IMG/VR virus record: IMGVR_UViG_3300022752_000024
Location: 78,882-142,881 of that record
DNA from: a virus
DNA length: 64,000 nt
Strand: one strand, 5' to 3'
In this document: positions 1 through 64,000 of the stretch, in pieces
How the letters are laid out: each line of letters opens with the position of its first letter
Position numbering within the stretch: the stretch's first letter is position 1
Position numbers and translations under genes: made by a program
Notes under the pieces: generated by a model
The model's input: only the letters and a program-made list of their open reading frames with translations
Told to the model about the DNA's origin: nothing
The model's database searches: none

Positions 1-680
1 TCAATATTAATTTGATTAATTTGACCAACAATTTTTGCTCGTAATGGATTTCCATTAAATAAAATAGGTTGATTGCTATTATCAACGACTCTTACGAATT
101 CTCCTGATTGAAATAGTCGTTCAATATTAGAAATAAAAACTTCAGTTTTTCCATTAACTTGTAATGTGTTTTCTATTGTCGCAATTGATTGTGATGTTTC
201 TCCGAATAGTCTATAGTTTGCAGTATTCGCAAAATTTGAATCTAAAGAAGCTAATCTAAGACTTTTTGCGACAAACCATTCACTAGAAGATGCTTTAAAT
301 ACTGCTTCTTTTGTGTTAAAAAAATCAAAGTCTGAATTATAAAGAACTCTAAACAAAAATTGATATGAAGCTGGTGTTCCTTTGGTTTCATATAATTGTT
401 TAGCTGCTTTGATTAATTTTCTTTTATCTGCAAGAGCATCTTCTGGAAAGTTTGGAAGAAAATCGTTGACATAATATTGTATGAATTCGTCACTAGTTTT
501 ATCAACGTCTTTATAATTTAAAAGATTTTTAGTTCTTTCAGTTACTTTTCCATTTTGTTCCATCCACTCATAATATGCTTGAAGAAATTGAACAAATTTA
601 GAGTAATCAGGATTATCCCGAATGAATTCAGGAAGCTGCGATGGAACTAATAACGATGTTTTGTGATTATTTTCGATCAT
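1..680 (-). CDS. Baseplate wedge subunit, gp7-like (5' part; runs off window start)
   Basis: Not in ORF track. ATG at 680 overlaps the gp6 stop (ATGA). Translates MIENNHKTSLLVPSQLPEFIRDNPDYSKFVQFLQAYYEWMEQ...LYETKGTPASYQFLFRVLY; sits directly after gp6. Confidence 0.7.
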   Translation of the reverse strand, partial: MIENNHKTSLLVPSQLPEFIRDNPDYSKFVQFLQAYYEWMEQNGKVTERTKNLLNYKDVDKTSDEFIQYYVNDFLPNFPEDALADKRKLIKAAKQLYETKGTPASYQFLFRVLYNSDFDFFNTKEAVFKASSSEWFVAKSLRLASLDSNFANTANYRLFGETSQSIATIENTLQVNGKTEVFISNIERLFQSGEFVRVVDNSNQPILFNGNPLRAKIVGQINQINI

Positions 681-2755
681 GTCTTAGGCGTAACTTTTAC
701 CAAAATAGAATTTGGATCGTAAGGATCAACTGTAATTATTCTATTTAATGATGAAGAAATAATAGTTGTTGTTGGTTTAGCTGAAACTGTAAATTGTCCT
801 AATTCGTTATTTACCGCAAGAGGATTGAATCCGAGTAGAGTAATCACTCCTTCTTGGTAGTCAATTGTACCCGCATTAGGATTTAAAATTGTTTTTATTT
901 GATTATTATTATAATAATATGTTCTTAGTTTTCCATATCTACCTTGCAGAGTTACTATAGCACCAGCACCTTGACCTGTGGTGTCATTAGATTTTGCTGT
1001 TACTGTAGCTACTGCTGATGTATAGTTATTTCCAGAATTTGTTACAGTAATTGACGCTAGAGTTCCGTTTGGATTAATTTTTGATGTTGCGGTAGCTCCT
1101 GAACCATCACCCAAAATTGTAATTGTTGGAGCAAATTGATATTTGAATCCTGGGTTTATGACCGATACGGATTCAACACCTCCGGTTGATACTGGAACTT
1201 CTTCAATATAAACTAAGTCGATAGTGCTAGTTAAATTAGCAGGATCTCTAAATTTTAAACTCGGAGAACTATTTACTCCACTTAATAGAACTCCTCTCTG
1301 TAGAGGTGTTCCATAATATAATTTATAATCGCTAGGTGTAAATAAGTCTGGATAAAACTTTTTCTGTACTTGAATATTGATTTCATTTGCGATAATTGAT
1401 CTATCAACTGCTTGAATTTTATTAGATAAGTCAGTAGCAGAAAATGTTGAGTTGAAAGAGTTTAGTGTTGTCGCAGAAAAACTTGATATAGCTGATTTTA
1501 CATACAATTCTATTTGTGAAGCAGTTGATGTTGTTTTCTTTGGATCATACAAAACATTAGCGTTGATTTGTATATAGGCGTAATCTGGATCAACAATCGC
1601 AGGAGCAACCGTAAGAACAGAAATTGGTTTTAATACTTCATTAGTGATTCTTTGTTTTTGAACATCAGTTAAAGTGTATGCTCCAGCTGGCTTTAATGAA
1701 ATGAATACTTGTCCATACACCGGAGGATCATTTTCTTGTCCTCCCCAAACATTAATAGCATCAAAAGAAATACCTAATTTGTTTTGTTGAATTAGTGTAA
1801 TATAATCTTCTTTAGATACTGCCCGATTTTGTGCAGCATACGATTTTGGTGCTTGAAATTTAATTGAATCTATTGATTCTTTGGCTGCTCCAGTTGTTGC
1901 AGGAGATACTGAGTTGATTGTGGTGTTTGCAAAACCAGAAACTGGATCAAGTAAAACAAAACTATTTGCACTTGATGCCGAAGAACCTTCAGTAGAAATA
2001 TAGGATACTCTAACAATATTACCATCAAATAATGCCTTTCCTAATACTCCATCACCAAAATAGATTTCATAGTTACTATTCAGTCCTTCTTGTAAAAAAT
2101 AGACTAAACTTGATGAATTTAGTGCTAAAAAATCTGTAGCGTTATTATAAATCTGTGTAGAAGTATTTGTTCCAGATTGTTGCACCGATACTGTCAATGT
2201 TGTGGTATCAATATTCTGATCTGGAATTTCAAAAGTTGAACTAGGATTAGATAAAGTATCTACAGTAAAAGAATAATTTAATGGTGTTCCTTGTTTGATC
2301 GTAATATTATTAAATGTTGCTGTGTTATTGATTACATTTACTGTCGTAGAATCTGAAGTAACGAAGTTATAGTTGATTCCATTAATAGCTTCTGACACAA
2401 AACTAGTACCTTTAGGTAATGTTAGTGCTGAGTCAGTAACTTGATTAACTATTAAATTTATCTTTGCACTTGGCGCAATAGCCGATCTTGGAATATAATT
2501 TAATGTTTTTGCTTGAGATACAACAGAACTTCTTTGAAGTGCAGTATCTAAAAACATTTCATTACCAACCATGTTCAAATAGTATGCATTATATTGAGTA
2601 TTATATGCAAGAACATCAAGAAGAATAGACATGCCAGAACCGGAAAAATTATAGTCCTTAAATGTGTTCTGACTTCTTAGATAGTTAATTAGACTAGTTT
2701 TAACGTCTGCAAAATCTAAGTCTGCAAACTGAAATTGAGAATTGGCTCCAGCCAT
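677..2755 (-). CDS. 6: Baseplate wedge subunit gp6
   Basis: LDFADVKTSL..FKDYNFSGSGMSILLDVLAYNT, YEIYFGDGVLG and AQNRAVSKEDY motifs typical of T4-like gp6. Confidence 0.95.
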   Translation of the reverse strand: MAGANSQFQFADLDFADVKTSLINYLRSQNTFKDYNFSGSGMSILLDVLAYNTQYNAYYLNMVGNEMFLDTALQRSSVVSQAKTLNYIPRSAIAPSAKINLIVNQVTDSALTLPKGTSFVSEAINGINYNFVTSDSTTVNVINNTATFNNITIKQGTPLNYSFTVDTLSNPSSTFEIPDQNIDTTTLTVSVQQSGTNTSTQIYNNATDFLALNSSSLVYFLQEGLNSNYEIYFGDGVLGKALFDGNIVRVSYISTEGSSASSANSFVLLDPVSGFANTTINSVSPATTGAAKESIDSIKFQAPKSYAAQNRAVSKEDYITLIQQNKLGISFDAINVWGGQENDPPVYGQVFISLKPAGAYTLTDVQKQRITNEVLKPISVLTVAPAIVDPDYAYIQINANVLYDPKKTTSTASQIELYVKSAISSFSATTLNSFNSTFSATDLSNKIQAVDRSIIANEINIQVQKKFYPDLFTPSDYKLYYGTPLQRGVLLSGVNSSPSLKFRDPANLTSTIDLVYIEEVPVSTGGVESVSVINPGFKYQFAPTITILGDGSGATATSKINPNGTLASITVTNSGNNYTSAVATVTAKSNDTTGQGAGAIVTLQGRYGKLRTYYYNNNQIKTILNPNAGTIDYQEGVITLLGFNPLAVNNELGQFTVSAKPTTTIISSSLNRIITVDPYDPNSILVKVTPKT

Positions 2756-3147
2756 TATCTTGACCTCTCAAGAATTAGGTTAATTGATGTTGGTTCTGTG
2801 CTATTGCCGACAAAAAACTGCAACTCAACATAAAATGCATTTTGATCTTCTATTGACAAAACTTTTACTGAAATTAAATTGACTCTGGGTTCATAGTTTT
2901 TTATGACATTTCGTATTTCTGTCTCTAATGATGATGCAGTAATAGCAGTAGACGGTTCAAAGAGATATCCTTCTACGTTTGAACCTAGCCCTGGTTGAAA
3001 CAGTCTCTCATAGAAGTTTGTCAACAACAGATTTCTCATTGATCGAATAACTGCCTGTTCATCATAACTAATAGAAACATCACCTGTAACTGGATTACGG
3101 GTAAATGTTAAATCTAAATCTGAATAAATTTTTTGTAGTGTAGGCAT
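2755..3147 (-). CDS. 25: Baseplate wedge subunit gp25
   Basis: YSDLDLTF..NPVTGD..ERLFQPGLGS..NYEPRV; between gp5 and gp6. Confidence 0.95.
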   Translation of the reverse strand: MPTLQKIYSDLDLTFTRNPVTGDVSISYDEQAVIRSMRNLLLTNFYERLFQPGLGSNVEGYLFEPSTAITASSLETEIRNVIKNYEPRVNLISVKVLSIEDQNAFYVELQFFVGNSTEPTSINLILERSR

Positions 3148-3163
3148 CTCTTATTTATGACTG

Positions 3164-4135
3164 TTATTGTGGAGCACCTGTACTTCCACCTTGTGCATCC
3201 GGGTGTGTATGATTATCTAAGCTGATTCCGCCAGAAACTACATCTCCAGTAGCGGTTATTTTTCCGTTAACGCTCACATCACCAGTTACATTTACGTCAC
3301 CAGTTAAGTTGAAAGAACTGGCAACTGCGGTAACTTTGCTTGCTTTTAAATTAACGTTGCCTGATACTGTAATGCTACACGTACCTTGAATATCTATAAA
3401 ATCGTCACCTACAATAATCTCGTAATTCTTACCTAAAACTTTAGTAACTTTGCTACCATCTGGACGCATTTCAATATAAGTACCTGTTCTGTGTGCAAGA
3501 TTTACTCGTTCCGAATCAGGAGTATCGTCAAACTCGATTACATGACCCGACTCCGTTTCTTTTACATCATTATATGGAGGTACTGCATTATATGGTGAAG
3601 CGGGTTCGCTCCAAGATACTCCATCAGCAGTTGGAACATCTTTTGTTAATGATGCATTTCTACGACCAATAATGGTAGAACCAATGCCTTCATTTCTATA
3701 TAATCTACTTGTTGTAGGTTCTCCGACATACCTAGGATATCGAGTTGCCAAACCGCCAAATGGTTTAGGAGCTGCTGTTAATTCTGCACTTGATCTTGGA
3801 TCAGAGAAACCTTTTTGTGGATTATTTACGTATGGAGTAGGTATCCCAGGTAAAACACCAAAATATATAGGTACTTGACCTGAAGTACCATCGTAAAAGA
3901 AACCAATAACCCAATCACCTTCGACTGGTGTTGTGAATGTTTTTGAATTGTTGACAGGCAATACTGGTTGCGCCCACGGTAAATCAGCAGTAGGAATTAA
4001 TGTTTTATTTTCTGTGTGCCAACCAAATATTCGTATTTGACACCGACCTACATTTAACGGATCTTTTCTGTTTTCAACGACACCCGTCCACCAGATGAAT
4101 CCATTTAATCCTGCAAATATGGTATTCTCATTCAT
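3164..4135 (-). CDS. 5: Baseplate central spike gp5 (no lysozyme domain; C-terminal HxH apex)
   Basis: WWTGVVENRKDPLNVGRCQIRIFG OB-fold, ETESGHVIEFDDTP..ER motif, beta-helix repeats, ends LDNHTHPDAQGGSTGAPQ. Confidence 0.9.
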   Translation of the reverse strand: MNENTIFAGLNGFIWWTGVVENRKDPLNVGRCQIRIFGWHTENKTLIPTADLPWAQPVLPVNNSKTFTTPVEGDWVIGFFYDGTSGQVPIYFGVLPGIPTPYVNNPQKGFSDPRSSAELTAAPKPFGGLATRYPRYVGEPTTSRLYRNEGIGSTIIGRRNASLTKDVPTADGVSWSEPASPYNAVPPYNDVKETESGHVIEFDDTPDSERVNLAHRTGTYIEMRPDGSKVTKVLGKNYEIIVGDDFIDIQGTCSITVSGNVNLKASKVTAVASSFNLTGDVNVTGDVSVNGKITATGDVVSGGISLDNHTHPDAQGGSTGAPQ

Positions 4136-5571
4136 TATTTCTTCACTCCTGATACCGTAGCTTTATATATTGGCTTAGAGTTGTCCACATTAGAATAATT
4201 ATTTGGTAAGCTATCTTTAACTACTTCAACGACAGTATTATACGCACCAGTTTGAATGATATGACGAACCGCAGTAATTAAATATTTTCCAGAATAATAT
4301 TTATCGGTTGTTTTTGGATCTTTCTCTGAAGCAGGATCCTGTGATAACATTTTAAAATCTATTGTCATTCCAATAGTTAAGTTAGGATCTCCAGCAACAT
4401 ATAATTTCATTCGAGTATAGTTCGTTAATGCTAATTGAGATTTTCTTTGAGAAAATGTTGTCTCGACAAAAGAATCTTTAGTTACAGAATCTGGTTTATT
4501 TTTAATATAGTCAACTTTCGATTGATTTTTATTTGTTGATGTTAATTTAAAACAACCTTCAGGAGTCTCGTATAGAGTTTTCCCAAATCGATTCTGTAGA
4601 TTGTTAACAACAGGATTTGAATTTAATGTTTTTGCTTTGAGGTGGTAATCCATATAATTAAAATCTGTTACTTCGTATCTATGAAGCAATGGATCAATAG
4701 TCAGCAAACGATTTGCAAACATACCAGAAGATATACCATCTAATATATTAAATGAATCAATTAATTCGTATGCTAAAACATTAAAAACTTCTGTAGAACC
4801 TAAGTCACCATAATCCTCAGATTTTATATTTTTAGGACGATAATGATACGTCTGATATGGAGTTCTTTTGAATAATGTTTGTAATGAAGAAAAATTGTAT
4901 CCTTCAGCATTTTCGAAAAACAACATATCTGCACCAACATTTCCTTGTATTCCAGACTGAGAATAAAGTGTTAACCAATTTATTGCTTCGAATGGTTTAA
5001 AGTTTGGAACAATTATACTGTAGATTCCTTTAGTTTGTTCTATATTTCTCTGATTGTATTTGTGTTCTGGTGCTTTTATATAAACATTTAATATATCTTT
5101 AATGATATCTGAAATTTGTTTATTTGGATAAGATTTACTGATTCGATATTGTTCAGAGAGAACGAGTTCGTCAGAACAAAAATATATTGCATAAGATTCA
5201 GAATCAAATCCAGATGACTTTTGTCTTGGGGATATTTTATATACTCTGAATAGTTTATCTATTCTAATATTAGGATTATTATCTTTACCAAAAGCCAATC
5301 TTATATATTCATTTCCATGTAAACCAAGCTTCTCGATATAACCTTGTGCATCAGAAATCATTACTTGACCAGATACTGAATTATTATAAATGTCCTCAAA
5401 GTAAGATAATTCTACCATGCTAGGTTTTAAGTCTAGTGTGATAAATTGACCGGATAGAAGATTAATCGATATAAGGTTATAGTCTTTAGAGTAAACAATA
5501 CCTTTTGTTTTATCTCCTACGGTAGGATTACTTGTCTGTGCTTGTGTTGGACTAACTAAATTAATTGCCAT
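4135..5571 (-). CDS. Baseplate hub protein, probably gp27-like
   Basis: Between gp53 and gp5; FFENAEGYNFSSLQTL and YYSGKYLITAVRHII motifs of hub proteins. Confidence 0.55.
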   Translation of the reverse strand: MAINLVSPTQAQTSNPTVGDKTKGIVYSKDYNLISINLLSGQFITLDLKPSMVELSYFEDIYNNSVSGQVMISDAQGYIEKLGLHGNEYIRLAFGKDNNPNIRIDKLFRVYKISPRQKSSGFDSESYAIYFCSDELVLSEQYRISKSYPNKQISDIIKDILNVYIKAPEHKYNQRNIEQTKGIYSIIVPNFKPFEAINWLTLYSQSGIQGNVGADMLFFENAEGYNFSSLQTLFKRTPYQTYHYRPKNIKSEDYGDLGSTEVFNVLAYELIDSFNILDGISSGMFANRLLTIDPLLHRYEVTDFNYMDYHLKAKTLNSNPVVNNLQNRFGKTLYETPEGCFKLTSTNKNQSKVDYIKNKPDSVTKDSFVETTFSQRKSQLALTNYTRMKLYVAGDPNLTIGMTIDFKMLSQDPASEKDPKTTDKYYSGKYLITAVRHIIQTGAYNTVVEVVKDSLPNNYSNVDNSKPIYKATVSGVKK

Positions 5572-5572
5572 A

Positions 5573-6208
5573 TTATGTCATTAATAGTGATTTCAATTTA
5601 TCTTCCATGTCATCAGCATAGTTTTCATTGATAATTTTTGTCTCTCTTTTCATTTCATTGGTTTCTAATTCATAATCATATATGGTTTTTGTTTGACGAG
5701 ATTGAGTAACTCTAGTATAGCTGCCTGAAGGAAAATATTTTGTGGTTATTAAATTTACAGGTAAGTTTGCATAGGTTTCTTGATCTACAATAAAAACATT
5801 TGTTGTGGTAATATTGGATTGAGAATCATATGTCAATACAAGTTTTTCATATAGTTTTATTGTGGATTGAGTATATGCAATAACAGTTTGACTGTTGGCG
5901 TTTGCCGCTGCTTTATATTTGTCGTTAAGAAACGATTGAAAATTTCTTTGAGATAAAGGTAAATCCCATTGCGGATCAATAATATTGTTTCCATATAAAA
6001 ATATCCAATAACGATATGGGTTATTGTAATATTTTGTTGCTATGATCTCTGGCGTGTCTCCATCTTGCACGGCATAGGTATAATATAATGAAGGATTGTT
6101 CACTAAATTTGGAACAATATTAACTCTAGCCAATAAATTAGTTGCTAAAGTTGCTGTGCCTAAACCATCTGAATTAATTAATTTCGGAAAATTAGAAAAA
6201 TATTTCAT
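5573..6208 (-). CDS. 53: Baseplate wedge subunit gp53
   Basis: MKYFSNFP..YAVQDGDTPEIIATKYY..YWIFL..NNIIDPQWDLP (LysM-like gp53 signature). Confidence 0.9.
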   Translation of the reverse strand: MKYFSNFPKLINSDGLGTATLATNLLARVNIVPNLVNNPSLYYTYAVQDGDTPEIIATKYYNNPYRYWIFLYGNNIIDPQWDLPLSQRNFQSFLNDKYKAAANANSQTVIAYTQSTIKLYEKLVLTYDSQSNITTTNVFIVDQETYANLPVNLITTKYFPSGSYTRVTQSRQTKTIYDYELETNEMKRETKIINENYADDMEDKLKSLLMT

Positions 6209-7410
6209 TATCTAACCTCTCCTTTTTCCATTCGTGTTCTGTCGAGAATTTCGATTTCTTTAAATGACAAGTTTAATCTAGTTTGTACAGGTGCGCCACC
6301 AGAATATGCTGCCCAACCATTTGGAGCATAATCAACAGAAACATCTTCTAAAACACAATCTCCTACCTTATATAGTCTATCATTTTCATTTCCAGTTGAT
6401 ACTCCACCATTACCAGTAATTGCGTTTCCCAAAGGAACATTAGGAATAATACTATTGCCTGCTTTCTGTAGCATATTTGTTAGTCCAGAAATTCCTCCAG
6501 ACTTTGCCATTAAAAAATTCATATTAAAAATAGAAGGAGGAGTAAAATACATACCACCTTTACCTTGAACTCTAGGAGAAGATGCGTATATGAACGTATT
6601 GACTATTGCAGAAACTTGATCTGATTCTTCTTTTGATTTTGGAGTAAACAGAAACTCCATGGTAAAAGTTCTAAACCCTACACCTTTATATATTAGTTGC
6701 AACTGAGGATTAATCGCCTTACCTAAAGCTTTTAATCCTAAATCTGTAAGGTTGGTATTAAACTGTCTGTCTGCTAGTCTCAATGCTGCTTCTGGTCCAT
6801 ATTCTTCTAAATTCTTAATGACTGCGTTTTTGATATCAGCTCCACTTCCTCCACCAGCATTTAAATCTTCGATTATCGATCCTATCGCTCCAGCCGCTCT
6901 ATTCATGCCATTAGTTGCCTCTATTAGAGTCAAGTCACTATATTCTGCATGATAATTCATAGCTAAAGTATCTGGCATATACAACGAAACAACAGTCTTT
7001 GTTTCTTTTTTGTTTGGTTTCAAATGAGCATTTAAGTTTGTCGCTAAGTCTGCGGCTTTTACTGTAGCTGATTTTAACTGGCTCGCACCTTTAGCTATTT
7101 GTGCTTTTGCGGCTTCTCTTGCTTTCTCGTCTAATGATACAAAATTCGCAGCACCAGCAGCAGCATTGTAAGTACCTGAAACAGAATCACTTACCGCATC
7201 ATATAATTTTGTTTCTTCGAATTGTGTTGGAAGAATTTCAGAAATAGTGAATTGCACAATATGCATTTTTGAAGGATCATTACCTAAATCTGATGGATAT
7301 TGGTACTTGTTTAGACCTGTTTTTGTCCCAAATAGCTTATCTAATGGTCCTTTAATGACTCCAGTCAAACTGCCTGTAGAGATCCCGCCTATTTGATTGA
7401 TAATAGCCAT
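6208..7410 (-). CDS. 48: Baseplate tail-tube cap gp48
   Basis: YQYPSDL, LYMPDTL, AINPQLQLIYKGVGFRTFTMEFLFTPKSKEE, CVLEDVSVDYAP, LSFKEIE. Confidence 0.85.
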   Translation of the reverse strand: MAIINQIGGISTGSLTGVIKGPLDKLFGTKTGLNKYQYPSDLGNDPSKMHIVQFTISEILPTQFEETKLYDAVSDSVSGTYNAAAGAANFVSLDEKAREAAKAQIAKGASQLKSATVKAADLATNLNAHLKPNKKETKTVVSLYMPDTLAMNYHAEYSDLTLIEATNGMNRAAGAIGSIIEDLNAGGGSGADIKNAVIKNLEEYGPEAALRLADRQFNTNLTDLGLKALGKAINPQLQLIYKGVGFRTFTMEFLFTPKSKEESDQVSAIVNTFIYASSPRVQGKGGMYFTPPSIFNMNFLMAKSGGISGLTNMLQKAGNSIIPNVPLGNAITGNGGVSTGNENDRLYKVGDCVLEDVSVDYAPNGWAAYSGGAPVQTRLNLSFKEIEILDRTRMEKGEVR

Positions 7411-7446
7411 GAGTTGAATATATAATACAATTAACGTTAATGATTA

Positions 7447-7454
7447 TATTTATA
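7447..7454 (-). promoter_or_regulatory. T4-type late promoter TATAAATA upstream of the gp48-gp7 operon
   Basis: Exact TATAAATA on the minus strand about 36 nt before the gp48 start. Confidence 0.8.
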
Positions 7455-7873
7455 TGGCATACTCTGGACGATTTAAACCTTCAAACCCACAAAAGTATAT
7501 AGGTGACTATAATAATGTCATTTACCGGTCATCATGGGAATGTAGAGTGATGAATTGGCTTGACAAAAATCCTGAAATATTACAATGGAGTTCTGAGGAA
7601 CTTGTCATTCCATACAAGTCACCAGTTGACGGAAAATTTCATAGGTACTTTCCAGACTTTACAGTAAAGACAAAAAACAAAACACTGGTTATTGAAATTA
7701 AACCAGAAAGAGAAAAAAAAGAACCTAAACCTCGTAGTAGAATTACAAAACAATACATTCAAGAAGTTGCTACCTATGGAATCAATCAAGCAAAATGGAA
7801 AGCAGCAACGGAATATTGTCTTGATAGAGGTTGGGAGTTCAAAGTTTTAACAGAAAAAGACCTAGGAATATGA
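7454..7873 (+). CDS. 4: Head completion nuclease gp4 (TnsA-like)
   Basis: YSGRFKPSNPQKYIGD..YRSSWE..WSSEE..HRYFPDF..IEIKP..NQAKWKAA. Confidence 0.92.
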   Translation: MAYSGRFKPSNPQKYIGDYNNVIYRSSWECRVMNWLDKNPEILQWSSEELVIPYKSPVDGKFHRYFPDFTVKTKNKTLVIEIKPEREKKEPKPRSRITKQYIQEVATYGINQAKWKAATEYCLDRGWEFKVLTEKDLGI

Positions 7874-7885
7874 GATAAATAGTAT

Positions 7886-8482
7886 ATGGCCTCTCAATTA
7901 ACTAAAATCGCACAACAAAAATCCAATCTCGATCACGAAATATTATCGAGAGAGAGTATCAATTGGCTAAAACAAAAAATTAATACTATTCGTAACCCAA
8001 TAGCAGTCGCAAGAGAAATTACAAGAGAACAGCAAAGAAAACAAAGAACTGTACTAAGAGGTCATTTGTATTTCTATGCTTATGATCCAAAATATGCGGA
8101 GATTTTACCATATTACGATATCTTTCCTCTTACTCTGGTATTGGAAAAATATGGCGATGGATTTCTTGGATTAAATCTGCATTATTTACCAATACCATAC
8201 CGTGCCGCATTTTTGGATAGATTGCTCGACTTTGCCAAATACGATGAAAATGAGGGTATAGAGAGGCTCAGAGTAACATATGACATTCTGAGAGCAACTA
8301 AGAATTTAAAGGCGTTTGAGCCCTGTCTGAAGCGTTATTTGTACGGTCAAATGAAAACTCCTCCACTAAAAGTAGAAAACCATGAGTGGGAGACAGCTTT
8401 ATTTTTGCCAGTGGAAAGATTTCAAAAAGCTAAAAAGTCTACGGTACATAAAGAATCGATAGAACAAATAAAGGAAATATAA
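7886..8482 (+). CDS. 2: DNA end protector protein gp2
   Basis: YFYAYDPK..LPYYDIFPL..FLGLNLHYLP..CLKRYL. Confidence 0.9.
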   Translation: MASQLTKIAQQKSNLDHEILSRESINWLKQKINTIRNPIAVAREITREQQRKQRTVLRGHLYFYAYDPKYAEILPYYDIFPLTLVLEKYGDGFLGLNLHYLPIPYRAAFLDRLLDFAKYDENEGIERLRVTYDILRATKNLKAFEPCLKRYLYGQMKTPPLKVENHEWETALFLPVERFQKAKKSTVHKESIEQIKEI

Positions 8483-9178
8483 ATGCCATCGTTAAACGAG
8501 TTCAAAGCCAGTTTTAAAACTGATTTTGCCAGACCAGCTAGGTTTAATGTGGAAATTCCACTTCCACTAAAACTTGTGGCATATTTAAATACAGCAAGAT
8601 TACTAACATTAAGATGCGAAAATGCTGAACTTCCAGGTAAAACTGTAGCCACAACAGATAGAAAAATTTATGGTCCTATCGAAAAGCAACCGTATCTAAC
8701 TACTTTTAATGACTCTACATTCACCTTCATTGTGAGTGACGACATGAAAGAGAAAAAGCTTTTTGATGCATGGATGGATTTAATTAATCCAAAAACCACA
8801 TTTGACCTAAATTACAAAGGTGACTACATTACACCAATTACTGTGAATCAGTATGATGTAACAAATAAATTATCTTACTCAGTTACAATGATTGATGCAT
8901 TTCCTGTTTCAGTAAACCAATTGGACTTAGATTGGAGTAATGATAACACTCATCATAAACTATCGGTAACCTTTGCATATTATACTTGGGAAAATAATTC
9001 AATTCAAAGCTTTGCACAGGACCTCGTCAATGCTGGAATCTCAACTGGAGTTGATATTGCAACAGAAGCACTTTCGAAATTTAATTTTAAATCACCATTC
9101 AGTCCACTTACTTCTGACACCGGAGGCGCCGTTTATGATATGAAAACTATCGCTAAAGGTTTTGAAGGAAAAAATTAA
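8483..9178 (+). CDS. Tail tube-like baseplate initiator (gp54/gp19 family)
   Basis: FARPARFNV, LRCENAELPG, FDAWMDLI, DAFPVSVNQLDLDW, LSVTFAY tube-fold motifs. Confidence 0.75.
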   Translation: MPSLNEFKASFKTDFARPARFNVEIPLPLKLVAYLNTARLLTLRCENAELPGKTVATTDRKIYGPIEKQPYLTTFNDSTFTFIVSDDMKEKKLFDAWMDLINPKTTFDLNYKGDYITPITVNQYDVTNKLSYSVTMIDAFPVSVNQLDLDWSNDNTHHKLSVTFAYYTWENNSIQSFAQDLVNAGISTGVDIATEALSKFNFKSPFSPLTSDTGGAVYDMKTIAKGFEGKN

Positions 9179-9195
9179 TATTATAGGAGATCATC

Positions 9196-9921
9196 ATGGG
9201 TTTGCCAAAAATAGATACACCAATTTACGAACTTGATTTGCCGTTGTCTAAAAAACATATTCGTTTCAGACCTTTTCTAGTAAAAGAACAAAGAAACTTA
9301 TTGATGGCTCTTGAAGCAGAAGATAATGACAGTATAGAGCAAAACATTAAACAAGTTTTGCATAATTGTACTTTGACTGAAGATATTGATATCGAAAAAC
9401 TTCCTGTTACAGATGTTGAATATTATTTTCTAAATCTTCGTGCCCGGTCAGTCGGAGAAGTTGCAGAAAACAAATATAGATGCAACAATGAGGTAGACGG
9501 AAAAGAATGCGGTAGCATAATGGAAGTGAATGTGAATTTGCTGGACATCAAAGTAGATATGCCAGAAAATATTACAGATACCATTAAGTTGTCAAATAAT
9601 ATGACAGTTAAACTAAAGTATCCTGAGTTTTCTATAGTTAAAGAAGCAAAAGATACTACGGATATTGGAGAGTTTGCAATTAAAATGATTGCAAGTAGTA
9701 TTGAATATATTCACGATGGAGAACAATTCTATTATGCATCTGAAGTGGATCAGAATGAACTTGTTGAATTTATAGATTCTCTCAATCAACAACAGTTTGT
9801 AAAACTAGAAGAATTCTTCAACAATCTACCTAAGTTGCAAAAGACTGTAGATTTTACTTGTGGTAAATGCGAGTTCAATCACAAACTAGAACTTGAAGGA
9901 CTCAACAATTTTTTCGTCTAA
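9196..9921 (+). CDS. 26: Baseplate hub assembly protein, gp26 family
   Basis: MGLPKIDTPIYELDLP..RFRPFLVKE..LRARSVGE; Cys pairs; ends EGLNNFFV. Confidence 0.85.
   Translation: MGLPKIDTPIYELDLPLSKKHIRFRPFLVKEQRNLLMALEAEDNDSIEQNIKQVLHNCTLTEDIDIEKLPVTDVEYYFLNLRARSVGEVAENKYRCNNEVDGKECGSIMEVNVNLLDIKVDMPENITDTIKLSNNMTVKLKYPEFSIVKEAKDTTDIGEFAIKMIASSIEYIHDGEQFYYASEVDQNELVEFIDSLNQQQFVKLEEFFNNLPKLQKTVDFTCGKCEFNHKLELEGLNNFFV
9909..9915 (+). other. Candidate -1 ribosomal frameshift slippery heptamer T-TTT-TTC
   Basis: X-XXY-YYZ heptamer phased with the gp26 codons, one sense codon before the stop; the -1 frame is open into the gp51-like ORF. Confidence 0.65.
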
Positions 9922-9971
9922 CCTTTCGTCATGATTCATTGCAGAATTATTATAGAACAAATTTTGCATTG

Positions 9972-10112
9972 ATGCAGCATCACAAATATAGTCTTGCGGA
10001 ACTTGAGAATATGCTACCGTGGGAGAGAGATATTTACGTGAATCTCTTAATTCAACACATTGAAGAAGAAAATGAAAAAATAAAACAAAGAAACGCAGAA
10101 AGAAGAAAGTAG
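9972..10112 (+). CDS. 51: Baseplate hub assembly catalyst, short gp51 family (probably expressed as a frameshift extension of gp26)
   Basis: Below the ORF-track cut-off: MQHHKYSLAELENMLPWERDIYVNLLIQHIEEENEKIKQRNAERRK. Confidence 0.85.
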   Translation: MQHHKYSLAELENMLPWERDIYVNLLIQHIEEENEKIKQRNAERRK

Positions 10113-11807
10113 ATGATACCATTACTAGGTAATAAATCTAGACCAGAACCATCAGAAGAATTAACAAACAATGCAGGCGGATTGATGAGTAAATTCAATC
10201 CGTCTAATTTGGTTCGAGGTTTGGTTGGAGGTAAACGATCAGGTTCTTCTATGGGTGATATGATTGGAACAGATAGACAGAAATTAAAATCTGCCGTAAG
10301 TCCAAAAAACAAAGATCCAGAACTAACAACGGTTGGAGCATCCGATATCTCTCCTGTTCGTAAAGGTGATTCTGTTGCAAACGTGGCTGCAAAAGTATAT
10401 AACCTAATTAACGGAAAATATGATGAAAGAAAAAAAGAAATTAAACTCGAAAATAAGCTGACACAAGAGTTAGCAATAAAAAAAGAAAAAAGACATACGG
10501 AACTTTTGAGAGCATTGAGCGAGAGACCTAAGCAAAAAGTAACTGAGGTAAAGGTACCCAAAAAAGAAGAACCCAAACCAACTCCTCAAGCAGCACCTAA
10601 ACCTAGTGCTCCTCAAGCGGCTGCTCCTAAGCCAACAACACCACAAGCTGCTGCTCCTAAACCAGCATCACAGGCAGCAGCCCCAAAACCTGGTGCTCCT
10701 CAAGCGGCTGCTCCAAAACCTACTACACCACAAGCACCTCAGGCAGCAGCACCTAAACCAACAACACCACAAGCGGCCGCTCCTAAACCAACAACACCAC
10801 AAGCACCACAAGCGGCTGCTCCAAAACCTGCGGCACCTACGGCTGCACCTGCTGCTCCAGCAGTTCCTTCGGCTGCTCCTATTACACAGGCAGCACCTGC
10901 GGTATCTACCGCAACTCAAGTAGCCGTAGGTACAGCATTAGTAGCAGCATCGTCATATTCTTTTGCGGCAGGACCTCTTGCTGAAAATATTGTTGCTCAT
11001 GAAAGTAAAGTTTCTTCTCCATTGCGTAGAGATGGAAAAAAAATTACAACTAAATGGAAAAATGATAGCGAATATAATGCATATAATAAAGGAACTAAAA
11101 TTGCTGCCGATTTTGATGAAAAAGGAGAATCTGTAATTGATTTCTCTAAGATGACAATAGAAGAATATTTGCAGAGAGGTTCTATTAAAGATCCTAAAAA
11201 TCCTAAAAAGATATTTGCTATGGGTAGATATCAAATCATTCCAGACACAATGAAATTTTTGGTTAAGAATTTAAATATAGATCCAAAAACAACATATCTG
11301 ACAAAAGAAACTCAAGATTATCTTTTCATGGCTGGAATCATAGGAACAAAAAGAAAAAAAGTAAAAGCGTATATTGATGGAGATGCAAAAGTAACTAGAG
11401 ATGAAGCCATATTGGAATTATCACAAGAATTTGCCTCAATTGGTGTACCATATGATACGAAATATAAAGGAAAAGTAATAAAAAAAGGACAATCGTATTA
11501 TGGTCAAAACACAAAATCTGGTTTTGCTTTAAATCCTCCAGAAGAAGTTGGTAAAGCTTTAGATGCCGAAAGAGAAAGACAAACGAAACTAAAACAAAAA
11601 TCAACACCATCGAATGTGCCAGGTCAAGGAAAAAAATTAGGTGAAGCATCAACAGAAAATGCAGATTTAAAGAAAACAGCATCATCAGGACAATCCACAA
11701 TAATCATGAATAATAACACTACAGTAGCAGCAATGTCACCAACAAATCAAACTATGGTAGCACCAAAATCTGATGCATCGAAATTCGTACAAGGAGTTGG
11801 AGCATAA
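10113..11807 (+). CDS. Tape-measure/hub-like virion protein with Pro/Ala linker and lysozyme-like domain
   Basis: Follows gp26/gp51; coiled N-terminus; IVAHES..YNAYN..MTIEE..AMGRYQIIPDT..TQDYL..LSQEFASI resembles lysozyme-like muramidases. Confidence 0.6.
   Translation: MIPLLGNKSRPEPSEELTNNAGGLMSKFNPSNLVRGLVGGKRSGSSMGDMIGTDRQKLKSAVSPKNKDPELTTVGASDISPVRKGDSVANVAAKVYNLINGKYDERKKEIKLENKLTQELAIKKEKRHTELLRALSERPKQKVTEVKVPKKEEPKPTPQAAPKPSAPQAAAPKPTTPQAAAPKPASQAAAPKPGAPQAAAPKPTTPQAPQAAAPKPTTPQAAAPKPTTPQAPQAAAPKPAAPTAAPAAPAVPSAAPITQAAPAVSTATQVAVGTALVAASSYSFAAGPLAENIVAHESKVSSPLRRDGKKITTKWKNDSEYNAYNKGTKIAADFDEKGESVIDFSKMTIEEYLQRGSIKDPKNPKKIFAMGRYQIIPDTMKFLVKNLNIDPKTTYLTKETQDYLFMAGIIGTKRKKVKAYIDGDAKVTRDEAILELSQEFASIGVPYDTKYKGKVIKKGQSYYGQNTKSGFALNPPEEVGKALDAERERQTKLKQKSTPSNVPGQGKKLGEASTENADLKKTASSGQSTIIMNNNTTVAAMSPTNQTMVAPKSDASKFVQGVGA
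10584..10829 (+). repeat. Intragenic tandem repeat encoding 8 (P)QAA(A)PKP units
   Basis: Visible in DNA and protein, with synonymous variation between units. Confidence 0.9.
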
Positions 11808-13339
11808 TGGAAAAGGCATATCAATATCAACAAGCAAGAAGAATTGGAAAAATATCCATTTCAGACCTTATTGCTAAAAATATTATTGAAGGTGAAAGTA
11901 TTCCTGGTGCTATAGGAAAATCAATCTCACAAAAATTCAGGGCAAGAGCAACTAGATTTAAAGAGAAATTTGATCTTTTAAACATTGCAAGTATGCTTGT
12001 GGGTAGAAGCAGATTAGGTACTGCTATTCTTGGTAAATTGATGGGTCGTAGTGGTGAAGATATTGCATACTTTGCTAAAAAAGGAAGCAGAGCTGGTGGC
12101 GCAAAAAATCCATTTTATACAAGAATTGGTGCTGGTTCAAGAGAGCCAGTAAAACGAAACGATAATGTAGCGGATGTATTTGCTAAAGTATACAACTTGA
12201 TGGAGCGAACGTATGAGCAAGAAAAACGTTTAAAGGAAATACAAAGTAATTTTAAAGAAGAACAAGACATAGAAGATGAAAGACGCCATGAAGAATTACT
12301 AGAAGCAATCACTGGTAAAAAATCTACTAAGCCTAAGGCGACAAAAATAAAAGAAAAGAAAGAAGAAGGCGGTGGTATTTTTGATACGATCAAGAAGATG
12401 TTTGCTGATCTAGTATCATCTTTGAGTCCATTCATTAATTTAGCTAAAACAATTATGACTGCTTTTGGTAATGGATTTTTGAGTGTGATTGCAAGACTTG
12501 GAGCATTCTTATTAAGTCCTGTTGGTATTGCCATACTAGGACTATTGACTGTTGCTGCACTAGGAAAATATATTTTCGATCTTTGGTTACAAAGAGATGA
12601 AGCTCAAACACAAAAAGCTTTAGCTAGTGGATATGGAGGTGAAGCAGAATATGAATCAATGAAAGAAAGTCAAGAAAAAGAAGCAGAAAGAGCAAAGATA
12701 ATTAAAAAATTCAATAAGGATAAGAAAGGTGATATCACCAATGCTACCTTACCTGAACTGAATGCCTTGCGTGATGATATTCTGCAATATGGTAATCCTA
12801 GATTTCTATTAAAGAGTAATCCTACACCATTAATCAAGGAGACGTCAAAAAAACTTGATTCTATTGAAGCAGAAATTAAAAAGAGAAAAGAAAGTCAGTC
12901 AACTACTACACCTATACCTTCAGTAGCATCACCTGCTGCAATGAGTGAGAAGACTGCTGCACCTATACCTTCAGTAGCAACTCCTGCTGCTATGAGTAAC
13001 CAAACTACTATGTCATCAAGTGCAGAGCCACAATCTAAACCATTACCTGCAGGTGTCAATCTTCAAGATAATGAAAGCAGACCATCTAAACCTATTCCTG
13101 TTTCAACTGTGCCTTCTATTCCACCAGTAGAAAATATAATGAAGCAGAATTTTGAATTAAATCTTCAAGAGAATACTGGCGGTATGGCTGGTGCACCTAT
13201 AGTTATCAATAAAAATAATGTTGGTGGTTTAAATGTTGGAAATGGTGATACCGGAACTATAACTGGTGCTGCATCTGTTCGTGATTCTCCATTAGGTGAC
13301 TTGATTGGTAGATTGCAGAAAAGAGCCTCTGTAATGTAA
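11807..13339 (+). CDS. Tape-measure-like virion protein, paralog of the upstream gene
   Basis: Shares the block PVKRNDNVADVFAKVYNLM..ERRHEELLEAI with 10113..11807; central hydrophobic helix; low-complexity C-terminus. Confidence 0.55.
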   Translation: MEKAYQYQQARRIGKISISDLIAKNIIEGESIPGAIGKSISQKFRARATRFKEKFDLLNIASMLVGRSRLGTAILGKLMGRSGEDIAYFAKKGSRAGGAKNPFYTRIGAGSREPVKRNDNVADVFAKVYNLMERTYEQEKRLKEIQSNFKEEQDIEDERRHEELLEAITGKKSTKPKATKIKEKKEEGGGIFDTIKKMFADLVSSLSPFINLAKTIMTAFGNGFLSVIARLGAFLLSPVGIAILGLLTVAALGKYIFDLWLQRDEAQTQKALASGYGGEAEYESMKESQEKEAERAKIIKKFNKDKKGDITNATLPELNALRDDILQYGNPRFLLKSNPTPLIKETSKKLDSIEAEIKKRKESQSTTTPIPSVASPAAMSEKTAAPIPSVATPAAMSNQTTMSSSAEPQSKPLPAGVNLQDNESRPSKPIPVSTVPSIPPVENIMKQNFELNLQENTGGMAGAPIVINKNNVGGLNVGNGDTGTITGAASVRDSPLGDLIGRLQKRASVM

Positions 13340-13360
13340 AAACCCCGCACAAGGCGGGGC
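13338..13360. terminator. Intrinsic terminator between convergent structural and gp32 transcripts
   Basis: AAAAA-CCCCGC-acaag-GCGGGG hairpin; U-tract on the minus strand. Confidence 0.75.
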
Positions 13361-13383
13361 TAAACAAGACCGTCTAGTCTGTT

Positions 13384-14271
13384 TTAATCTTCTGCTGCAA
13401 GTTTGGCAAAGTAATCCATGTCATCATCTTCTGACTCCTCTAAGCTAGGTGCTGCTTTAGGTGCCACTTTCTTGATAACTGGTTCTGCATCTTCAACAGT
13501 TGTTTGTGGGAAAGAACTACCACCGTCTAGACCTAGAACTTTATCTAAACGTGCTTTCACTTGTTCATATGATTTGAACTTACTTGGGTCAATGATCTCT
13601 TTAAGAGAGTATTCAGACTTCCATACTTTCTCAAGTGTATCATCATCGTCAAGTAAAGCGGCAGGTGAATCAAATTCACATTTGTCGTAGTTTTGATAAC
13701 CATCGACTTTACGAATCTTCAGTTTGAAGTTTGCACCTTTCCACAAATCAAAAGGATTCATAGGCTTCTCATCTTCAAATTCTGGATTCATAGCACCATT
13801 GATTTTATCAAAAATGATTTTACCATATTTGAACAAAAAGACTTTACCATTGTTCTCTGGACGCTTAGGGTCTTCAACAACATAGATATTTGAAATATAC
13901 GATAACTTACGCTTCTGATCACGGGCAATCTTTTTGTTTGCTTCTATGCCTGAGTTCCATAGGTTTGTGTTGTGTTCACAAACTGGACACTTGTCATTGT
14001 TTGTAGTACGACAATCATCGATCAGCCAACCACCAGGACCTTGAAAGCCATGACGGAATACTTTGACCCAAGGTAAACCTTCATCGCCATCGGCAGGTGG
14101 CTCAGGTAGAAAACGAATAACAGCATAACCATTACCAGACTTATCTAGTTCTGGTTTCCAGTAATTGTCATCGGATGAATTTGATTCAGAATTTTGATTG
14201 AGTGATTCAATCGCTTTGGAAAGTTTGTCTAGGTTAGACGAACTCTTTTTCAATTTAGAAAAATCTGCCAT
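13384..14271 (-). CDS. 32: Single-stranded DNA binding protein gp32
   Basis: WKPELDKSGNGYAVIRFLP, HGFQGPGGW, CPVC, acidic tail DDDMDYFAKLAAED; start moved to MADFSKL after an AAGGAG RBS. Confidence 0.96.
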   Translation of the reverse strand: MADFSKLKKSSSNLDKLSKAIESLNQNSESNSSDDNYWKPELDKSGNGYAVIRFLPEPPADGDEGLPWVKVFRHGFQGPGGWLIDDCRTTNNDKCPVCEHNTNLWNSGIEANKKIARDQKRKLSYISNIYVVEDPKRPENNGKVFLFKYGKIIFDKINGAMNPEFEDEKPMNPFDLWKGANFKLKIRKVDGYQNYDKCEFDSPAALLDDDDTLEKVWKSEYSLKEIIDPSKFKSYEQVKARLDKVLGLDGGSSFPQTTVEDAEPVIKKVAPKAAPSLEESEDDDMDYFAKLAAED

Positions 14272-14389
14272 AGTAATCTCCTTATTAAACGGCGTATAAA
14301 CGGAATATAATCGACTTGTCCACAATGTATCTCATAATATTAAACTATTTAGTCTCAAATTGCAAGCACTATTTTACATATTTTTACTG

Positions 14390-15019
14390 CTAGGTAATGT
14401 ATGCCGAACTAGCATACAATTCTTTTAATTTTGCTTTGTACTTCATTTTATCATAAACAAGAAATGGAGTATACTTTTCTATCTTTTTTTGCCAAGTAGG
14501 CCAGATAATATCATCGTCAATCTTTTTTTTCCACATTGGTAAGAAGTTCATAATATCATTGAGTATTACCATAGTCTCTATGCATATTTTACTTGATGCC
14601 AATTCAGAAAGCAATATTGGAAACATACCTTGTCTTGGTTTAATAAGTTCTTCAGGATTATAATTATCCAACAAATAGGATACTTGATTTTCAAAAAGAT
14701 AGAACAATGACTGGTTACGTTTTTGCCATGTGCGGTATATTTCTTCTGCTTCTTCAGTAAGTAATTCTCCTACCCACTTAGAATCATTTACTAAAAAGTT
14801 TGCAACAAAAAAACTTCTACATTCTTCTAAGGAATATTTTCTAGATAATTTGTAGAATGAGTATTTGTTTTTATTGGTAAGAAAAGATTCTTTGGAAGTA
14901 TTAGTCTTACCGTTGTACTTAAAGTAATCATAGCTGTTGCTAATAAAATGCAACCTCAATGATTGATACATCATATAAACGGCTAGTCCTCCATTTTCAC
15001 TCATAGGGGTAGTCTGCAA
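14390..15019 (-). CDS. 59: Helicase loader gp59
   Basis: YQSLRLHF..YDYFKYNGK..FYKLSRKY..FFVANF; adjacent to gp32. Confidence 0.85.
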   Translation of the reverse strand: MQTTPMSENGGLAVYMMYQSLRLHFISNSYDYFKYNGKTNTSKESFLTNKNKYSFYKLSRKYSLEECRSFFVANFLVNDSKWVGELLTEEAEEIYRTWQKRNQSLFYLFENQVSYLLDNYNPEELIKPRQGMFPILLSELASSKICIETMVILNDIMNFLPMWKKKIDDDIIWPTWQKKIEKYTPFLVYDKMKYKAKLKELYASSAYIT

Positions 15020-15222
15020 GTTTTCTTTATTTGATTATTGCTTTCTGCTTGTTCACGAATCTTTGATTTTAAGTTGGGTGAGATTAAAGTTGAAGCGACT
15101 TCGATTTCTAAACCTGTTTGTGAACAATGGTGCAGAATAGCATCGATATAATCAGAACTTAGCCGACTTGATAGTTCCTCAATCAACAGACTGAAATCTT
15201 TTATTTCCTCTTTCGTTGCCAT
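15001..15222 (-). CDS. 33: Late promoter transcription co-activator gp33
   Basis: FSLLIEE..YIDAILHHC..LEIE..LISPNLKSKI..EA..RLPL; gp33-59-32 order. Confidence 0.85.
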   Translation of the reverse strand: MATKEEIKDFSLLIEELSSRLSSDYIDAILHHCSQTGLEIEVASTLISPNLKSKIREQAESNNQIKKTCRLPL

Positions 15223-15370
15223 ATTCTTTTAGTGTCCTTATTAATTCATCAATATCTTCATCATGCATAAAAATGGTAGAAGAAAATCTAAGACCATCTT
15301 CTCTTTCATCATCAATCTTAGTTAACAAAAACTGTTTACTGCCATATGGTGATATTTTAAATCTTATCAT
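15179..15370 (-). CDS. Hypothetical protein
   Basis: Coupled ORF between the SleB-like gene and gp33. Confidence 0.55.
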   Translation of the reverse strand: MIRFKISPYGSKQFLLTKIDDEREDGLRFSSTIFMHDEDIDELIRTLKEYGNERGNKRFQSVD

Positions 15371-15897
15371 GTGTTTGTATAAAATATGTGATTACCAATT
15401 TGCATTACAACATGCTTTTTATTCCAACCAGGACTAACATACTTTGCATGGTAAAACATTGCTTGAGTTCTAGCTAGTTTAACATGAGCGATAGGTTGTG
15501 TCAATGCTTTCATTGCAATATATTTGGATTCTTCCCAAAGATAGGCATTCTTTGCCGCAGGAACAGTCGTACATGTCCAACTAAACTGACAGACACTTTT
15601 GCCATTATAATTAGTTTTTTGATATACCACACCACATATGTTTACTGGATATTTACCTGAATTAGTTCGATTGATTGTCACCTGTGCTACTGCAAGCTTT
15701 CCTTCAAAAGATTCAGATCCTGCTTCATAGTAAATATTCTTAGCTAAACATTCCATTTCTTTGCTCATGTGTACTTGAATATCAGTATTGATATCTTGTC
15801 TCACTTGATATGGAAACGAATAGATAAGAATTACAGTAAAAAATAATATAGTAGCTATAAGCAGGTTGACACTTGTGAATATTTTATTTTTAAGCAT
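15367..15897 (-). CDS. Cell wall hydrolase, SleB/Hydrolase_2 family
   Basis: N-terminal TM; CLAKNIYYEAGSE..GKLAVAQVTINR..ICGVVYQ..CQFSW..IGNHIFY. Confidence 0.9.
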   Translation of the reverse strand: MLKNKIFTSVNLLIATILFFTVILIYSFPYQVRQDINTDIQVHMSKEMECLAKNIYYEAGSESFEGKLAVAQVTINRTNSGKYPVNICGVVYQKTNYNGKSVCQFSWTCTTVPAAKNAYLWEESKYIAMKALTQPIAHVKLARTQAMFYHAKYVSPGWNKKHVVMQIGNHIFYTNT

Positions 15898-15918
15898 TAC
15901 TTCTCCTTAATAGTTAGG

Positions 15919-15936
15919 GAGAGACCGAAGTCTCTC
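15919..15936 (-). promoter_or_regulatory. C(UUCG)G tetraloop hairpin in the leader of the SleB-like gene
   Basis: GAGAGAC-TTCG-GTCTCTC on the minus strand just upstream of an AAGGAG RBS. Confidence 0.65.
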
Positions 15937-16076
15937 TTGTCCCAATCAGGTAGACTTTTTGCTAGTAGTCTTTTCTGGTATGATATTTGAAACGAATCCG
16001 TTTAAGGATTGTGTTGTGTGTAAAAAGTGTGGTAGTGAGTTTATTTCTCAGGTACTCACTCGACCTGTGATATTAT

Positions 16077-16151
16077 TTAGCGATTTGCAATATACATGGA
16101 AATTTCAAAACCAAAACGCATATCTTGTGCTGAAGGTGTAGTCCATTTCAT
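16077..16151 (-). CDS. pqqA: Pyrroloquinoline quinone precursor peptide PqqA
   Basis: 24 aa MKWTTPSAQDMRFGFEISMYIANR with the invariant E-x-x-x-Y core; AAGGAG RBS 6 nt upstream; missed by ORF track. Confidence 0.95.
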   Translation of the reverse strand: MKWTTPSAQDMRFGFEISMYIANR

Positions 16152-16242
16152 ATCATTCTCCTTGATTTGTCATAGCAAAATACTACGACTATAATTATAT
16201 ATGCATAGTGTAACACGAATGTAATAATTAAAACCATTAAAA

Positions 16243-16555
16243 TGCAAGGTGATTGGGTAATAAGGACACCTTGCGAAACCCCAAGAGAATTAAGCCGCTA
16301 GGCGTTCATCTCCAAAATATGCATCGTTTGCATTTACTTGTTTTGCTCGGATTACGTCCGTCGCCTTTCGTGTTGCCTTCTCTATTATCTCACCCTGTCG
16401 AAACCAGGTCATCCCCATCAGAAGTACACAATCCCCGCTAGAGCCCTAAGAGGTTTCTTTCATCTAGGACAACTATGCACTTCTGGTGGAGATGGAGGGA
16501 ATCGAACCCTCGTCCAGAATGCCTTCACTTTGAAGGAATTACAACAATTCTAATT
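16243..16555 (-). ncRNA. ssrA: Two-piece (circularly permuted) tmRNA
   Basis: Acceptor piece ends GGTTCGATTCCCTCCATCTCCACCA (CCA end at 16484); then a spacer; then coding piece starting GGGGATGACCTGGTTTCGAC (16416). Acceptor stem GGGGAUG/CAUCUCC with G3:U. Tag ANDAYFGDERLAA* at 16331-16290. Outer ends approximate. Confidence 0.92.
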
Positions 16556-16682
16556 CTTGTATTTTATTTATTCATTGTAGCTATACAATAACCAAATACA
16601 AATGGATATCAAACAACCAATAGCTAACCCGATACAGAATCCAGTTATGTATTGTATCATTCTTTATTGATTATGTCAATGC

Positions 16683-17348
16683 TTATTTCGGTGTATTTTG
16701 GCGATAATACGTAATTACATCAATTAAACCATCAATATGATCTTTGACTTTTTCTTTGAAGATTATTGGAGCAGAATCTTTTACTGCCATAATGATAACC
16801 AGATTATCAATTGGAGTACCAATTAATTCTTCATACATCGAAGCATAAGCAGTAGTTTGCCAAAAATAGTCTAAAACATCTTCTTTTCTTTTTACTTTAC
16901 TAGATGTTTTAAAGTCTATTACAGAAAGTTCACCTTCATACTCTGCTATACAGTCAACACGACCTGCCATACCTAAAGTCTTAGACCACAATGCTTGTTC
17001 TTGATAATGAATGTTATCTATGTTGTCTAAGAAAGGTTTAATAGAGAGAAAATACTCAACAGCATCAGGCATGATGCCTCTCATATAATATGGTTCATTG
17101 TTGAGATAATTCTCACAGATAGTATGAACATTGGTACCTCTAGATGTAGCTTGTTTGGAGATTTTATTGGCTTCTTCTTCGCCAACTCTTGCTCTCCACT
17201 CCATGATAGCTTTTTTCTTTTTGGCTCCTACTACAGTGGTTACTGATGGCAACTTAGTACCATCAGGTAACTTGTAATATCTTTTCCCATCAGGAAAAGT
17301 TTCTGATTTTAAATCTTCTAGTTGTTTTGGTGGGCAATATGTAAACAT
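16683..17348 (-). CDS. PD-(D/E)xK exonuclease (conserved T4-like)
   Basis: LPSVTTV, RGTNVH, AGRVDCIAEYEGELSVIDFKTS, QTTAYA. Confidence 0.88.
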   Translation of the reverse strand: MFTYCPPKQLEDLKSETFPDGKRYYKLPDGTKLPSVTTVVGAKKKKAIMEWRARVGEEEANKISKQATSRGTNVHTICENYLNNEPYYMRGIMPDAVEYFLSIKPFLDNIDNIHYQEQALWSKTLGMAGRVDCIAEYEGELSVIDFKTSSKVKRKEDVLDYFWQTTAYASMYEELIGTPIDNLVIIMAVKDSAPIIFKEKVKDHIDGLIDVITYYRQNTPK

Positions 17349-17367
17349 AATATAATAGATTTTTTAG

Positions 17368-17775
17368 TTAATTACTAGCTCGTAATACTCTAAGTTCAGC
17401 CGCTGTATTGCAGGTTTCAACAAGTTTAGTAATATCTCGCAATCTTTGTTTTTCAGCTACAATTGCGGATGTGTCTGCATTTGTCTCTAATGCACGTTGA
17501 AATAATATATCTTGAGCAGCTAAAAGAGGTTGCCTTTCATTACGCAAACGATCTATAGTGATTGCTTTAGCTTTAGTAATATTTACCGACACGACACCAT
17601 TATTTAATTCCCACGCACCAAAGAAATCATCATCAGCGTTAGGCAATGTGTTAGCATCAACAATAATAGAATGTTCTGGTGTATGTTTGGCTTTAACATC
17701 CTCAATGTTCATTTCGTTTGTTGGAACACACACTGATACGTTGCCATCTTCATTCGTGTATATAATTACGTTCAT
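17368..17775 (-). CDS. Tail-fibre assembly chaperone-like protein
   Basis: LP..DDFFGAW..LRNERQPLL..D..EKQRLRDIT pattern; follows a fibre-tip gene. Confidence 0.6.
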   Translation of the reverse strand: MNVIIYTNEDGNVSVCVPTNEMNIEDVKAKHTPEHSIIVDANTLPNADDDFFGAWELNNGVVSVNITKAKAITIDRLRNERQPLLAAQDILFQRALETNADTSAIVAEKQRLRDITKLVETCNTAAELRVLRASN

Positions 17776-17784
17776 TTTGACTCC

Positions 17785-18165
17785 TTAAACTGTTTTCATA
17801 ATAGCCACACTAGTGAAGGCACCAGAATTAACTCGGGCGTCGCTGGCGTTACTAAATTGGACTTGTACAGATGTAGAGGTTTGTGATAACACATGAGCAA
17901 ACATTTCGCCATCTGGATTAGTGCTATACCCAATTGCAGAAACGGCATAAGCATCAGTACCAAGATCAGGAAAAGACACGGTATATTTACCTGCTGCACC
18001 ATTATAGGTTACCCCACTTACATTATCAGACCCGTTTATCGTTGGCGTGGTTGACCCGTTAAAACTAACCCACGCTACAATTGATGATGTAACTGGTTTA
18101 GGAGCAGTATTTTGTGTAGTATTATCGTTGAATATTAAATGTGTTCCATTTGCAGAAATTGTCAT
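17785..18165 (-). CDS. Short tail-fibre C-terminal-like protein
   Basis: FNDNTTQNTA then AWVSFNG..INGSDNVSGVT..GKYTVSF, a common phage fibre-tip domain. Confidence 0.6.
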   Translation of the reverse strand: MTISANGTHLIFNDNTTQNTAPKPVTSSIVAWVSFNGSTTPTINGSDNVSGVTYNGAAGKYTVSFPDLGTDAYAVSAIGYSTNPDGEMFAHVLSQTSTSVQVQFSNASDARVNSGAFTSVAIMKTV

Positions 18166-18192
18166 TTTTATACCTCGTTATTTCGAATCATA

Positions 18193-18200
18193 TATTTATA
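18193..18200 (-). promoter_or_regulatory. T4-type late promoter TATAAATA
   Basis: Exact match 27 nt upstream of the mini-fibre gene. Confidence 0.75.
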
Positions 18201-18912
18201 AACCTAATTTTTCTTTTTGTGTAATATATTCTTTCACAAAACCGCTTCGAACAATGTCATCAGTACAAAACTTAATGTGTCCTACATTTTTAATATTTTC
18301 TAGAATTCTCACCGCATCATGCAATCCAGACTTCTCTTTCTTACTATTTAGATCGTTTTGATTATAATCTCCACATAATATGAACCTACAATTCTCACCT
18401 ACACGAGTTAATACCGTATCGATTTCGTGGAAAGTAGCTGACTGAAATTCATCAAACACAATAATACAGTTTCTAAATGTCAATCCACGAAGAAAGCTAG
18501 TAGTTTGAAACTCTATGATTTCCTTATTTACTAAGAAATGCCAAGCATCGCCTCGACCAATTAGTTCATTAACGATATTCATGTAAGGTTCTTGATATAT
18601 CTTAGCCTTTTCTTCAAGTGTTCCTGGTACAAAACCTAAATCTCTAGAAGGTACTGCCGAACGGATAATAATTATTCTATTATAATAAGAACTTTCATCA
18701 AGGAGTTCACTCAATCCTAAATACATCGCAAGAAACGATTTACCTGATCCTGCTGATCCAGATAATACAAGATTGTTACCTTCATCATATGCTAAAAAAG
18801 CTTTTTCTTGGTTCTCTGTTAGCGGTTTAATTTTCTTCAGAGTGAAATGTTGTGATTTGGCTTCTGCTGAGGCTGTTCTTTTTTTTGTTGCCAATTGTTT
18901 CTCCTTTACCAT
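18196..18912 (-). CDS. phoH: PhoH-like ATPase
   Basis: PLTENQ, GSAGSGKS Walker A, LGFVPG, TSFLRGLTF, DEFQ, TRVGENC, GDYNQND, DIVRSG. Confidence 0.95.
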   Translation of the reverse strand: MVKEKQLATKKRTASAEAKSQHFTLKKIKPLTENQEKAFLAYDEGNNLVLSGSAGSGKSFLAMYLGLSELLDESSYYNRIIIIRSAVPSRDLGFVPGTLEEKAKIYQEPYMNIVNELIGRGDAWHFLVNKEIIEFQTTSFLRGLTFRNCIIVFDEFQSATFHEIDTVLTRVGENCRFILCGDYNQNDLNSKKEKSGLHDAVRILENIKNVGHIKFCTDDIVRSGFVKEYITQKEKLGL

Positions 18913-19181
18913 TCACGAGGCATTTTAGTTTTGTGTCCTGCTTTTACAGTATTACCAGGTACTCTTTCTTTAATTCTACCAATAACTTCTCTTTCAAACC
19001 GTGCATCGGGTTGTCCTATACCAGGAACAGACATACGCATACCATCACCTAATATAGGTGCTTCGTCTATGTATCTTTCTAAATGGGAATTATTGGACTT
19101 AAAATCATCATACTGAGAGATTCTCATTGTATGTTCTTCAAGTGTATTCGTTTCTTTATTTAAGAATGCGTAAGTTGGCAT
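18906..19181 (-). CDS. FmdB-like conserved hypothetical protein
   Basis: MPTYAFLNKET N-terminus, commonly found upstream of phoH in T4-like phages; no zinc-ribbon cysteines. Confidence 0.6.
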   Translation of the reverse strand: MPTYAFLNKETNTLEEHTMRISQYDDFKSNNSHLERYIDEAPILGDGMRMSVPGIGQPDARFEREVIGRIKERVPGNTVKAGHKTKMPREW

Positions 19182-19232
19182 ATAATCAAATCATTAGGTT
19201 TATTATTAATCATTACAGTATACTGTATTTAT

Positions 19233-19409
19233 CTAAACTTTAGGTGGCTTGCAACTTGCCTCTATTTTAAAGTTCTTAAACTTCAGCCAATATGTCATGG
19301 ATGATTTAGCACGTTCGCATGACTGCTGATCAGGAAATTCAAGTGTTACTTTCCCAGGCTGATCATTTGGGTCGTTTAGATGAACTGCTATCAATATCAT
19401 CAACCACAT
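19233..19409 (-). CDS. Small exported hypothetical protein
   Basis: MWLMILIAVHLNDPNDQPGKVTLEFPDQQSCERAK..ASCKPPKV; GGAG RBS; overlaps the end of the upstream gene. Confidence 0.6.
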   Translation of the reverse strand: MWLMILIAVHLNDPNDQPGKVTLEFPDQQSCERAKSSMTYWLKFKNFKIEASCKPPKV

Positions 19410-20169
19410 CGTTGTTCTCCTCTTGTGTCCAAGTTATTATCTCCCATCGACCATCATGATGTTCAACTAACGCAGTACAAGATTCAACCCAATCACCATC
19501 ATTCATGTATGTTACACTATCAATTTCTTTTATTTCTGCTTTATGTATGTGACCACATATCACACCATCATATCCTTTTTTCTTACAGTATCCAGCAAGA
19601 TTCTTTTCAAACTGAAACATAAAGTCTACTGCTTTTTTAACTTTTTGTTTTAGAAATAGAGATAAACTCCAATAACCAAAACCAAACTTATGACGAAACC
19701 AATTGAATTGAGAATTTAGAGCAAGGACAAAATCGTATGCTTTGTCTCCTAACATCGATAGCCATGGTGCTAGTCTTGTGATACCATCAAACAAGTCACC
19801 GTGAGTAACTAGATAATGTTTACCATCTACGCCAACATGCTCACATTGATTTGCAATCTCTAACATACCAAATCCTAGACCATAGTGCAGATATGGTCTA
19901 AGAAACTCATCATGATTTCCTAAAATATAAACAACTTTAGTGCCACGTTTAGCATGACCAAGAATTCTACGAACCACATTTGTATGTGATTGCTTCCATT
20001 TCCATTTATTTTGTTTTATTTTCCATGCATCGATTATGTCACCAACAAGGTATAGTGTTTCACAGGTGTTATGCTTGAGGAAATTATTGAGTAGTTCAGC
20101 CTTGCAGTCTTTAGTGCCAAGGTGAACATCTGAAATAAAAATGCTTCGGTATGTTTTATCCGTTTTCAT
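19363..20169 (-). CDS. LpxH-like metallophosphoesterase (UDP-2,3-diacylglucosamine hydrolase family)
   Basis: FISDVHLG, LVGDIID, GNHD, HGD, CGHIH, NDGDWVESCTALVE. Confidence 0.88.
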   Translation of the reverse strand: MKTDKTYRSIFISDVHLGTKDCKAELLNNFLKHNTCETLYLVGDIIDAWKIKQNKWKWKQSHTNVVRRILGHAKRGTKVVYILGNHDEFLRPYLHYGLGFGMLEIANQCEHVGVDGKHYLVTHGDLFDGITRLAPWLSMLGDKAYDFVLALNSQFNWFRHKFGFGYWSLSLFLKQKVKKAVDFMFQFEKNLAGYCKKKGYDGVICGHIHKAEIKEIDSVTYMNDGDWVESCTALVEHHDGRWEIITWTQEENNDVVDDIDSSSSKRPK

Positions 20170-20714
20170 AGTTGAATATTTGCTGAGTACCATAGTGGTA
20201 CCGCACGTTTTTTCCAGTTTGCTAAGTGTGTTTTATTTTTAGTGTAATAGTTTCTGTATGATGCAATAGAATCACCAGTAACTTTTACGTCATCAGGCAT
20301 TGCTGGTGTCGGTTCAGTAAAAGGCTTTTGTGGTATATTATTAGGTAATCTAGCAAGATGCATTTCTAATTTTGAACATGCATGAACTTTACCGTAACGG
20401 TATGTATATTCATTCATCAATGCTTGAAACAAACTGAATAACCAATCGTAGTTCTTATCAGACTGTCTTACCCAAACCGCGGAAGGGTGATTAACGTGTG
20501 TAGCAGAATAAAGAACATCATCCCGGGAATCCATAAGTCGGTATACAGTTTTCTTGCGGCCAGATGCACTAACACCAGCAGTAAGAACACCGTCAAGAAT
20601 ACGGTGAGCAGTAGAAAGTAATTGAGCATATTCAAGGATCATTTTTATGGTATGTTTATCGTTATGCATTTCTGCACAAAGTTCGGGATCGTTGTGTAGA
20701 TAGAAAATATTCAT
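20166..20714 (-). CDS. Pyrimidine-dimer DNA glycosylase-like protein
   Basis: MNIFYL..DKH..KMILEYAQLLSTAH, THVNHPSAVWVR, EYTYRYGKVH, PAMPD, YRNYY. Confidence 0.75.
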   Translation of the reverse strand: MNIFYLHNDPELCAEMHNDKHTIKMILEYAQLLSTAHRILDGVLTAGVSASGRKKTVYRLMDSRDDVLYSATHVNHPSAVWVRQSDKNYDWLFSLFQALMNEYTYRYGKVHACSKLEMHLARLPNNIPQKPFTEPTPAMPDDVKVTGDSIASYRNYYTKNKTHLANWKKRAVPLWYSANIQL

Positions 20715-20718
20715 ATAG

Positions 20719-20868
20719 TCACCAATGATGTATAATACCAACAATAATAAAAAGGTTTGTCACAACATATATTAACACAATACCGGCACGAATGCAAGCG
20801 ATTTTGTTAGCTTCGCTGTCATTTGTACCAGATTTTTCACCTAATGCTTTTGCAATAAGTCGCCACAT
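20719..20868 (-). CDS. Small membrane protein
   Basis: MWRLIAKALGEKSGTNDSEANKIACIRAGIVLIYVVTNLFIIVGIIHHW; GGAG RBS. Confidence 0.7.
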   Translation of the reverse strand: MWRLIAKALGEKSGTNDSEANKIACIRAGIVLIYVVTNLFIIVGIIHHW

Positions 20869-20910
20869 TGTAGTTTAAAAATCTCCACTTTTCTGCTTAA
20901 AATTTGCCAA

Positions 20911-22221
20911 TCAGTATTCCCAGCCTTTGCAATATCCAAATCGCTGCAATTTACCTAAAGCTTTCTCGCACCTCTCACCTATATCTGTTCTGTATTGTGG
21001 ATCATTACCGAGTCTAATTTTCTTTACCTGCTCATACGCCTTATCTTTAGCTTCGGTAATGCTATCTCCTGTACCTGTGCAAACAAGAATGTATGACCCT
21101 GCTGTACCCCACTCAGGCACATTCTCAACAAGATTACCTTCAATCATTTTAACGGTGCTACTAAGTTTTACCTCGCATGGATGAATGTGGTCGATATCTG
21201 TATCCTCAGTAAGAATTGGAAAATCCAAATAGTCTTCCTCATCTCTTTGATTGAATGGAAAGTCTGCATTTGCCATAACTACACCTACACAGGTTTTTTC
21301 TTCTACCTCTAGAGTATTTTTACCTTGTACACAATCTAACATCCATTGTGCAGGATCACCTTTGTGGAGTGGTTGTTGAATATTCCACATAGGATATCCT
21401 GGTCTGGCAGTCCATTCCATTGGCCATGGCGTGCCATCTTTTTCGTCAATAATACAATTCATATCCAACATACCAACGTATCCAATAGAATGTAAAGTCT
21501 TTTGCATAGGTTTCATTAGTACATCGGCTAATTTTGATTTGCTTGTGTAGCGAATAACTGTTCCCATCTCTCCAGTATTCACACCTAGGTCACCATTCAT
21601 TTGTTTTTTAAATTCAAAACCTTCAGCAAAATATGGTTGCCAACCACCAGGACCAAAGATACCTGTTACGGCAACTTCAATACCTTTTTTGAATTCTTGC
21701 AGAATGAATGGGGAAGAAGGTTTACCTTTTTCTTTGCGTTTGCTTAGAAACCCGATGAGGTCGGCTTCGTCTTTTGCGACATATGACAAAGTTTTATCTT
21801 CTTCTTCGCCACAAGGTTTACAGACATATCGTTTTGGATTTTCTTTGATGAAAGATATGGCAGCATCGTAATTTTTGAATTCGAATGAAGGAATGATTTT
21901 ACCGCCAAATTGTTTGACTACATTTTGACCATACATTCGATCAAGTTCGAGTTTTGCTGCTCTTTTTCCTGGTCCGAATATTGGATAACCTGCTTTGATA
22001 TATTTGTCTATCTCATCCATATATTCTAGATTATCTGCCAAGAATATAAGATCAGCAATACCCATATATTTGCGCCAATTGTCTACTTTATCGACTAGGC
22101 CTTCACCTATATGAGCCGCTCTTGAACCTTTAGTATAGAGTTTGACTGTGTGTCCGGCTGCTACACAACGCAGACACCAGTCTAATGTTAACCCGCTTGG
22201 GTCAATTACAAGGATGAGCAT
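20911..22221 (-). CDS. PurD-like ATP-grasp ligase (divergent)
   Basis: IFGPGKRAAKLELDR, YVCKP, ILQEF..GIE, GDLGVNTGEMG, EWTARPGYP, terminal YRTDIG. Confidence 0.75.
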   Translation of the reverse strand: MLILVIDPSGLTLDWCLRCVAAGHTVKLYTKGSRAAHIGEGLVDKVDNWRKYMGIADLIFLADNLEYMDEIDKYIKAGYPIFGPGKRAAKLELDRMYGQNVVKQFGGKIIPSFEFKNYDAAISFIKENPKRYVCKPCGEEEDKTLSYVAKDEADLIGFLSKRKEKGKPSSPFILQEFKKGIEVAVTGIFGPGGWQPYFAEGFEFKKQMNGDLGVNTGEMGTVIRYTSKSKLADVLMKPMQKTLHSIGYVGMLDMNCIIDEKDGTPWPMEWTARPGYPMWNIQQPLHKGDPAQWMLDCVQGKNTLEVEEKTCVGVVMANADFPFNQRDEEDYLDFPILTEDTDIDHIHPCEVKLSSTVKMIEGNLVENVPEWGTAGSYILVCTGTGDSITEAKDKAYEQVKKIRLGNDPQYRTDIGERCEKALGKLQRFGYCKGWEY

Positions 22222-22254
22222 TTTATATCCTAAGGTTAGTTTAAACTATCCTTA

Positions 22255-22566
22255 TTATTTATTACTTCCACTATCATTATATTTTGCCGACTCAACCTTG
22301 TTTGACCAAAATTCTTTTTCGGCTTCAAAGAAATCTAGATCACCTTTAGTCTGCTGAGGTCCCAGTGGTCGTTGCTTCTGCAATAATACATCAGGATATG
22401 TTACCTGAATATCTGCAAATTTGTAACCTACACCTCGAAGAAACTTTTCAAAATGCACCATTACTTCATCTAGATTACAGGCAGAAAAACTTGTTGAGGT
22501 CGAACAATCGACTTCTTCCAAATCTTCAGTATGTGAAGAAAAATTAAAACGAATCAATTCATTCAT
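22255..22566 (-). CDS. Hypothetical protein
   Basis: Co-oriented coupled ORF; LDEVMVHFEKFLRGVGY motif common in T4-like small proteins. Confidence 0.65.
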   Translation of the reverse strand: MNELIRFNFSSHTEDLEEVDCSTSTSFSACNLDEVMVHFEKFLRGVGYKFADIQVTYPDVLLQKQRPLGPQQTKGDLDFFEAEKEFWSNKVESAKYNDSGSNK

Positions 22567-22829
22567 AGCTTAGGAATCTCCACTTTATCAGATTTTTTAG
22601 GAAAACGTTTTGCAATATCATCAGCACTAACAGTCTGCAATGCAAATTGTTTAAACTGTTCGTAAGAGTCCTTTACGTTATAAGCACTTTTACCGTTAAC
22701 AGCGGCAGTATCTGCAAAGAATAATACACAACCACCAGCAGCCAGAGGAGCAATCTCAATAACACTATCAAGATTAATGATGGTTTTACAATCTTTTTCT
22801 ACTGAATCAACTTCAACAAAAATGGCCAT
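22563..22829 (-). CDS. Hypothetical protein
   Basis: Co-oriented coupled ORF with GGAGG RBS. Confidence 0.7.
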   Translation of the reverse strand: MAIFVEVDSVEKDCKTIINLDSVIEIAPLAAGGCVLFFADTAAVNGKSAYNVKDSYEQFKQFALQTVSADDIAKRFPKKSDKVEIPKL

Positions 22830-22998
22830 TATGCCTCCAAGTCAGGTTTAGAATTATTTTTGATTTTAGCATTTTTTGATCTTAATTCAGCAAGTTCTGC
22901 TTCAATCATAAATTGTTTAGTTTCATGTAGTCGTTCTGGTGCGGTGACCATCAGCAACCGTTTTGTTTCTTTACTCATTTTATATCCAGATGCAAGCT

Positions 22999-23250
22999 TC
23001 ATTTTTTATCACAGTCCTTTGTACGAATTAAATAATTAGTATGTTCATTATAAGGTCTTACAAAAAAACATTCTCCACTTACTGACCATAGCAAATGATT
23101 TTGGATTCCTTGAGACGGAATCAGTTCAGGAGGGTTCTTCAGTTCTTCATATTTTGTTCTTGCTGCAAGAAAAAATACAATACTAAACAACACTATGACC
23201 GTGTTTGTTCCAATAGCGTATGCGTTTTTACGAATAAACTCAATCATCAA
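22999..23250 (-). CDS. Hypothetical membrane protein
   Basis: N-terminal hydrophobic helix. Confidence 0.6.
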   Translation of the reverse strand: MMIEFIRKNAYAIGTNTVIVLFSIVFFLAARTKYEELKNPPELIPSQGIQNHLLWSVSGECFFVRPYNEHTNYLIRTKDCDKK

Positions 23251-23507
23251 ATTACTCCAAAGTCATGAAGTAGTACATATAGAGACAACAATAATAACAT
23301 AATTGATGTTAATTGTATAGAGGTAAGTAATAAGTCTACCATTTGCTCTTTATAATATTCCAATTCATGTTGGGTCATTTCACGTTGAGCCAATAGCATA
23401 GGTGGACACTCCGTTTCTCCGCCCATCATATGAACTGTTTTATTTTGTTCTTCTAATCTACGCTTAGTAGATAACCAATGCACAATACTAATCATTTTAT
23501 CTCCCAA
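23247..23507 (-). CDS. Hypothetical membrane protein
   Basis: C-terminal hydrophobic helix. Confidence 0.55.
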   Translation of the reverse strand: MGDKMISIVHWLSTKRRLEEQNKTVHMMGGETECPPMLLAQREMTQHELEYYKEQMVDLLLTSIQLTSIMLLLLSLYVLLHDFGVI

Positions 23508-24155
23508 TTAATCCCACAGGCTTCTGTAGTAGCGACCAAAAAGTCTAAATCCATTCTGCATACGTTCTTCTACCTTTCGAATACCTTCATAGTCACATTT
23601 ATAGGTATGGTTAGGTCCTTCTTGAAATTCATATAGCATCGGATCACCATTGTCATCCCATTCAACTGGTACACTTTTCATGTCATTTACACCAGAACTA
23701 AATGCTGCTTCCCAAGTATCATCTACGGTATTCTCAAAAGCAAAAATCATTTCACCCATCACCCAATCCCAACGTTTGAAATGGTTATCGTCAACATCCC
23801 ATTCATTTTCTGTTGGTGGTGCCGATGACTTTTTTAATTCTTCGGGTACGTCATCATCATCAACACCAGGAGCACCATGCTTATTGGCATTTAATTGTTT
23901 TAACATAGGCAGAATAATACCAGCCAATGTATGATCCATCGACCATGTATCCCAACGATCAATCTTCACATAATTAATTTGCGGATGCACGAAGTCTAAA
24001 AATTTCTGTCGTGCTATGGAAAATGGACTTAATATCTTTGCGAGTTTTTCAATAATTGGTTCATCGTAATTGATCTCACGCCAAAAGAAAACTTTCTCAA
24101 GAATATCATAAGGAGAAAGCCAATGATGTCGATAGTTGGAAATATATACTTTCAT
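23508..24155 (-). CDS. Conserved hypothetical phage protein
   Basis: IDRWDTWSMDHTLAGIILPMLKQL..HGAP..RWDWVMGEMIFAF..GFRLFGRYYRSLWD, a widespread phage family. Confidence 0.85.
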   Translation of the reverse strand: MKVYISNYRHHWLSPYDILEKVFFWREINYDEPIIEKLAKILSPFSIARQKFLDFVHPQINYVKIDRWDTWSMDHTLAGIILPMLKQLNANKHGAPGVDDDDVPEELKKSSAPPTENEWDVDDNHFKRWDWVMGEMIFAFENTVDDTWEAAFSSGVNDMKSVPVEWDDNGDPMLYEFQEGPNHTYKCDYEGIRKVEERMQNGFRLFGRYYRSLWD

Positions 24156-24157
24156 GA

Positions 24158-24370
24158 TTATTTCTCATTCACAATATTAGAAATTTGTTGAGCAGGAATA
24201 CCAATATCATATGCCATGCAATGGTATGATAATAGTTGAATAATCCTAGCAGCCTTATTTATGAGTATACCACGCTCATGCTCACCGAATTGATTTTGTA
24301 TAGCGGCATACTCATTTAATTTTTCAATGAATTTATCAACAGCCAAAGAGTCTTTAATTATTTCACTCAT
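24158..24370 (-). CDS. Hypothetical protein
   Basis: Coupled ORF. Confidence 0.55.
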   Translation of the reverse strand: MSEIIKDSLAVDKFIEKLNEYAAIQNQFGEHERGILINKAARIIQLLSYHCMAYDIGIPAQQISNIVNEK

Positions 24371-25185
24371 TAGACCTCCACATATTTAAGTTTAAAGCTA
24401 TCAGCACGATCCTCATACCCATCGTAGCCTCTAGGATTGCAAACTACTCTAGTTGTGCCGATCATATAATCAAATTCTTCATGAGTATGGCCATGCGTCC
24501 ACAGTTTAATATTTCTGTTATCTAATATAAATTCTACTAGGTCACTACTATACGCACCATTAATATGTGTTTCGTGCTTATATTTAGGATGGGTACTCTC
24601 TTTACATGGTGCGTGATGACCAACTACCACAAATTTAGCATCAGGATTTAATACTAGACAAGTTTTTAGTTTATTTAAAAACGTATTATGATCCTCAACA
24701 GCATCCATTGGAAGAAAACGACAGCCTTCACCAACTTTTTTATTGGTGATGACTCTAAAATCACTCATATAGTTTTGGATTTTATTGATTGAGATAGGAT
24801 CACTTTTGTTCATATCTGTCCACAATGTACCACCAAAGAATATAACATCATTAACACGGACGCTCTGCTTATCTAAAATAAGAAAATTATCAAACTTCAG
24901 GTGTTTATATAGAGTATCAAAAGTTTCACTAAAGTCACCATGATAGTGTTCGTGATTACCTGCAACAAATAGAACCATCTTGAATTCTTTACAGCAATTG
25001 GCGATGAATTCGTAATATTCTTTTGCAACCTTTTGGCGAATACTAAATTCATTATTGAGGTCTGTTAGGTCTTCGGCTACTAAAATATCACCACCAAGAA
25101 TGAGAACGTCCGCATTCTCGGTATTCTTGATTACAAGAGAACCAAATTCTAAATGTAAGTCAGAACAAACAGCAATTTTCATCAC
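24370..25185 (-). CDS. Calcineurin-like metallophosphoesterase
   Basis: SDLHLE, GD, GNHE, GGTLWT, HHAP, HGHTH, CNPRGY. Confidence 0.9.
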   Translation of the reverse strand: MMKIAVCSDLHLEFGSLVIKNTENADVLILGGDILVAEDLTDLNNEFSIRQKVAKEYYEFIANCCKEFKMVLFVAGNHEHYHGDFSETFDTLYKHLKFDNFLILDKQSVRVNDVIFFGGTLWTDMNKSDPISINKIQNYMSDFRVITNKKVGEGCRFLPMDAVEDHNTFLNKLKTCLVLNPDAKFVVVGHHAPCKESTHPKYKHETHINGAYSSDLVEFILDNRNIKLWTHGHTHEEFDYMIGTTRVVCNPRGYDGYEDRADSFKLKYVEV

Positions 25186-25424
25186 AGGTACCTATAGAGT
25201 TCAAAACGTGCATCACGGAGAGAAGTAAATTTTTTATCTTTTATATAGATTGTTTTAGATGACATAACACGGCATTCACCAATTTTAGTGTCAAAGGTAT
25301 AGTATGTAGTCTTACCATTAACCACTTTTGTTTTGCAATGGTAATCATTTACTAGACCAGCAAACATTAGCAATTCGCGGAATTCATCGGATACAATTTT
25401 ACGAAGGTATGCATTATTTACCAC
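25182..25424 (-). CDS. Hypothetical protein
   Basis: Coupled ORF. Confidence 0.6.
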   Translation of the reverse strand: MVNNAYLRKIVSDEFRELLMFAGLVNDYHCKTKVVNGKTTYYTFDTKIGECRVMSSKTIYIKDKKFTSLRDARFELYRYL

Positions 25425-25596
25425 TATAGTTCTCCAGTTTAATGCAACGATAATTTTTTTCAGGCAGATTTAATTCTTTAGCAGCAGCCTTGCACATTTC
25501 TTGACCACGAAAGGATGCTAGTGGTCGCCAATCATAGTATGTACGATAATGATCCGCTGAAACTACTGTCCATAGAATTAGTGCATAGACTGCCAT
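25414..25596 (-). CDS. Small exported hypothetical protein
   Basis: Hydrophobic N-terminus; F..C..AA..C pattern. Confidence 0.6.
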   Translation of the reverse strand: MAVYALILWTVVSADHYRTYYDWRPLASFRGQEMCKAAAKELNLPEKNYRCIKLENYSGK

Positions 25597-25802
25597 TATT
25601 TTTTTCCTTTTGGTTTAGGAAACTTGCTACACCACAGACACTTGATTGATGGTGTATCTTTGAAGTAAAGATTCATGTCAAAGTATTCCTTACTGCATGA
25701 TACACAGGTAAACTTCTTCATTTCAATATCTTCAGGTTCAGCAACCTTTTTTGTTCTAGGTGTCTTTGGTTTTTCTTCTTCCATAAAATCTAATATGCTC
25801 AT
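25596..25802 (-). CDS. Small zinc-finger-like protein
   Basis: CVSC...CLWC. Confidence 0.6.
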   Translation of the reverse strand: MSILDFMEEEKPKTPRTKKVAEPEDIEMKKFTCVSCSKEYFDMNLYFKDTPSIKCLWCSKFPKPKGKK

Positions 25803-25984
25803 CTTTGTAAATGATCCATTATATAATTTTGGACTGTTTCAACATCTACTTTGTACACCTCTGCTGGTGTTTTCATATCAAAGGCACGATTGGGAGAATC
25901 CCACCACATATCAACAAGCTGCATATCACCAAGTAAGGCAAATAACAGCTTGTTGATTCTAGGAGAAAAATTGTTTTTCATCAA
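25799..25984 (-). CDS. Hypothetical protein (possible MbcA/Xre antitoxin C-terminal-like)
   Basis: LLGD..WWDSPNRAFDMKTP..V..Y pattern. Confidence 0.5.
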   Translation of the reverse strand: MMKNNFSPRINKLLFALLGDMQLVDMWWDSPNRAFDMKTPAEVYKVDVETVQNYIMDHLQR

Positions 25985-26319
25985 ACAGCGGTAACTTCTT
26001 CTTTTATTTCAAGAGATTTAGTTGGTTGTGTACTGCCAACATAACAACCGTTGCTGTCAAAATCTTTGAAGTTTACAAGTTGGTATGCGGTCACTTTACG
26101 ACCATCTTTGACTACCTTTACAACACCATTATCATACTTGCGAATGTCATAGATGAAGGTAGAAAGGCGATACATCAAGGCAGTCATCTTTGCATCGGCT
26201 GCAAATGACGCTTTAATATCTTCCACGTTTACTACTTTGCCACTCAAAAGAATTTGAGCAATTTTATTGTGAGGACGAATTTTAGGTGTGTTAGTTTTTG
26301 CCATAGTATAATATTCCAA
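25981..26319 (-). CDS. Hypothetical protein (possible winged-helix)
   Basis: YRLSTFIYDIRK..KDGRKVTAYQL; own sigma70 promoter. Confidence 0.65.
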   Translation of the reverse strand: MEYYTMAKTNTPKIRPHNKIAQILLSGKVVNVEDIKASFAADAKMTALMYRLSTFIYDIRKYDNGVVKVVKDGRKVTAYQLVNFKDFDSNGCYVGSTQPTKSLEIKEEVTAV

Positions 26320-26337
26320 TCAGGTTAATAGAACTAT

Positions 26338-26366
26338 ATTGTAACATATTCTGGATGATATGTCAA
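26338..26366 (-). promoter_or_regulatory. Sigma70-type promoter
   Basis: TTGACA-17-TACAAT. Confidence 0.7.
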
Positions 26367-26369
26367 GAG

Positions 26370-27536
26370 TTAAAATGGAATTTCGCCAGTTGGTGGTGCT
26401 ACTGGTGCTACTGGTACCACTTCAGGCTCATTCGCTTTTATATCAATCTTAGTGTATAAATCTAAGAATGACGTTTTGGTTTCTGCATCAAAGCGGGCAA
26501 CACATAGTTCAATCGCTTTCATACGATCACCAAAAATCTTATATGCTTTCGCAATATGGACAAGACGGCGAGTAGAGATAATTTCATCTACGGCATTCTC
26601 ATCAAATGATTTACGAATAACATCTGCCCACTGGACGAGCAGTTCAACGAATTCTTTATCTTCAATAAGAGGAGTAAGAATTTTCTTTTCTGTTTTTGTA
26701 TCGGGAAATTCTTGTTCTACTGTAATTGGAAATCTTTCTAAAAAAGCAGAATCTAGAATTTGAGCCAAATATTTTCCTTCGTCACTTCCTTGACCTTTGG
26801 TATTTGCAGTAGCAATCACATTGAAGCCAGGTGCAGGATACACCATCTCGCCATTCTTCTTATTAAAGTATGGCTTACCTTCTAGAATACCTTGCAAACA
26901 CATTAGCTTGTTAGAGCCACGGTCTACCTCATCAATCAGTAAAATCGCACCTCGCTTCATTGCAAGAATAACAGGACCGTCACGGTTAACCACGTTACCA
27001 TCAACAAGTGTAGGACCGCCAAGTAAGTCGTTTTCATCGGTCTCAATAGAAATATTGACACGGATACATTCACGTTTTAGCGTGGCGCATACTTGCTCAA
27101 CCATCAAGGTCTTACCGTTACCTGATAGACCAGTAACGAACACAGGATAGAATTCTTTTGAAGAAATGATATTAGTCAAATCTTTGAAAAATCCAAACGG
27201 TACATAATCAGGATATTTCACAGGAACAGAAGGTTCCGACTCATCAATCAGTTTAGGTTGTTTGAAAGCCAAGACCTGTGCAGCCATTTCAACGGTCTCG
27301 GTTTCTCTTACCTCGATAGGTGCGGAAGTTTTTACTTGCGGTTTAGCAGAACCAGCTACCTCAGGTAATTGATATTGACCACGACCTGCACGATATTCCT
27401 TGCGTGATACAAACCAAAATGGATAAGGTACATCCTTTTCTGTTACCACACGGTCAACCTGGTCACGGTTTAGAATCGCACCTTCGCCATATAATTCAGC
27501 CGCGGCTTCTACAAAAGCAATAGCATTTTTATTCAT
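26370..27536 (-). CDS. MoxR/CobS-like AAA+ ATPase
   Basis: GLSGNGKT Walker A, LLIDEVD Walker B, ATANTKGQG, AFLERF, ISTRRLV; start set at MNKNAI after GAGG. Confidence 0.9.
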   Translation of the reverse strand: MNKNAIAFVEAAAELYGEGAILNRDQVDRVVTEKDVPYPFWFVSRKEYRAGRGQYQLPEVAGSAKPQVKTSAPIEVRETETVEMAAQVLAFKQPKLIDESEPSVPVKYPDYVPFGFFKDLTNIISSKEFYPVFVTGLSGNGKTLMVEQVCATLKRECIRVNISIETDENDLLGGPTLVDGNVVNRDGPVILAMKRGAILLIDEVDRGSNKLMCLQGILEGKPYFNKKNGEMVYPAPGFNVIATANTKGQGSDEGKYLAQILDSAFLERFPITVEQEFPDTKTEKKILTPLIEDKEFVELLVQWADVIRKSFDENAVDEIISTRRLVHIAKAYKIFGDRMKAIELCVARFDAETKTSFLDLYTKIDIKANEPEVVPVAPVAPPTGEIPF

Positions 27537-27546
27537 TGTTACCTCA

Positions 27547-27729
27547 TTAAAGATTTTCATTTTGTTTATACAAAGTATAAAATTCAGAATCATCCACGTA
27601 ATTCATTAATTTCATTATAGCAATTACCTCATCAACTGACATACCCATGATGGTCGCCACCTGTTCTGGTGTTTTACCGTCACCAAGCATTTCAACAATT
27701 GTAATACATTGTTCCTTCATTTTACCCAT
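27547..27729 (-). CDS. Small HTH-like protein
   Basis: GKTPEQVATIMGMSVDEV helix-turn-helix pattern. Confidence 0.55.
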   Translation of the reverse strand: MGKMKEQCITIVEMLGDGKTPEQVATIMGMSVDEVIAIMKLMNYVDDSEFYTLYKQNENL

Positions 27730-27848
27730 AATCTTATCCTATTAAAATCTTACCTAAAAAGTAGCCACACAACAAGAATCCAAGGATTATTATCAGACCA
27801 ACAAGCTCTGCTAGAAAAATTGTAATTATTTTAATAAATTTCATTTTA

Positions 27849-28079
27849 TTAATTTTCTAAAAACACTTGGGTTGTGGCTTTGCGAAGGATAGCCATGGTT
27901 TCATCATAATCCTTTTTTGAGAGTTTTTCAGCAAGGATTCCTGCTAAGGTTGTTTCATAGTATCCTGTGGCATACGCATATCCACCACGTTTTTGATACG
28001 TCACGGCAGAGAATCCACGCAGGACAGCATCAGCCTCGGCTCGGCGTTGCGATTTAACAACAAGATTTGTCTTTTTCAT
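27849..28079 (-). CDS. Early hypothetical protein
   Basis: Directly downstream of the promoter at 28109-28137; GGYAYATGYYE motif. Confidence 0.65.
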   Translation of the reverse strand: MKKTNLVVKSQRRAEADAVLRGFSAVTYQKRGGYAYATGYYETTLAGILAEKLSKKDYDETMAILRKATTQVFLEN

Positions 28080-28147
28080 AATCAGCCTTTCTCTATCAGT
28101 ATGGCTCTATTATGAGGCATTCCTGCCCAATTGTCAAGGGTTATTTT

Positions 28148-28165
28148 TGTTGCTTTTTTGCAACA
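28148..28165. promoter_or_regulatory. Palindromic operator-like site TGTTGY-N6-RCAACR
   Basis: TGTTGC-tttttt-GCAACA; related copies at 35266-35283, 39462-39479 and 41216-41233, each just upstream of a TTGACA. Confidence 0.65.
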
Positions 28166-28268
28166 TATCTGCCGGAGCCTTGAAAACCTAGCATCCACGC
28201 GGGACGTATACAGGCTAGGAAGGGTTGTAGGAGGTTTTCTGGTAGTGGTCCACATGGAGATATTAGCC

Positions 28269-28297
28269 AAAAAAAGAGCCTCTTATACGGAGGCTCT
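28269..28297 (-). terminator. Intrinsic terminator
   Basis: AGAGCCTC-cgtataa-GAGGCTCT followed by a T-run on the minus strand. Confidence 0.8.
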
Positions 28298-28328
28298 GGA
28301 AATTATCATTTTGACAATTATTGGATGG

Positions 28329-28574
28329 TTAATTAAAAAATTCCTGATTCATTTCATGGGTCTTAATTTCCTTTTCCGTATATTCTACGGAATGCCATTC
28401 TCCGTCAGGAGTTTGGGCACGTACAATATCAAAGGAATATATGGATCCCATTTCAGTAAAAAAGCCCTCGACCTCTGCAAAACGGGTTACAGTCTTTTTA
28501 TTGTCTAGCATGGTACCAAACCATCCATTACGGAGTTGGATACGCATTCCTTTTTTAATTTCAGCGGTTTTCAT
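28329..28574 (-). CDS. Early hypothetical protein
   Basis: IKKGMRIQLRNGW..DN..G.F.EMGS.YS.DI; AGGAG RBS. Confidence 0.7.
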   Translation of the reverse strand: MKTAEIKKGMRIQLRNGWFGTMLDNKKTVTRFAEVEGFFTEMGSIYSFDIVRAQTPDGEWHSVEYTEKEIKTHEMNQEFFN

Positions 28575-28608
28575 TTTTTCTCCTAGTTCAATGTAAGTAC
28601 ATTATAAA

Positions 28609-29442
28609 TTAGCCGCATAGTGCAAATTCCGCTAATTGTTTCCAATTGTCATTAGGGTTCGCTTTACGAATTTTGGTGCATTGTATAAGTGAACGAAGGG
28701 ACAGTTCACGAACATAGTCCTTAACATTATCAATAAGGTTAAGGGCATCGAGTTTCATAGCACGAGGAAACTCAGGCATAAACTCTGGTGCATCAACAAG
28801 GAAACGCATCCGGTCAACTTTTTGTTGGGTAGTCATTGATAGGTCAACAACCATAGAACGGCTAAGGATCGCTTGGTCAATCTGGCTTGATGATAGGTTA
28901 CTGATAAAGATAACACGACCTTTGAATTCAAAAGATTGAGGAAGGTCCTCATCACGGATATCCGCACGGTAAGTGATAATACGGCGAGAATAAGAATCCA
29001 ACGCAGCCTTCAATAAATTCAATGATACAGGATCCCGCAGGATAGAATCTGTATCATCAAAAACTAGGACGCCATCTTTGTTTTCGTATAATGTACGGTA
29101 CAGGCCTTTGGCAGTCGAATAGCCTTTTACAACCACATAATTCTTTTTGCCTACAGGTGCACCGATTTCAGCAAGGGACATATCCTTCATGCCTGCTTGC
29201 CGCAAGGATTGAGTAACAGTAAAGGACTTGCCAAGACCGCCAGGACCTGTAACGATAACGGAAGCCTGATCGCCTTTGGCTAGCATGGTCACCATATCTG
29301 ATACAAAACCAAAACGCTCATTAATTGAAAAACGTGATTCTACAACAGGAGCAGGTTCTGTATTGAATTTGGTAACAGTAACAGGACCATTTTGTTGGTT
29401 CTTGGTCTTACGAAAACCTGCACGTGGAACGCCTCTTGGCAT
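28609..29442 (-). CDS. AAA+ ATPase (early gene)
   Basis: GPGGLGKS Walker A, VFDDTD Walker B, LLKAALD, FEFKGRVIFISN, AILSRS; AT-hook-like PRGVPRAG N-terminus. Confidence 0.85.
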   Translation of the reverse strand: MPRGVPRAGFRKTKNQQNGPVTVTKFNTEPAPVVESRFSINERFGFVSDMVTMLAKGDQASVIVTGPGGLGKSFTVTQSLRQAGMKDMSLAEIGAPVGKKNYVVVKGYSTAKGLYRTLYENKDGVLVFDDTDSILRDPVSLNLLKAALDSYSRRIITYRADIRDEDLPQSFEFKGRVIFISNLSSSQIDQAILSRSMVVDLSMTTQQKVDRMRFLVDAPEFMPEFPRAMKLDALNLIDNVKDYVRELSLRSLIQCTKIRKANPNDNWKQLAEFALCG

Positions 29443-29595
29443 ATTATGCTCCTTTGAGTTAATTAATCAGTATGGATACAGTATAGGGTATCCATGCCGA
29501 ATTGTCAAGGGTTTTATCCTCTTATTCCTATTAAAAATAAGAGAGTTGTTGCAATAATTGCAATTATTCCTGTTATTATCACAATTGCAAGATCC

Positions 29596-29796
29596 TCACG
29601 CATAGTGCCTCTCTATAATCTCAGGACGATAAGAACCCACAAAGGCAATCAATTCCTTTGGTGATAGTGAATCCAGTTTTTCTTGGATAGCGTTATAAGC
29701 AAAATCTTCCAATTGTTCGGGTGTCATGCTAATAACCCTCTGCCACGCATATTCCGTCTGTATGCGGTCCCTACGGTCGTTAGTGAGTCTTAACAT
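29596..29796 (-). CDS. Early hypothetical protein
   Basis: Coupled to upstream gene; GGAGG RBS. Confidence 0.65.
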   Translation of the reverse strand: MLRLTNDRRDRIQTEYAWQRVISMTPEQLEDFAYNAIQEKLDSLSPKELIAFVGSYRPEIIERHYA

Positions 29797-30260
29797 TACA
29801 TTTCCTCCGTTTTTTCATCAAGTGCCAATTCACTCACTACGTCAGAGAATTCGGTATCATCATAGGAAGCAAAAGTCCACTGGTTGTTTTGAAACAGGTA
29901 ACAATACTCTGCTCCACGGTTATAGTATTCCTCAAGAAAATCAGCTTCGGACTTAAAAATTCGTGCGGTTGCATCGAATTCACCACGGTCACGACCATAA
30001 AAGGTTGACCAATCTTTTGCATTGGCTTCCTCATACGCCTCACGCTCACCCTCAAAAGGTGAGAAAGGACGTTTTTGACCAATCACTTTTCCTAGTGACG
30101 AAATATCACCCAAAACCAACAGGTCAAGGATATTCTCTTCCGTGTTATAACTTTCAACTAGGGTCTGACCAACACCTTGCAGATAACCATCCCAATGACA
30201 ATAAACTGCCATAATAACAGTATCAGCCAATTTGATACCAATAGCGGAACGAGTAGCCAT
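29796..30260 (-). CDS. Conserved early hypothetical protein
   Basis: MATRSAIG..VYCHWDGY..GQTL..GDISSL..YGRDRGE..EYCYLF, a widespread phage family. Confidence 0.85.
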   Translation of the reverse strand: MATRSAIGIKLADTVIMAVYCHWDGYLQGVGQTLVESYNTEENILDLLVLGDISSLGKVIGQKRPFSPFEGEREAYEEANAKDWSTFYGRDRGEFDATARIFKSEADFLEEYYNRGAEYCYLFQNNQWTFASYDDTEFSDVVSELALDEKTEEM

Positions 30261-30392
30261 TATTTTTTCTCCATAATATAATCAATCACAATTTTTGATT
30301 CTGAATAATCAGAATATTCCAAGGCAGCCTCAATCATTTGCTCATGCAGGTCATAAAGGTCTTCCAGCATGGCTTCAATAATTTGACGTTTC

Positions 30393-30722
30393 CTATACAT
30401 ACGTTTTTTCCTTCATCAGGTCGGAATACTCAATAGCCGTTTCAGGGTATAGAATTTCGCCATCAAAATCCAACTGGCTTTGCTCAAACCAGGACAGATA
30501 GGTATCAGGTTCAATGGTAAAATATTCCACGTATTCCTGGGACATATCGCTATTATGGCAAAGGATTTTTTCAACGTGGTCAACGATAGGCTGATAGGAT
30601 GCCTTATCATTGTAAATAGGCACGTTTAGAATCTTATGGGATGACCCACCTTTCATTTTCCAATAAGGTTCGTCAGGTGAGCCATAATTCTCGGTGTACT
30701 GCGTGTGGATGACTAGCATCAT
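30393..30722 (-). CDS. Early hypothetical protein
   Basis: TQYTENYG..YWKMKGG; first gene after the promoter at 30777. Confidence 0.75.
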   Translation of the reverse strand: MMLVIHTQYTENYGSPDEPYWKMKGGSSHKILNVPIYNDKASYQPIVDHVEKILCHNSDMSQEYVEYFTIEPDTYLSWFEQSQLDFDGEILYPETAIEYSDLMKEKTYV

Positions 30723-31707
30723 AAAAGTCTCCTATCAATCAATTTATATGACTATTATAAGGCATCCATGCCGAATTGTCAAGGGTTTTACCAACCTTCC
30801 ATCCACATTTCAATCTTGTCATAATAGTATTCCGCAAGGTCTGCTATAAATGACAACTGTTTCAATAATAGCAACGGAAACAGGATTGTCAATCGGATAA
30901 GCCATGTTAGGGTCCAATTATACAATTTTAGACTCCTAAAAAATTCGTAGGTAAGTCGGCAAAGGTTGCATTGGTACCATAAAGGTTTGCCCGCTGCCAA
31001 GACCACAGGTCGGCTATTTTATTATAGGTAGGACCAAACACGTATCCCGTAGCCTCTACACAGGACTGCCAGCCACCTGGCACGTTTTTACAGACAATTT
31101 TCATAATTTATACCTCATCACAAAAGTCAACAATTTCGGTAAGTTTAATTGCAGGGTGTGCAAAATCATACCACATTTCATTTACCAAGTCGGTTACATC
31201 GGCATCCTCAGATACCCAAACACGCACCACAACCTCGATGGATTTTAGTTTATCCTTGTCCAGTTTATCCTTGTCCATTAGTATACCTCTCTTTCGCGGA
31301 TGTCATAGGTAAAGTAATGATTTCCATCATCCTTTTCCATCTCTTTAATATAATTAATGGCATCATCATACTTGGCAAATACTCTCAAAACGGTATCTCC
31401 CTCATATTCATATATTTCCACTACAATAAATACTTTTTGCATTTTCTTACCTCATTGTTGCTAATCTTACCCATGCACCATCCACAGGTAATCTCAAGGT
31501 TTCGGACTCATCCAAAGAAAAGGTGTCAAAATTATCATCATCCACCCATCCGTCGGTGTTACTCCAGAGAAAATCTGGATCAATTGTGTTTTGAATAACA
31601 AAGCGGTTCATAATTAAAACTCCTATATTTCATCATCAATCAATATGGATACAGTATAAGGCATCCATGCCGAATTGTCAAGGGTTATTCCACTGGTTAG
31701 TGACCAC

Positions 31708-31917
31708 TTAGATTACAAAGTCTACCACGTAGGTATCCATTTCAATTTTGCTAATCTTGCACTTAAAATCAAATGCCTGCATCAAATTGGAAAAGACCTT
31801 GCGGGATACGGACATCGGAGCGGTGTAGAATAATGATCCATTGTACACTTCAAAGTCCGTTACCTTCAGTCCTGCATTGGTACACACCTCGGACACTACC
31901 TGATTAAAATTATCCAT
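31708..31917 (-). CDS. Early hypothetical protein (paralog of 33262..33474)
   Basis: YNGSLFYTAPMSVSRKVFSNLM..CKISKIEMD. Confidence 0.75.
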   Translation of the reverse strand: MDNFNQVVSEVCTNAGLKVTDFEVYNGSLFYTAPMSVSRKVFSNLMQAFDFKCKISKIEMDTYVVDFVI

Positions 31918-31918
31918 G

Positions 31919-32116
31919 TTATTCAGTCTCCCCAAATAGGTACGATATATCACGTTGGTCCAATTCCATCATTAATTCCTCATCAGCCATCGCACGATAA
32001 CCTTTGAAGCCTGATTCTAGAATTGACCTCAATAATTCCACGCCATAGTCGGAATTCATAACGGTATCAAAATCATTATCCACTAGGGTTTCAATAGCTT
32101 TTTCACGGTCGAACAT
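31919..32116 (-). CDS. Early acidic hypothetical protein (paralog of 33812..34021)
   Basis: REKAIETL..IL.SGFKGY..EL..EL. Confidence 0.75.
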   Translation of the reverse strand: MFDREKAIETLVDNDFDTVMNSDYGVELLRSILESGFKGYRAMADEELMMELDQRDISYLFGETE

Positions 32117-32165
32117 TTTTTACCTCTTATAGTTAAGAATTAATTAAGTAGCCTTTAAGCAGCCT

Positions 32166-32915
32166 TTACGCTGCCGCCAACATAATTGTAGGATATTTCA
32201 CAAAACCAGTGGTGTCTTTTTTCGCTTTACCTTTTGCATATAAGCCAACTACCACACCTTTAGGATCAAGGAATCGCAGGTCAGAATCATCACCATTAAA
32301 GACAGGACGACCTAGATACGATTCTGGCATGGGTTCAGTCTTTTTGATACCAAAGACCACTGCCACATTGTAACCTTGCTCAATAGCCTTAATAACATCA
32401 GAATCATTACCATCGGCGGCTGAAAAGGTCAAGTGGTAGTTAGGAATATGCTTAATCTTACGACCAAGGATTTTGGTATAGTCATAAAATTGTACCTCAG
32501 GGAATGCAAAGAAAATGTTAGGATACGTCACACCATTACGGACTACCTCATACTTTTCCCATGCGATATCACTAGTACCATTAGGACGATAAACAGGAAT
32601 CAAACCTAAACGGATAGATTGTTTAAGACCTAATTCGATATCTGCAACCATTAAACGCATGAATTCCTCACGGTTTTCAAAGAATAAACGGGTCTTGCGT
32701 TTCCGTGCTTCCTGTATGACGTTAGTGGTCTCGCCACGTTTCATCATACCGCCACGACCAGCCATATTGAGGCAGGCTAGTGTACAGCCTTCAGTCCGCA
32801 TGGCGCAGGTTTCATAACCAGAAAGGTTAGCAGGAGCAAGGTGTAGAATGTAGGTATTGAAACCTTGCTTAGTGCCTTTGAGGACTTTGGGATTACCCGT
32901 AGATAATAATTTCAT
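32166..32915 (-). CDS. Gp88-like protein (degenerate radical-SAM-like)
   Basis: LHLAPA..C..GC...CL..AGRG, RPNGTSDI, FPEVQFYDYTK, NYHLTFS, GDDSDLRFLDP..VVGL.AKG. Confidence 0.75.
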   Translation of the reverse strand: MKLLSTGNPKVLKGTKQGFNTYILHLAPANLSGYETCAMRTEGCTLACLNMAGRGGMMKRGETTNVIQEARKRKTRLFFENREEFMRLMVADIELGLKQSIRLGLIPVYRPNGTSDIAWEKYEVVRNGVTYPNIFFAFPEVQFYDYTKILGRKIKHIPNYHLTFSAADGNDSDVIKAIEQGYNVAVVFGIKKTEPMPESYLGRPVFNGDDSDLRFLDPKGVVVGLYAKGKAKKDTTGFVKYPTIMLAAA

Positions 32916-32977
32916 AATTTGTTTGCTTTCGTCAATTAATCACTATGGATACATTCTACAGGTAATCCTGCCAATTG

Positions 32978-33244
32978 TCAAGCGTTTTTGGCAAAATCTT
33001 TTCGAATGCCAGTCACCGTTTTCCGTGGCATGGAAACGGTAATATTATAATAACCTTTAGACTCCATGACCCTCCGAATATTGCCTGAAATAGTCCACCG
33101 CTGAAGGTGTTGCTCATCTGTCAAGTCCTCCAATATTCCACAGAGGTGTTCTAATTTGGGTTCCAATGTAAAAGGGATAACGTCAAGGACCTTGCCGTCA
33201 CGGACAATTGTTTTCTTTTTAGCAACCACAATTTCGTTTTTCAT
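32978..33244 (-). CDS. Early hypothetical protein
   Basis: AAGGA RBS; co-oriented. Confidence 0.55.
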   Translation of the reverse strand: MKNEIVVAKKKTIVRDGKVLDVIPFTLEPKLEHLCGILEDLTDEQHLQRWTISGNIRRVMESKGYYNITVSMPRKTVTGIRKDFAKNA

Positions 33245-33261
33245 TTTACTATCCTTTACAG

Positions 33262-33474
33262 TTAAGCAACAAAATCCACGGCATAGTAATCCATTTCAAT
33301 TCTGCTAATTTTGCAGCGGCCATTAAACTCCTTCATTAGGTTGGAGAATATCTTACGGGACACTGATAACGGAGCCGTATAGAATAAGGTTCCGTTGTAT
33401 ATTTCATAATCAGCAGGAGCCAGGTACTCGCCACATGTTTTATTGACAACGGTTTCAAAAAATGAATTTTTCAT
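33262..33474 (-). CDS. Early hypothetical protein (paralog of 31708..31917)
   Basis: YNGTLFYTAPLSVSRKIFSNLM..CKISRIEMD. Confidence 0.75.
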   Translation of the reverse strand: MKNSFFETVVNKTCGEYLAPADYEIYNGTLFYTAPLSVSRKIFSNLMKEFNGRCKISRIEMDYYAVDFVA

Positions 33475-33497
33475 GTTAATGTGTACTCACTTAAAAA

Positions 33498-33734
33498 TTA
33501 ATCTTCAGACAATTCCACGTCCTCATCGGTATAGCCTTCCACGTAGAAATTGCCATCATCAGCCGCAGAATTAACAAAATTCAAAAAATCCTCACGGTAT
33601 GCAATAGGATCCATTTCCTTCAGTATAGCAGATGGTGCGAATTCAAGATAGCCCATGCGGAACGGCTCATTGCATTCGTCCAACAATTCGTCAAACATTT
33701 CCATGGCTTCGGATTCAGTGTAGATGGTAGTCAT
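33498..33734 (-). CDS. Early acidic hypothetical protein
   Basis: FDELLDE..PSAILKEMDPIAYR motif; very acidic; AGGAG RBS. Confidence 0.75.
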   Translation of the reverse strand: MTTIYTESEAMEMFDELLDECNEPFRMGYLEFAPSAILKEMDPIAYREDFLNFVNSAADDGNFYVEGYTDEDVELSED

Positions 33735-33811
33735 ATAATCTCCTATCAATTAATCAGTGTATGGATACAGTATAACGGCAAAGGTGCCAATTGTCAAGGG
33801 CTTTGCCAAGA

Positions 33812-34021
33812 TTATCCTTCATACAATTCGAGTTTAAAACTATCATCAAACCGTTCTGCCAATTCTGTTATCAATTCAGAATTGGTATAATTCTGATAAC
33901 CACGGAACCCTGTTCTAAGAATATCCTCAAGGTACCAGGTGTCGTTATTGGAAAGAAAATCTGTTACGGTATTAACATCATCCCGAATCAGGGTCTCAAT
34001 GGCTTTTTCACGGTTAATCAT
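33812..34021 (-). CDS. Early acidic hypothetical protein (paralog of 31919..32116)
   Basis: REKAIETL..ILRTGFRGY..ELITEL; AGGAG RBS. Confidence 0.75.
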   Translation of the reverse strand: MINREKAIETLIRDDVNTVTDFLSNNDTWYLEDILRTGFRGYQNYTNSELITELAERFDDSFKLELYEG

Positions 34022-34099
34022 ATAATCTCCTATCAATTAATCACTATGGATACAGTATAGCGGAATGGCAGTGAATTGTCAAGGGTTATCCAAGGAAAA

Positions 34100-34450
34100 A
34101 ATGAAAATAAACCGTAGGAAATACTGTTATCCAAAAGATAACCGCAGGATATTCTATTGGTTTTGGGTTCCTGATAGTTTTTGGCTATCGGGCGCATAGG
34201 GTCTCGCGGATCCTCTTGGTAGATAGGTCTTAATTACATCCACCGAGCAAACCTTTCAGAATACTGCCAGGAACCTTCAGAAAGGTCTCAGAGGGTCCCT
34301 AAGGGTATGCGGAATGGCTAGCATAGTATACCGAAAAAGCCTCGGAGAAACCCGTTTAAACGGCAAAGTTTACTCTGGGACAACTAATTATCGGAATGAT
34401 AACATCATGCCCAGGAGTGGATTAGGATACCAGATTTGCTGCATCACCAT
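34100..34450 (-). ncRNA. Candidate structured non-coding RNA, family unknown
   Basis: Consensus promoter (TTGACA 34480-85, TATAAT 34457-62); no ORF of 60 aa or more and no clear RBS; nested long-range helices with G:U pairs valid only on the minus strand; U-rich 3' end. Confidence 0.55.
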
Positions 34451-34499
34451 AGAATCATTATAGGGTATTTCAAAGGAATTGTCAAGGGTTTTGCGAGGA

Positions 34500-34536
34500 A
34501 ATAAAAAAAATCCTCTAGTTTTTCCACTAGAGGATT
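34500..34536 (-). terminator. Intrinsic terminator after the Lys/Ala-rich gene
   Basis: AATCCTCTAG-tggaaaaa-CTAGAGGATT followed by a T-run. Confidence 0.85.
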
Positions 34537-34555
34537 CTTATCAAGTTACTAAGGC

Positions 34556-34855
34556 TTATGCGGTTGCAAACTTAGTAACAACGGCTTTCGAAGGTTTCTT
34601 GGCAGCCTTGATGGCTTTGGTGCCAACTTTTGGTGCTTTCATGGCTGCCAGCTTGGCTTCCAGCTGGGCGATTCGAGCAGCCTTTTTGGCTTCACGGTCT
34701 TGGGCTTTCAAGGTCTTTTGGATAGCCTTGGTGGCTTTTTGAGTAGCCTTGAATTCCTTTTCATCGGCTTGGGCGGACTTCAATTGAACCTTCAAGGATT
34801 TGAGGGTTGCGGTAGCGGCAGCGATATCTGCCTTAAGGAGTTGGATCTTAGTCAT
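34556..34855 (-). CDS. Lys/Ala-rich basic protein (histone H1-like composition)
   Basis: Very K/A-rich coiled-coil sequence with its own promoter (34926) and terminator. Confidence 0.75.
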   Translation of the reverse strand: MTKIQLLKADIAAATATLKSLKVQLKSAQADEKEFKATQKATKAIQKTLKAQDREAKKAARIAQLEAKLAAMKAPKVGTKAIKAAKKPSKAVVTKFATA

Positions 34856-35047
34856 ATGTTACCTTTCGAAAAAATTAATCAATTTGTTTACTCAATGGAT
34901 ACAGTATAGCGGTTTTGCTGCCAATTGTCAAGGGTTATTTCAATTAATCCTTGCGGTCAAATAGTGCGTCCAGGATAATGTATACACTACCTGCAATAGT
35001 TGCAATAATAAAAACGATCTCTAGAGTTTCCATACCTTACCTCTTAA

Positions 35048-35179
35048 TTAAATGCAAAGGTTAATCAGATTACAAGTTACCTCAACGATCCCACTACCTA
35101 CAATTGTCGAAATAGCAAGGACTGCCTTCGAGAATACTGCCCCGGTGATCAGGCTTGCGAGAATGATAAGGATTTGCAT
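35048..35179 (-). CDS. Small hydrophobic early protein
   Basis: MQILIILASLITGAVFSKAVLAISTIVGSG.. downstream of the promoter at 35240. Confidence 0.45.
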   Translation of the reverse strand: MQILIILASLITGAVFSKAVLAISTIVGSGIVEVTCNLINLCI

Positions 35180-35409
35180 AGTGTGGTTTTTCTTTCGTTT
35201 TTTCAGCGTATACACTATTATAGCGGATTCGGTGCCAATTGTCAAGGGTTATCGAGGGTTATTGGTGTTGTAGGAAAACAACGCTGGTGGGATATACTCT
35301 GAGGATTCTTTGTGACTCTGCGGTCAGGTTTTGGTGGGCTTAGTGAAATTAAAAAAAAGTTAATATTCTCAAACCCCTAGACCCGTAACTGAAAAACTCC
35401 TAGCAAAAC

Positions 35410-35448
35410 CCGTGGATTCCAAAATTTTTTTCGGAGCAGAATCCACGG
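35410..35448. repeat. 10 bp inverted repeat in a gene-free interval
   Basis: CCGTGGATTC...GAATCCACGG flanking an A/T tract. Confidence 0.7.
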
Positions 35449-35579
35449 TAAATCCAAAATAAAACCAAACTTATGAGGTACCAAGAGGGGTTGAGTTAAT
35501 TTACTCAGTCTAACTTAAAATGCTTAAATGGTGCATCGAGAATATTGGAGAATTCCTAGAAGATACCGCAGATACTACA

Positions 35580-35759
35580 CTACACATACACATCTACTCT
35601 ATTTGCACTCACAACCATCTCACGTTGTTTCTTTTGATATTCTTCAAGTTTCTCTTTCTTTAAGAGACTCTCAAGACGATCCATTTGTTTTCTATAATCT
35701 TCAATACTCACTTCTTTACGGAGTAATTGTAGACTGTGATTGCCATTAACGATTTTCAT
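35580..35759 (-). CDS. Hypothetical coiled-coil protein
   Basis: MKIVNGNHSLQLLRKEVSIEDYRKQ..RVDVYV, 59 aa, below ORF-track cut-off. Confidence 0.5.
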   Translation of the reverse strand: MKIVNGNHSLQLLRKEVSIEDYRKQMDRLESLLKKEKLEEYQKKQREMVVSANRVDVYV

Positions 35760-35777
35760 AGGAGTAGTAGGAATAGA

Positions 35778-35924
35778 TTAGAACCAGTGCAGGCTTCTCT
35801 TATAGTTGAATTCATTGATGATTCTGTCAATGTCAGCAGGAGACTTAGGATTACGTGAGGAGATATATTGATCAATTTCGTTCATTTGTTTATTAGCGAA
35901 CCATTGAATAATCTTTGTTAACAT
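35778..35924 (-). CDS. Small hypothetical protein
   Basis: MLTKIIQWFANKQMNEIDQYISSRNPKSPADIDRIINEF; AAGG RBS. Confidence 0.6.
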   Translation of the reverse strand: MLTKIIQWFANKQMNEIDQYISSRNPKSPADIDRIINEFNYKRSLHWF

Positions 35925-36112
35925 TTTACGACCTTTCTGTATTTGTTTGTATACAGTTATATAGAAAGAAAATGTTGCAATTGCACATATACGTTTTATT
36001 TTATTTCATGATAACAGTTATTTTAACTTCTCTATCAGCTTTTCAGAATGAATTAATCGTGCTTCTAGATATTCGATATACTCTTTCATTAGTTGAATTT
36101 GTTCTTGGTCGT

Positions 36113-36304
36113 TCATTCTTCAACTCCAAAGTGTTTCAAAATGCATTCATATGGGTCGTGTTCTTCTCTAAGTGCAATAGACGCACATTCTTGAACAATC
36201 AACTGGGCGAACTTTTGACATTCGGGCATATCCCAATGTCCGATACCAAACATATCTTTTTCGTACCCAGCCTCGATAGCAAGTTCTTTAATTCGTTCGT
36301 TCAT
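36113..36304 (-). CDS. Hypothetical protein, MNERIKELA family
   Basis: MNERIKELAIEAG..KFAQLIVQECA..ILKHFGVE; paralog at 36788. Confidence 0.75.
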   Translation of the reverse strand: MNERIKELAIEAGYEKDMFGIGHWDMPECQKFAQLIVQECASIALREEHDPYECILKHFGVEE

Positions 36305-36307
36305 TTT

Positions 36308-36559
36308 CTATCCTTCAATCAGAGTACGACTTTGTACATCCCAATAGTGTACTACGGCAGCCATAGCGGAAGTCAAGTCAATATATTGTCCTAGATGCTT
36401 TTCGTCATCAACAGTAAAGGTGTATTGTCCAGTATACACTAAAGCGATCCAGATATCCACGATAGCTTGTTTATTTGCTTTACCTAGGATTTTACCTGTC
36501 TGTACATCATAGTAGTAAAATGCATTAGATCGTTCTTGCCATTCAAAGTTGTTTTTCAT
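36308..36559 (-). CDS. Hypothetical protein
   Basis: Likely true start MKNNFEWQ; upstream extension in the ORF track overlaps other small ORFs. Confidence 0.6.
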   Translation of the reverse strand: MKNNFEWQERSNAFYYYDVQTGKILGKANKQAIVDIWIALVYTGQYTFTVDDEKHLGQYIDLTSAMAAVVHYWDVQSRTLIEG

Positions 36560-36787
36560 AGCGGTTTTGCGTAACCTTTCTTGTGTAGTGTTCCTGTAAT
36601 ATAATCGACATAACACCACGATTGAGTCTTTGCCCATGCAACTACTGAAGTTATTGCCATTATTTCTCTCCGAACTTGGTACACTTGTATTGTTCTGCAC
36701 TTGTTTTGTACATAACATATTCATGCAGGTTATCCCATACATCTGGTTCACCATAAAATAGGAATACTAGAAGTAATATGGCAAATA

Positions 36788-37054
36788 TCATTCTGACCCC
36801 TCTGTGATTGGAAGGGGCGTAAGGGGCGTTGAATCTTTGAAATTGAAATGATCTCTTATTTCTTCTTCGACAAAAACAATACCATCATAAGAAGAATCCA
36901 ATCCACACTTTCTCAAAGTAAACTCTCTGGCTACTTTAGCGCATTCCTCGACAAGCAATTCAGCAAACTTGTCAAATAAAGGTATATTACCTCCAGTGCA
37001 GTTTACGGGGTTGAATCCTGCTTCAATAGCCATTTGTATAATTCGGTCGTTCAT
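36788..37054 (-). CDS. Hypothetical protein, MNERIKELA family
   Basis: MNDRIIQMAIEAG..KFAELLVEECA..IRDHF. Confidence 0.7.
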   Translation of the reverse strand: MNDRIIQMAIEAGFNPVNCTGGNIPLFDKFAELLVEECAKVAREFTLRKCGLDSSYDGIVFVEEEIRDHFNFKDSTPLTPLPITEGSE

Positions 37055-37252
37055 TTACTTGCCTTCTGTTAAAAAAAGTGGAGAAGAACCTTCGTGTACA
37101 AAATTTTCTGCTAATTCTTCTGCGTCATTAATTCTTACTTTACTAAGTCTCTGTAAGTGTTTACCATCAACATAAAAATCTACCATGTAAGTATCTGAGA
37201 ATCTAGATACTGTTGCTTTTCTGTTATCGATCTGGTATTCAGATAGTAGCAT
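37055..37252 (-). CDS. Hypothetical protein
   Basis: AAGGAG RBS; DAEELAENFV motif. Confidence 0.65.
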   Translation of the reverse strand: MLLSEYQIDNRKATVSRFSDTYMVDFYVDGKHLQRLSKVRINDAEELAENFVHEGSSPLFLTEGK

Positions 37253-37282
37253 TTGGTTGTCTCCTTTATATTAATACTTTCT

Positions 37283-39391
37283 TTATGTAATCATTCCAAT
37301 AAACTTGTTAAGTACAACACGGTTAATAACTTTGTTTGTATTGTACTTGGTAAACGCTGTAACAAGACTGCGGGTCGTATTCGATTTTACTTGAAAGTCA
37401 CCATCATCGTCAACATCAGTTTCGGCACGAATAATATAATACTCGTCATAACCAGATGAAGTACATGTTACGCTTTTCTCTTTCATGAATTTATCACGAA
37501 TGTCATCTAGGTTTGCAGTCTTAGGAAACAGTCGGCGACTTTCTTGTTTAAATTCACGGCTATTCACAAGATAGAAACCAATAACATTTGTATTAGTAAC
37601 TTGTTTTAAAATGCTTAAAGCAGCAGCAGTATATGATTCATTGCCAGGTTCTTTTACTTTTTCAATAATACCACTAGACTTGTGACGCATGACTGCCGAT
37701 CGTTTAGCGGTAGTGGTAAAACTGTAATCATCTCCACCTTGTCTTGAATACAACAAATGACCTTCACCATCAGTAAGAAAAACAGTATTCACAACTTGTA
37801 GTTTATTCTCTTTTTGAAACTTAGGAACAATCTTTATTGCAGAAAATATTGTTTCGTTGAGAGGTGTGTACTGCATCTTCATCCAGTCTGGGAAGCCACG
37901 CATTCTACTATGAGTAACAAGTTGAGAACCATGCAATAACACGGAAGCCATAAAAGAAAGTTCGTTTGCTGTCATCTTATTTGAAAGGATATTCATCAAA
38001 TGAAAACGTTTCATAATAATTTCATTCTGTTTGTATGTTACAGGTTCTTTGCCTCGTTCTGGATGATCGCCTTGATAATAAAAGTGATTGCTAAAAGCAT
38101 ATACCTCAAAAGGAATATTTACTTTTTTGCAGAACAATACAAGATTCAATAGCTGTTTAATTGTTGCATTCAAATGAGGAACCATCGATCCAGACCAATC
38201 AAGGAACATAACAAGTCCATGTGATTTGCCACCAGGTACAACAGTCAGTCGTTTAAAAATATCATCATTAAATTTGTATGAATAAATTTTACTCATATTC
38301 AAATCGCCAGTCTTTGCAATACTAGCACGTTTCATTTGATCTGCATTTTTACGCAGTTCAAATTCTTTTACTAGGTAAGAAACTACCTTTGAAGATTTTT
38401 TCTTAAATACGTTGAATTCTTCATTTGTAGTTATAGTGTTGAAGTATTGTTCGTTTTTATATCGGCTGATGATATGCTTATATGGAACAATAACACGATT
38501 GAGATCAATATCTTCTGGAATGTCACCATATTCGTAATCCGTAGGATCAGCACTTACAAGTTCTTTTTCACGTTTTCGAAATGCATCATCGGTGTAAGAT
38601 TCAATTTCATCATCTGTATTATTGAATTCATCACCATCAGAATTTTTTCCTTCAGCAGAATCTTCATCTTCTGATTGGTCGTCAGGAGATTCTGGTGTAT
38701 CAGATAATGAATCGTTTTCTTCATCAACTTCATCACCGTCATCAAAATCTTCGGAAGAATAATCAGTATCATCACTCCACTCATCAGTTGGTTCGGCAGG
38801 TTCATCTCCATTCTTCTGTTTGCGTTTTTCTTTTTCTTGGCGATAAAGTGCCATGATTTTCTTAGACACTTCAATAACATCATCAAAAGTTTCTAACTTT
38901 TCCATTTCTTCGACAAGAAAAAGTTCTTCATTATCGAATTTGATACCTAGAGATGCACCAATTTTGAAATGTAAATTCAGTCGATCTAGAATATTCATTC
39001 CATTCAAGTCAACACCGTTAGTAGCAAAAAAATCACGGGAAAGAAGTTCTCTGTAGGCTTTTGAGAATGGCGCACGGAGACCAGGATATTTTCGTTTGAT
39101 TAGTTTTTCAATTCTAGCATCTTCGACAACATTAAGAATTGCTTTAGGAATCTTCAAATCAACAACAGAATCATGCCAACCATGTTCTGGTGTATTCAAT
39201 GCATGACTAATTTCGTGACCAACGAACAGATCGTACAATTCAGGAGTAAGACCATCTTTAAGAATAGGAACTACGAGCTTTCTTTCTTTAAGATTAAAAT
39301 ATGCGGTAGGAACCTTTTTGTATTCAACAGTCAGATTTTCTGTTGCCATAAGTTTGGCAAGCTGCGATTTGGATTCTTGTGTGATTTGCAT
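37283..39391 (-). CDS. Metallopeptidase-VWA protein (CobT-like partner of the MoxR/CobS ATPase)
   Basis: LAKLMATENL, HEISHAL (HExxH), NVVEDARIE, acidic linker, FLDWSGSM MIDAS, TPLNE, FLTDGEG. Confidence 0.88.
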   Translation of the reverse strand: MQITQESKSQLAKLMATENLTVEYKKVPTAYFNLKERKLVVPILKDGLTPELYDLFVGHEISHALNTPEHGWHDSVVDLKIPKAILNVVEDARIEKLIKRKYPGLRAPFSKAYRELLSRDFFATNGVDLNGMNILDRLNLHFKIGASLGIKFDNEELFLVEEMEKLETFDDVIEVSKKIMALYRQEKEKRKQKNGDEPAEPTDEWSDDTDYSSEDFDDGDEVDEENDSLSDTPESPDDQSEDEDSAEGKNSDGDEFNNTDDEIESYTDDAFRKREKELVSADPTDYEYGDIPEDIDLNRVIVPYKHIISRYKNEQYFNTITTNEEFNVFKKKSSKVVSYLVKEFELRKNADQMKRASIAKTGDLNMSKIYSYKFNDDIFKRLTVVPGGKSHGLVMFLDWSGSMVPHLNATIKQLLNLVLFCKKVNIPFEVYAFSNHFYYQGDHPERGKEPVTYKQNEIIMKRFHLMNILSNKMTANELSFMASVLLHGSQLVTHSRMRGFPDWMKMQYTPLNETIFSAIKIVPKFQKENKLQVVNTVFLTDGEGHLLYSRQGGDDYSFTTTAKRSAVMRHKSSGIIEKVKEPGNESYTAAALSILKQVTNTNVIGFYLVNSREFKQESRRLFPKTANLDDIRDKFMKEKSVTCTSSGYDEYYIIRAETDVDDDGDFQVKSNTTRSLVTAFTKYNTNKVINRVVLNKFIGMIT

Positions 39392-39419
39392 TTTAATGTC
39401 TCTCTAGTGAAGATGATAC

Positions 39420-39448
39420 ATTATCTCATGGATCCAACAATTTGTCAA
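39420..39448 (-). promoter_or_regulatory. Sigma70-type promoter with upstream palindrome (39462-39479)
   Basis: TTGACA-17-GATAAT. Confidence 0.7.
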
Positions 39449-39469
39449 CAGAAAACCTGAGTGTTGCAT

Positions 39470-39643
39470 TTATACAACAGGTGATATCACAATGACATTA
39501 CCGGCTGGATCCACTTTCAGATCCAAGTTTAGTTCTGTACCTTCTTCCCAACCAAGTTCGTCAAGGAGTTCTGGTGGAAATGTCATAATGGCATCGCCAG
39601 ATCCATCTTCAGCATCTTCAACTACTAATTTATATTTTGTCAT
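39470..39643 (-). CDS. AbrB/MazE/SpoVT-like DNA-binding protein
   Basis: 57 aa, not in ORF track: MTKYKLVVEDAEDGSGDAIMTFPPELLDELGWEEGTELNLDLKVDPAGNVIVISPVV. Confidence 0.75.
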   Translation of the reverse strand: MTKYKLVVEDAEDGSGDAIMTFPPELLDELGWEEGTELNLDLKVDPAGNVIVISPVV

Positions 39644-39810
39644 AATTAAAAATAAGAAAATTGTTTACGGAGTTGTTCGTATTCTTCTAAATCTTTTTGC
39701 CATCTTGTTTTAATTGCCCAGCCTTTTACGATTTCATCCAGTTTTTTCCAAGGATCATCAACACCAACTACTTCACCGTTGTAAATTTTTTCGTTTTCCA
39801 TAATATCCTA

Positions 39811-40026
39811 TTAATGATAATAATCACTCTGATCGATAACAAAAGACTTGTTTTGTTTCTTTAAATTTCCTAGAGACTTTGCCATCACAACAAATTCATC
39901 TATTTCTTCCTCTGTCATTTCTTCTAGCATTTCTCCCATTTCTTCAATTAAGCAAATTTCTTCCTCACTAAAAAAATCAAGTTCATTCGAATTTGAGTCC
40001 GACATACAAATTACTCCTTTCATCAT
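39811..40026 (-). CDS. Acidic hypothetical protein
   Basis: Glu-rich; likely start at MSDSN after AAGGAG. Confidence 0.55.
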   Translation of the reverse strand: MMKGVICMSDSNSNELDFFSEEEICLIEEMGEMLEEMTEEEIDEFVVMAKSLGNLKKQNKSFVIDQSDYYH

Positions 40027-40681
40027 AAGCTGTTGATAAACGATTTACTGCGAGATCATAAACATCAGTAACAATCTCTGCTCCAGCCCAATTTCTATGT
40101 GCGTGGATACAGGCTTCTGCGGTACTACCTGATCCCATGAATGGATCAAATATCATTTCTCCTGGATTTGTATAAACATCAATAAATTGACTAAGGAGTC
40201 CAGTTGGAAAGTTATCAACATATGCTTTATATGCTTTAACTTCTGTTTCTATCACATCCGGAATGGACATATCACTAAAACCAGGCCTGGAGAACTGTTT
40301 TCCGGGCTTCTTAAAGGTTAAAATGAAGGAGTAGTTAAAACGATACAGATTAGCTAGTTTTGAGCGTACCCATATTTTTTGACTTTTGTGGATCCAATGC
40401 AATTCTTCCATCGTATCTATGATGAAATTGTGTTTTTTTATCACTTTTCCGCCAGATTTACGGTCACGGAGGATAATTGTGACTACATTATTGATTGGAT
40501 TCAGTTTGGAGAAGGTATCATACATCAATCTTTCCCATTTTGCTCTAGATTCATCAGGATTTTCCCCAATCTCGTCAAAATCAGGAGGTGATGTAATGAC
40601 ATAATGATACTGGAGACCTCGATCCAGAGTATCTAAGCAGTCTTCATTGTATAGAACACAATTATCCGTGGGCATATACAT
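39983..40681 (-). CDS. DNA amino-methyltransferase (N4C/N6A, beta class)
   Basis: YNEDCL, ITSPPD (motif IV variant), IFDPFMGSGST (motif I). Confidence 0.8.
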   Translation of the reverse strand: MYMPTDNCVLYNEDCLDTLDRGLQYHYVITSPPDFDEIGENPDESRAKWERLMYDTFSKLNPINNVVTIILRDRKSGGKVIKKHNFIIDTMEELHWIHKSQKIWVRSKLANLYRFNYSFILTFKKPGKQFSRPGFSDMSIPDVIETEVKAYKAYVDNFPTGLLSQFIDVYTNPGEMIFDPFMGSGSTAEACIHAHRNWAGAEIVTDVYDLAVNRLSTAYDERSNLYVGLKFE

Positions 40682-40797
40682 TGATTTTCTCCTTATGTTT
40701 TACTTTACGGGTATATTGCACATCAATTTTATGTTTTTGTGGTGCTGGAATAGGTGTCCGACAGACAGGTTTAGGTATTTTAACAATTATCTTCATT

Positions 40798-41154
40798 TTA
40801 TCGTCTCATCTTAGCTATATCTTTTGCCTCATCACTATTGAATATAGGAACAGCATTGGATTTATGCAAAGTACCAATACCTATCATTTTTGTTCCTGTA
40901 TATTTTTTCTGATTATCGATTGGCTTTGTAGCTGCTCCAGTGTCAGCAGAGTTTAAACTTGGTATGTGTCGAGTAGATCGTTCGGCAGGAACAACAAGCT
41001 TAGGCATTTTACTATTTGACTTAAAAATCTTCTTATTCTGTTTTTTAACACCAGACATAGAATTAATTTTTTTAAGCCATTCGTCATATTCTGCCTGTGC
41101 AGCTTTTGTTAGTTTTTTTGGCTTTGATTTTCGAATGTATCCGTAAACTATCAT
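40798..41154 (-). CDS. Conserved hypothetical T4-like protein
   Basis: IPSL..YTG..GIGTLHKSNAVPIF..AKMRR. Confidence 0.8.
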   Translation of the reverse strand: MIVYGYIRKSKPKKLTKAAQAEYDEWLKKINSMSGVKKQNKKIFKSNSKMPKLVVPAERSTRHIPSLNSADTGAATKPIDNQKKYTGTKMIGIGTLHKSNAVPIFNSDEAKDIAKMRR

Positions 41155-41180
41155 GATAGTCCCTCACTAAAAGAGACTTA

Positions 41181-41209
41181 ATTATAATACAAAATCAAGA
41201 GTTTGTCAA
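41181..41209 (-). promoter_or_regulatory. Consensus sigma70 promoter with upstream palindrome (41216-41233)
   Basis: TTGACA-17-TATAAT. Confidence 0.8.
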
Positions 41210-41438
41210 CTACTATGTTGCAAATATACAACAGTCTTCGATTTCAGTAGTAGCGATCTTCTTCATCATCATAGCGATTTTTGTATTCCCATTCTTTTAA
41301 TTTCTTCTTTATTTCAGAATGTTCTTTTACTTTTCTTTTCACATTGAGCTTTTGATTACTTCGATCATAATCATCAGCATAGTCATCATTTTTACGAAAT
41401 TTACCAGAAAACTTACTCATATGAAAATAGTACTCCTT

Positions 41439-41816
41439 TTATTTCAATGTTAAAAACTTAATACCTTTTATCTTACTCTCAGGTAGTGTTTCTTTGTCAC
41501 TATTTTTGGTTACAAAAAATATTTCCGAATTTGGATATACTATTTGAACTATTCTTAATAGCTGACATGCCGTACCATCAATATCATCATATGAAAATAC
41601 TTCATCAACACATTTTAATTCTGTAACTAACCTTCTACGGGATTCGTAATTTTTATTTAAACTTTTTTCGTATTTTTTTAAATAGTTGTCAGAATGGACT
41701 CCAACAATTAACCAATCGCCTTTTAATTTAGCTTTTTTAAAAAATGCAATATCTTCAGATTCTATAGGATCAAACTCACCAATCGTAACAATTATTTTGT
41801 CTCTTTTTATTTTCAT
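41439..41816 (-). CDS. Cytidylyltransferase-like protein (TagD/RfaE fold) with degenerate HIGH motif
   Basis: GEFDPIESED in place of GxFDxxHxGH; GDWLIVGVHSD, LKCVDEV. Confidence 0.7.
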   Translation of the reverse strand: MKIKRDKIIVTIGEFDPIESEDIAFFKKAKLKGDWLIVGVHSDNYLKKYEKSLNKNYESRRRLVTELKCVDEVFSYDDIDGTACQLLRIVQIVYPNSEIFFVTKNSDKETLPESKIKGIKFLTLK

Positions 41817-42235
41817 GGTAGCATGTTGGGAAAACACTCCTTAACAAATCCGTAAGTTAGTCCTTTTACTCCTAAGTCTTTTGACATAATTCCAATTACA
41901 ACTTCAGCTTCTCTAAATTCAAGAGACTCTAAAAATTGAAGGAGTAGTTCGTTTCTTTTTTCTTCAGTCAAAGCTTCTGCGGATGGATGACCATCTTGAA
42001 ACAAATACAATCTACGTAATTCGGTACTCAACTGTGCATATGATACGCCAGGAAGAGTGTCTGGAATCTTATAGTTGTCTGGTATTTCTTTTATCTTCCA
42101 TCTATAATTTGGACTAAAAGTATATTCTAGAACCTTGACTAAAGTAGGAGATAAATTCTTTTCTATTACTGCTTTTCTTTCTGCTTTTGTTTTTGCTTCT
42201 TCAAACTCATCAAATATTTCATAAATGTTTTTCAT
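41813..42235 (-). CDS. Conserved hypothetical T4-like protein
   Basis: IYEIF..L.TELRRLYLF..RNELLLQFLESL..EAEV..K.L..KGLT; follows rnh. Confidence 0.75.
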   Translation of the reverse strand: MKNIYEIFDEFEEAKTKAERKAVIEKNLSPTLVKVLEYTFSPNYRWKIKEIPDNYKIPDTLPGVSYAQLSTELRRLYLFQDGHPSAEALTEEKRNELLLQFLESLEFREAEVVIGIMSKDLGVKGLTYGFVKECFPNMLP

Positions 42236-43092
42236 TAAAATTCCTCAATAACATCCATCAGATTTTTTAATCGGTACTCAATAAAGTAATTTAATAATTT
42301 ACTTCTTGGTGCTGGTTTAGTTTCATCATATGTATTTATGATTTTTTCCTTTATATCACCTGGTATAAGAGATAAGTCGATCAGTAGTTGATTTCGTGTA
42401 AATCCAGTATTTGCAATAGATTCATAGTTGCTATAATGTTCAGCAAGAAACTTATCTAGTTTTCCTTTTGTGATAGGAGTCTGACGCTTCTCTAAAACAA
42501 AACAATCTGACGGAGAAAGTATGTTAGGAATACCATCACCTTTATCGCCTTTAATAATCTTCTCTTTTAAGTCCTGTATAGGATTTTGAGATACAACAAA
42601 TTTCTTCAAAGCAGGATTGTACTGCTTCACGTTAAATTTGCTTTTATTATTATATGCTTGAAGTTGTAGAAAGTCGCCATCGCTCGAAAGAATCAAAATA
42701 TTCTCATGCATAATGTGACGAGGTACGAGTGTACCAATAATGTCGTCGGCTTCGGCACCTTCAACATCAATTACTTTATATGGAAAATTTTCTTTGAGTT
42801 CTGTTTTGAGTTTGGCAAGAATATCAAAAATTAAATGCCAATCAAGATCAGATTTTTCACGGGCTTTTTTACGACCGGCTTTATAGAAAGGAAATATTGA
42901 TTTGCGCCAGTAGTTGCGGTTATCACAACACAGAACTACTTCGCCATATTCTTTAAATTTATTAGTATTGGTACGAATAACATTCAGCACCATGTGGCGA
43001 ACCAATCCTTCTTCTAGCTTAACATTTTTTTGTGATGCGAGTTGTGCCATAATGCCAGACAGCAGAACTTGGTTTAAGTCAATTAGTATCAT
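42235..43092 (-). CDS. rnh: T4-type RNase H (5'-3' exonuclease)
   Basis: MILIDLNQ, YWRK..FPFYKAGR, EADDIIG, SSDGDFLQL, KGDKGDGIPN. Confidence 0.95.
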   Translation of the reverse strand: MILIDLNQVLLSGIMAQLASQKNVKLEEGLVRHMVLNVIRTNTNKFKEYGEVVLCCDNRNYWRKSIFPFYKAGRKKAREKSDLDWHLIFDILAKLKTELKENFPYKVIDVEGAEADDIIGTLVPRHIMHENILILSSDGDFLQLQAYNNKSKFNVKQYNPALKKFVVSQNPIQDLKEKIIKGDKGDGIPNILSPSDCFVLEKRQTPITKGKLDKFLAEHYSNYESIANTGFTRNQLLIDLSLIPGDIKEKIINTYDETKPAPRSKLLNYFIEYRLKNLMDVIEEF

Positions 43093-43122
43093 GATAATAT
43101 CTCAAAGTTATGAGACTATAGT

Positions 43123-43467
43123 TTACTCTATATCTTTCAATTTGTCAAATGTATTTTGAATAAATTCGGTTGATGTTGTTGTTTTTTTAGCAACTACTCC
43201 ATAAAAATCACATGTTATCAATCTAGAAATATATTCCAAAGGTTCTACTAGAATAGCTTCAAACAAATCAGGTTCTATAGGGGCTCCATCTTCGTCTTGT
43301 TTAAACAACATAATATGATACATATCACCCATTTCACTACCTTCTATAGTTTCTCCTGGTATTTTATATTTTGCACCTTCAATATTTACTGTATCTTCTT
43401 CGGAACCTGGTACAAAAAAGAAAGCATCGAAATTTTCATTCTTCGCTTCTTTGAGAGACTCTAACAT
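43123..43467 (-). CDS. Hypothetical protein
   Basis: Co-oriented acidic ORF; AAGGA RBS. Confidence 0.65.
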   Translation of the reverse strand: MLESLKEAKNENFDAFFFVPGSEEDTVNIEGAKYKIPGETIEGSEMGDMYHIMLFKQDEDGAPIEPDLFEAILVEPLEYISRLITCDFYGVVAKKTTTSTEFIQNTFDKLKDIE

Positions 43468-43873
43468 TATAATCCTTAATATGTGATTTTCTAACTCTTA
43501 CCATTATCCATGTATTGTAATAGTCATCACATTCTATCACTCCACGGACAAATTGCTCTTTAGCTTCTAGATAACCACATTCACCTTTTGATTTGCAAAG
43601 ATGCAATATCTCACGAGAAAAGTTATCCTCTCCGTGTAGTATAACATCATTTACTAATTCTGTGTTAGATCCGTAGTAAGTTTGCCAATTACTAGAAACT
43701 TTCACTTTTTTCTTTTTACCTTTGACTTGTTTGGTTCTAGAAGAATAAAAAAATTTCTTGCCTATGTATTTTTTTCCATTCGTCAGATTGGTAATCTGGT
43801 AAACAAAACCATAATTATCACCAATCAAGTCTTCTGTAAAATCTGTATTATTGTATGTCCAGTTTAATCCCAT
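43436..43873 (-). CDS. GIY-YIG nuclease-family protein
   Basis: GFVYQITNLTNGKKYIGKK..YYGS..F.REIL..YYN. Confidence 0.85.
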   Translation of the reverse strand: MGLNWTYNNTDFTEDLIGDNYGFVYQITNLTNGKKYIGKKFFYSSRTKQVKGKKKKVKVSSNWQTYYGSNTELVNDVILHGEDNFSREILHLCKSKGECGYLEAKEQFVRGVIECDDYYNTWIMVRVRKSHIKDYNVRVSQRSEE

Positions 43874-44049
43874 TCATCGCCATCTTCAGAGTCGTCATCA
43901 TCTATATATTCCTCTTGAATTTCATCGATGACTTCTCCGCAGAATGGACAATGTTCTGGATACTCCTGAGAAACAAATTCATCCACGTATGCAACTTGGT
44001 AACTAGATTCGCAGCTAGAACATTCTGCTGTTATTGTTTTATCGTTCAT
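43864..44049 (-). CDS. Small zinc-ribbon protein
   Basis: CSSC...CPFCG with acidic tail. Confidence 0.75.
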   Translation of the reverse strand: MNDKTITAECSSCESSYQVAYVDEFVSQEYPEHCPFCGEVIDEIQEEYIDDDDSEDGDEWD

Positions 44050-44059
44050 TTATTTTCCT

Positions 44060-45049
44060 TTAGTGTGCCCAGACATCACCCCAATCTCCAGATAAAGCAC
44101 CTTTTGCATAATCAGTTGCTCTATTCTCAAAGAAATTAGTATGTGTTGGTGCATTAATCATTTCTTCAACCCATGGTAGTGGATTACGTTTTACTTTATT
44201 GATACCTTTAAGACCAAGGCTAATGAGCCTACGATCAGCAATATAGCGGATATACTGTTTAACGTCAGCAGAATCAAGTCCTTCCATTTGTCCCATGCTA
44301 AACGCAAGGTCAATAAATTTATCTTCAAGTTCTACCATTCTTTCTGCAATAGTATAAATTTTTGATTTTAATTCATCATTCCAAATTTCTTTATTTTCTT
44401 CTATATATGTCCTGAATAATTTAATCATAGATTCAGCATGTTGAGTTTCATCTACAATCGACCAAGTAACGATCTGTCCCATACCTTTCATTTTACCTTG
44501 GCGTGGAAAATTAAGTAACATGATAAAAGAACTGAATAGTTGCATTCCTTCGGTGAAAGCAGAGAATACTGCAATGTGAGTAGCAGTAGAAGTCTTATCT
44601 TCATCCTGTGTGCTAATATCAAGAACATAGTTATGCTTTTCTCGCATAGCCTCATATTCTAAAAATTCATTGTACGTAGTTTCGGGTAAACCTAAAGTTT
44701 CAATGAGATGTGAATATGCTGCAATGTGTAATGCTTCTCTTGCAGCAAAACCCATCAACATCATTCTAATTTCAGGTTGAGGAAAATACGGTAGATAATT
44801 CTTTACGTATCCACCAGCAACATCAATATCTCCTTGTGTGAAGAAACGAAAGATGTGTGTTAAAAAATTCTTTTCGGAATCAGTAAGTTTTTTCTTCCAA
44901 TCTTTAACGTCTTCGAGCATTGGAACTTCAGTATGAAGCCAATGTGATTGTTCATGTTTTAGCCACGAATCATATGCCCATGGATAGTTGAATGGTTTAA
45001 AATATTCTCTTCCTTCATTTAACTTCTGTTGCGGTATTTTTTTTATCAT
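44060..45049 (-). CDS. nrdB: Ribonucleotide reductase class Ia beta subunit
   Basis: FKPFNYPWA, FFTQGD, EALH, FTEGMQLFSSF, DETQH, NFFE. Confidence 0.97.
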   Translation of the reverse strand: MIKKIPQQKLNEGREYFKPFNYPWAYDSWLKHEQSHWLHTEVPMLEDVKDWKKKLTDSEKNFLTHIFRFFTQGDIDVAGGYVKNYLPYFPQPEIRMMLMGFAAREALHIAAYSHLIETLGLPETTYNEFLEYEAMREKHNYVLDISTQDEDKTSTATHIAVFSAFTEGMQLFSSFIMLLNFPRQGKMKGMGQIVTWSIVDETQHAESMIKLFRTYIEENKEIWNDELKSKIYTIAERMVELEDKFIDLAFSMGQMEGLDSADVKQYIRYIADRRLISLGLKGINKVKRNPLPWVEEMINAPTHTNFFENRATDYAKGALSGDWGDVWAH

Positions 45050-45180
45050 TCTCGTCTTCTTTCGTTTGTTGTTTTTTTCTTTCGATTGGCGGTGGAAAAT
45101 ATGGTTCTATTACATAATGATTAGCACCCCACCATCCGAATGCACTAAAAAATCCATACAATAATAACTCCAATACCATT

Positions 45181-45837
45181 TTATTTCTCCATCAATCTAT
45201 CAACGAATTCAAGCAATAATCTATGATGCCTTCCGTCATGATATTTACCTTTCATCCAACTATATGATTCGAACCAATGAGGTTCACTTTCTAAATGGCA
45301 GGCAATTAATCCTATATTGTTTTGTATGATAGCCATTGGGTCACCATTCGCATATCTTGCTACTGTTTCAAAGTGTTCTTCACTTCCTGCAACTGCAAAT
45401 CCATCATAAAAGTAGATTCTTTCCTGTTGATTGTTCCACTCAACTTCCATGTGTTTTGCGTGAGGTCGTCTTGTGTCTGTGTTTGGTCGTTTGATGTACT
45501 GGGTAATGGTAACATCATCAGATAGAATCCCAAGATAATAGTCAGAGGCCCAATAACCGCCCATACAGATTCCGAGATACTTACCACCGTCTTGTACAAA
45601 TCTACGTATTCTATCGCCATTATGGGCAAAACACATATCAAACTTACTAGCATCACCAATGCCACCTGGGATGCATACCATATCAACGTTATCAAAAAAA
45701 TCTTCTTCGAGTTCATGTTTTGTAAAAATTTTAAATCTATAATTTGGAGTTAGAGCATTGAGTATACCATTTCCAGATTGCACGGAGCAATAAGGTTGGT
45801 GCATAAACATTGCAATCGTTTTCATATCACCCTTCAC
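45181..45837 (-). CDS. Class I glutamine amidotransferase-like (BPL-N type) protein
   Basis: IPGG, FVQDGGKYLGICMGGY nucleophile elbow, CHLE. Confidence 0.8.
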   Translation of the reverse strand: MKGDMKTIAMFMHQPYCSVQSGNGILNALTPNYRFKIFTKHELEEDFFDNVDMVCIPGGIGDASKFDMCFAHNGDRIRRFVQDGGKYLGICMGGYWASDYYLGILSDDVTITQYIKRPNTDTRRPHAKHMEVEWNNQQERIYFYDGFAVAGSEEHFETVARYANGDPMAIIQNNIGLIACHLESEPHWFESYSWMKGKYHDGRHHRLLLEFVDRLMEK

Positions 45838-47629
45838 ATGCTATACAATCATTACCTTGTGCGATTTGTGTCATATCTAATTCTTTAATTACTTGTCTTT
45901 CAATACGTTTTGATACTTTATCTGCTTTACCAATTTTCTCTGAACGGCAGTAATATAATGTCTTTAATCCTTTTTTCCATGCCATGAAATGAATAGCATG
46001 GATGTACTTAATGTGTACATCCGGTCTAAAAAATAAATTTAACGATTGTGCTTGGTCAATGTATTGCTGTCTATCTGCTGCTAAATCGATGACCCATCGT
46101 TGGTCAATTTCCATACTTGTTTTGAATACTGCCTTTTCATTTTCATCTAAAATATTTAAGTGTTGTACTGAACCATCGTTAGCAATAATGCTTGACCAAA
46201 CATCATTATAATCTTCTGTAGCAATCGCACCAGATTCATCAGCTAATTTACTTTCAATCAGTTTATTCAACCATTTGTTTTTGTTTAGGTGTGATCCCGA
46301 GAGCGTATCTTGTCTATAAGCATTAGCACGATAAGGCTCAACGCTAGGAGAAGTGTTACCCATAATAATACTGGATGATGCGTTTGGTGCAATAGCCATA
46401 AGGTGGCTGAAACGGCGGCCATATCCCACAGCATCGGGTGCTTCACCACGTTCTTTACCAAGTTCCAAATTCGCTTCATCTAATCCCTCTCTAATATGTT
46501 TGAAGATTCTGTTATTGGCAACTTTTGCCATGACACCTTCAAAAGCAATACCATTGCGTTGTAAGTAAGCGTGAAAACCGAGAGCACCAACACCAATACT
46601 ACGCTCACGGGATGCAGAATATTTTGCACGGCTGATTGTGTCAGGAGCGTTATCAATAAAATACTGTAACACATTATCAAGCATCTCAGCAACGTCTTTG
46701 AGGAATAATTTATCATTTTTCCATTCATCATAAGTCTCCAAATTCAATGACGATAAACAACATACGGCGGTTCGTTCTTCGTTTGTGGGTAATATAATTT
46801 CACTGCAAAGATTTGATTGATGTACTTTCAAACCTTTATCTTTTAGCCATTCGGGAAGCATTCTATTACTTGTATCAATAAAATGAATATATGGTTCACC
46901 AGTATGCATACGCAATTCTAAAATCATCTGCCACAACATTCTTGCAGACACTACTTCTCTCACTTCTCCGGAATGTGGGTCTTTTAATTCCCACTCATCA
47001 CTTGCACTTGGATCCAACATACAGTTTTCAATGATACTCATGAAGTCATCTGTAATGTTAATACCGTGATGTAAATTCAGGCAACGCACATTTTGGTCAC
47101 CTGTCGGTTTTCTCATCTCAAGGAAGGAAATAACATCAGGATGACTAATATCAAGATAGGCAGCATAAGAACCACGACGAGTGCGACCTTGACGATATGC
47201 CAAACTAGACGAATCGTAAATCTTGAGGTGAGGCATAACGCCAGTAGATTTGTCATCCGCCGAACGAATACCAAAACCAATCCCAACACCGCCACCAAGC
47301 ATACTAAGCCAATTAGTTTCACTAAGATTATCAACTAGTCCCTCCGCTGTGTCTTCAATATAATTAAGGAAGCAACTAATAGGCATACCTCTCTTACTAC
47401 GACCAAAAGAAAGAATAGGGGTAGAATAAGAAAGCCAATGCTTAGAGCTATATTCGTAAAGACGCTGTGAATGCTCGATATTACTTCCAAATGCTTTAGA
47501 TACAAATGCAAATCGTTGTTGAGGCGATTCTTCATCCTCTCGCATATATGACTCTTTTAGCCGTTTGATTCCAAGCTCATCAAATAATTTATCTCTTTCT
47601 AAGTCTATCTTAATTCCTAAATATTCCAT
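45827..47629 (-). CDS. nrdA: Ribonucleotide reductase class I alpha subunit (short, no ATP cone)
   Basis: STP, ISCF, GGGVG, SNLCSEI, VCCLSS, APNASSS, DQAQSLN, KTLYY, CIACEG. Confidence 0.97.
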   Translation of the reverse strand: MEYLGIKIDLERDKLFDELGIKRLKESYMREDEESPQQRFAFVSKAFGSNIEHSQRLYEYSSKHWLSYSTPILSFGRSKRGMPISCFLNYIEDTAEGLVDNLSETNWLSMLGGGVGIGFGIRSADDKSTGVMPHLKIYDSSSLAYRQGRTRRGSYAAYLDISHPDVISFLEMRKPTGDQNVRCLNLHHGINITDDFMSIIENCMLDPSASDEWELKDPHSGEVREVVSARMLWQMILELRMHTGEPYIHFIDTSNRMLPEWLKDKGLKVHQSNLCSEIILPTNEERTAVCCLSSLNLETYDEWKNDKLFLKDVAEMLDNVLQYFIDNAPDTISRAKYSASRERSIGVGALGFHAYLQRNGIAFEGVMAKVANNRIFKHIREGLDEANLELGKERGEAPDAVGYGRRFSHLMAIAPNASSSIIMGNTSPSVEPYRANAYRQDTLSGSHLNKNKWLNKLIESKLADESGAIATEDYNDVWSSIIANDGSVQHLNILDENEKAVFKTSMEIDQRWVIDLAADRQQYIDQAQSLNLFFRPDVHIKYIHAIHFMAWKKGLKTLYYCRSEKIGKADKVSKRIERQVIKELDMTQIAQGNDCIACEG

Positions 47630-47645
47630 ATTTACCTTATTGTTA

Positions 47646-48293
47646 TTATATTGTCCATACAAATTCTTCTATCATAGGGAAGATAGGTCTAATTGCTTCT
47701 GCACATGCTAAAGCTATTTCTTGATGTTCCTTCTGTGTACCATTTGCACTCCTGAGTTGTATATAGTGAACCCAAGAACGCAAATTTCCGTTCATATACA
47801 GGCGAGAAGGGGTCATACCCTCAGGTAATACTACTCTTGCTTGTTCTTTAGCAACCCCGTTTTTTATTGCCCAGTCATAGGCTTGCTGCACTTTAAATGC
47901 TACTGCTTCTTGTTGTTCTTTCCATCTTTGTTTGATATACTCATCACCAGTTTCAATACTGTTTTGACGATTCTTATTGTCCTGCAATCTTGCTTCACGG
48001 TATTCAAATTCATTTTCCACTACCGCATATCGTTGGCTAAATTCTTGAAAAGAAAAAGACCTATGACGCAATATTTGCCTTGCTATATCTCTTGTTGTAT
48101 TAATTTCTAAACACACATTCACCATTTCTAAAGGTGACCAATGTTGATGTTTAACTAGATAACGAACCAGTTTTTCTGCTGTTTCATTATTATTTTGATT
48201 TGCCGGATTAGACACTCTAGCGGCATATGCTACCTGTTCTAGTAAGTTTTTTCCGTCTGTTGTCTGAGAATAATTAATTAATTCAACTTTCAT
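47646..48293 (-). CDS. thyX: Flavin-dependent thymidylate synthase
   Basis: HWSPLE, QILRHRSFSFQEFSQRY, EQARVVLP, TQKEH. Confidence 0.97.
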   Translation of the reverse strand: MKVELINYSQTTDGKNLLEQVAYAARVSNPANQNNNETAEKLVRYLVKHQHWSPLEMVNVCLEINTTRDIARQILRHRSFSFQEFSQRYAVVENEFEYREARLQDNKNRQNSIETGDEYIKQRWKEQQEAVAFKVQQAYDWAIKNGVAKEQARVVLPEGMTPSRLYMNGNLRSWVHYIQLRSANGTQKEHQEIALACAEAIRPIFPMIEEFVWTI

Positions 48294-48756
48294 TACCATA
48301 GCTCCATATTTCCTTTTTATATTCATCTGACCAATGATCATAATATGATGAGTTTTTTAATGCATTTCTAGCATTAATTAATTTATCTTTAGGCTGTGCA
48401 ATGATAACTGGATACTGTTCATTACCGGTACGAATACCATTAATGTAACCAGGATCGTCAGGATGATCCTTGAGAAAGATAATATTGTTAAAATTTTTAT
48501 TCAAGTTATTAATTATAACAACACAATCATCATTTGTCAAATTACCAATACTATTTAAAAATAATACTACTTCATAGTCACCAACAAAGCTTTCCATGTA
48601 GCGTGATATGAAGTCTTCTGGTTCATAAGAAATATATGATATGAAGATTTTATTATCAAGTAAAGCTTTTTTTGCATATGGACATATAGCAAAACCATCA
48701 AGCTCACTTCTTTTTTTGGATATATGGTTAATCCAATTAATTATATTTTCTTCCAT
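48283..48756 (-). CDS. Hypothetical protein
   Basis: W..L.GFAICPYAK..DHP..L..SYY..W pattern. Confidence 0.7.
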   Translation of the reverse strand: MEENIINWINHISKKRSELDGFAICPYAKKALLDNKIFISYISYEPEDFISRYMESFVGDYEVVLFLNSIGNLTNDDCVVIINNLNKNFNNIIFLKDHPDDPGYINGIRTGNEQYPVIIAQPKDKLINARNALKNSSYYDHWSDEYKKEIWSYGNES

Positions 48757-49760
48757 GATGTAAACTCAAGGTTCGCTCTTAAATTACAGAAAGTAAATTT
48801 ATCTATAAGATCCAATATTTCATCAGGTGAAATTCCTGCTAAAATCATCTCATTTATATCTTTTTGCTTGATGTTTTCCGGCAGTAATGTTACATTATAT
48901 CCAGAAGTGATTGCTTTACCAATTTGTTTTACAATATCTTTATTTCTTGGTTCATTATCATACACTAAAACAAAATCAGTTAGTTCTAACTTCGCTGCTC
49001 TTGTAAGATCAGAATCGGCAGTCGCAATTGCATTTGGTAAAAACAACGAATCGATTGGACCTTCAACTACATAAACTTTTTTATTTTTGTCAACTCTATT
49101 TAATCCATAAAACTTTGGTGTTTCAACCAAGGAGATCGTGATATAACGGATCTTTGATTCAGCAAGAGCCCGACCCTGAATGGCAATGAGTTCATTACTT
49201 TCATTGTAGAATGGGATGACAAGCCTAGCATCTTCCTCTTTAAGATTCTCGTTTTCAACGCCGAGAGATTGTACCAGTTTTTTGAAATCAGGAGCAAAGT
49301 ATAATTCTTCATGAAAACTATTCGGAATTTTCCTTGCTTGAACATATTTTTTTGCAAAATGCGAATCTGGTAAGGCTTCAATTGTATCCAAGTCGATCTT
49401 CTTTTGTGCCTTCTTCTCATCGAACGTTGGTTGACTCTTGAACCCTTCAAAGTTCGGTTTCGGATAATTATGATTCCCGGTCTCACCATTGGTAAAACGC
49501 TCATAAGCATATTCTTTCAATAAAGAAGGATCGATAAGTCTTAGGAAGTTATAAAAAGTATGACCAGTACCACAGTTGTGGCATGTATAGAAATAGTCGT
49601 TATTCTTCTTATAAACAAATCCTCTTGCTTTGGATTTATTCTTTTGTGAATCGCCACAAATAGGACACCTAAAGTTGTACAGGTCTTGCTTTTTTTGAGC
49701 AAAACGTTCCAACTTTGGTGAAACTAGGTGCAGGAATTTTCGATCAATATAGATACTCAT
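48741..49760 (-). CDS. 61: DNA primase gp61
   Basis: NFRCPICGDS..CHNCG zinc finger; YVVEGPIDSLFL TOPRIM; YDNEPRN; KDINEM. Confidence 0.96.
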   Translation of the reverse strand: MSIYIDRKFLHLVSPKLERFAQKKQDLYNFRCPICGDSQKNKSKARGFVYKKNNDYFYTCHNCGTGHTFYNFLRLIDPSLLKEYAYERFTNGETGNHNYPKPNFEGFKSQPTFDEKKAQKKIDLDTIEALPDSHFAKKYVQARKIPNSFHEELYFAPDFKKLVQSLGVENENLKEEDARLVIPFYNESNELIAIQGRALAESKIRYITISLVETPKFYGLNRVDKNKKVYVVEGPIDSLFLPNAIATADSDLTRAAKLELTDFVLVYDNEPRNKDIVKQIGKAITSGYNVTLLPENIKQKDINEMILAGISPDEILDLIDKFTFCNLRANLEFTSWKKI

Positions 49761-49806
49761 TATGTAATTCTATCACAATATCGATAGAATGTAAAGAGAC
49801 AAAAAA

Positions 49807-50235
49807 TTATTTACCGATTAAATTGGCAAACGTTTCTAAATTAACATGTGATACTAGCCAAGATAATGCAATAATACCACCCACTAACATCCACTTCCAT
49901 TCAAGTAATTTTTCCAATGATTCTTTTTCGTTCGTGTTGTGTTCTTGCATATCTTTACGCAAAGCCTTTAGCTCTTCCATGAGCCGAAGTTCTGATGCCT
50001 GTAGCTTATCAAGTACAGTATCTATTCTATCATGTATTTCACGAACATCGGCTTCGGTTTCTAATCTTCTGTTATCAATATCCATGTAAATTTTTGCGAT
50101 GTGTCTATCGTGCTGGTCCACCAGTTTCTCCATTATTTTGTCCATTTTATCGCAAAGAATACATAGAGTACTTACTTGTTGTTTTAGAACTCCTACGTCA
50201 ACTTGTAAACTTACTATTTCTTTATCGTCAGACAT
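49807..50235 (-). CDS. Coiled-coil protein with C-terminal TM helix
   Basis: LEWKWMLVGGIIALSW; last gene of the lysis cluster. Confidence 0.65.
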   Translation of the reverse strand: MSDDKEIVSLQVDVGVLKQQVSTLCILCDKMDKIMEKLVDQHDRHIAKIYMDIDNRRLETEADVREIHDRIDTVLDKLQASELRLMEELKALRKDMQEHNTNEKESLEKLLEWKWMLVGGIIALSWLVSHVNLETFANLIGK

Positions 50236-50245
50236 TTTATTTTCT

Positions 50246-50443
50246 TTACTTTTTAGGAGGAATTGCTGTACCTTCTAGTTTCTTATGAACTTTGATGGTT
50301 TTGCAAACTTCTTTTTCTTTTTTGGTTTTATTATCAAATTCTTTTACACAGACTTTTTGTTCTTCAGCAGCAAATGCTGCTTTAGTTAGTGGTGCAAAAA
50401 GCAAAAACAGAATCATTGAAACTAAGGCTAATTCTTTCTTCAT
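50246..50443 (-). CDS. Small secreted protein
   Basis: Signal peptide; KVC..EVCK.IKVHKKLEGT. Confidence 0.7.
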   Translation of the reverse strand: MKKELALVSMILFLLFAPLTKAAFAAEEQKVCVKEFDNKTKKEKEVCKTIKVHKKLEGTAIPPKK

Positions 50444-50465
50444 TTTTCTTCCTTTTCAGTAAATA

Positions 50466-50975
50466 TTAAATCTCTGGATGAGGTGGTTGTGCTGGTGCTT
50501 CTTTCCCATTAAAACCAGAAACAACTTGTGGCGTAAACGCAGGCTGCTGTATTACAACAGTTGTTGGTGCCGAAGGTGCTGGTGGTGGAACATCATGCAT
50601 AACTTTTTTTGTTGCCTCAAAGTTATCATTAGCCATCTTTTGTGCTTGCAACATTGCTTCCTTATCCTCTTTGCTTTGACCAGATACCATAATACCCGAT
50701 AATGTACCAGTCAAGAATGTCGCAATAGGAACAATCAGTTCAAAGAATTTTTGGTCGATAGGACTGATAGCATTTAAAGGTTGTGTTACAAAAATAAGAG
50801 AATATAACACAACAAAAACAATACCAGTCAATGTTAATGAAAGGCAAATACCAATAAAGAATTTTAGACGAGCCATTAACTGCTCATCAGTATAGACAAA
50901 ATTATTATTTTCCACAGTTTGCTCCTTGAACATTTGCAGGGTTAGCAGGTGAAATATTTGTGTTAGTTTGTTCAT
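50466..50975 (-). CDS. Two-TM membrane protein (holin candidate)
   Basis: Two hydrophobic helices and a Pro-rich tail, in the lysis cluster; true start probably near VENNN. Confidence 0.6.
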   Translation of the reverse strand: MNKLTQIFHLLTLQMFKEQTVENNNFVYTDEQLMARLKFFIGICLSLTLTGIVFVVLYSLIFVTQPLNAISPIDQKFFELIVPIATFLTGTLSGIMVSGQSKEDKEAMLQAQKMANDNFEATKKVMHDVPPPAPSAPTTVVIQQPAFTPQVVSGFNGKEAPAQPPHPEI

Positions 50976-51186
50976 TTACTGGTCCTAATCTTGGGTCTCT
51001 CTGACCTTTAAAAATATGCTCAGGGCATGTTCTAGTCACATCACATAAAGGCATTTTACAAATATCTTTATTCCAATTTTCTGGGTCTTGACAAGGGTAA
51101 CGGAATCTATCACCGCTGCAAGTTGCTAATCCTAATGGTAAGAGTAACAATAAAAACATAAATTTAGCTAATTTTTTATCACCCAT
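50905..51186 (-). CDS. Exported Cys-rich protein
   Basis: Signal-like N-terminus; RFRYPCQDPENW..C..P.C....TCP. Confidence 0.65.
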   Translation of the reverse strand: MGDKKLAKFMFLLLLLPLGLATCSGDRFRYPCQDPENWNKDICKMPLCDVTRTCPEHIFKGQRDPRLGPVNEQTNTNISPANPANVQGANCGK

Positions 51187-51189
51187 AAT

Positions 51190-51804
51190 TTATGCTCCAA
51201 AAACATGTAAAGCATGTTCGTAGTGTTTAATTCTATCATCTAGACCAATAGTACCACCATTGATTACTTTGGTCATCTTCACAATATCACCTTTATCCGC
51301 TAAATCATTTAGCTTATTTGTTTCCCAGAACCAGCATCCTGATTGTGCAGCACCTTCAAAGGTACCCATATACAATGCCGCTTCTTCTGGTGAAATTTGT
51401 AATGATGCTGCAAACCATGTATAGTTTGTTTTACCAGTCAATTGGATTAGACCACGACCACGATATTTATATCCATCACCTGACGCTTCGTCTCCATTAC
51501 CCATGCGATTCGCATAGATTTTGTTTGCGATCTTTTGTGGATTTTTTTCGTATGCTTTAGCAGTAGCCATATCCGGAAAGTATTTTCCAAATATCTTCAT
51601 TAGACTTTCTGCTTTGTAATTTAGATTTTCTGATAAGAAAATAAACTCACCAGACTCATGAGCGCATTGTGCCATAAATGCAGCAATACGCTTTGGTGTG
51701 TTTATTTCATAATCGGGAAGCAATTGACTTAATGCTTTATGCCATTGGTCAACGTAAGGATTTTTAGGAAGCAGTTGTTTTAATTGTTCTTTTGTCAGTT
51801 CCAT
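51190..51804 (-). CDS. Endolysin, glycoside hydrolase family 19
   Basis: AAFMAQCAHES, ENLNY, GDGYKYRGRGLIQLTGK.NY, TKVINGG..GL..R. Confidence 0.95.
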   Translation of the reverse strand: MELTKEQLKQLLPKNPYVDQWHKALSQLLPDYEINTPKRIAAFMAQCAHESGEFIFLSENLNYKAESLMKIFGKYFPDMATAKAYEKNPQKIANKIYANRMGNGDEASGDGYKYRGRGLIQLTGKTNYTWFAASLQISPEEAALYMGTFEGAAQSGCWFWETNKLNDLADKGDIVKMTKVINGGTIGLDDRIKHYEHALHVFGA

Positions 51805-52061
51805 TACTTTACACTTTCATAAATGTCTTTTTGTATATGATACCAATCAATCCATGCATCATTTTTCACAGAACATTCATGATAAGATGTGTAATTTATA
51901 CCTATCTTTTTTGCTATTTCGCTGAGAGTAGCATCTTCAGGAGTCATTTGCAATTCTTTGCATTTCTCCAATAACGGCGCTGGTGCTTCTGGAAATTTCA
52001 TAACAACAGGTACCGTTGTTGAACATCCAGCAAGCAGCAAAGCAATTAAAGCAAATCTCAT
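51804..52061 (-). CDS. Outer-membrane spanin (Rz1-like lipoprotein)
   Basis: Lipobox LLAGC; Pro-rich; NY..YHEC..W..W. Confidence 0.8.
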   Translation of the reverse strand: MRFALIALLLAGCSTTVPVVMKFPEAPAPLLEKCKELQMTPEDATLSEIAKKIGINYTSYHECSVKNDAWIDWYHIQKDIYESVK

Positions 52062-52516
52062 TTTGGTGTCTCCGCTGCTTTATTTATTGCTTGTATAAAT
52101 TCTTTAGGAATTTCACATTCACCACCTGGTAGAAATTTTGTGTCATATTTTACCACTTCTCGGTCAATGTATTTAACTACTTCATCACCTTTTTCTTTTA
52201 TAATTTTATTCTTTGTTACGATCTTTGTGACTATCTCTTTATTTACTTGTTGAGATTTTTCTTCTGCAACTTTAACCTTTACTTCTAATTCTTTCACTCT
52301 GGCTTCCCATTCATTATTATTATGAATTGCACCTACCATAAAAACTCCAAACACTATCATTGATATTGAGACTACCTGAATAGGTATCTTATATACATAG
52401 AGTGGTGGTATGAACTTAGCAATTATTTTAACAAGATATGTTGCAGTCAGACCTATTACACCAAGTAACAGTATCCCATAAAAAATCCAATTAGGTAACA
52501 AATTTATAATCCACAT
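52058..52516 (-). CDS. Inner-membrane spanin (Rz-like)
   Basis: N-terminal TM helices, coiled coil, C-terminal Cys; overlaps the o-spanin gene. Confidence 0.75.
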   Translation of the reverse strand: MWIINLLPNWIFYGILLLGVIGLTATYLVKIIAKFIPPLYVYKIPIQVVSISMIVFGVFMVGAIHNNNEWEARVKELEVKVKVAEEKSQQVNKEIVTKIVTKNKIIKEKGDEVVKYIDREVVKYDTKFLPGGECEIPKEFIQAINKAAETPK

Positions 52517-52774
52517 TTATTTTATCAATTCCAAAACACTATTATTGTTATTATTTTTTTCTATTTTGATCCAACCATTATTACCAAATTTGTATCCTTC
52601 TTTTTCTTTTACGGATACTTTTAAGCCTTCAAAATTTTGTACAATATACTTTGCTAAACTATTATTGTCTAAACCATTCATTTTAATTAACATTATGTTT
52701 TCAACTATTGAAGCTTCTACTTTTATTTCAAACTTTTCTTCGAGAAAACTTTTAACGTCAACAAATTCTGTCAC
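52517..52774 (-). CDS. Hypothetical protein
   Basis: Coupled ORF. Confidence 0.55.
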   Translation of the reverse strand: MTEFVDVKSFLEEKFEIKVEASIVENIMLIKMNGLDNNSLAKYIVQNFEGLKVSVKEKEGYKFGNNGWIKIEKNNNNNSVLELIK

Positions 52775-52944
52775 TTCGGTACTTTCCTGTATAATGTAGG
52801 ATATTTTCTTTTTCTCTTTTTCATGTCAACCGCAGTTGCACTAACTGGATCGGTTCCACTTTGTGGACCAGTCACATTAGTTGGTCCTGCTGATGCCACG
52901 GCACCTGCACCCATCTCACTAATAAATTTCTTAAATGTGATCAT
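52771..52944 (-). CDS. Small putative internal head protein
   Basis: Starts MITFKKFISE (capsid-targeting-like); ATGA overlap with upstream gene. Confidence 0.6.
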   Translation of the reverse strand: MITFKKFISEMGAGAVASAGPTNVTGPQSGTDPVSATAVDMKKRKRKYPTLYRKVPK

Positions 52945-54116
52945 CTGCAATTCCATTTTCTTAAAGATTTATTAATTCTGCTATTAGGATCTCTTGCTGT
53001 TTTTGCCGAAGTCAATCTTTTTTTCATTCCTTTCATTCTAGCACAAAAGGACTTTCTACGATTAGCAGCTTTACTACCTTTCTTTAATTTAGAAGGCTTT
53101 GTAGTAACTGCCATAGATAACTTCGATCCTGGATTTTCTCTGCGGTATGACATGATGCCTTTGCGATTCAAACCACCTTTAGGGTCTTTTCCTTCTTTTC
53201 TTTTCCATGCAGCAGATTCGTCTAATTCTTGTTTTATCCAATCATCAGGAGTTTTACCGTGTTTCTTTTTAAAGTCGTTATGTAATTCTTTACCGGTTAT
53301 GTCATGATTCGCAGATATCTTCATCATCAATTTATGTATAGTATCGTAATCGTGTTTGTCTAAATTGTGCAAACCAGATTCTAATTCTCTAACGTGATCT
53401 TCTGTCAAGATATCATCTATAATATTAAATTCTTCTTTTAGACCGGCAATAAAGTTATAATCGTCCATTGTTAGGACACCTTTTTTGCGAATATCGATGA
53501 GTCTTTCGGTGATGCGGTGAAGTTCTAGATCATCTTTAATATCTTCTCTAGCCAATTCGAGCATACGAATCATCAAAGGAATATTAAAGGTTATGGTATC
53601 TTTTTTATCTTCTGCTTCAGATATGTAGGCTTTAAATGATTTCATTGGTTGTTTTTCTTCTTTTACTGATTTCCAACCACCACCTTTTGACTTGTACCAC
53701 TTAGAAGCCCAACCGTTTGCATATGCAGAAGGATATACATCAAATTTTGATCTTGCTAGTGATACTGCTCTTGACCAAAGCTTGGGATTTGTTGGCTTAT
53801 TTTTTTCTTCTAAATGTTCCATGTCTTCACTCATCTTTCTTTTTCCGGTACTCGACACATTAATTGGTGCGCCTTTTCTTTCTGGATTAGGATCGTGTTT
53901 TCTTTTTGCTCTAACAGCAGCAGCACGTTGCGTTTTAGAAAGTGATGATCTCTGTGTTTTTGACATACACTTTGGTTTTGCTTCACCGGGTTCTCTAGCA
54001 CAAGGACCAACAACCTCACCTTTAGAATTGATTCTTTTCCAATCGCCTTTAGGATGAGTTTTGCTAAACCACTGTCTTAAATCCTCATTGTGTAAAAAGC
54101 TTTTTAGAGATTTCAT
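52941..54116 (-). CDS. Multi-module basic putative internal head protein
   Basis: Modules LRQWF..GDW..KPKC, KFDVYPSAYAN..GGGW, SAAWKRKEGK..GGLN..RRKSFCARM, separated by LxE-like sites. Confidence 0.7.
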   Translation of the reverse strand: MKSLKSFLHNEDLRQWFSKTHPKGDWKRINSKGEVVGPCAREPGEAKPKCMSKTQRSSLSKTQRAAAVRAKRKHDPNPERKGAPINVSSTGKRKMSEDMEHLEEKNKPTNPKLWSRAVSLARSKFDVYPSAYANGWASKWYKSKGGGWKSVKEEKQPMKSFKAYISEAEDKKDTITFNIPLMIRMLELAREDIKDDLELHRITERLIDIRKKGVLTMDDYNFIAGLKEEFNIIDDILTEDHVRELESGLHNLDKHDYDTIHKLMMKISANHDITGKELHNDFKKKHGKTPDDWIKQELDESAAWKRKEGKDPKGGLNRKGIMSYRRENPGSKLSMAVTTKPSKLKKGSKAANRRKSFCARMKGMKKRLTSAKTARDPNSRINKSLRKWNCR

Positions 54117-54499
54117 AGTTTTCTTAGTGTTTCTGCGATATGTAAATCTACAGGAATATCGGAAACAAAAATATCTTTTCCATTTACTCCTTTGATGACT
54201 TTTGGTAATATATTTAAATACATCAAGAATGTCTTCAGTACGTCATAATCTCGTTCTTCTATCCGATAGAATAATATTCTTGATATGGCTTCTGGACCAA
54301 AAACATTATTCAACAATATAAGATGATTAAGTATCAATCTTTCTTTTAGTGTTTTTGTTAGCTTATATCTTCGAAAGAGCCTCTTGAGATACTTTGTTCT
54401 CTTGAGGTCTCCTTCGAATTCCGACATTATACAATTTGGCGACTCATAAGCTTTTGCAGCATAAATCAAAAAATTGCTTTCATTCAAATCATCAAACAT
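54113..54499 (-). CDS. Conserved hypothetical T4-like protein
   Basis: LNESNFLIYAAKAY..P.C...EF..DLKR.KY.KRL..ERLILNH....NVF. Confidence 0.85.
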   Translation of the reverse strand: MFDDLNESNFLIYAAKAYESPNCIMSEFEGDLKRTKYLKRLFRRYKLTKTLKERLILNHLILLNNVFGPEAISRILFYRIEERDYDVLKTFLMYLNILPKVIKGVNGKDIFVSDIPVDLHIAETLRKL

Positions 54500-54512
54500 C
54501 TAATATTTCTTA

Positions 54513-55142
54513 TTATAGACCACTAAAGTAGCTGTTTGAAGTAGTATTTCCTGAAGAAACATTAAAAGCTACTGGATTTGCTAGTGCAACTAAAGTTTCT
54601 TTTAGGTAACGCTTTGTTCCGTCGCTATTTACTTTAAAAGTGAATCTATTCCATCCAGTATTAATGGCGCTGTTTGCTCCACTAATCAAACTATTCGCTA
54701 GACGAGATGCTGTAACTAAAATAACATCGGCGCCACGGTTTGGATACTGAACATTGGTGCTAGGAATCGTATTGGCAACATAAACAAGAGAACCGCTTGC
54801 AAGTGTTGCAAACACAGGATTCGCTATGTTAATTTTAGAGTTGGCAGTATCTATCGAAGTAATTGTGTTATTTGACTTTAAAAATCCAACATCGTTTTGG
54901 TTAACACCAGACAAGTCGAAAGCTAGTCTCGAAACTGCAACATCTCCTACAAATGAGTTAGCTACTCCATACACATACATACCAACAGCAATCGAACCAA
55001 AGCTTGCGTTTGATGTGAAGGTAATCGTGTTTCCTGATGTAACTGCACCATTAGTTGTGAGTACTGCTACAGGTAAAACTTCTCTTAAATCTGGAAACGC
55101 TGGTTTATTATTTCCAGAATCCGTATTTCCCCATGATGGCAT
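54513..55142 (-). CDS. Virion structural protein (head decoration/fibre-like)
   Basis: MPSWGNTD..GW..R...ETLVAL termini; N/S/T-rich beta composition; AAGGAG RBS. Confidence 0.6.
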   Translation of the reverse strand: MPSWGNTDSGNNKPAFPDLREVLPVAVLTTNGAVTSGNTITFTSNASFGSIAVGMYVYGVANSFVGDVAVSRLAFDLSGVNQNDVGFLKSNNTITSIDTANSKINIANPVFATLASGSLVYVANTIPSTNVQYPNRGADVILVTASRLANSLISGANSAINTGWNRFTFKVNSDGTKRYLKETLVALANPVAFNVSSGNTTSNSYFSGL

Positions 55143-55173
55143 TTTATTCTCCTTTTAACCGAGGGTTATATTG

Positions 55174-56520
55174 TTATTTATTAGATTTCTTTTCTTCTTT
55201 TTTCTTGTCGTCTTTCTTATCATCCTTTTTGGTCACATCGGGTTGACCTGGACGATTTCTCATCATTGGATCTAATTCGACAGTATCTCTATTCTGTTTT
55301 GTTAGAGTTGTTCCTCCAGATAAAGTTGCGGCTGCTGTAGGTTTTTTATCGCCTTTACTATCTTTCTCATCCGCCTTTTCTAGCTTAGGAGATTTTCCAT
55401 AAACTCTTGCTGGATCTTTATTTTCTTTTTCGTGATCGTAGGTGTCTTCTTTCATAACACTTTTTTTCTTATACACCGACTTAACGATTCTGGCAGAACG
55501 AGAGTCTTCTTTTTTTCTTTCTGCTACTCTTGTTAATGTTCCTTTTGGTTCATCAGACAATACAGATTCTTTTTTAATATCATTGATTTCAGATTGCTTT
55601 TGAGTAGCTTGTTTCTTATAATGTTCTGGATCAGGTAATCCAGATGATTTTCTAATTGCTTGATGTTTTTGATGTAATCTTTCAGCAGCCGTAGGAGTTG
55701 ATTTTTTAATGTTGATTTTAATTGGTTTTACTTTTGCTTCATCAAGTTCAACTTCTTCTTCTTTTACGCAAGACCCAGGTGAATATGCTTTCTTACCTGG
55801 TTTAGGTTTATATCCTGTCCAGCAGCGACTTGCTTCATCTAACTCAAGTGTTTCATAATCATAATCTTCTTTCATCTCTTTTGATTCTTCTTCTTCTTCA
55901 TAATCATCAGGATCAATCTTTAGTTCATCTTTACGATTTTGGTAGTCTAAAAGTTTCTTGATGTTTTCGATATGACCTTGTAGATAACCATGCTCCAAAC
56001 GCATATCTGGATTAACCATAGCAACCATACGATCCAGTTGATCTTTAATATTTTGTGCAACAATTAAATATCCAAGATCATCTTCTTTAGGAGAACCTTT
56101 TTTCTCCATAAGATGTTTCTCGATGAAGAAAATGCAATCTTGTAGTTTAGCCATGCCTTCTACGAGATCATATGAATCTGCTTCGACTCTATCTTCGATG
56201 TATTCATAAATTTCAGTCGCTACGGGACACATATGAAAATAACGAGTATAGTAATCAAATACTTTTATTTCATGATCTTCTGGATGATTCTTTTGTTCCA
56301 TGAACTCAACTTCTTCTCTTTGGGTCATCAGCCATTGTTTAAATGCATTTGACTTAGAGTGAGCAATCTTTACGTCTTTAGTGACATATTCAGGATTAAT
56401 ACCTCTAGTTTTTAGATATTTGTCCAACGAAGCAGATTCGGAGATACCAGCTTTAGCTGACCATGGATCCCAAGGATTTTTACCAAAAACTTCTTTAAAC
56501 GTCTTTTTATTCTTCATCAC
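55174..56520 (-). CDS. Putative internal head protein
   Basis: Repeated ELDE sites; CWTGY..SCVKE mini-module; K/E-rich. Confidence 0.6.
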   Translation of the reverse strand: MMKNKKTFKEVFGKNPWDPWSAKAGISESASLDKYLKTRGINPEYVTKDVKIAHSKSNAFKQWLMTQREEVEFMEQKNHPEDHEIKVFDYYTRYFHMCPVATEIYEYIEDRVEADSYDLVEGMAKLQDCIFFIEKHLMEKKGSPKEDDLGYLIVAQNIKDQLDRMVAMVNPDMRLEHGYLQGHIENIKKLLDYQNRKDELKIDPDDYEEEEESKEMKEDYDYETLELDEASRCWTGYKPKPGKKAYSPGSCVKEEEVELDEAKVKPIKINIKKSTPTAAERLHQKHQAIRKSSGLPDPEHYKKQATQKQSEINDIKKESVLSDEPKGTLTRVAERKKEDSRSARIVKSVYKKKSVMKEDTYDHEKENKDPARVYGKSPKLEKADEKDSKGDKKPTAAATLSGGTTLTKQNRDTVELDPMMRNRPGQPDVTKKDDKKDDKKKEEKKSNK

Positions 56521-57529
56521 TTTTTCCTTCTGAAGTCATACCAGCCTTTCCCAACATTTCTTTTTTTAGTGATGAGAATGATTTCAGTTTGTATGGTGGC
56601 TTATTAGCAGGAGTATTTTTCATTTCATCCAATTCAACTTCTTCTGATGTTGGTTTATAGTCCTTTAGTCGAGCGTAAGCTTTTCCTAAATTGTCAACAT
56701 CTTTCTTAGTAGTTGTTGGTTGATGCATCTTTTTTAAAACATATGATTTAACTGTAGATTTACTCAATTCATCAAGTTCTTCAACTTCTTCTTTCTTAAC
56801 AGTCACTGGCATTGTTTTACCTTGAAACTCAAAAGATTTCTTTCCTTGCTTTGCAGCAGCATGAGCAGCCATACGTAGACCACTTTCTTCTACATCTGTA
56901 TCTTCGTGCTTATATGCAACTTTATAGCTAGAATGTTCGTTATCTTTACCACCTTTAGTACGACCAGCTAATGTGTCCGTAGTTCTTTGAGAGTGGTCTA
57001 TTTTTTCATCGATTTGATCTGCATCTTCTTTCATTGCTTGTTTAGTAGCAGTAGCATACATCACTTCTTTCCAACGTTTACCATATTTCTTCTTAAATTG
57101 ATCGGTATTGTCTTTCATAGACATAACAATTTCTTCTTTTTTCTTGGCTTGTGCTGGAGTCATTTCTTTTTCGTCCATAGGAATGGCACCTTTTTTGCCA
57201 TACATAGATTCAATTAGACGATCAGTAAAAGTCAAATCTTCTTTAGAATACAACTTAGTATTGGTAAATCGTTTTTGGCGAGCACCATATTTACCTCTCT
57301 TTTCTTTCGGCTCATCATCGTCATGTTCAGGTTCATCTTTTTGACGACCACCACCATAACGTGTCCCTAATTTAACACCAGAACCACCACTTGGTTTTGG
57401 TTCACTTGCTCTCTTTTTAGCATCTGCTACAGTAGGAAATGCTTCATTTAATTGCTCGGATTCTTTTTTGTCTAATACTTTGTTAACCGAATCGATTAAT
57501 GATTGAGATACTTTGTCTTTTGCGAACAT
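56507..57529 (-). CDS. Putative internal head protein
   Basis: LNE/IDE/LDE sites; EEIVMSMK..FKKKYG....VMYATATKQA module. Confidence 0.65.
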   Translation of the reverse strand: MFAKDKVSQSLIDSVNKVLDKKESEQLNEAFPTVADAKKRASEPKPSGGSGVKLGTRYGGGRQKDEPEHDDDEPKEKRGKYGARQKRFTNTKLYSKEDLTFTDRLIESMYGKKGAIPMDEKEMTPAQAKKKEEIVMSMKDNTDQFKKKYGKRWKEVMYATATKQAMKEDADQIDEKIDHSQRTTDTLAGRTKGGKDNEHSSYKVAYKHEDTDVEESGLRMAAHAAAKQGKKSFEFQGKTMPVTVKKEEVEELDELSKSTVKSYVLKKMHQPTTTKKDVDNLGKAYARLKDYKPTSEEVELDEMKNTPANKPPYKLKSFSSLKKEMLGKAGMTSEGKSDEE

Positions 57530-57530
57530 A

Positions 57531-59414
57531 TTATTTCTCCTGTTTCTTTTTCTTTTTGATTGTTATACCAATAGTTCTATCTTGGTCTTTATATGACTGT
57601 AATGGTTCTTTGTTTGTTGCTCCGTTCAGTACGCCACCCACTCCCATATCTACTGCTCCGGGGTCGTCTATTGCCTCTTTTACTTTGGATCTGATTTGAC
57701 TAAATTTGCGAGGACCATCTGCGGTGCCTTTCTTGTTGTATTTATCGAAAGACATATCCTCACGATACGTTACGTCCCCAAGACCTGACATAGGATACAC
57801 CGTTCCTTGTTGTCTAGTATCAAATTCTGGACCAATACCCGATAGGTTTCTGAGCCTCTGATTTGGGGTTGGAGAATCAGACCATCTTCTGTTTTTTGCT
57901 TTTAGCTTTTCTTTGTCTTGCGTGAAGTTGGGTTCTTTGGGCGGTGGGTTGATTGTGAGTTTAGGTTCTTTTGTTGACCTACTGGTTTCTTTTTTGGTTT
58001 TGTTGGATTCGTAGGTTCTGAAGGTGTAACCTGAGTTACTGGCAAGGTCTCCGTCGGTAACGGAATCGATTTTTCCAGACTTTCTGAGGAGTTGCATGAC
58101 TGGACTATTGTTGTCGGCAACGTACTGTCCTTTGATTCCGCTACTGTTGGAGTTTGTTTTTTGAATAGACTTAGAATTTTTTGAAACATGAGAATACTCC
58201 TTAAATATCATCGAAAATTTTTCATTTATATCTATCTTACTATTTTTTGCAAGCCAATCGTAAGCAACATCATTGGAAGTCTGTCGATCTAAGAAATCAT
58301 TGACATGGTCATAAACATCAGTAATCGATTCCTCAACAACTTCGAGGTTATCATTGTTATTGAACAAATTGAAATCTTCAAACATTTGATGATATATTAC
58401 TTTGTTTGTTTGAGACTTTTGCCATTTTTCTTGACGAATTGACTCGTCTATCATTCGTCTTAGACCAATATTTCTCTTTCTACTAACTTCATCTAAGGTA
58501 TCCACATACACCATCATTGTAGAATATCCTAATTCTTCCAATTCTTCTTTAACGATTGAGAGTTTTTCGATGTTATCTGCGGTACTATTAATTATCAGTG
58601 GACCACGAATTCGAATAGCTTCTCTACGGTAATCTCTTGTTTGTTCTGATAGTTTTTGCTTATCCATCAAGTAGTCAAAAGCTTGTGCGATATTCAACTC
58701 CACCGCTTTTTCTTCAGCTATAGCTTCTCGAATAATAATGTCTTTTCCTGATCCTGGACCACCAGTCACAAAGATAGCTTTAAATTTGCCACGCATATGA
58801 GATTCGTTTAATCCCATACCAGTTCTAGTATCATGCATTAATTCTTTAGCATGAGAATTAGAAACATGATTAGGAACACCAAGCTTGAAGCTTTTGATAT
58901 CATTATTCTTGGCATGTTCACGCATTTTAGTGCCAGACATACCTTCTGTTCCTTCTGCATCAGGATCTCGTTCTCCAGCAGAATGTACAGTTATTTTTTT
59001 GAAGTTATATAATGCTCCTTCGTGAGTTCCATTGTATTTGTTTAGTTTTTCTTTCATTTCAGCAACACGGTCAGAACCAACAACCATATGTAGATGAGTT
59101 ACACCTTTTTTGTGTAACTGCTCTGCATGATGAATAAAACTAGGATTTGCTTTAGAAGAAGCTTCAAAATTAGTGCCAGGAGAATATCTCTTTAGATGTT
59201 TTAGCTTTTGTGATGCTGATAATGGATTCTTTTTTGCATCTTGAGAGTGTGAGGTAACCACAGAATGCGTTGCATTATTCTTTTTGGCTACGTCTTTAAC
59301 TTTATCAATTAACTTCAAATGTCCAGTTGTGGGTGGATTCATTCTACCAAATGTAAAAACATGGTGAACTTCTCCACTTTTCTCCTCTTGCAATATGTCT
59401 AAAAAAGTTTTCAT
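57531..59414 (-). CDS. Cytidyltransferase-like (HIGH) nucleotidyltransferase fused to a P-loop kinase-like domain
   Basis: FTFGRMNPPTTGH, MVVGSDRV, SAGERDPDA..GMS; then KAIFVTGGPGSGK, GY.TMMVYVDT..VS..RN. Confidence 0.8.
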   Translation of the reverse strand: MKTFLDILQEEKSGEVHHVFTFGRMNPPTTGHLKLIDKVKDVAKKNNATHSVVTSHSQDAKKNPLSASQKLKHLKRYSPGTNFEASSKANPSFIHHAEQLHKKGVTHLHMVVGSDRVAEMKEKLNKYNGTHEGALYNFKKITVHSAGERDPDAEGTEGMSGTKMREHAKNNDIKSFKLGVPNHVSNSHAKELMHDTRTGMGLNESHMRGKFKAIFVTGGPGSGKDIIIREAIAEEKAVELNIAQAFDYLMDKQKLSEQTRDYRREAIRIRGPLIINSTADNIEKLSIVKEELEELGYSTMMVYVDTLDEVSRKRNIGLRRMIDESIRQEKWQKSQTNKVIYHQMFEDFNLFNNNDNLEVVEESITDVYDHVNDFLDRQTSNDVAYDWLAKNSKIDINEKFSMIFKEYSHVSKNSKSIQKTNSNSSGIKGQYVADNNSPVMQLLRKSGKIDSVTDGDLASNSGYTFRTYESNKTKKETSRSTKEPKLTINPPPKEPNFTQDKEKLKAKNRRWSDSPTPNQRLRNLSGIGPEFDTRQQGTVYPMSGLGDVTYREDMSFDKYNKKGTADGPRKFSQIRSKVKEAIDDPGAVDMGVGGVLNGATNKEPLQSYKDQDRTIGITIKKKKKQEK

Positions 59415-59420
59415 TCTAAC

Positions 59421-60575
59421 TTAATCTCCGGCTGTTGTGCCTGAGCCTTTTATTGAACTGAGTGGATCCGATTGGGAATTAAATTTAATTCTATGTGAAG
59501 CAAAAGTTTTACCTTTATACTTAAATTGAACTCCAGTTCCACTATGATGAACTTCAATATTTTCATGATCATTAAAAATATGTTCATGATGCTCACTAGG
59601 ATCAATTGAATGATGTTTAAATTCTCCTCGTGAAGTATATGATGTATGTCTTATGTGATTATGTCCTTCATTCTGCATCGGGGTTTTATGTGCATGAATC
59701 ACCTTTCTGATATGATCAACCAATTCTTCTTTTGGTAAATTAGAAAGATGCTCATGTAAATGAGAGGAAATCTTATTTAATGTTTCAGCATTTTTCTTCT
59801 TCACATAAGCATTCATTTTTGGATTATCTTTCAGCATTTTTTTTCTCTGATCAGCATTTGTTGCCTGAGTCACCAGTTTTGGATATTTTTTAATGATGTC
59901 TTTTCGATGCTCATCATGAATATCTTGAGCTTTAGGTCCAGCCGATCCAATACCCAGATTCGATGTTGGGACATGCTTACTTGAAGAATCAGTTACTTTT
60001 AAACTAATACCATTATGTTTAACTTGTTTCTTTTTGCGAGTTGATGCAACTATGTCAGATGAATCTTCTTTTTGTGTCGCCTTTATACCAGTTGTACGTA
60101 ACAAATCGTTAGGTTGAGATGTCCAATGTACCTGATGTATTTTATGGCCATCGACTTCAACTTTTTTCTTAATGTCATTGGCAGCCGATTTTGCTCTATT
60201 ATTTATTTTTTTATATTCATTATTACTGACAAGCTTCTTTAATCTATCGTGCGCTTCTTCTGGGCTATCTCCATTTTTGTCTGGATGTTTTTCCATGTGC
60301 TTTCCACCAAGCAAATGGTATCCAGTTAGAATTTCGTGAAGTTTGCCTTTTGTGTCTGGCGAGGCTTTTTTGTTTTCGGTTTCTTCTGCTAATTCATACA
60401 AGTCATCTTCTTCATCAAAATGAGATTCTTTTAAGCTCATTTCTTTTAATTCTTGTTCATCTTGCATTCTTAAATGCTTTAAAATTTTATCTATTTCAGC
60501 ATCAGTAAGATGTTCTTTTTTTTCAGTCAAGAGTCCTGCTCTTTCCATCCACATTATTTTTTGTATGGTGTTCAT
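59421..60575 (-). CDS. Putative PD-(D/E)xK nuclease-fold protein, His-rich
   Basis: GKLHEIL..SSDIV..GISLK pattern of restriction-like folds; start set at MNTIQK after AAGGA. Confidence 0.5.
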   Translation of the reverse strand: MNTIQKIMWMERAGLLTEKKEHLTDAEIDKILKHLRMQDEQELKEMSLKESHFDEEDDLYELAEETENKKASPDTKGKLHEILTGYHLLGGKHMEKHPDKNGDSPEEAHDRLKKLVSNNEYKKINNRAKSAANDIKKKVEVDGHKIHQVHWTSQPNDLLRTTGIKATQKEDSSDIVASTRKKKQVKHNGISLKVTDSSSKHVPTSNLGIGSAGPKAQDIHDEHRKDIIKKYPKLVTQATNADQRKKMLKDNPKMNAYVKKKNAETLNKISSHLHEHLSNLPKEELVDHIRKVIHAHKTPMQNEGHNHIRHTSYTSRGEFKHHSIDPSEHHEHIFNDHENIEVHHSGTGVQFKYKGKTFASHRIKFNSQSDPLSSIKGSGTTAGD

Positions 60576-60588
60576 GTTTTTTTCCTTA

Positions 60589-61737
60589 TTATTCTTTTGC
60601 AAATCTAGGATTATTAAGTATTGCGTTTGAGACTTTGACTGGAACAAGTTTCGAAACTGGTCTCATTTTTCCAGCCTTGTCTTTTTTCTGAAGAACGATA
60701 CCTTCACCTTGAGATTTTTTACCATCTATACTTGTGTGCATATCAGGATGTTCAACACCTTTTAAAACATGTTCAGTAGCTTGTCCTAAGTGATGACGTA
60801 TATCTAAAGAACGTTGAAAATGGCTAGAATTTTGATCAACATGTGATTTCAGAGAATCAAATTTTGCACGAGTTTTTGTTTTTCCAGCTCCAGTTTTTAA
60901 CTTTGATGCCGCTTTTTCACCTTCATCATTCAAATGTTTCTTGTAACCTTCGATAGAAGCAGTTTCTCCACGTCTTGTTGTTCTATTTAAGTATGTAGTA
61001 AAATGTCCACCTTTTTTTGTGTCAATATGTTCTGGTGTAAGATGATGTGTTTTGTGATTCTTCAGTAATGCTTCGGCAGCACTAATATGGTGATCTGTAG
61101 CCTCTTTGTCGTCCTTTGAATACGTAGAAGATTTGGCATGATATTCATGTTCTGGCACAAAAACATTTTTACTTTTCTTCAAAGCACCATTAGATACTGC
61201 ATGGGCTACACCATGACTAACTTCTGTATGAACTGCTATTCCTAGCGGTGCTTTAGTTTTTGCCTTGTAGGTGATTCGATTTGGTGTTGTGGTGGTGTGT
61301 TCTCCTGATGTTTCTCCAGGAGACTCTGGAGTATGCAACAAATCTCCCTGAACATGATGTCCTTTATTAACAAATTCATGGCCATGCTTGAGTAGATGTT
61401 TTAGAGATTTTGCGTATTCTGGTTGGTGTCCAAAGTGGTGGTCAACTTCTTCAGGTGTTCTGGCAATAATTCCTCTGGCAATCCTGTGTTTATCAGAAAC
61501 ACCGACGCCATGCTGATCATGAATAACATGAACCGAAGCACCACCGTCAGTTTTTAGTGATGCGCCAACGTTGCTCGGTTTACCTAGTCTCTTTTTGTGG
61601 AATTGTTTAATCAAGTCAACTGCCATACGAGCATGTTGTGGAGCTTCGTGAGGTATGTCCTTTGTGTGGGTTAGATGACCCAACATCTCATCATCAATGG
61701 ATGAAGCTTCTATTAAAAATGACTTAAATGATCGCAT
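60589..61737 (-). CDS. Ligase-like (KxDG) nucleotidyltransferase-fold protein, His-rich
   Basis: HLTH, LKTDGG (motif I), VQGDLL (III), EGIV (IV), KLV (V); starts MRSFKSFLIE. Confidence 0.6.
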   Translation of the reverse strand: MRSFKSFLIEASSIDDEMLGHLTHTKDIPHEAPQHARMAVDLIKQFHKKRLGKPSNVGASLKTDGGASVHVIHDQHGVGVSDKHRIARGIIARTPEEVDHHFGHQPEYAKSLKHLLKHGHEFVNKGHHVQGDLLHTPESPGETSGEHTTTTPNRITYKAKTKAPLGIAVHTEVSHGVAHAVSNGALKKSKNVFVPEHEYHAKSSTYSKDDKEATDHHISAAEALLKNHKTHHLTPEHIDTKKGGHFTTYLNRTTRRGETASIEGYKKHLNDEGEKAASKLKTGAGKTKTRAKFDSLKSHVDQNSSHFQRSLDIRHHLGQATEHVLKGVEHPDMHTSIDGKKSQGEGIVLQKKDKAGKMRPVSKLVPVKVSNAILNNPRFAKE

Positions 61738-61787
61738 TATTTGTATTTCTCCCAGAATATGCAACACGCTTCGGTTGCTAGTGAGAT

Positions 61788-61795
61788 TATTTATA
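61788..61795 (-). promoter_or_regulatory. T4-type late promoter TATAAATA
   Basis: Exact match 50 nt upstream of the ligase-like gene, followed by a small leader hairpin GCAAC..GTTGC. Confidence 0.8.
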
Positions 61796-62504
61796 ATACT
61801 AATTTATTTATTCCATGTTTTTTTAGACAATAAGCTACTTCAGGGTCTTTTAGTGAATAGAAGCTAGGATTATCGACCGCCGATACTGGATGATGTCTCG
61901 CACAGACCAGAATATCATTGATAATTGTAGGCATACCTAGTTTCTGTTTTACCCTGAAATAATACTCACAATCAACAACATATAAAATACTTTCGTCCAT
62001 AAATATTTTACTTGAATTTTCGCAATTCAATATTGATATGTTTGATGGATTACCTATCGTGTTTTCTCCAACAAGAACATTGTCAGAATAAAATGGAATT
62101 CTAGTGTTGAAGAATTCTTTTTTATTTTCACTATGGGTGAATCCATTTGCTACCCATTTTGCGCCAGCATCAAATGCGGTTTGAATCTTCTCTAGTGCTT
62201 TTGCGTCTACAAAGAAATCGTCTTGATATAAAATCTTGATAATTTCTCCTTTAGCATAGCTCATTGCGGTATTGATGTTTGCTGCTGCTTTACCTTTTTG
62301 ATAAAAATATTTAAAGTATCTGATATCAAGTAAGCTAGAATGTTTATCGCAAACTTCTAAGACTTTTGTATCTGGACTCTGATCTGTTATAACAACTTCA
62401 AAGTCTTGTACTGTTTGATATTTAAGTTCAGTTAAAAGTTGGTCTAAAAATGCGTGACCATAACCACCCATTTCATACGTTGGAATACATATTGAAAATT
62501 TCAT
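61791..62504 (-). CDS. Glycosyltransferase family 2
   Basis: SICIPTY, DFEVVITD, N.N.A...AKGE..KILYQDD, GNPS, VDCEYY. Confidence 0.88.
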   Translation of the reverse strand: MKFSICIPTYEMGGYGHAFLDQLLTELKYQTVQDFEVVITDQSPDTKVLEVCDKHSSLLDIRYFKYFYQKGKAAANINTAMSYAKGEIIKILYQDDFFVDAKALEKIQTAFDAGAKWVANGFTHSENKKEFFNTRIPFYSDNVLVGENTIGNPSNISILNCENSSKIFMDESILYVVDCEYYFRVKQKLGMPTIINDILVCARHHPVSAVDNPSFYSLKDPEVAYCLKKHGINKLVL

Positions 62505-63255
62505 TTTTCAAATCTCTCGCTAAAGGTAAATATTGATTTTTATAGGTATTATTCATTTCTTCCTCGCCCATCAAATGACCGGTTCCCAATCCTTTCATCT
62601 TATCACTTTCGGGCATTCTATTTTTGATTTGCATTTTTCTTTTCTTTAGTTGTTCATTATAAGGAGACCATCCATACCAAAGAATTACTAATTCTTCCGT
62701 AGTATAGTTAAAATGCCTTCCCATAGGATAAGTTATTTCATTTCTGTTATGAAGTAGTCTACCTCTACGAATAGGAAATGAACCTTCTTTATAATGAATA
62801 CCATACGACTTTTGTTTTACTAGAGGTAGGTCATAGGTTGGATCTGTATATGGTTCATTATCCACCATAGTCATTACAGGTATACCAAAACCAAAAGTCA
62901 CTGGTTCGCTAGGTCCAATACCGAGATTCACAAATGAAGTTTTTTGTTCATCGTATGCTGCTGTAACAGATAAATCACCCAACAAGAATTCTGTTGTGTT
63001 TAGACAAATTCTCCAACCATCAATTTCTTTATCTATATCTTCAACTTCTGCATCAATTTCTCTTGCTCCGAAGAATTGATTTCTAGATTGACGAATTTCC
63101 CAATGTGGACAGATTTCTTTAATAATATCTACAGAATTATCCGTTGAAGAATAATCAATCATTATGCCATGGTCAAACATATCTTTATGATGCTCTAACC
63201 ACCAAGGCATCAAATATTCTTCATTATAAAAATGAGAAACTAAGGTCGGTTTCAT
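62473..63255 (-). CDS. GT2-like glycosyltransferase-fold protein
   Basis: HFYNEEYLMPWWLEHH..FDHGIMIDYSSTD.S..W...LN.TEFL. Confidence 0.75.
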   Translation of the reverse strand: MKPTLVSHFYNEEYLMPWWLEHHKDMFDHGIMIDYSSTDNSVDIIKEICPHWEIRQSRNQFFGAREIDAEVEDIDKEIDGWRICLNTTEFLLGDLSVTAAYDEQKTSFVNLGIGPSEPVTFGFGIPVMTMVDNEPYTDPTYDLPLVKQKSYGIHYKEGSFPIRRGRLLHNRNEITYPMGRHFNYTTEELVILWYGWSPYNEQLKKRKMQIKNRMPESDKMKGLGTGHLMGEEEMNNTYKNQYLPLARDLKNEIFNMYSNV

Positions 63256-64000
63256 ACAATTTCTACCTGCGGAAAATATTTCAGAAAAACAACATTATCA
63301 CTTTTTCTCGATAATACTTTTTGTTTAATCTCGTCAAAGAAGTTCCATGCAAGAGGAACAATGCAAATCTTATCAGTTTCTTCCAGTAGTTTATCTGGAG
63401 AGCAAATTGGAATCTTTGAACCAGGACTATACAATCCTTGCTTTAAAGGATTATCATCTACAATATAATCAAGTTTAAACATCGAGAAATTTAAAAATGT
63501 ATTTCCTTTAGCGGCAGCACCATAACCAATAACTTTATAACCATTATCATATAATTTATTGATTTTGTGTAAAGTCTCTTTCGCAATACGTATACAATTT
63601 TCAGAATAGGTCAACATTACTTTTTCGTTGAGTTCATCTTCTTTTTCAAAGAACTCCAAAGAACGATCTTCTTTGCTTTTAGATAAAACAAATACAAAAC
63701 TTGTTCCATGCACTGGTGTTCGCACAACATCAATTACTGATAATCCAGCTCTTTTTGCTAGTGTGCAGAACGACTTAACGCTAAAAAATGAAATGTGTTC
63801 ATGGTAAATGGTATCAAATTGGTTGTTCTTTACCATATCTGCTTGAGATGTTTGTATAAAAATACAACCATCGTCACTTAGTGTTGATTTGCACTTTTCT
63901 AAAAAGTCTTTAGGATATGTATTATGTGCAAAAACATTTTGTGCAATGATTACATCAAATTTCGTGTTGAGTTTGTTTATACTGTCGCTAGTAAGATAAT
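63252..64000 (-). CDS. NDP-sugar C-methyltransferase (3' part; begins beyond window end)
   Basis: FDVIIAQNVFAH, FDTIYHEHISFF, HGTS, GYGAAAKGNT, VDDNPLKQG..PG, LAWNF. Confidence 0.88.
   Translation of the reverse strand, partial: YLTSDSINKLNTKFDVIIAQNVFAHNTYPKDFLEKCKSTLSDDGCIFIQTSQADMVKNNQFDTIYHEHISFFSVKSFCTLAKRAGLSVIDVVRTPVHGTSFVFVLSKSKEDRSLEFFEKEDELNEKVMLTYSENCIRIAKETLHKINKLYDNGYKVIGYGAAAKGNTFLNFSMFKLDYIVDDNPLKQGLYSPGSKIPICSPDKLLEETDKICIVPLAWNFFDEIKQKVLSRKSDNVVFLKYFPQVEIV

Follow-up and report, generated by a model that had tools for sequence, protein, structure and literature searches.

The gp26-like gene in the stretch of viral DNA analysed here ends in a slippery run of thymines just ahead of its stop codon, and the reading frame one base back stays open into a small gp51-like ORF, which raises the question of whether this locus encodes two separate proteins or a short and a long form of one. 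The window, that is, the whole stretch of 64,000 nucleotides that was analysed, spans positions 78,882 to 142,881 of the IMG/VR record IMGVR_UViG_3300022752_000024, and its relevant features are collected in Table 1. The 3′ end of the gp26-like ORF reads AAT (9907-9909), TTT, TTC (9913-9915), GTC and TAA (9919-9921). The −1 frame, entered at position 9915, has 65 sense codons before its TAG codon (10110-10112), and the small ORF that lies inside it has a TTG start at 9939 and an ATG at 9972. A preliminary description of the sequence had pointed to the end of the ORF, the phase of the heptamer and the open −1 frame; all three are borne out by the sequence, and the translation it gave for the −1 frame is correct. 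The long ORFs of the window, whose G+C content is 35.5%, total 17,310 codons and contain only four in-phase T_TTT_TTY heptamers, and the open −1 frame that follows measures 65 codons at the gp26 site versus 0-7 at the other three. A single site among four with a long open −1 frame is therefore more than chance.

Table 1. Features of the gp26/gp51 locus and its surroundings in the window, and tail homologues in Ackermannviridae-type relatives (coordinates of the latter refer to their own loci)
Feature	Position	Strand	Remarks
Tail-tube-like gene	8483..9178	+	phrog_45 'tail tube', 1.4e-39; context only
gp26-like ORF, short chaperone form (TAC-N), 241 aa	9196..9921	+	TAA stop codon included
Shine-Dalgarno-like GAAGGA, possible stimulator (inferred)	9895..9900	+	8 nt between GAAGGA and heptamer
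Slippery heptamer T_TTT_TTC, proposed −1 shift site	9909..9915	+	X_XXY_YYZ phase in gp26 frame
−1 frame tail, C-terminal extension of the proposed 305-aa long form (TAC-NC)	9915..10112	+	small 'gp51' in annotation of relatives
564-aa ORF, candidate tape-measure or lytic tail protein	10113..11807	+	phrog_37890, function unknown
510-aa ORF, candidate tape-measure protein	11807..13339	+	language-model look-alikes
Tail homologue, Salmonella phage STML-13-1 (L088)	about 3225-3420		Ackermannviridae-type
Tail homologue, Vibrio phage VAP7 (L092)	about 2250-2441		Ackermannviridae-type
Tail homologue, Vibrio phage K369 (L097)	about 2060-2290		Ackermannviridae-type

Profile searches gave clear family assignments for both parts of the locus. 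The gp26-like ORF matches the Pfam family PF12322 (T4_baseplate) at 4.3e-60, with its residues 9-240 covering profile positions 2-218 of 219, and phrog_150 at 2.2e-64 (profile positions 5-232 of 282). The small ORF in the −1 tail matches phrog_634, 'baseplate hub assembly catalyst', at 7.4e-27, and it also matches the end of phrog_150 (positions 242-278 of 282), so that some members of phrog_150 have both parts in one chain. A search of the −1 tail against Pfam and NCBIfam returned no match, even at E = 10. Within the genome record of 142,881 bases, which is estimated to be 86% complete, PF12322 is matched by the gp26-like ORF only; given this single gp26-family gene, a long form could, in the available sequence, therefore be made only via recoding.

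We propose that a programmed −1 ribosomal frameshift makes both a 241-aa and a 305-aa protein from the gp26-like gene, and on comparative sequence evidence we regard this reading as very probable. Most ribosomes translating the gene would stop at the TAA codon and release the 241-aa protein. A minority would shift with two Phe-tRNAs on UUU UUC (9910-9915), moving back one base onto U_UUU_U; the next codon would then be CGU (9915-9917), and these ribosomes would read the 65 codons up to the TAG, yielding a 305-aa protein that has the same first 240 residues followed by the conserved tail. In long-tailed phages such as lambda, the counterpart of the pair would be the two tail assembly chaperones, one short and one long (G/GT); in T4 it would be gp26 (short) and gp51 (long), hub assembly chaperones that are needed for forming the central hub around the tape-measure protein. 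We infer that the shift is made by the ribosome rather than during transcription, that only a minority of ribosomes make it, and that the products act as chaperones in the window phage. The preliminary description had likewise read the tiny gp51 as a frameshift tail, and the comparison of junctions and of T4-type gp51 proteins described below strongly supports it.

To examine the junction across relatives, we assembled 79 IMG/VR loci with gp26-like relatives (39-87% protein identity) and three cyanophage isolates. This sample contains 77 complete junctions, and 56 distinct junctions were used for alignment. In all 77 complete junctions, T_TTT_TTC or T_TTT_TTT is present in phase, 0-2 codons before the gp26 stop, with T_TTT_TTT replacing T_TTT_TTC in three loci. 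The octamer TTTTTTCG, which is TTTTTTC plus the next G, is invariant in the distinct junctions (56/56). Regardless of the residue it encodes (Asn, Ser, Gly or Asp), the codon ahead of the heptamer has T as its last base, and the position of the 0-frame stop, one codon past the heptamer, is conserved in nearly every junction. The base 3′ of the octamer is free to vary: its changes are silent in the −1 frame, where the codon is CGN (Arg), and alter the residue in the 0 frame, which can be V, G, D, E or A. An open −1 frame of 60-67 codons follows in every complete junction except one truncated contig, and blastn identified the junction as the best conserved DNA in the whole segment. Heptamer and −1 phase, which the preliminary description had singled out as the features to compare, are thus the same throughout the relatives, and none of them has a stop in the intervening −1 frame.

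The same fusion protein would also result from transcriptional slippage, with the RNA polymerase inserting an extra U as it copies the thymines. The site is a homopolymer, T6 in the window and T7-T8 in pf16, Melnitz and the loci L080-L082, and no downstream stimulatory RNA structure was detected, both of which would suit such a mechanism. Runs of about nine are usually required for transcriptional slippage to be efficient, however, and most junctions by far keep a shorter run, of exactly six. In addition, the invariant C and G after the run and the constant X_XXY_YYZ phase are the signature of tandem tRNA slippage, although the argument from phase is not decisive because the phase is tied to a conserved Phe-Phe. 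We consider transcriptional slippage improbable and favor a shift by the ribosome.

For such a ribosomal shift, possible stimulatory elements were sought on both sides of the heptamer. RNAalifold yielded no consensus for a conserved downstream RNA structure in the 56 sequences, and the shuffle z-scores, with a median of +0.89 over these sequences and values of −0.9 to −1.8 for the window RNA 3′ of the slip site, are not significant; any stimulation would therefore come from the heptamer itself, from the nearby stop and perhaps from an upstream Shine-Dalgarno-like element. To our knowledge, lambda G/GT likewise has no downstream RNA structure at its slip site. In this respect the window site differs from stimulated −1 frameshifts of the dnaX type, which have a downstream stem-loop or pseudoknot. 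The dnaX type also has a Shine-Dalgarno-like element about 10 nt upstream, and a comparable GGAGG lies about 10 nt upstream of the heptamer in 25 of the 55 relatives and an AGGA in 14/55, in sequences that are mutually related and hence not independent. The Glu codon at this site is GAG in 27/54 cases versus 76/394 in the tail ORFs, which amounts to an enrichment. A role of the upstream GGAGG/AGGA as stimulator is only suggestive, since the motif overlaps a conserved Glu-Gly-Leu and since the sequences are not independent.

Where the conservation of the tail begins bears on another explanation, that the locus holds two independent genes and that the small gp51-like ORF starts on its own, at TTG 9939 or ATG 9972 and perhaps by re-initiation after the gp26 stop, without any fusion product. 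Public annotation would agree with this: the GenBank and RefSeq phage records examined, those from 2025 included, show the tail as a separate tiny 'gp51' or leave it unannotated, and never as a joined CDS. The ATG at 9972, moreover, is present in the window and kept in 37 of 55 relatives. In the other 18/55, however, the position is occupied by ATA, ATT, TTA, ACA or GTG, and in 16/55 codon 32 is the first ATG of the tail frame. The tail is conserved in amino-acid sequence from the first codons past the slip onward (Arg, followed by Leu, Ile or Val), far ahead of ATG 9972, as the preliminary description had foreseen for the sequence ahead of the annotated gp51 start. The codon-position periodicity likewise speaks against independent genes: it follows the gp26 frame upstream of the heptamer and switches to the tail frame at precisely that site. 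In the stretch from the gp26 stop to ATG 9972 (window 9924-9971), the entropies at the three codon positions of the tail frame are 0.56/0.31/1.10, matching those inside the annotated small ORF (0.53/0.16/1.12). With conservation running from the slip site and no conserved start codon, independent initiation therefore cannot explain the conserved features. An independent gene would, moreover, need neither the invariant heptamer nor its phase nor the silent T that precedes it, and in T4-type gp51 the tail is found fused to a gp26 domain. We regard independent genes as highly improbable, even more so than transcriptional slippage.

The chance that a sequencing or assembly error in the homopolymer conceals one continuous ORF is practically negligible: a few metagenome proteins do have the gp26 domain continuing into the tail without a frame change (P0001, P0003 and P0009, mostly singletons), but the two-frame layout occurs in all sampled IMG/VR contigs as well as in isolates from several labs and platforms, and the 0-frame stop one codon past the heptamer is conserved. 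A naturally fused lineage was also considered and rejected, as only 14 matches were found in a large protein collection, mostly singletons or truncated, and these look like assembly variants. Metagenome proteins P0001, P0003, P0004, P0007 and P0009 contain the last part of the gp26 domain joined to the tail in a single frame; P0004 (119 aa) represents 31 member sequences, and its match to isolate genomes falls into two segments that lie in different frames.

The tail that would be appended by the proposed −1 ribosomal frameshift is widespread. A tblastn search with the tail found 569 phage records, in 510 of which at least 80% of the tail length is matched, and nearly all of the matches listed begin at the first residues of the tail. 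The tail-bearing phages recovered in this way include cyanophages, KVP40-like Vibrio phages and phages of Aeromonas, Sinorhizobium, Pelagibacter, Methylophilales and Pseudomonas. An in-phase T_TTT_TTC or T_TTT_TTT together with an open −1 tail was found at each of the five further junctions read, those of KVP40, pf16, Melnitz, Aeromonas G2 and VmeM-32.

In Ackermannviridae-type relatives, the gp26-like gene is likewise followed by a tail homologue, with an MPWH/APWQ motif, in the −1 frame (Table 1). No X_XXY_YYZ heptamer is present in the three loci L088, L092 and L097; the only T-rich sites in the interval from the stop of the −1 frame to that of the 0 frame are ATT TTC, GTT TTT and CTT TTC. 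These sites suggest slippage of a single tRNA, like that at the Pakpunavirus GTTTTT motif. For Pakpunavirus and Andersonviridae, PMC12846349 describes a −1 frameshift in the tail assembly chaperone, with a poly-T slip motif (GTTTTT) located close to where TAC-N ends. The argument made there is of the same kind as the one made for the window, namely a −1 frame that is open in all alleles; the protein family, in contrast, is a different one, and the motif is shorter than the window heptamer and closer to the non-canonical Ackermannviridae-type sites than to T_TTT_TTC.

The comparison with T4 offers a view of the same two products encoded in another way. Leiman et al. 2010 (PMC3004832, Table 2) class T4 gp26 (208 aa) and gp51 (249 aa) as chaperones of hub assembly. 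Genes 26 and 51 are divergent neighbours both in T4 and in Aes012. In Aes012 gp51 (249 aa), residues 2-198 match PF12322 at 2e-45, and the tblastn search with the tail matches the C-terminus of this protein at 1e-4. For T4 gp51, residues 6-185 align with the gp26-like profile at 8.5e-6, and residues 203-243 align with the tail profile in hhalign at 9.5e-5 with a probability of 59%. When the conceptual transframe products were aligned with T4 and Aes012 gp51 using MAFFT, they proved colinear and free of gaps at the junction, and the end of T4 gp26 fell two residues past the point where the short form shifts or ends. On these alignments, T4-type gp51 is a gp26 paralogue with the same tail fused in frame. 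The preliminary description had supposed that the two products come from separate genes in T4 and had proposed aligning the fusion to T4 gp51; both the composition of gp51, a gp26-family domain plus the tail, and its gap-free colinearity agree with that supposition.

The window ORF and T4 gp26 thus belong to the same family (PF12322), and T4-type gp51 is colinear with the predicted fusion, whereas T4 has two divergently transcribed paralogous genes and the window phage a single gene for both forms. T4 gp26 also differs in having no slippery heptamer, in contrast to the T_TTT_TTC of the window gene: in T4-type gp26 genes non-slippery codons encode the equivalent residues, namely GAG TTC TTT (T4 and a Klebsiella phage) or GAA TTT GTT (an Acinetobacter phage). 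The phages with a separate gp51 gene, T4 (L083, positions 3090-3118), L095 and L096, have the non-slippery TTC TTT or TTT GTT, and these gp26 ends form a natural negative control for selection on the heptamer.

We also modelled the gp26-like protein with AF2 (pLDDT 86) and compared the model with known structures. For residues 1-95, the top three VIA-align matches were 3fgx, YqbN (3klu) and the HK97 tail assembly chaperone (2ob9), with Z scores of 7.6, 7.5 and 6.3, all below the tool's caution level of 8, where such scores are common; the next match had a Z score of 4.6. The superposition with 2ob9 has an rmsd of 4.2 over 85 residues. Foldseek with the same model found no PDB match at E <= 0.001, and a profile search with the gp26-like alignment found none among PDB sequences. 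The modest VIA-align scores fit the assignment of the gp26-like protein as a chaperone. Four nearly invariant cysteines are found at residues 96, 105, 222 and 225, and residues 88-237 of the model show weak structural matches to the zinc ribbons of DnaJ, ZPR1 and ZitP, which suggest a zinc-binding domain in the modelled protein. Cysteine pairs occur at similar places in T4 gp26 and gp51.

A −1 frameshift conserved in tail assembly chaperone genes, with lambda G/GT and P2 E/E+E′ among the examples, was reportedly described by Xu, Hendrix and Duda in Mol Cell in 2004. The window locus resembles the lambda G/GT type in its slippery heptamer, invariant in the 56 related junctions, in its open and coding −1 frame, and in the lack of a conserved start of its own for the tail (ATG in 37/55). 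The best structural matches of the N-terminal domain, among them the HK97 tail assembly chaperone and YqbN (Z 6.3-7.6), may point to a further likeness. In contrast, the window protein has no detectable sequence similarity to chaperones of the lambda G/GT and P2 E/E+E′ type, it is larger (241 aa) and contains an extra domain with the four conserved cysteines, and T_TTT_TTC takes the place of G_GGA_AAG as the heptamer.

The short and long forms would chaperone the downstream tape-measure-like proteins in hub/tube initiation. The preliminary description had placed the pair directly upstream of tape-measure-like genes; the locus does adjoin two long ORFs, the first of which has its start codon (10113) directly after the stop codon of the tail, but these are candidate tape-measure genes only, as neither matches a known tape-measure family. 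A Pfam and NCBIfam search of both ORFs returned no match, even at E = 10, and tblastn of the 510-aa ORF against the phage collection returned none either. By language-model features, the nearest named clusters of the 510-aa ORF are those of PF25671 (T4_Tape_measure), with a score of 0.92 and 155-157 shared features, and its identity as a tape-measure protein is a lead only. The 564-aa and 510-aa ORFs have about 130 N-terminal residues in common (32% identity, 1e-17) and could represent a tape-measure or ejection gene pair that arose by duplication. The 564-aa ORF contains a Pro/Ala-rich repeat region, and its C-terminal part is what matches phrog_37890; the 510-aa ORF has a hydrophobic stretch.

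In the lambda G/GT type, the gene order is tube, chaperone, tape measure; the two chaperone forms of that type are both produced, the long one as the lesser product, and they bind the tape-measure protein and do not occur in virions. The window has a tube-like gene upstream of the gp26-like ORF, assigned by its phrog_45 match and with only a weak Pfam match to gp19 (0.0097), and downstream it has the two ORFs as candidates only. Farther upstream, a gp4-like head completion gene (7454-7873) matches phrog_218 at 1.4e-60 and also the TnsA-like endonuclease N-terminal domain PF08722 at 2e-22.

Frameshifting in this gene family appears to have been reported before. Vladimirov, Gautam and Davidson (Virology 2022, 566:9-15, PMID 34826709) are cited in PMC12846349 for poly-T −1 signals in T4-like TAC-N genes and in PMC10885494 for T4-like phages that have a short gene and a long fused gene and no frameshifting. 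As cited in these two papers, the 2022 study concerns the same gene family, T4 gp26/gp51, and both statements match what we find in the window. To judge from the citing passages, the gp26/gp51 frameshift in T4-like phages thus appears to be already described and our result to be a rediscovery, so that the preliminary description, which took the feature as undescribed for T4-like phages, appears to be wrong on this one point. Our literature search on the gp26/gp51 frameshift found no description other than this one. Because the point appears already published, the value of the present analysis lies in confirmation and annotation, not in discovery.

It is conceivable, though we doubt it, that the 2022 paper covers only the identity of gp26/gp51 as chaperones, the two-gene solution of T4 and a general note on poly-T signals. 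In that case, the details given here would be undescribed, namely the invariant TTTTTTCG with the 0-frame stop one codon later, the enriched GGAGG about 10 nt upstream and the lack of a downstream structure, as would the route of the Ackermannviridae-type phages to the same tail via shorter, non-canonical sites (ATT TTC, GTT TTT and CTT TTC).

For annotation, the tail in public records could be corrected to a joined CDS. In a precomputed Pfam column, tail-bearing proteins are tagged PF28602, and a curated model of the tail therefore seems to exist already, although our own Pfam search, in which this family may be absent, gave no such match for the tail. For the biology of these phages, a programmed −1 ribosomal frameshift in the gp26-like gene would bring the T4-like phages under the rule for long-tailed phages, with a short and a long tail assembly chaperone from one locus, and T4 itself would be a lineage in which gene duplication took over from recoding.

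Follow-up and report, generated by a model that had tools for sequence, protein, structure and literature searches.

The 64,000-nt window analysed here is taken from an IMG/VR virus record of 142,881 bp (bases 78882-142881), the completeness of which is put at 86% by CheckV. Its neighbourhood is T4-like and the neighbour genes listed in Table 1 all lie on the minus strand. A 24-codon ORF, here referred to as pqqA, is found between a two-piece tmRNA and the gene of an endolysin-like cell-wall hydrolase. The tmRNA scores 148 bits with the Rfam beta_tmRNA model (gathering score 84) and 153 bits with tmRNA_permuted, and ends 64 nt before pqqA. Neither a riboswitch, such as the glutamine riboswitch of the T4-like phage Melnitz, nor any other Rfam element was detected between tmRNA and pqqA at E <= 1, and no Rfam model matched pqqA itself.

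Table 1. Features at and around pqqA, in window coordinates.
Feature	Position	Strand	Evidence and remarks
gp32-type SSB	13384-14325	-	
gp59 helicase loader	14390-15019	-	
Cell-wall hydrolase (SleB-type Hydrolase_2, endolysin-like), downstream of pqqA	15367..15897	-	PF07486 E 3e-22; phrog_938, phrog_14642 (endolysin)
Perfect 7-bp hairpin GAGAGAC/GUCUCUC, UUCG loop	15919-15936	-	about 20 nt 5' of the cell-wall hydrolase ATG
60-codon TTG-started ORF, antisense over pqqA	15959-16141	+	
Hairpin (stem GAGUGAGU/ACUCACU) followed by U5 run	16018..16065	-	RNA fold; weak terminator-like; 12 nt 3' of the pqqA stop
pqqA	16077..16151	-	24 codons + TAA; translation MKWTTPSAQDMRFGFEISMYIANR
Shine-Dalgarno AAGGAG	16158..16163	-	6-nt spacer to ATG at 16151; sequence read
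TATAAT -10 hexamer	16194..16199	-	42 nt 5' of ATG; alignment of nine sequences
Circularly permuted two-piece tmRNA, directly upstream of pqqA	16216..16597	-	tag ANDAYFGDERLAA (ARAGORN)
Strong sigma-70-type promoter TTGACA-17-TACAAT with TG, 5' of tmRNA	16651..16679	-	promoter scan, 11/12 positions
PD-(D/E)XK exonuclease, phage core gene upstream of pqqA	16683..17348	-	phrog_298 E 2e-74; PF12705
PhoH	18196-18912	-	

The sequence-only reading had proposed a 24-residue PqqA precursor at this site, with a strong ribosome-binding site and an intact E-xxx-Y core, and this was borne out: its coordinates are right, the strand, which it had not given, is minus, AAGGAG precedes the ATG by 6 nt and both Glu16 and Tyr20 are present, four residues apart in E16-I-S-M-Y20. 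The HMM search it had suggested as a check places the peptide above the curated cut-offs of two PqqA families, with 31.9 bits (E 1.3e-7; gathering score 21.1) for Pfam PF08042 and 31.8 bits (cut-off 20) for NCBIfam TIGR02107; in a six-frame search of the genome for PqqA the window ORF scored 29.5 bits. In Methylorubrum extorquens, PqqE cross-links Glu and Tyr of PqqA while the leader is held by PqqD (PMC10906245), and Glu16 and Tyr20 of the window peptide have the same numbering as that cross-linked pair. PqqA peptides have a length of about 20-40 aa, into which the 24 aa of the window peptide fall, and PQQ is formed from their Glu and Tyr. The window peptide contains W3-x-x-P6, of which W3 and P6 are invariant across 16 distinct sequences collected by synteny. 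This W-x-x-P N-terminal leader is presumably the part of PqqA that is bound by PqqD. Residue 18 is Ser in the window copy only; all other viral and bacterial copies collected have Thr, bar one viral copy with Cys. The codon is TCC, as compared to ACA (Thr) in the closest relative, contig L249, of which the tmRNA tag is that of the window, and since this difference takes two nucleotide changes Ser18 is not a simple sequencing error. SD-like motifs precede 243 of 250 viral pqqA ORFs. Judged by its sequence, we take the window ORF to be a genuine PqqA gene.

Synteny was studied using the exonuclease as anchor, by which 204 viral relatives were identified; 80 loci were fetched, 74 of which extend at least 1 kb downstream. 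Among these 74 syntenic relatives pqqA is found in 23, a permuted tmRNA in 38 and both in 19. The order exonuclease-tmRNA-pqqA-hydrolase is present in all 11 closest contigs (exonuclease at least 81% identical). As these contigs derive from many samples and have one gene order, the junction is not an assembly chimera; the sequence-only reading had named a chimeric contig as a danger, which the order common to 11 independent contigs rules out. A megablast search with 12 kb around pqqA identified no close relative among GenBank phages. The tmRNA tags vary among the 38 of 74 related phages that have a tmRNA, with ANDEKFALAA, ANDERFALAA, ANDSSYEYALAA and others. In one close relative a rubrerythrin gene (PF02915, E 4e-27; L254:5739-6173, plus strand) with its own SD starts within about 12 nt after pqqA; it likewise follows pqqA in the close relatives L251, L252 and L255 and is absent from the window.

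Selection was assessed with 16 distinct DNA sequences that were collected by synteny rather than by motif. In the PqqA frame pN/pS amounts to 0.23, and within the R-to-Y core to 0.09, as compared to 0.67-2.9 in the other five frames, which indicates that pqqA is under purifying selection as a protein. The values of 0.67-2.9 found in the reverse frames of relatives also identify the plus-strand ORF over pqqA as spurious and non-coding. No decayed pqqA remnants were detected in the syntenic loci that lack the gene: relatives have either an intact copy or no gene. An ORF of just 24 codons, this close to a tmRNA, could in principle have arisen by chance, belong to the tmRNA trailer as an RNA-level element or result from an assembly chimera with host DNA. 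We give this almost no credence: the HMM scores exceed curated cut-offs, substitutions fit the PqqA frame only, most viral loci listed have pqqA without a tmRNA and Rfam has no match over the gene. The gene order of the 11 contigs and the frame-specific substitutions effectively refute it.

The signals 5' of pqqA differ between the window and most of its relatives. ATATATAAT is invariant in nine of nine aligned sequences, about 42 nt 5' of the ATG, and seven of these nine have TTGACA, which stands 17-18 nt upstream of ATATATAAT. A promoter that matches at least 11 of 12 sigma-70 positions is found 42 nt upstream of pqqA in 20 of 23 syntenic relatives (background 3.7%). The window has no promoter of at least 11/12 at pqqA's own site: in the window and in L249 the -10 element is kept and the -35 element is gone. 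The TATAAT of the window therefore reads as a remnant of a pqqA-specific early promoter. Given this loss, pqqA of the window is most likely transcribed by read-through from the promoter 5' of the tmRNA, and the copies of the window and L249 may be expressed at a lower level than those of their relatives. A pqqA-specific sigma-70 promoter was rejected as a general feature, since only about 4% of the listed motif-derived viral loci have one. The terminator-like hairpin 3' of pqqA was not called by a consensus terminator scan.

Six-frame searches identified no PqqB, PqqC, PqqD or PqqE in the 142,881-bp record, and no PQQ alcohol or methanol dehydrogenase, M16 peptidase or PQQ_2 propeller in the whole record either. 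In the control for the PqqC search, the standard control genomes gave no match and five of five pqqA-holding Burkholderiales genomes were positive. The sequence-only reading had reported no other pqq genes in the window and had advised a check of the remaining genome for pqqB-E; its statement holds across the entire record, given an estimated completeness of 86%. Hence, pqqA is not linked to pqqBCDE here. This is not disqualifying, since orphan pqqA is normal in Methylophilaceae (PMC4109929) and common at bacterial loci: a PqqB-like gene lies near pqqA at 105 of 257 bacterial loci and none is adjacent at 152. Among the matches listed, the flanks of 239 viral loci contain no PqqB-like gene, and neither PqqC nor a PQQ alcohol dehydrogenase was found in any of 42 larger viral records, four of which are at least 90% complete.

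IMG/VR was scanned with the back-translated motifs RFGFEI(S/T)MY and RFGFEVTMY, which were detected in at least 119 and at least 120 contigs, respectively. Hence, pqqA is present in at least 239 contigs, which range from a few kilobases up to 364 kb. Among the matches listed the ORF is always intact and more than 100 distinct peptides are encoded; for RFGFEI(S/T)MY, 117 of 117 untruncated copies listed are intact, with more than 60 distinct peptides. Stand-alone pqqA is thus common in viruses. At the IMG/VR loci listed it often lies within or next to a tRNA array (up to 28 genes), or immediately 3' of a tmRNA. Where an RNA gene is within 500 nt of a viral copy among the matches listed, the nearest one shares the strand of pqqA in 26 of 31 cases.

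A preference for RNA genes (23% of the listed viral copies have a tRNA or tmRNA gene within 200 nt, whereas for randomly chosen positions of these loci the share is 10%) would also be expected of a neutral passenger, a tiny host gene taken up with tRNA or tmRNA DNA in a hyperplastic region and of no benefit to the phage. The patchy presence, in 23 of 74 relatives, fits such a passenger as well. We nevertheless consider it unlikely, because purifying selection is frame-specific and pseudogenes are lacking, the SD-like motif is conserved and the syntenic clade has a dedicated early promoter. Moreover, the gene occurs in unrelated phage families that have only their host group in common, and pqqA of the hosts is mostly away from tRNA and tmRNA genes: of the 17 loci examined, one has a tRNA gene, at a distance of about 1.2 kb.

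A tblastn search with the window peptide against 50,697 GenBank phage records matched 12 records: four Melnitz isolates, P19250A, Venkman, MEP301, MEP401, MEP402, MW202481 and two contigs of 'Acinetobacter phage MD-2021a'. The true phage matches are Methylophilales or Methylophilaceae phages of at least three kinds (Kyanoviridae, Zobellviridae and unclassified) and the spring-water phage MW202481. All phages with known host among these matches infect obligate methylotrophs. The match in CAKLQF020000010.1, from 'Acinetobacter phage MD-2021a', was rejected as phage pqqA since it has the bacterial operon order ppk-pqqA-pqqB-pqqC and looks like bacterial DNA under a phage name. The idea that every Methylophilales phage has pqqA was also dropped, since HIM624-A, phiMB624-A, MEP431-434, MG-MTP1 and RSA-MFP1, which are also listed in NCBI taxonomy, gave no match or are outside the collection. 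Six records were inspected (Melnitz EXVC044M, P19250A, Venkman, MEP301, MEP402 and MW202481), all with an unbroken ORF that has a purine-rich or SD-like stretch 5' of it. The annotations of P19250A, Venkman, MEP301, MEP401 and MEP402 show nothing at the pqqA match. In Melnitz and MW202481 an antisense 'hypothetical protein' has been annotated over it (MelnitzEXVC044M_152 and UOF77531.1, respectively). Being below the length cut-offs of gene callers, pqqA had escaped annotation in each of the cultured methylophage genomes that we examined. In the Melnitz paper PQQ is named only as a medium supplement (PMC9004378).

The cultured Methylophilales phages resemble the window phage in having a stand-alone pqqA of 23-24 codons with an SD-like motif and the core RFGFE-x-T-M-Y. 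Melnitz comes close in other respects, being a T4-like myophage with a two-piece tmRNA and a peptide 70.8% identical to that of the window, whereas its pqqA is beside a tRNA-Leu gene rather than the tmRNA. In the Melnitz genome (MZ577097.1) pqqA is at 76134-76205 on the plus strand and the tRNA-Leu starts 13 nt after it. The smaller methylophages have the Methylophilaceae type ..EVTMYVMNK, as opposed to ..EISMYIANR in the window.

Nearly all genomes with the FGFEVTMYVMNK form are those of Methylophilaceae, often with several copies each. Five such genomes contain 17 pqqA copies (1-5 each) that all encode the same 23-residue peptide MWTTPAATEMRFGFEVTMYVMNK, and P19250A encodes exactly this peptide. 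Four streamlined genomes have 3-5 identical copies each, and an incomplete OM43 assembly has one. The identity of all 17 peptides suggests either very strong constraint or gene conversion. Local G+C around these copies ranges from 34 to 54%. Beck et al. (2014, PMC4109929) reported that Methylophilaceae have 3-12 copies of pqqA for one pqqBCDEFG set, which argues that precursor dosage matters. The orphan copies of Methylophilaceae resemble phage pqqA in being detached from pqqBCDEFG; they differ in being chromosomal and identical within a genome, whereas the phage copies have diverse leaders. In OM43, xoxF is the most transcribed gene (PMC5120137).

The sequence-only reading had seen a Burkholderiales-type PqqA and thereby a hint at the host, which proved only loosely right. 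The core RFGFEI(T/S)MY..IANR is indeed typical of Burkholderiales in the broad sense, and the ..EI(T/S)MYIANR form of the window is nearest to Limnobacter, Rhodoferax and Oxalobacteraceae, which are other Burkholderiales. The exact type, on the other hand, occurs in no bacterial genome searched: an exact search with the C-terminal 17 residues of the window type (with Thr) in one genome per species gave nothing. In addition, the PqqA of Melnitz is unlike that of its known OM43 host and nearer to the window's peptide, so the peptide reflects the lineage of the phage in addition to its host and does not suffice to name the latter. The tmRNA does not name the host either. BLAST with the tmRNA in 401 Burkholderiales genomes gave short matches only, and the beta two-piece tmRNA model remained below its gathering score in the five candidate genomes (Rhodoferax, Limnobacter, a Burkholderiales MAG, Methylopumilus and OM43).

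Since the ..MYIANR type of the window resembles non-methylotroph Burkholderiales rather than Methylophilaceae, PQQ made from the phage peptide could serve other ends, such as glucose or alcohol dehydrogenases, redox protection or lanthanide handling; the rubrerythrin gene directly 3' of pqqA in several relatives would agree with this. Such a use is improbable, as all known-host phages with the gene infect obligate methylotrophs and the phage encodes no other PQQ-dependent function.

Novelty of a phage PqqA, which the sequence-only reading had implied, did not survive comparison with the literature. Coutinho et al. (2020, Microbiome 8:163, PMC7678222) described PqqA as an auxiliary metabolic gene in the T4-like Lake Baikal phage population VP_266, with 35% G+C, and read it as raising PQQ for methanol dehydrogenase; Baikal populations were also reported with methanol dehydrogenase and radical-SAM proteins. 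Compared by description, VP_266 and the window phage are both uncultured and T4-like, with about 35% G+C and a PqqA precursor gene. They differ in that the window record and 42 other pqqA-containing viral records lack PQQ alcohol dehydrogenase and PqqC. A 2026 survey listed viral pqqA, pqqD and pqqE among phosphorus-cycling genes (PMC13188868). Our literature search identified no published statement of the viral breadth of pqqA, of a strict absence of the enzymes, or of unannotated copies in cultured phages. Hence, three things appear to be new: the breadth of pqqA in viruses (239 viral contigs or more), the fact that the PQQ enzymes are strictly lacking, and the unannotated pqqA in cultured phages of OM43 and LD28.

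Taken together, phage pqqA is probably a translated auxiliary metabolic gene that provides substrate only; its expression, its processing by the host and its benefit to the phage are inferred. A host-type gene lies among phage genes (gp32 SSB, gp59 loader, PhoH, exonuclease and an endolysin-like hydrolase), and it is maintained by selection in phages, given the frame-specific pN/pS, the absence of pseudogenes and its presence in at least 239 viral contigs. We favour supply of substrate because selection acts at the protein level, conservation is highest in the Glu/Tyr core, unrelated phages of PQQ-dependent hosts have the gene and the hosts themselves amplify pqqA alone.

As we envisage it, PqqA would be made soon after infection; in the window phage its transcript probably begins at the early promoter 5' of the tmRNA, and most relatives would use the consensus early promoter that belongs to pqqA itself. 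The N-terminal leader of the peptide (W-T-T-P...) would be bound by PqqD, a host chaperone, upon which the host radical-SAM enzyme PqqE would join Glu16 and Tyr20 by a cross-link. PQQ would then be completed by proteases of the host together with PqqB and PqqC and be loaded into periplasmic quinoprotein dehydrogenases, for instance the XoxF methanol dehydrogenase in methylotrophs. One PqqA would be consumed per PQQ while PqqB-E turn over catalytically; the precursor is therefore the component expected to run out upon shut-off of host transcription. PqqA supplied by the phage could thus keep host respiration running during replication.

The proposal of a phage that contributes nothing but the substrate to be consumed is supported in part. 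Gene identity, phage context and the absence of pqqB-E stand, and supply of substrate fits every computational test performed, including selection, the intact core and leader and the recurrence in unrelated methylotroph phages. Against it weigh the Ser18 of the window copy, where other copies have Thr, and the loss of the -35 element in the window and L249. Moreover, pqqA is accessory, being present in only 23 of 74 syntenic relatives, and PQQ is a stable, reusable cofactor, such that a need for new synthesis within one infection is an assumption.

The phage peptide could also act as a decoy or inhibitor that binds host PqqD or PqqE unproductively and halts PQQ synthesis of the host, which could spare SAM and reducing power or block superinfection. 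Many phage leaders differ from the host's by 1-8 residues, and the unusual Ser18 of the window copy would suit a decoy too. Such a role is very unlikely: Glu and Tyr never vary and conservation peaks in the core (pN/pS 0.09), yet an inhibitor needs the leader only. Furthermore, the peptide of P19250A is identical to the substrate of its host family and loss of the host's energy supply would harm a lytic phage.

Supply of substrate has a parallel in the classic auxiliary metabolic gene psbA (D1 protein) of cyanophages. By analogy, both phages would encode the consumed, fast-turnover part of a host energy system and leave the rest to the host. The difference is that psbA encodes a structural protein of a complex, whereas PqqA is a RiPP precursor destroyed by host enzymes for a small-molecule cofactor.

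Stand-alone pqqA has been seen, with the enzymes absent, in T4-like, podo-like, sipho-like and jumbo-sized genomes. We consider it somewhat more probable than otherwise that it is a convergently acquired hallmark of phages of PQQ-dependent methylotrophs and related Burkholderiales. If so, the precursor peptide rather than the biosynthetic machinery would limit cofactor supply during infection, and this would be the clearest case of a virus-encoded RiPP precursor that feeds a host cofactor pathway. Cultured pairs exist, Melnitz or Venkman on OM43 strain H5P1 and P19250A on IMCC19250, which makes the hypothesis directly testable. Metabolic genes of fewer than 30 codons are routinely missed or mis-annotated in phage genomes. 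OM43 and LD28, methylotrophs through which algal production is connected to carbon remineralisation, have the PQQ-dependent XoxF methanol dehydrogenase as their main energy enzyme. If their phages supply the cofactor of XoxF by means of a 24-residue precursor only, that precursor would be the rate-limiting, fast-turnover part of PQQ synthesis, and pqqA would serve as a tiny, specific marker by which phages that infect PQQ users can be recognised.

Follow-up and report, generated by a model that had tools for sequence, protein, structure and literature searches.

Genomic setting

The window, by which we mean the whole stretch of 64,000 nucleotides that was analysed, covers the right-hand 64 kb of an IMG/VR virus record that is 142.9 kb long and carries T4-like genes, and its source is an uncultured freshwater T4-like phage. 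The window has no tRNA genes. A circularly permuted two-piece tmRNA with the tag ANDAYFGDERLAA lies at 16216-16597 (minus strand); it scores 153 bits against RF04321 and 148 bits against RF01850 and could help to identify the host lineage.

Ten co-oriented promoters of the form TTGACA-N17-TATAMT are present on the minus strand of the window, where 0.23 are expected, and this array houses the stretch studied here. Eight near-identical early promoters between 29480 and 35245 (minus strand) have the flank CCCTTGACAATT in common, and several promoters of the array also share a leader ending in GATTAATTGATAGGAGATTATATG. In the hyperplastic regions of T4-type phages, promoter-early stem-loop (PeSL) cassettes consist of a stem-loop terminator and a sigma70-like early promoter together with a small cargo (Arbiol et al. 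2010, PMC2839356); the minus-strand region 29480-35245, with its small ORFans, is a PeSL-like hyperplastic region.

Within it, a stretch free of open reading frames runs on the minus strand from about 34450 to 34096, and the promoter of the next cassette follows at 34082-34054. Upstream lies a gene of 99 codons (34855-34556, minus strand), whose lysine- and alanine-rich helical product was assigned no family in family searches, and a gene of the GP88 family is found 1.2 kb downstream of the element. A preliminary description of this DNA had proposed that the stretch is driven by a perfect early promoter, insulated by a terminator upstream and ends in a hairpin with a U-rich tract, and the first two of these features are indeed in place. 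The promoter, a consensus sigma70-type TTGACA-17-TATAAT (34485-34457, minus strand), matches at 12 of 12 positions, carries the CCCTTGACAATT flank of the other cassettes and has its predicted start near 34450; all homologs of the long form, defined below, have a promoter at an equal distance from the element. The intrinsic terminator of the 99-aa gene (34539-34506, minus strand) has a 14-bp stem and a U run, and from its sequence alone it would insulate the unit. Its hairpin is retained in the related loci L002 and L004, and L099 and L105 have different hairpins at that place.

A terminator at the 3' end was not supported. The GUUAUC/GAUAAC hairpin is AU-rich, lacks a U run directly behind it, was not called by the terminator scan and is missing from the L004 and L105/L119 forms; the same scan found no GC-rich hairpin with a direct U tail, a trait of Hfq-type small RNAs, at 34100-34150. 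Since the 3' hairpin is weak and unconserved, the 3' end is undefined, and because a credible 3' terminator is absent, a discrete RNA species is not assured.

Coding potential

The earlier statement that the stretch has no credible ORF agrees with our results: the longest sense ORF in 34100-34450 has at most 29 aa. A 54-aa frame (34197-34033) crosses the next promoter, and its ATG is lost in homologs. Stops occur in all six frames of every homolog. The loop of the first hairpin varies by 0, 1 or 2 nt among homologs, and because these 1- and 2-nt indels precede the conserved 5' block, that block falls into three reading frames. In the longest ungapped block, the variable positions number 9, 8 and 10 in the three phases, and three-base periodicity is absent. 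Translated similarity to other loci was limited to direct homologs (tblastx, about 100 related loci), a result that counts against a pseudogene. An antisense ORF was also rejected: L002 and L004 share a peptide-like antisense stretch, but at that place each of the three antisense frames of the window is interrupted by stops, and periodicity is lacking. The stretch lacks the Shine-Dalgarno sequence and ATG-initiated ORFan of a PeSL-type coding cargo. From the absence of an ORF, the frame-shifting indels and the missing periodicity, it follows that the stretch is not coding.

Distribution and conservation

Members of the family were found by pattern scans, by profile search and by look-ups via the neighbouring 99-aa protein. 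Of roughly 600 contigs of related phages, about a dozen carry the element, which is absent from about 80 related phage loci retrieved via the GP88-family gene. Pattern matches in L091, L094, L095, L102 and L121 were discarded as chance occurrences in coding DNA. The members fall into six types. The long form is found in the window (type A), in L002 (type B), in L004 with partial copies in L099 and L096 (type C), and in L105-L108 and L119 (type D); the short form is found in L103/L104 (type E) and L111/L112 (type F). Short forms have no promoter of their own and are placed directly behind the stop codon of an 89-96-aa homolog of the neighbour gene, a position that suggests a link between the protein gene and the putative RNA module.

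When the window is compared with L002 or L004, the adjacent gene shows 47-49% identity at third codon positions. Mean identity of the ORF-free stretch is 54-68% and very uneven, perfect runs of 20-40 nt being interspersed with segments rich in substitutions and indels. The perfect runs comprise GAUGCAGCAAA..UCUGGUAUCCUAAUCCACUCCUG, GUUAUCAUU, UCUCCGAGG, UUUUUCGG, ACUAUG, CUGAAAGGnUUnCUCGGUGG, AAGACC and GCGA..GCG. Internal blocks are invariant across types A-D and partly present in E, F and X; their recurrence in all types argues for purifying selection and against recent patchy exchange. As judged from these alignments, the stretch is under selection and is not coding.

Conservation does not extend evenly to the 3' end. 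Blocks B7/B8 (34193-34231, minus strand), which comprise AAGACC, CCAAGAGGAUCC and a short hairpin CGCG..UGCG, are kept in both long and short forms. The variable 3' tail (34096-34189, minus strand), with a GAUAG/CUAUC hairpin, a GGUUAUC/GAUAAC hairpin and a U-rich run, is shared by the window with L002 only, and the other types have a AAUGAGAA/UUCUCAUU hairpin in its place. In L105 (1200-1270, plus strand; type D) the central domain contains a direct duplication of UGCCAGUAU, and the altered block B6 of this locus (GGAUGGCUC) has become strongly complementary to GAGCCUGUCC next to it (-14.5 kcal/mol).

A 5' head and a 3' module

The 5' part of the unit consists of two predicted hairpins and the linker between them. 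Hairpin H1, GAUGCAG/CUGGUAUC (34426-34445, minus strand), has an invariant stem and a loop of variable length (CAAAU, CAAAAU, CAAAAUU or CAAAGCA). GC-richer relatives carry a second, unrelated H1, AGCACUGG-N4-CCGAGGCU, with five loops (ACGU, ACAU, UCAU, CGCA and AUGC). Next comes the invariant linker CUAAUCCACUCCUG (34412-34425, minus strand), the most conserved element of all, with the family consensus CUAAUCCRCYCCUG. In predicted folds its first seven bases are mostly unpaired in type-2 members, and in several folds its ACUC pairs with GAGU. Hairpin H2', CUGGGCA/UGUCCCAG (34375-34414, minus strand), has GUUAUC near its tip and is predicted with a probability of 0.79-0.98. All members have a hairpin after CCUG, and its stems differ: UGCA/UGCA in types B-D, GCGC/GCGC and CUUG-CGCC/GGCG-CGAG in more distant members. 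The hairpin-linker-hairpin arrangement was predicted independently in 9 of 12 members, with the two unrelated H1 sequences, and the head stands at +1 of the promoter in every member.

The head also occurs alone or on other ORF-free bodies (L093, L057/L130, L131, L133, L134, L135 and L128), and the 3' module occurs alone in types E (L103/L104) and F (L111/L112). Because head and 3' module are found separately in other phages, the unit of the window is a composite.

Several of these loci deserve description. L093 (7145-7262, plus strand) has a truncated head, made of promoter, CCACUCCUGCACCCAAUGUUAUCA and a small hairpin, between two promoters, and the same phage has a full-length copy. At L130 3274, and in L133 and L134, the head leads a short unit that is followed by a stem-loop, a promoter and a gene within about 60-90 nt; the stem-loop, CCGUUG-N8-CAACGG (L130 3310-3335 and the equivalents in L133/L134), abuts the -35 box of the promoter that follows, on its upstream side. 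Another long unit without ORFs, with the same head and a different body, is present in L130 (3879-4330, plus strand) and also in L135, L133 and L128. It has stops and non-triplet indels in all frames and the conserved blocks CGUUUGGACCAUUnUAnCAUGCGG and GGACCUUCCUGCGnnCCUCnGAG, and its copies in L130 and L135 close with a GAGAAUGAUUCUC hairpin like that of types C-F. The short 3' module of L103 (1792-2010, plus strand) and L111 (1471-1660, plus strand) holds a perfect 12-bp hairpin, CUCAGAGACCCU-UAG-AGGGUUUCUGGG. In L106 (1690-1745, plus strand; type D) the part after CCCCAGAGGA has been swapped for the start of a 179-aa gene, a joint that shows recombination inside the putative RNA body.

Secondary structure

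The preliminary description had assigned a set of nested helices to the minus-strand RNA and had regarded them as one large, intricately folded molecule. The helices lie where it placed them and contain the G:U pairs that it reported; the single intricate fold was not borne out, as energy z-scores are ordinary, formal covariation is nil and the modules are separate elsewhere. The minimum free energy (MFE) of the sense strand is -91.3 against -86.3 +/- 5.9 for dinucleotide shuffles (z -0.85); folding is better on the antisense strand (z -2.09). RNAalifold on an unbiased MAFFT alignment, compared with column shuffles, gave z-scores of +0.8 to +1.3 for sense and -1.5 for antisense, and z-scores for folding of the central domain are between -1.5 and +0.2. 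The helix set is no more than chance gives. MFE folds computed per sequence differ among homologs.

The proposed check for covariation, carried out as a formal pair count on 10 sequences, yielded nothing above shuffles. For a model close to the one first drawn, covariation is 0.061 in both real and shuffled alignments, and two pairs only change on both sides; 84.5% of its cells are paired against 31-50% with partners slid. The window row of this alignment is misaligned for two of the helices, which are thereby understated. An alternative model in which B6 pairs with B3/B4 (CCGAG:CUCGG and UUUUUCGG:CUGAAAGG) scores equally well, with 86.7% of cells paired overall, and its B3/B4:B6 helices are 97-100% paired and almost invariant.

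Helix by helix, the earlier list stood in part: CCAC/GUGG, the hairpin after CCUG, the 11-bp helix and UGCUAG/CUGGCA recur among homologs, and UUAUC/GAUAA, ACCUU/AAGGU and GAUAG/CUAUC are not kept beyond the closest relative. Block B6, CUGAAAGGUUUGCUCGGUGG(AU) (34238-34259, minus strand), provides the 3' strand both of helix P3 and of the closing CCAC/GUGG. The 5' strand of P3 is GAGUAAACUUU (34365-34375, minus strand), and the 11-bp helix GAGUAAACUUU/AAGGUUUGCUC ranks first among the pairings of the B6 core for types A, C and E and third for D, and is absent in B (L002); its changes are U:G to U:A, A:U to G:U and U:G to C:G. Blocks B3/B4, CUCCGAGG..UUUUUCGG (34331-34347, minus strand), are invariant in all long forms and could either form a local hairpin or act as a long-range partner of B6. 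Helix P-c pairs UGCUAG (34318-34323, minus strand) with CUGGCA (34270-34265); in L002 and L004 it becomes GGAUGG/CUGUCC by two double changes, it is broken in type D and it has one mismatch in L099. The closing CCAC/GUGG becomes CCGC/GUGG, with a G:U pair, in type D. Compared by hand in few lineages, these four helices thus appear to be kept through compatible or compensatory changes, a pattern that is suggestive.

Search for known RNA families

That the stretch bears no signature of RNase P, 6S, SRP, tRNA or intron, as had been noted from the letters, was confirmed with covariance models: no Rfam 15 family, with tmRNA, ribozymes and GOLLD, ROOL and HEARO RNAs included, matched 34100-34450 at gathering score or at E<=10. 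Weak Rfam matches near the stretch all cover the upstream terminator, and neither the homologs L092 and L100 nor the L057/L130 units gave any. ARAGORN found no tRNA or tmRNA in L057. The likeness of CUCUAAU to an anticodon loop was dismissed, the flanking stem pairing at 3 of 5 positions and ARAGORN returning nothing, and a BLAST search of INPHARED phages gave no match. A template RNA of a retron or diversity-generating element was rejected because the stretch is single-copy in the 142.9-kb record, with no second repeat copy. None of the RNA-cargo cassettes is in Rfam, and cassettes with RNA cargo are barely described.

Interpretation

The promoter-driven, insulated and ORF-free unit is probably a non-coding early RNA, which is the best reading of the sequence comparisons, and it is likely to have two parts. 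As the promoter implies, it would be transcribed leftwards by host RNA polymerase, starting at about 34450, as soon as infection has begun. The product would be a fusion of a 5' head (about 34450-34375) and a 3' module (about 34375-34190): the head would present two hairpins around a single-stranded CUAAUCCACUCCUG, which contains the anti-Shine-Dalgarno-like CUCCU, and the 3' module would be built around the GAGUAAACUUU/AAGGUUUGCUC helix and blocks B6-B8. The linker would be the working part, pairing with purine-rich, RBS-like host or phage RNA or serving as a protein-binding platform, and the hairpins and 3' module may give stability or a second contact. We tentatively favour, at a little under an even chance, an early RNA that acts in trans by way of the invariant linker and is the cargo of a PeSL-type cassette. 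A broader proposal is quite doubtful, namely that these freshwater T4-like phages have a family of mobile genes for non-coding RNAs put together from exchangeable modules, much as PeSL cassettes shuffle ORFans, and that the anti-Shine-Dalgarno-like strand of the shared head reprograms translation or titrates a host factor in the earliest minutes of infection.

The protein sponge, anti-defence decoy or ribozyme that had been suggested as functions are guesses. Within the phage genome, complementarity reaches 13 nt at most, inside coding sequence and at chance level. Host mimicry was rejected: the B1 and B6 20-mers gave no match and six scattered matches in 185,579 species genomes, for a pattern of about 37 bits with about 9 matches expected by chance, and nhmmer extended over only 20-40 nt around the pattern match in these genome-scan matches. 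A CsrA-type sponge was likewise rejected, since a count by eye gave about 7 GGA motifs in the copy of L002 where about 5.6 are expected, which is no enrichment.

Among other explanations, the head could be a cis-acting 5' leader. It would either modify or pause the transcribing polymerase, in the manner of put antitermination, or govern how an early transcript that continues into the downstream cassettes is processed or how stable it is. Its two hairpins stand at +1 of the promoter in every member; with no credible 3' terminator, transcripts probably run on; and in L130, L133 and L134 the head is shortly followed by a stem-loop, a promoter and a gene. The downstream gene nevertheless changes between members: the window has a 74-aa ORF there, L002/L004 an unrelated one of 64-68 aa, a difference that argues against a gene-specific leader; moreover, each downstream gene has its own consensus promoter, and the window has no terminator-like site downstream before 30492, so that we regard a cis-acting role as unlikely. 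A single large RNA with a global fold, be it a ribozyme or an RNP scaffold, whose nested helices close a multi-branched fold and whose function needs the whole architecture, would account for the A to G change tolerated as G:U in CCAC/GUGG, the compatible changes of the 11-bp helix in types A, C, D and E, the two double changes from UGCUAG/CUGGCA to GGAUGG/CUGUCC and the excess of paired cells over slid partners. This is improbable to us, given non-significant z-scores for single sequences and alignments, covariation equal to shuffles, MFE folds that vary between homologs, a second and equally conserved partner of B6 in B3/B4, halves that are separate in other phages and the lack of the 11-bp helix in L002.

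We also give little probability to a functionless stretch, either a decayed ORFan or a spacer between recombination-prone cassettes, in which the blocks would be recent gene-conversion patches. The element is rare among relatives and sits in a mosaic context, truncated or hybrid copies exist (L093, L096, L108 and L106), mean identity between window and L004 (0.54) is near that of third codon positions (0.49), and recombination of PeSL cassettes is documented (PMC2839356); yet blocks stay invariant in A-D and partly in E, F and X despite diverged, indel-bearing segments between them, no homolog keeps an ORF, and neither codon periodicity nor translated similarity elsewhere is seen. A role at the level of DNA, be it as an origin of replication primed by a transcript, like oriE of T4, or as a protein-binding array, is very unlikely. 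A promoter that fires into non-coding DNA would fit it, as would the recurring TTATC/GATAA-type words, including the plus-strand TTATCCAAA in the 3' hairpin, which we take to resemble a DnaA box; the conserved blocks, however, are neither repeated nor palindromic, iterons are absent, GC skew does not turn at the site, GATAAC words are in the unconserved part, and the helices use strand-specific G:U pairs. Least credible of all, and in our opinion extremely unlikely, is that the element encodes one or more micro-peptides: there is an AUG at 34444-34442 (MQQ...) and there are TTG and GTG frames of 29 aa, but the MQQ frame measures 18, 7 and 24 codons in three homologs and lacks a properly spaced Shine-Dalgarno sequence, the conserved block falls in three frames, and periodicity is missing.

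If the unit is expressed, its 14-nt motif between two hairpins offers a defined handle on the action of phage early RNAs in bacteria that abound in fresh water. Should it prove not to be expressed, it illustrates how RNA genes can be mimicked in cassette arrays by consensus promoters together with spacers rich in hairpins.

Comparison with known systems

Small RNAs of T4-type phages include the stable RNAs species 1 and 2 of T4 (rnaC and rnaD), whose function is unknown. They are encoded within the tRNA gene cluster and undergo processing together with the tRNAs, whereas the window has no tRNA genes and its unit has no sequence relation to them, is longer and has its own early promoter. The put RNA of phage HK022, which forms two stem-loops directly downstream of an early promoter and acts in processive antitermination, resembles the head module in its two-hairpin layout; there is no match to it in sequence or model, however, and conservation in the present family is strongest in the single strand that separates the hairpins. 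With trans-acting small RNAs that use a 5' seed, the unit has in common an invariant, unstructured stretch near the 5' end flanked by hairpins, and it differs from them in its length of about 350 nt and in having no Rho-independent terminator with U tail.

The PeSL cassettes are alike in a strong early promoter with a conserved flank, an adjacent upstream stem-loop and a co-oriented array in a plastic region. They are also alike in a cargo that is present, absent, swapped or truncated among close relatives, as where the neighbours of L099, L002 and L004 differ. As described, such cassettes carry a protein ORFan, with the Shine-Dalgarno sequence and start codon placed at the end of the cassette, whereas the cargo here is non-coding and would consist of two shuffled RNA modules. 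Early regions of T4-type phages are usually read as arrays of small orphan proteins, and this small RNA-like family, with its promoter and its invariant single-stranded motif, would add RNA modules shuffled like genes to that picture.
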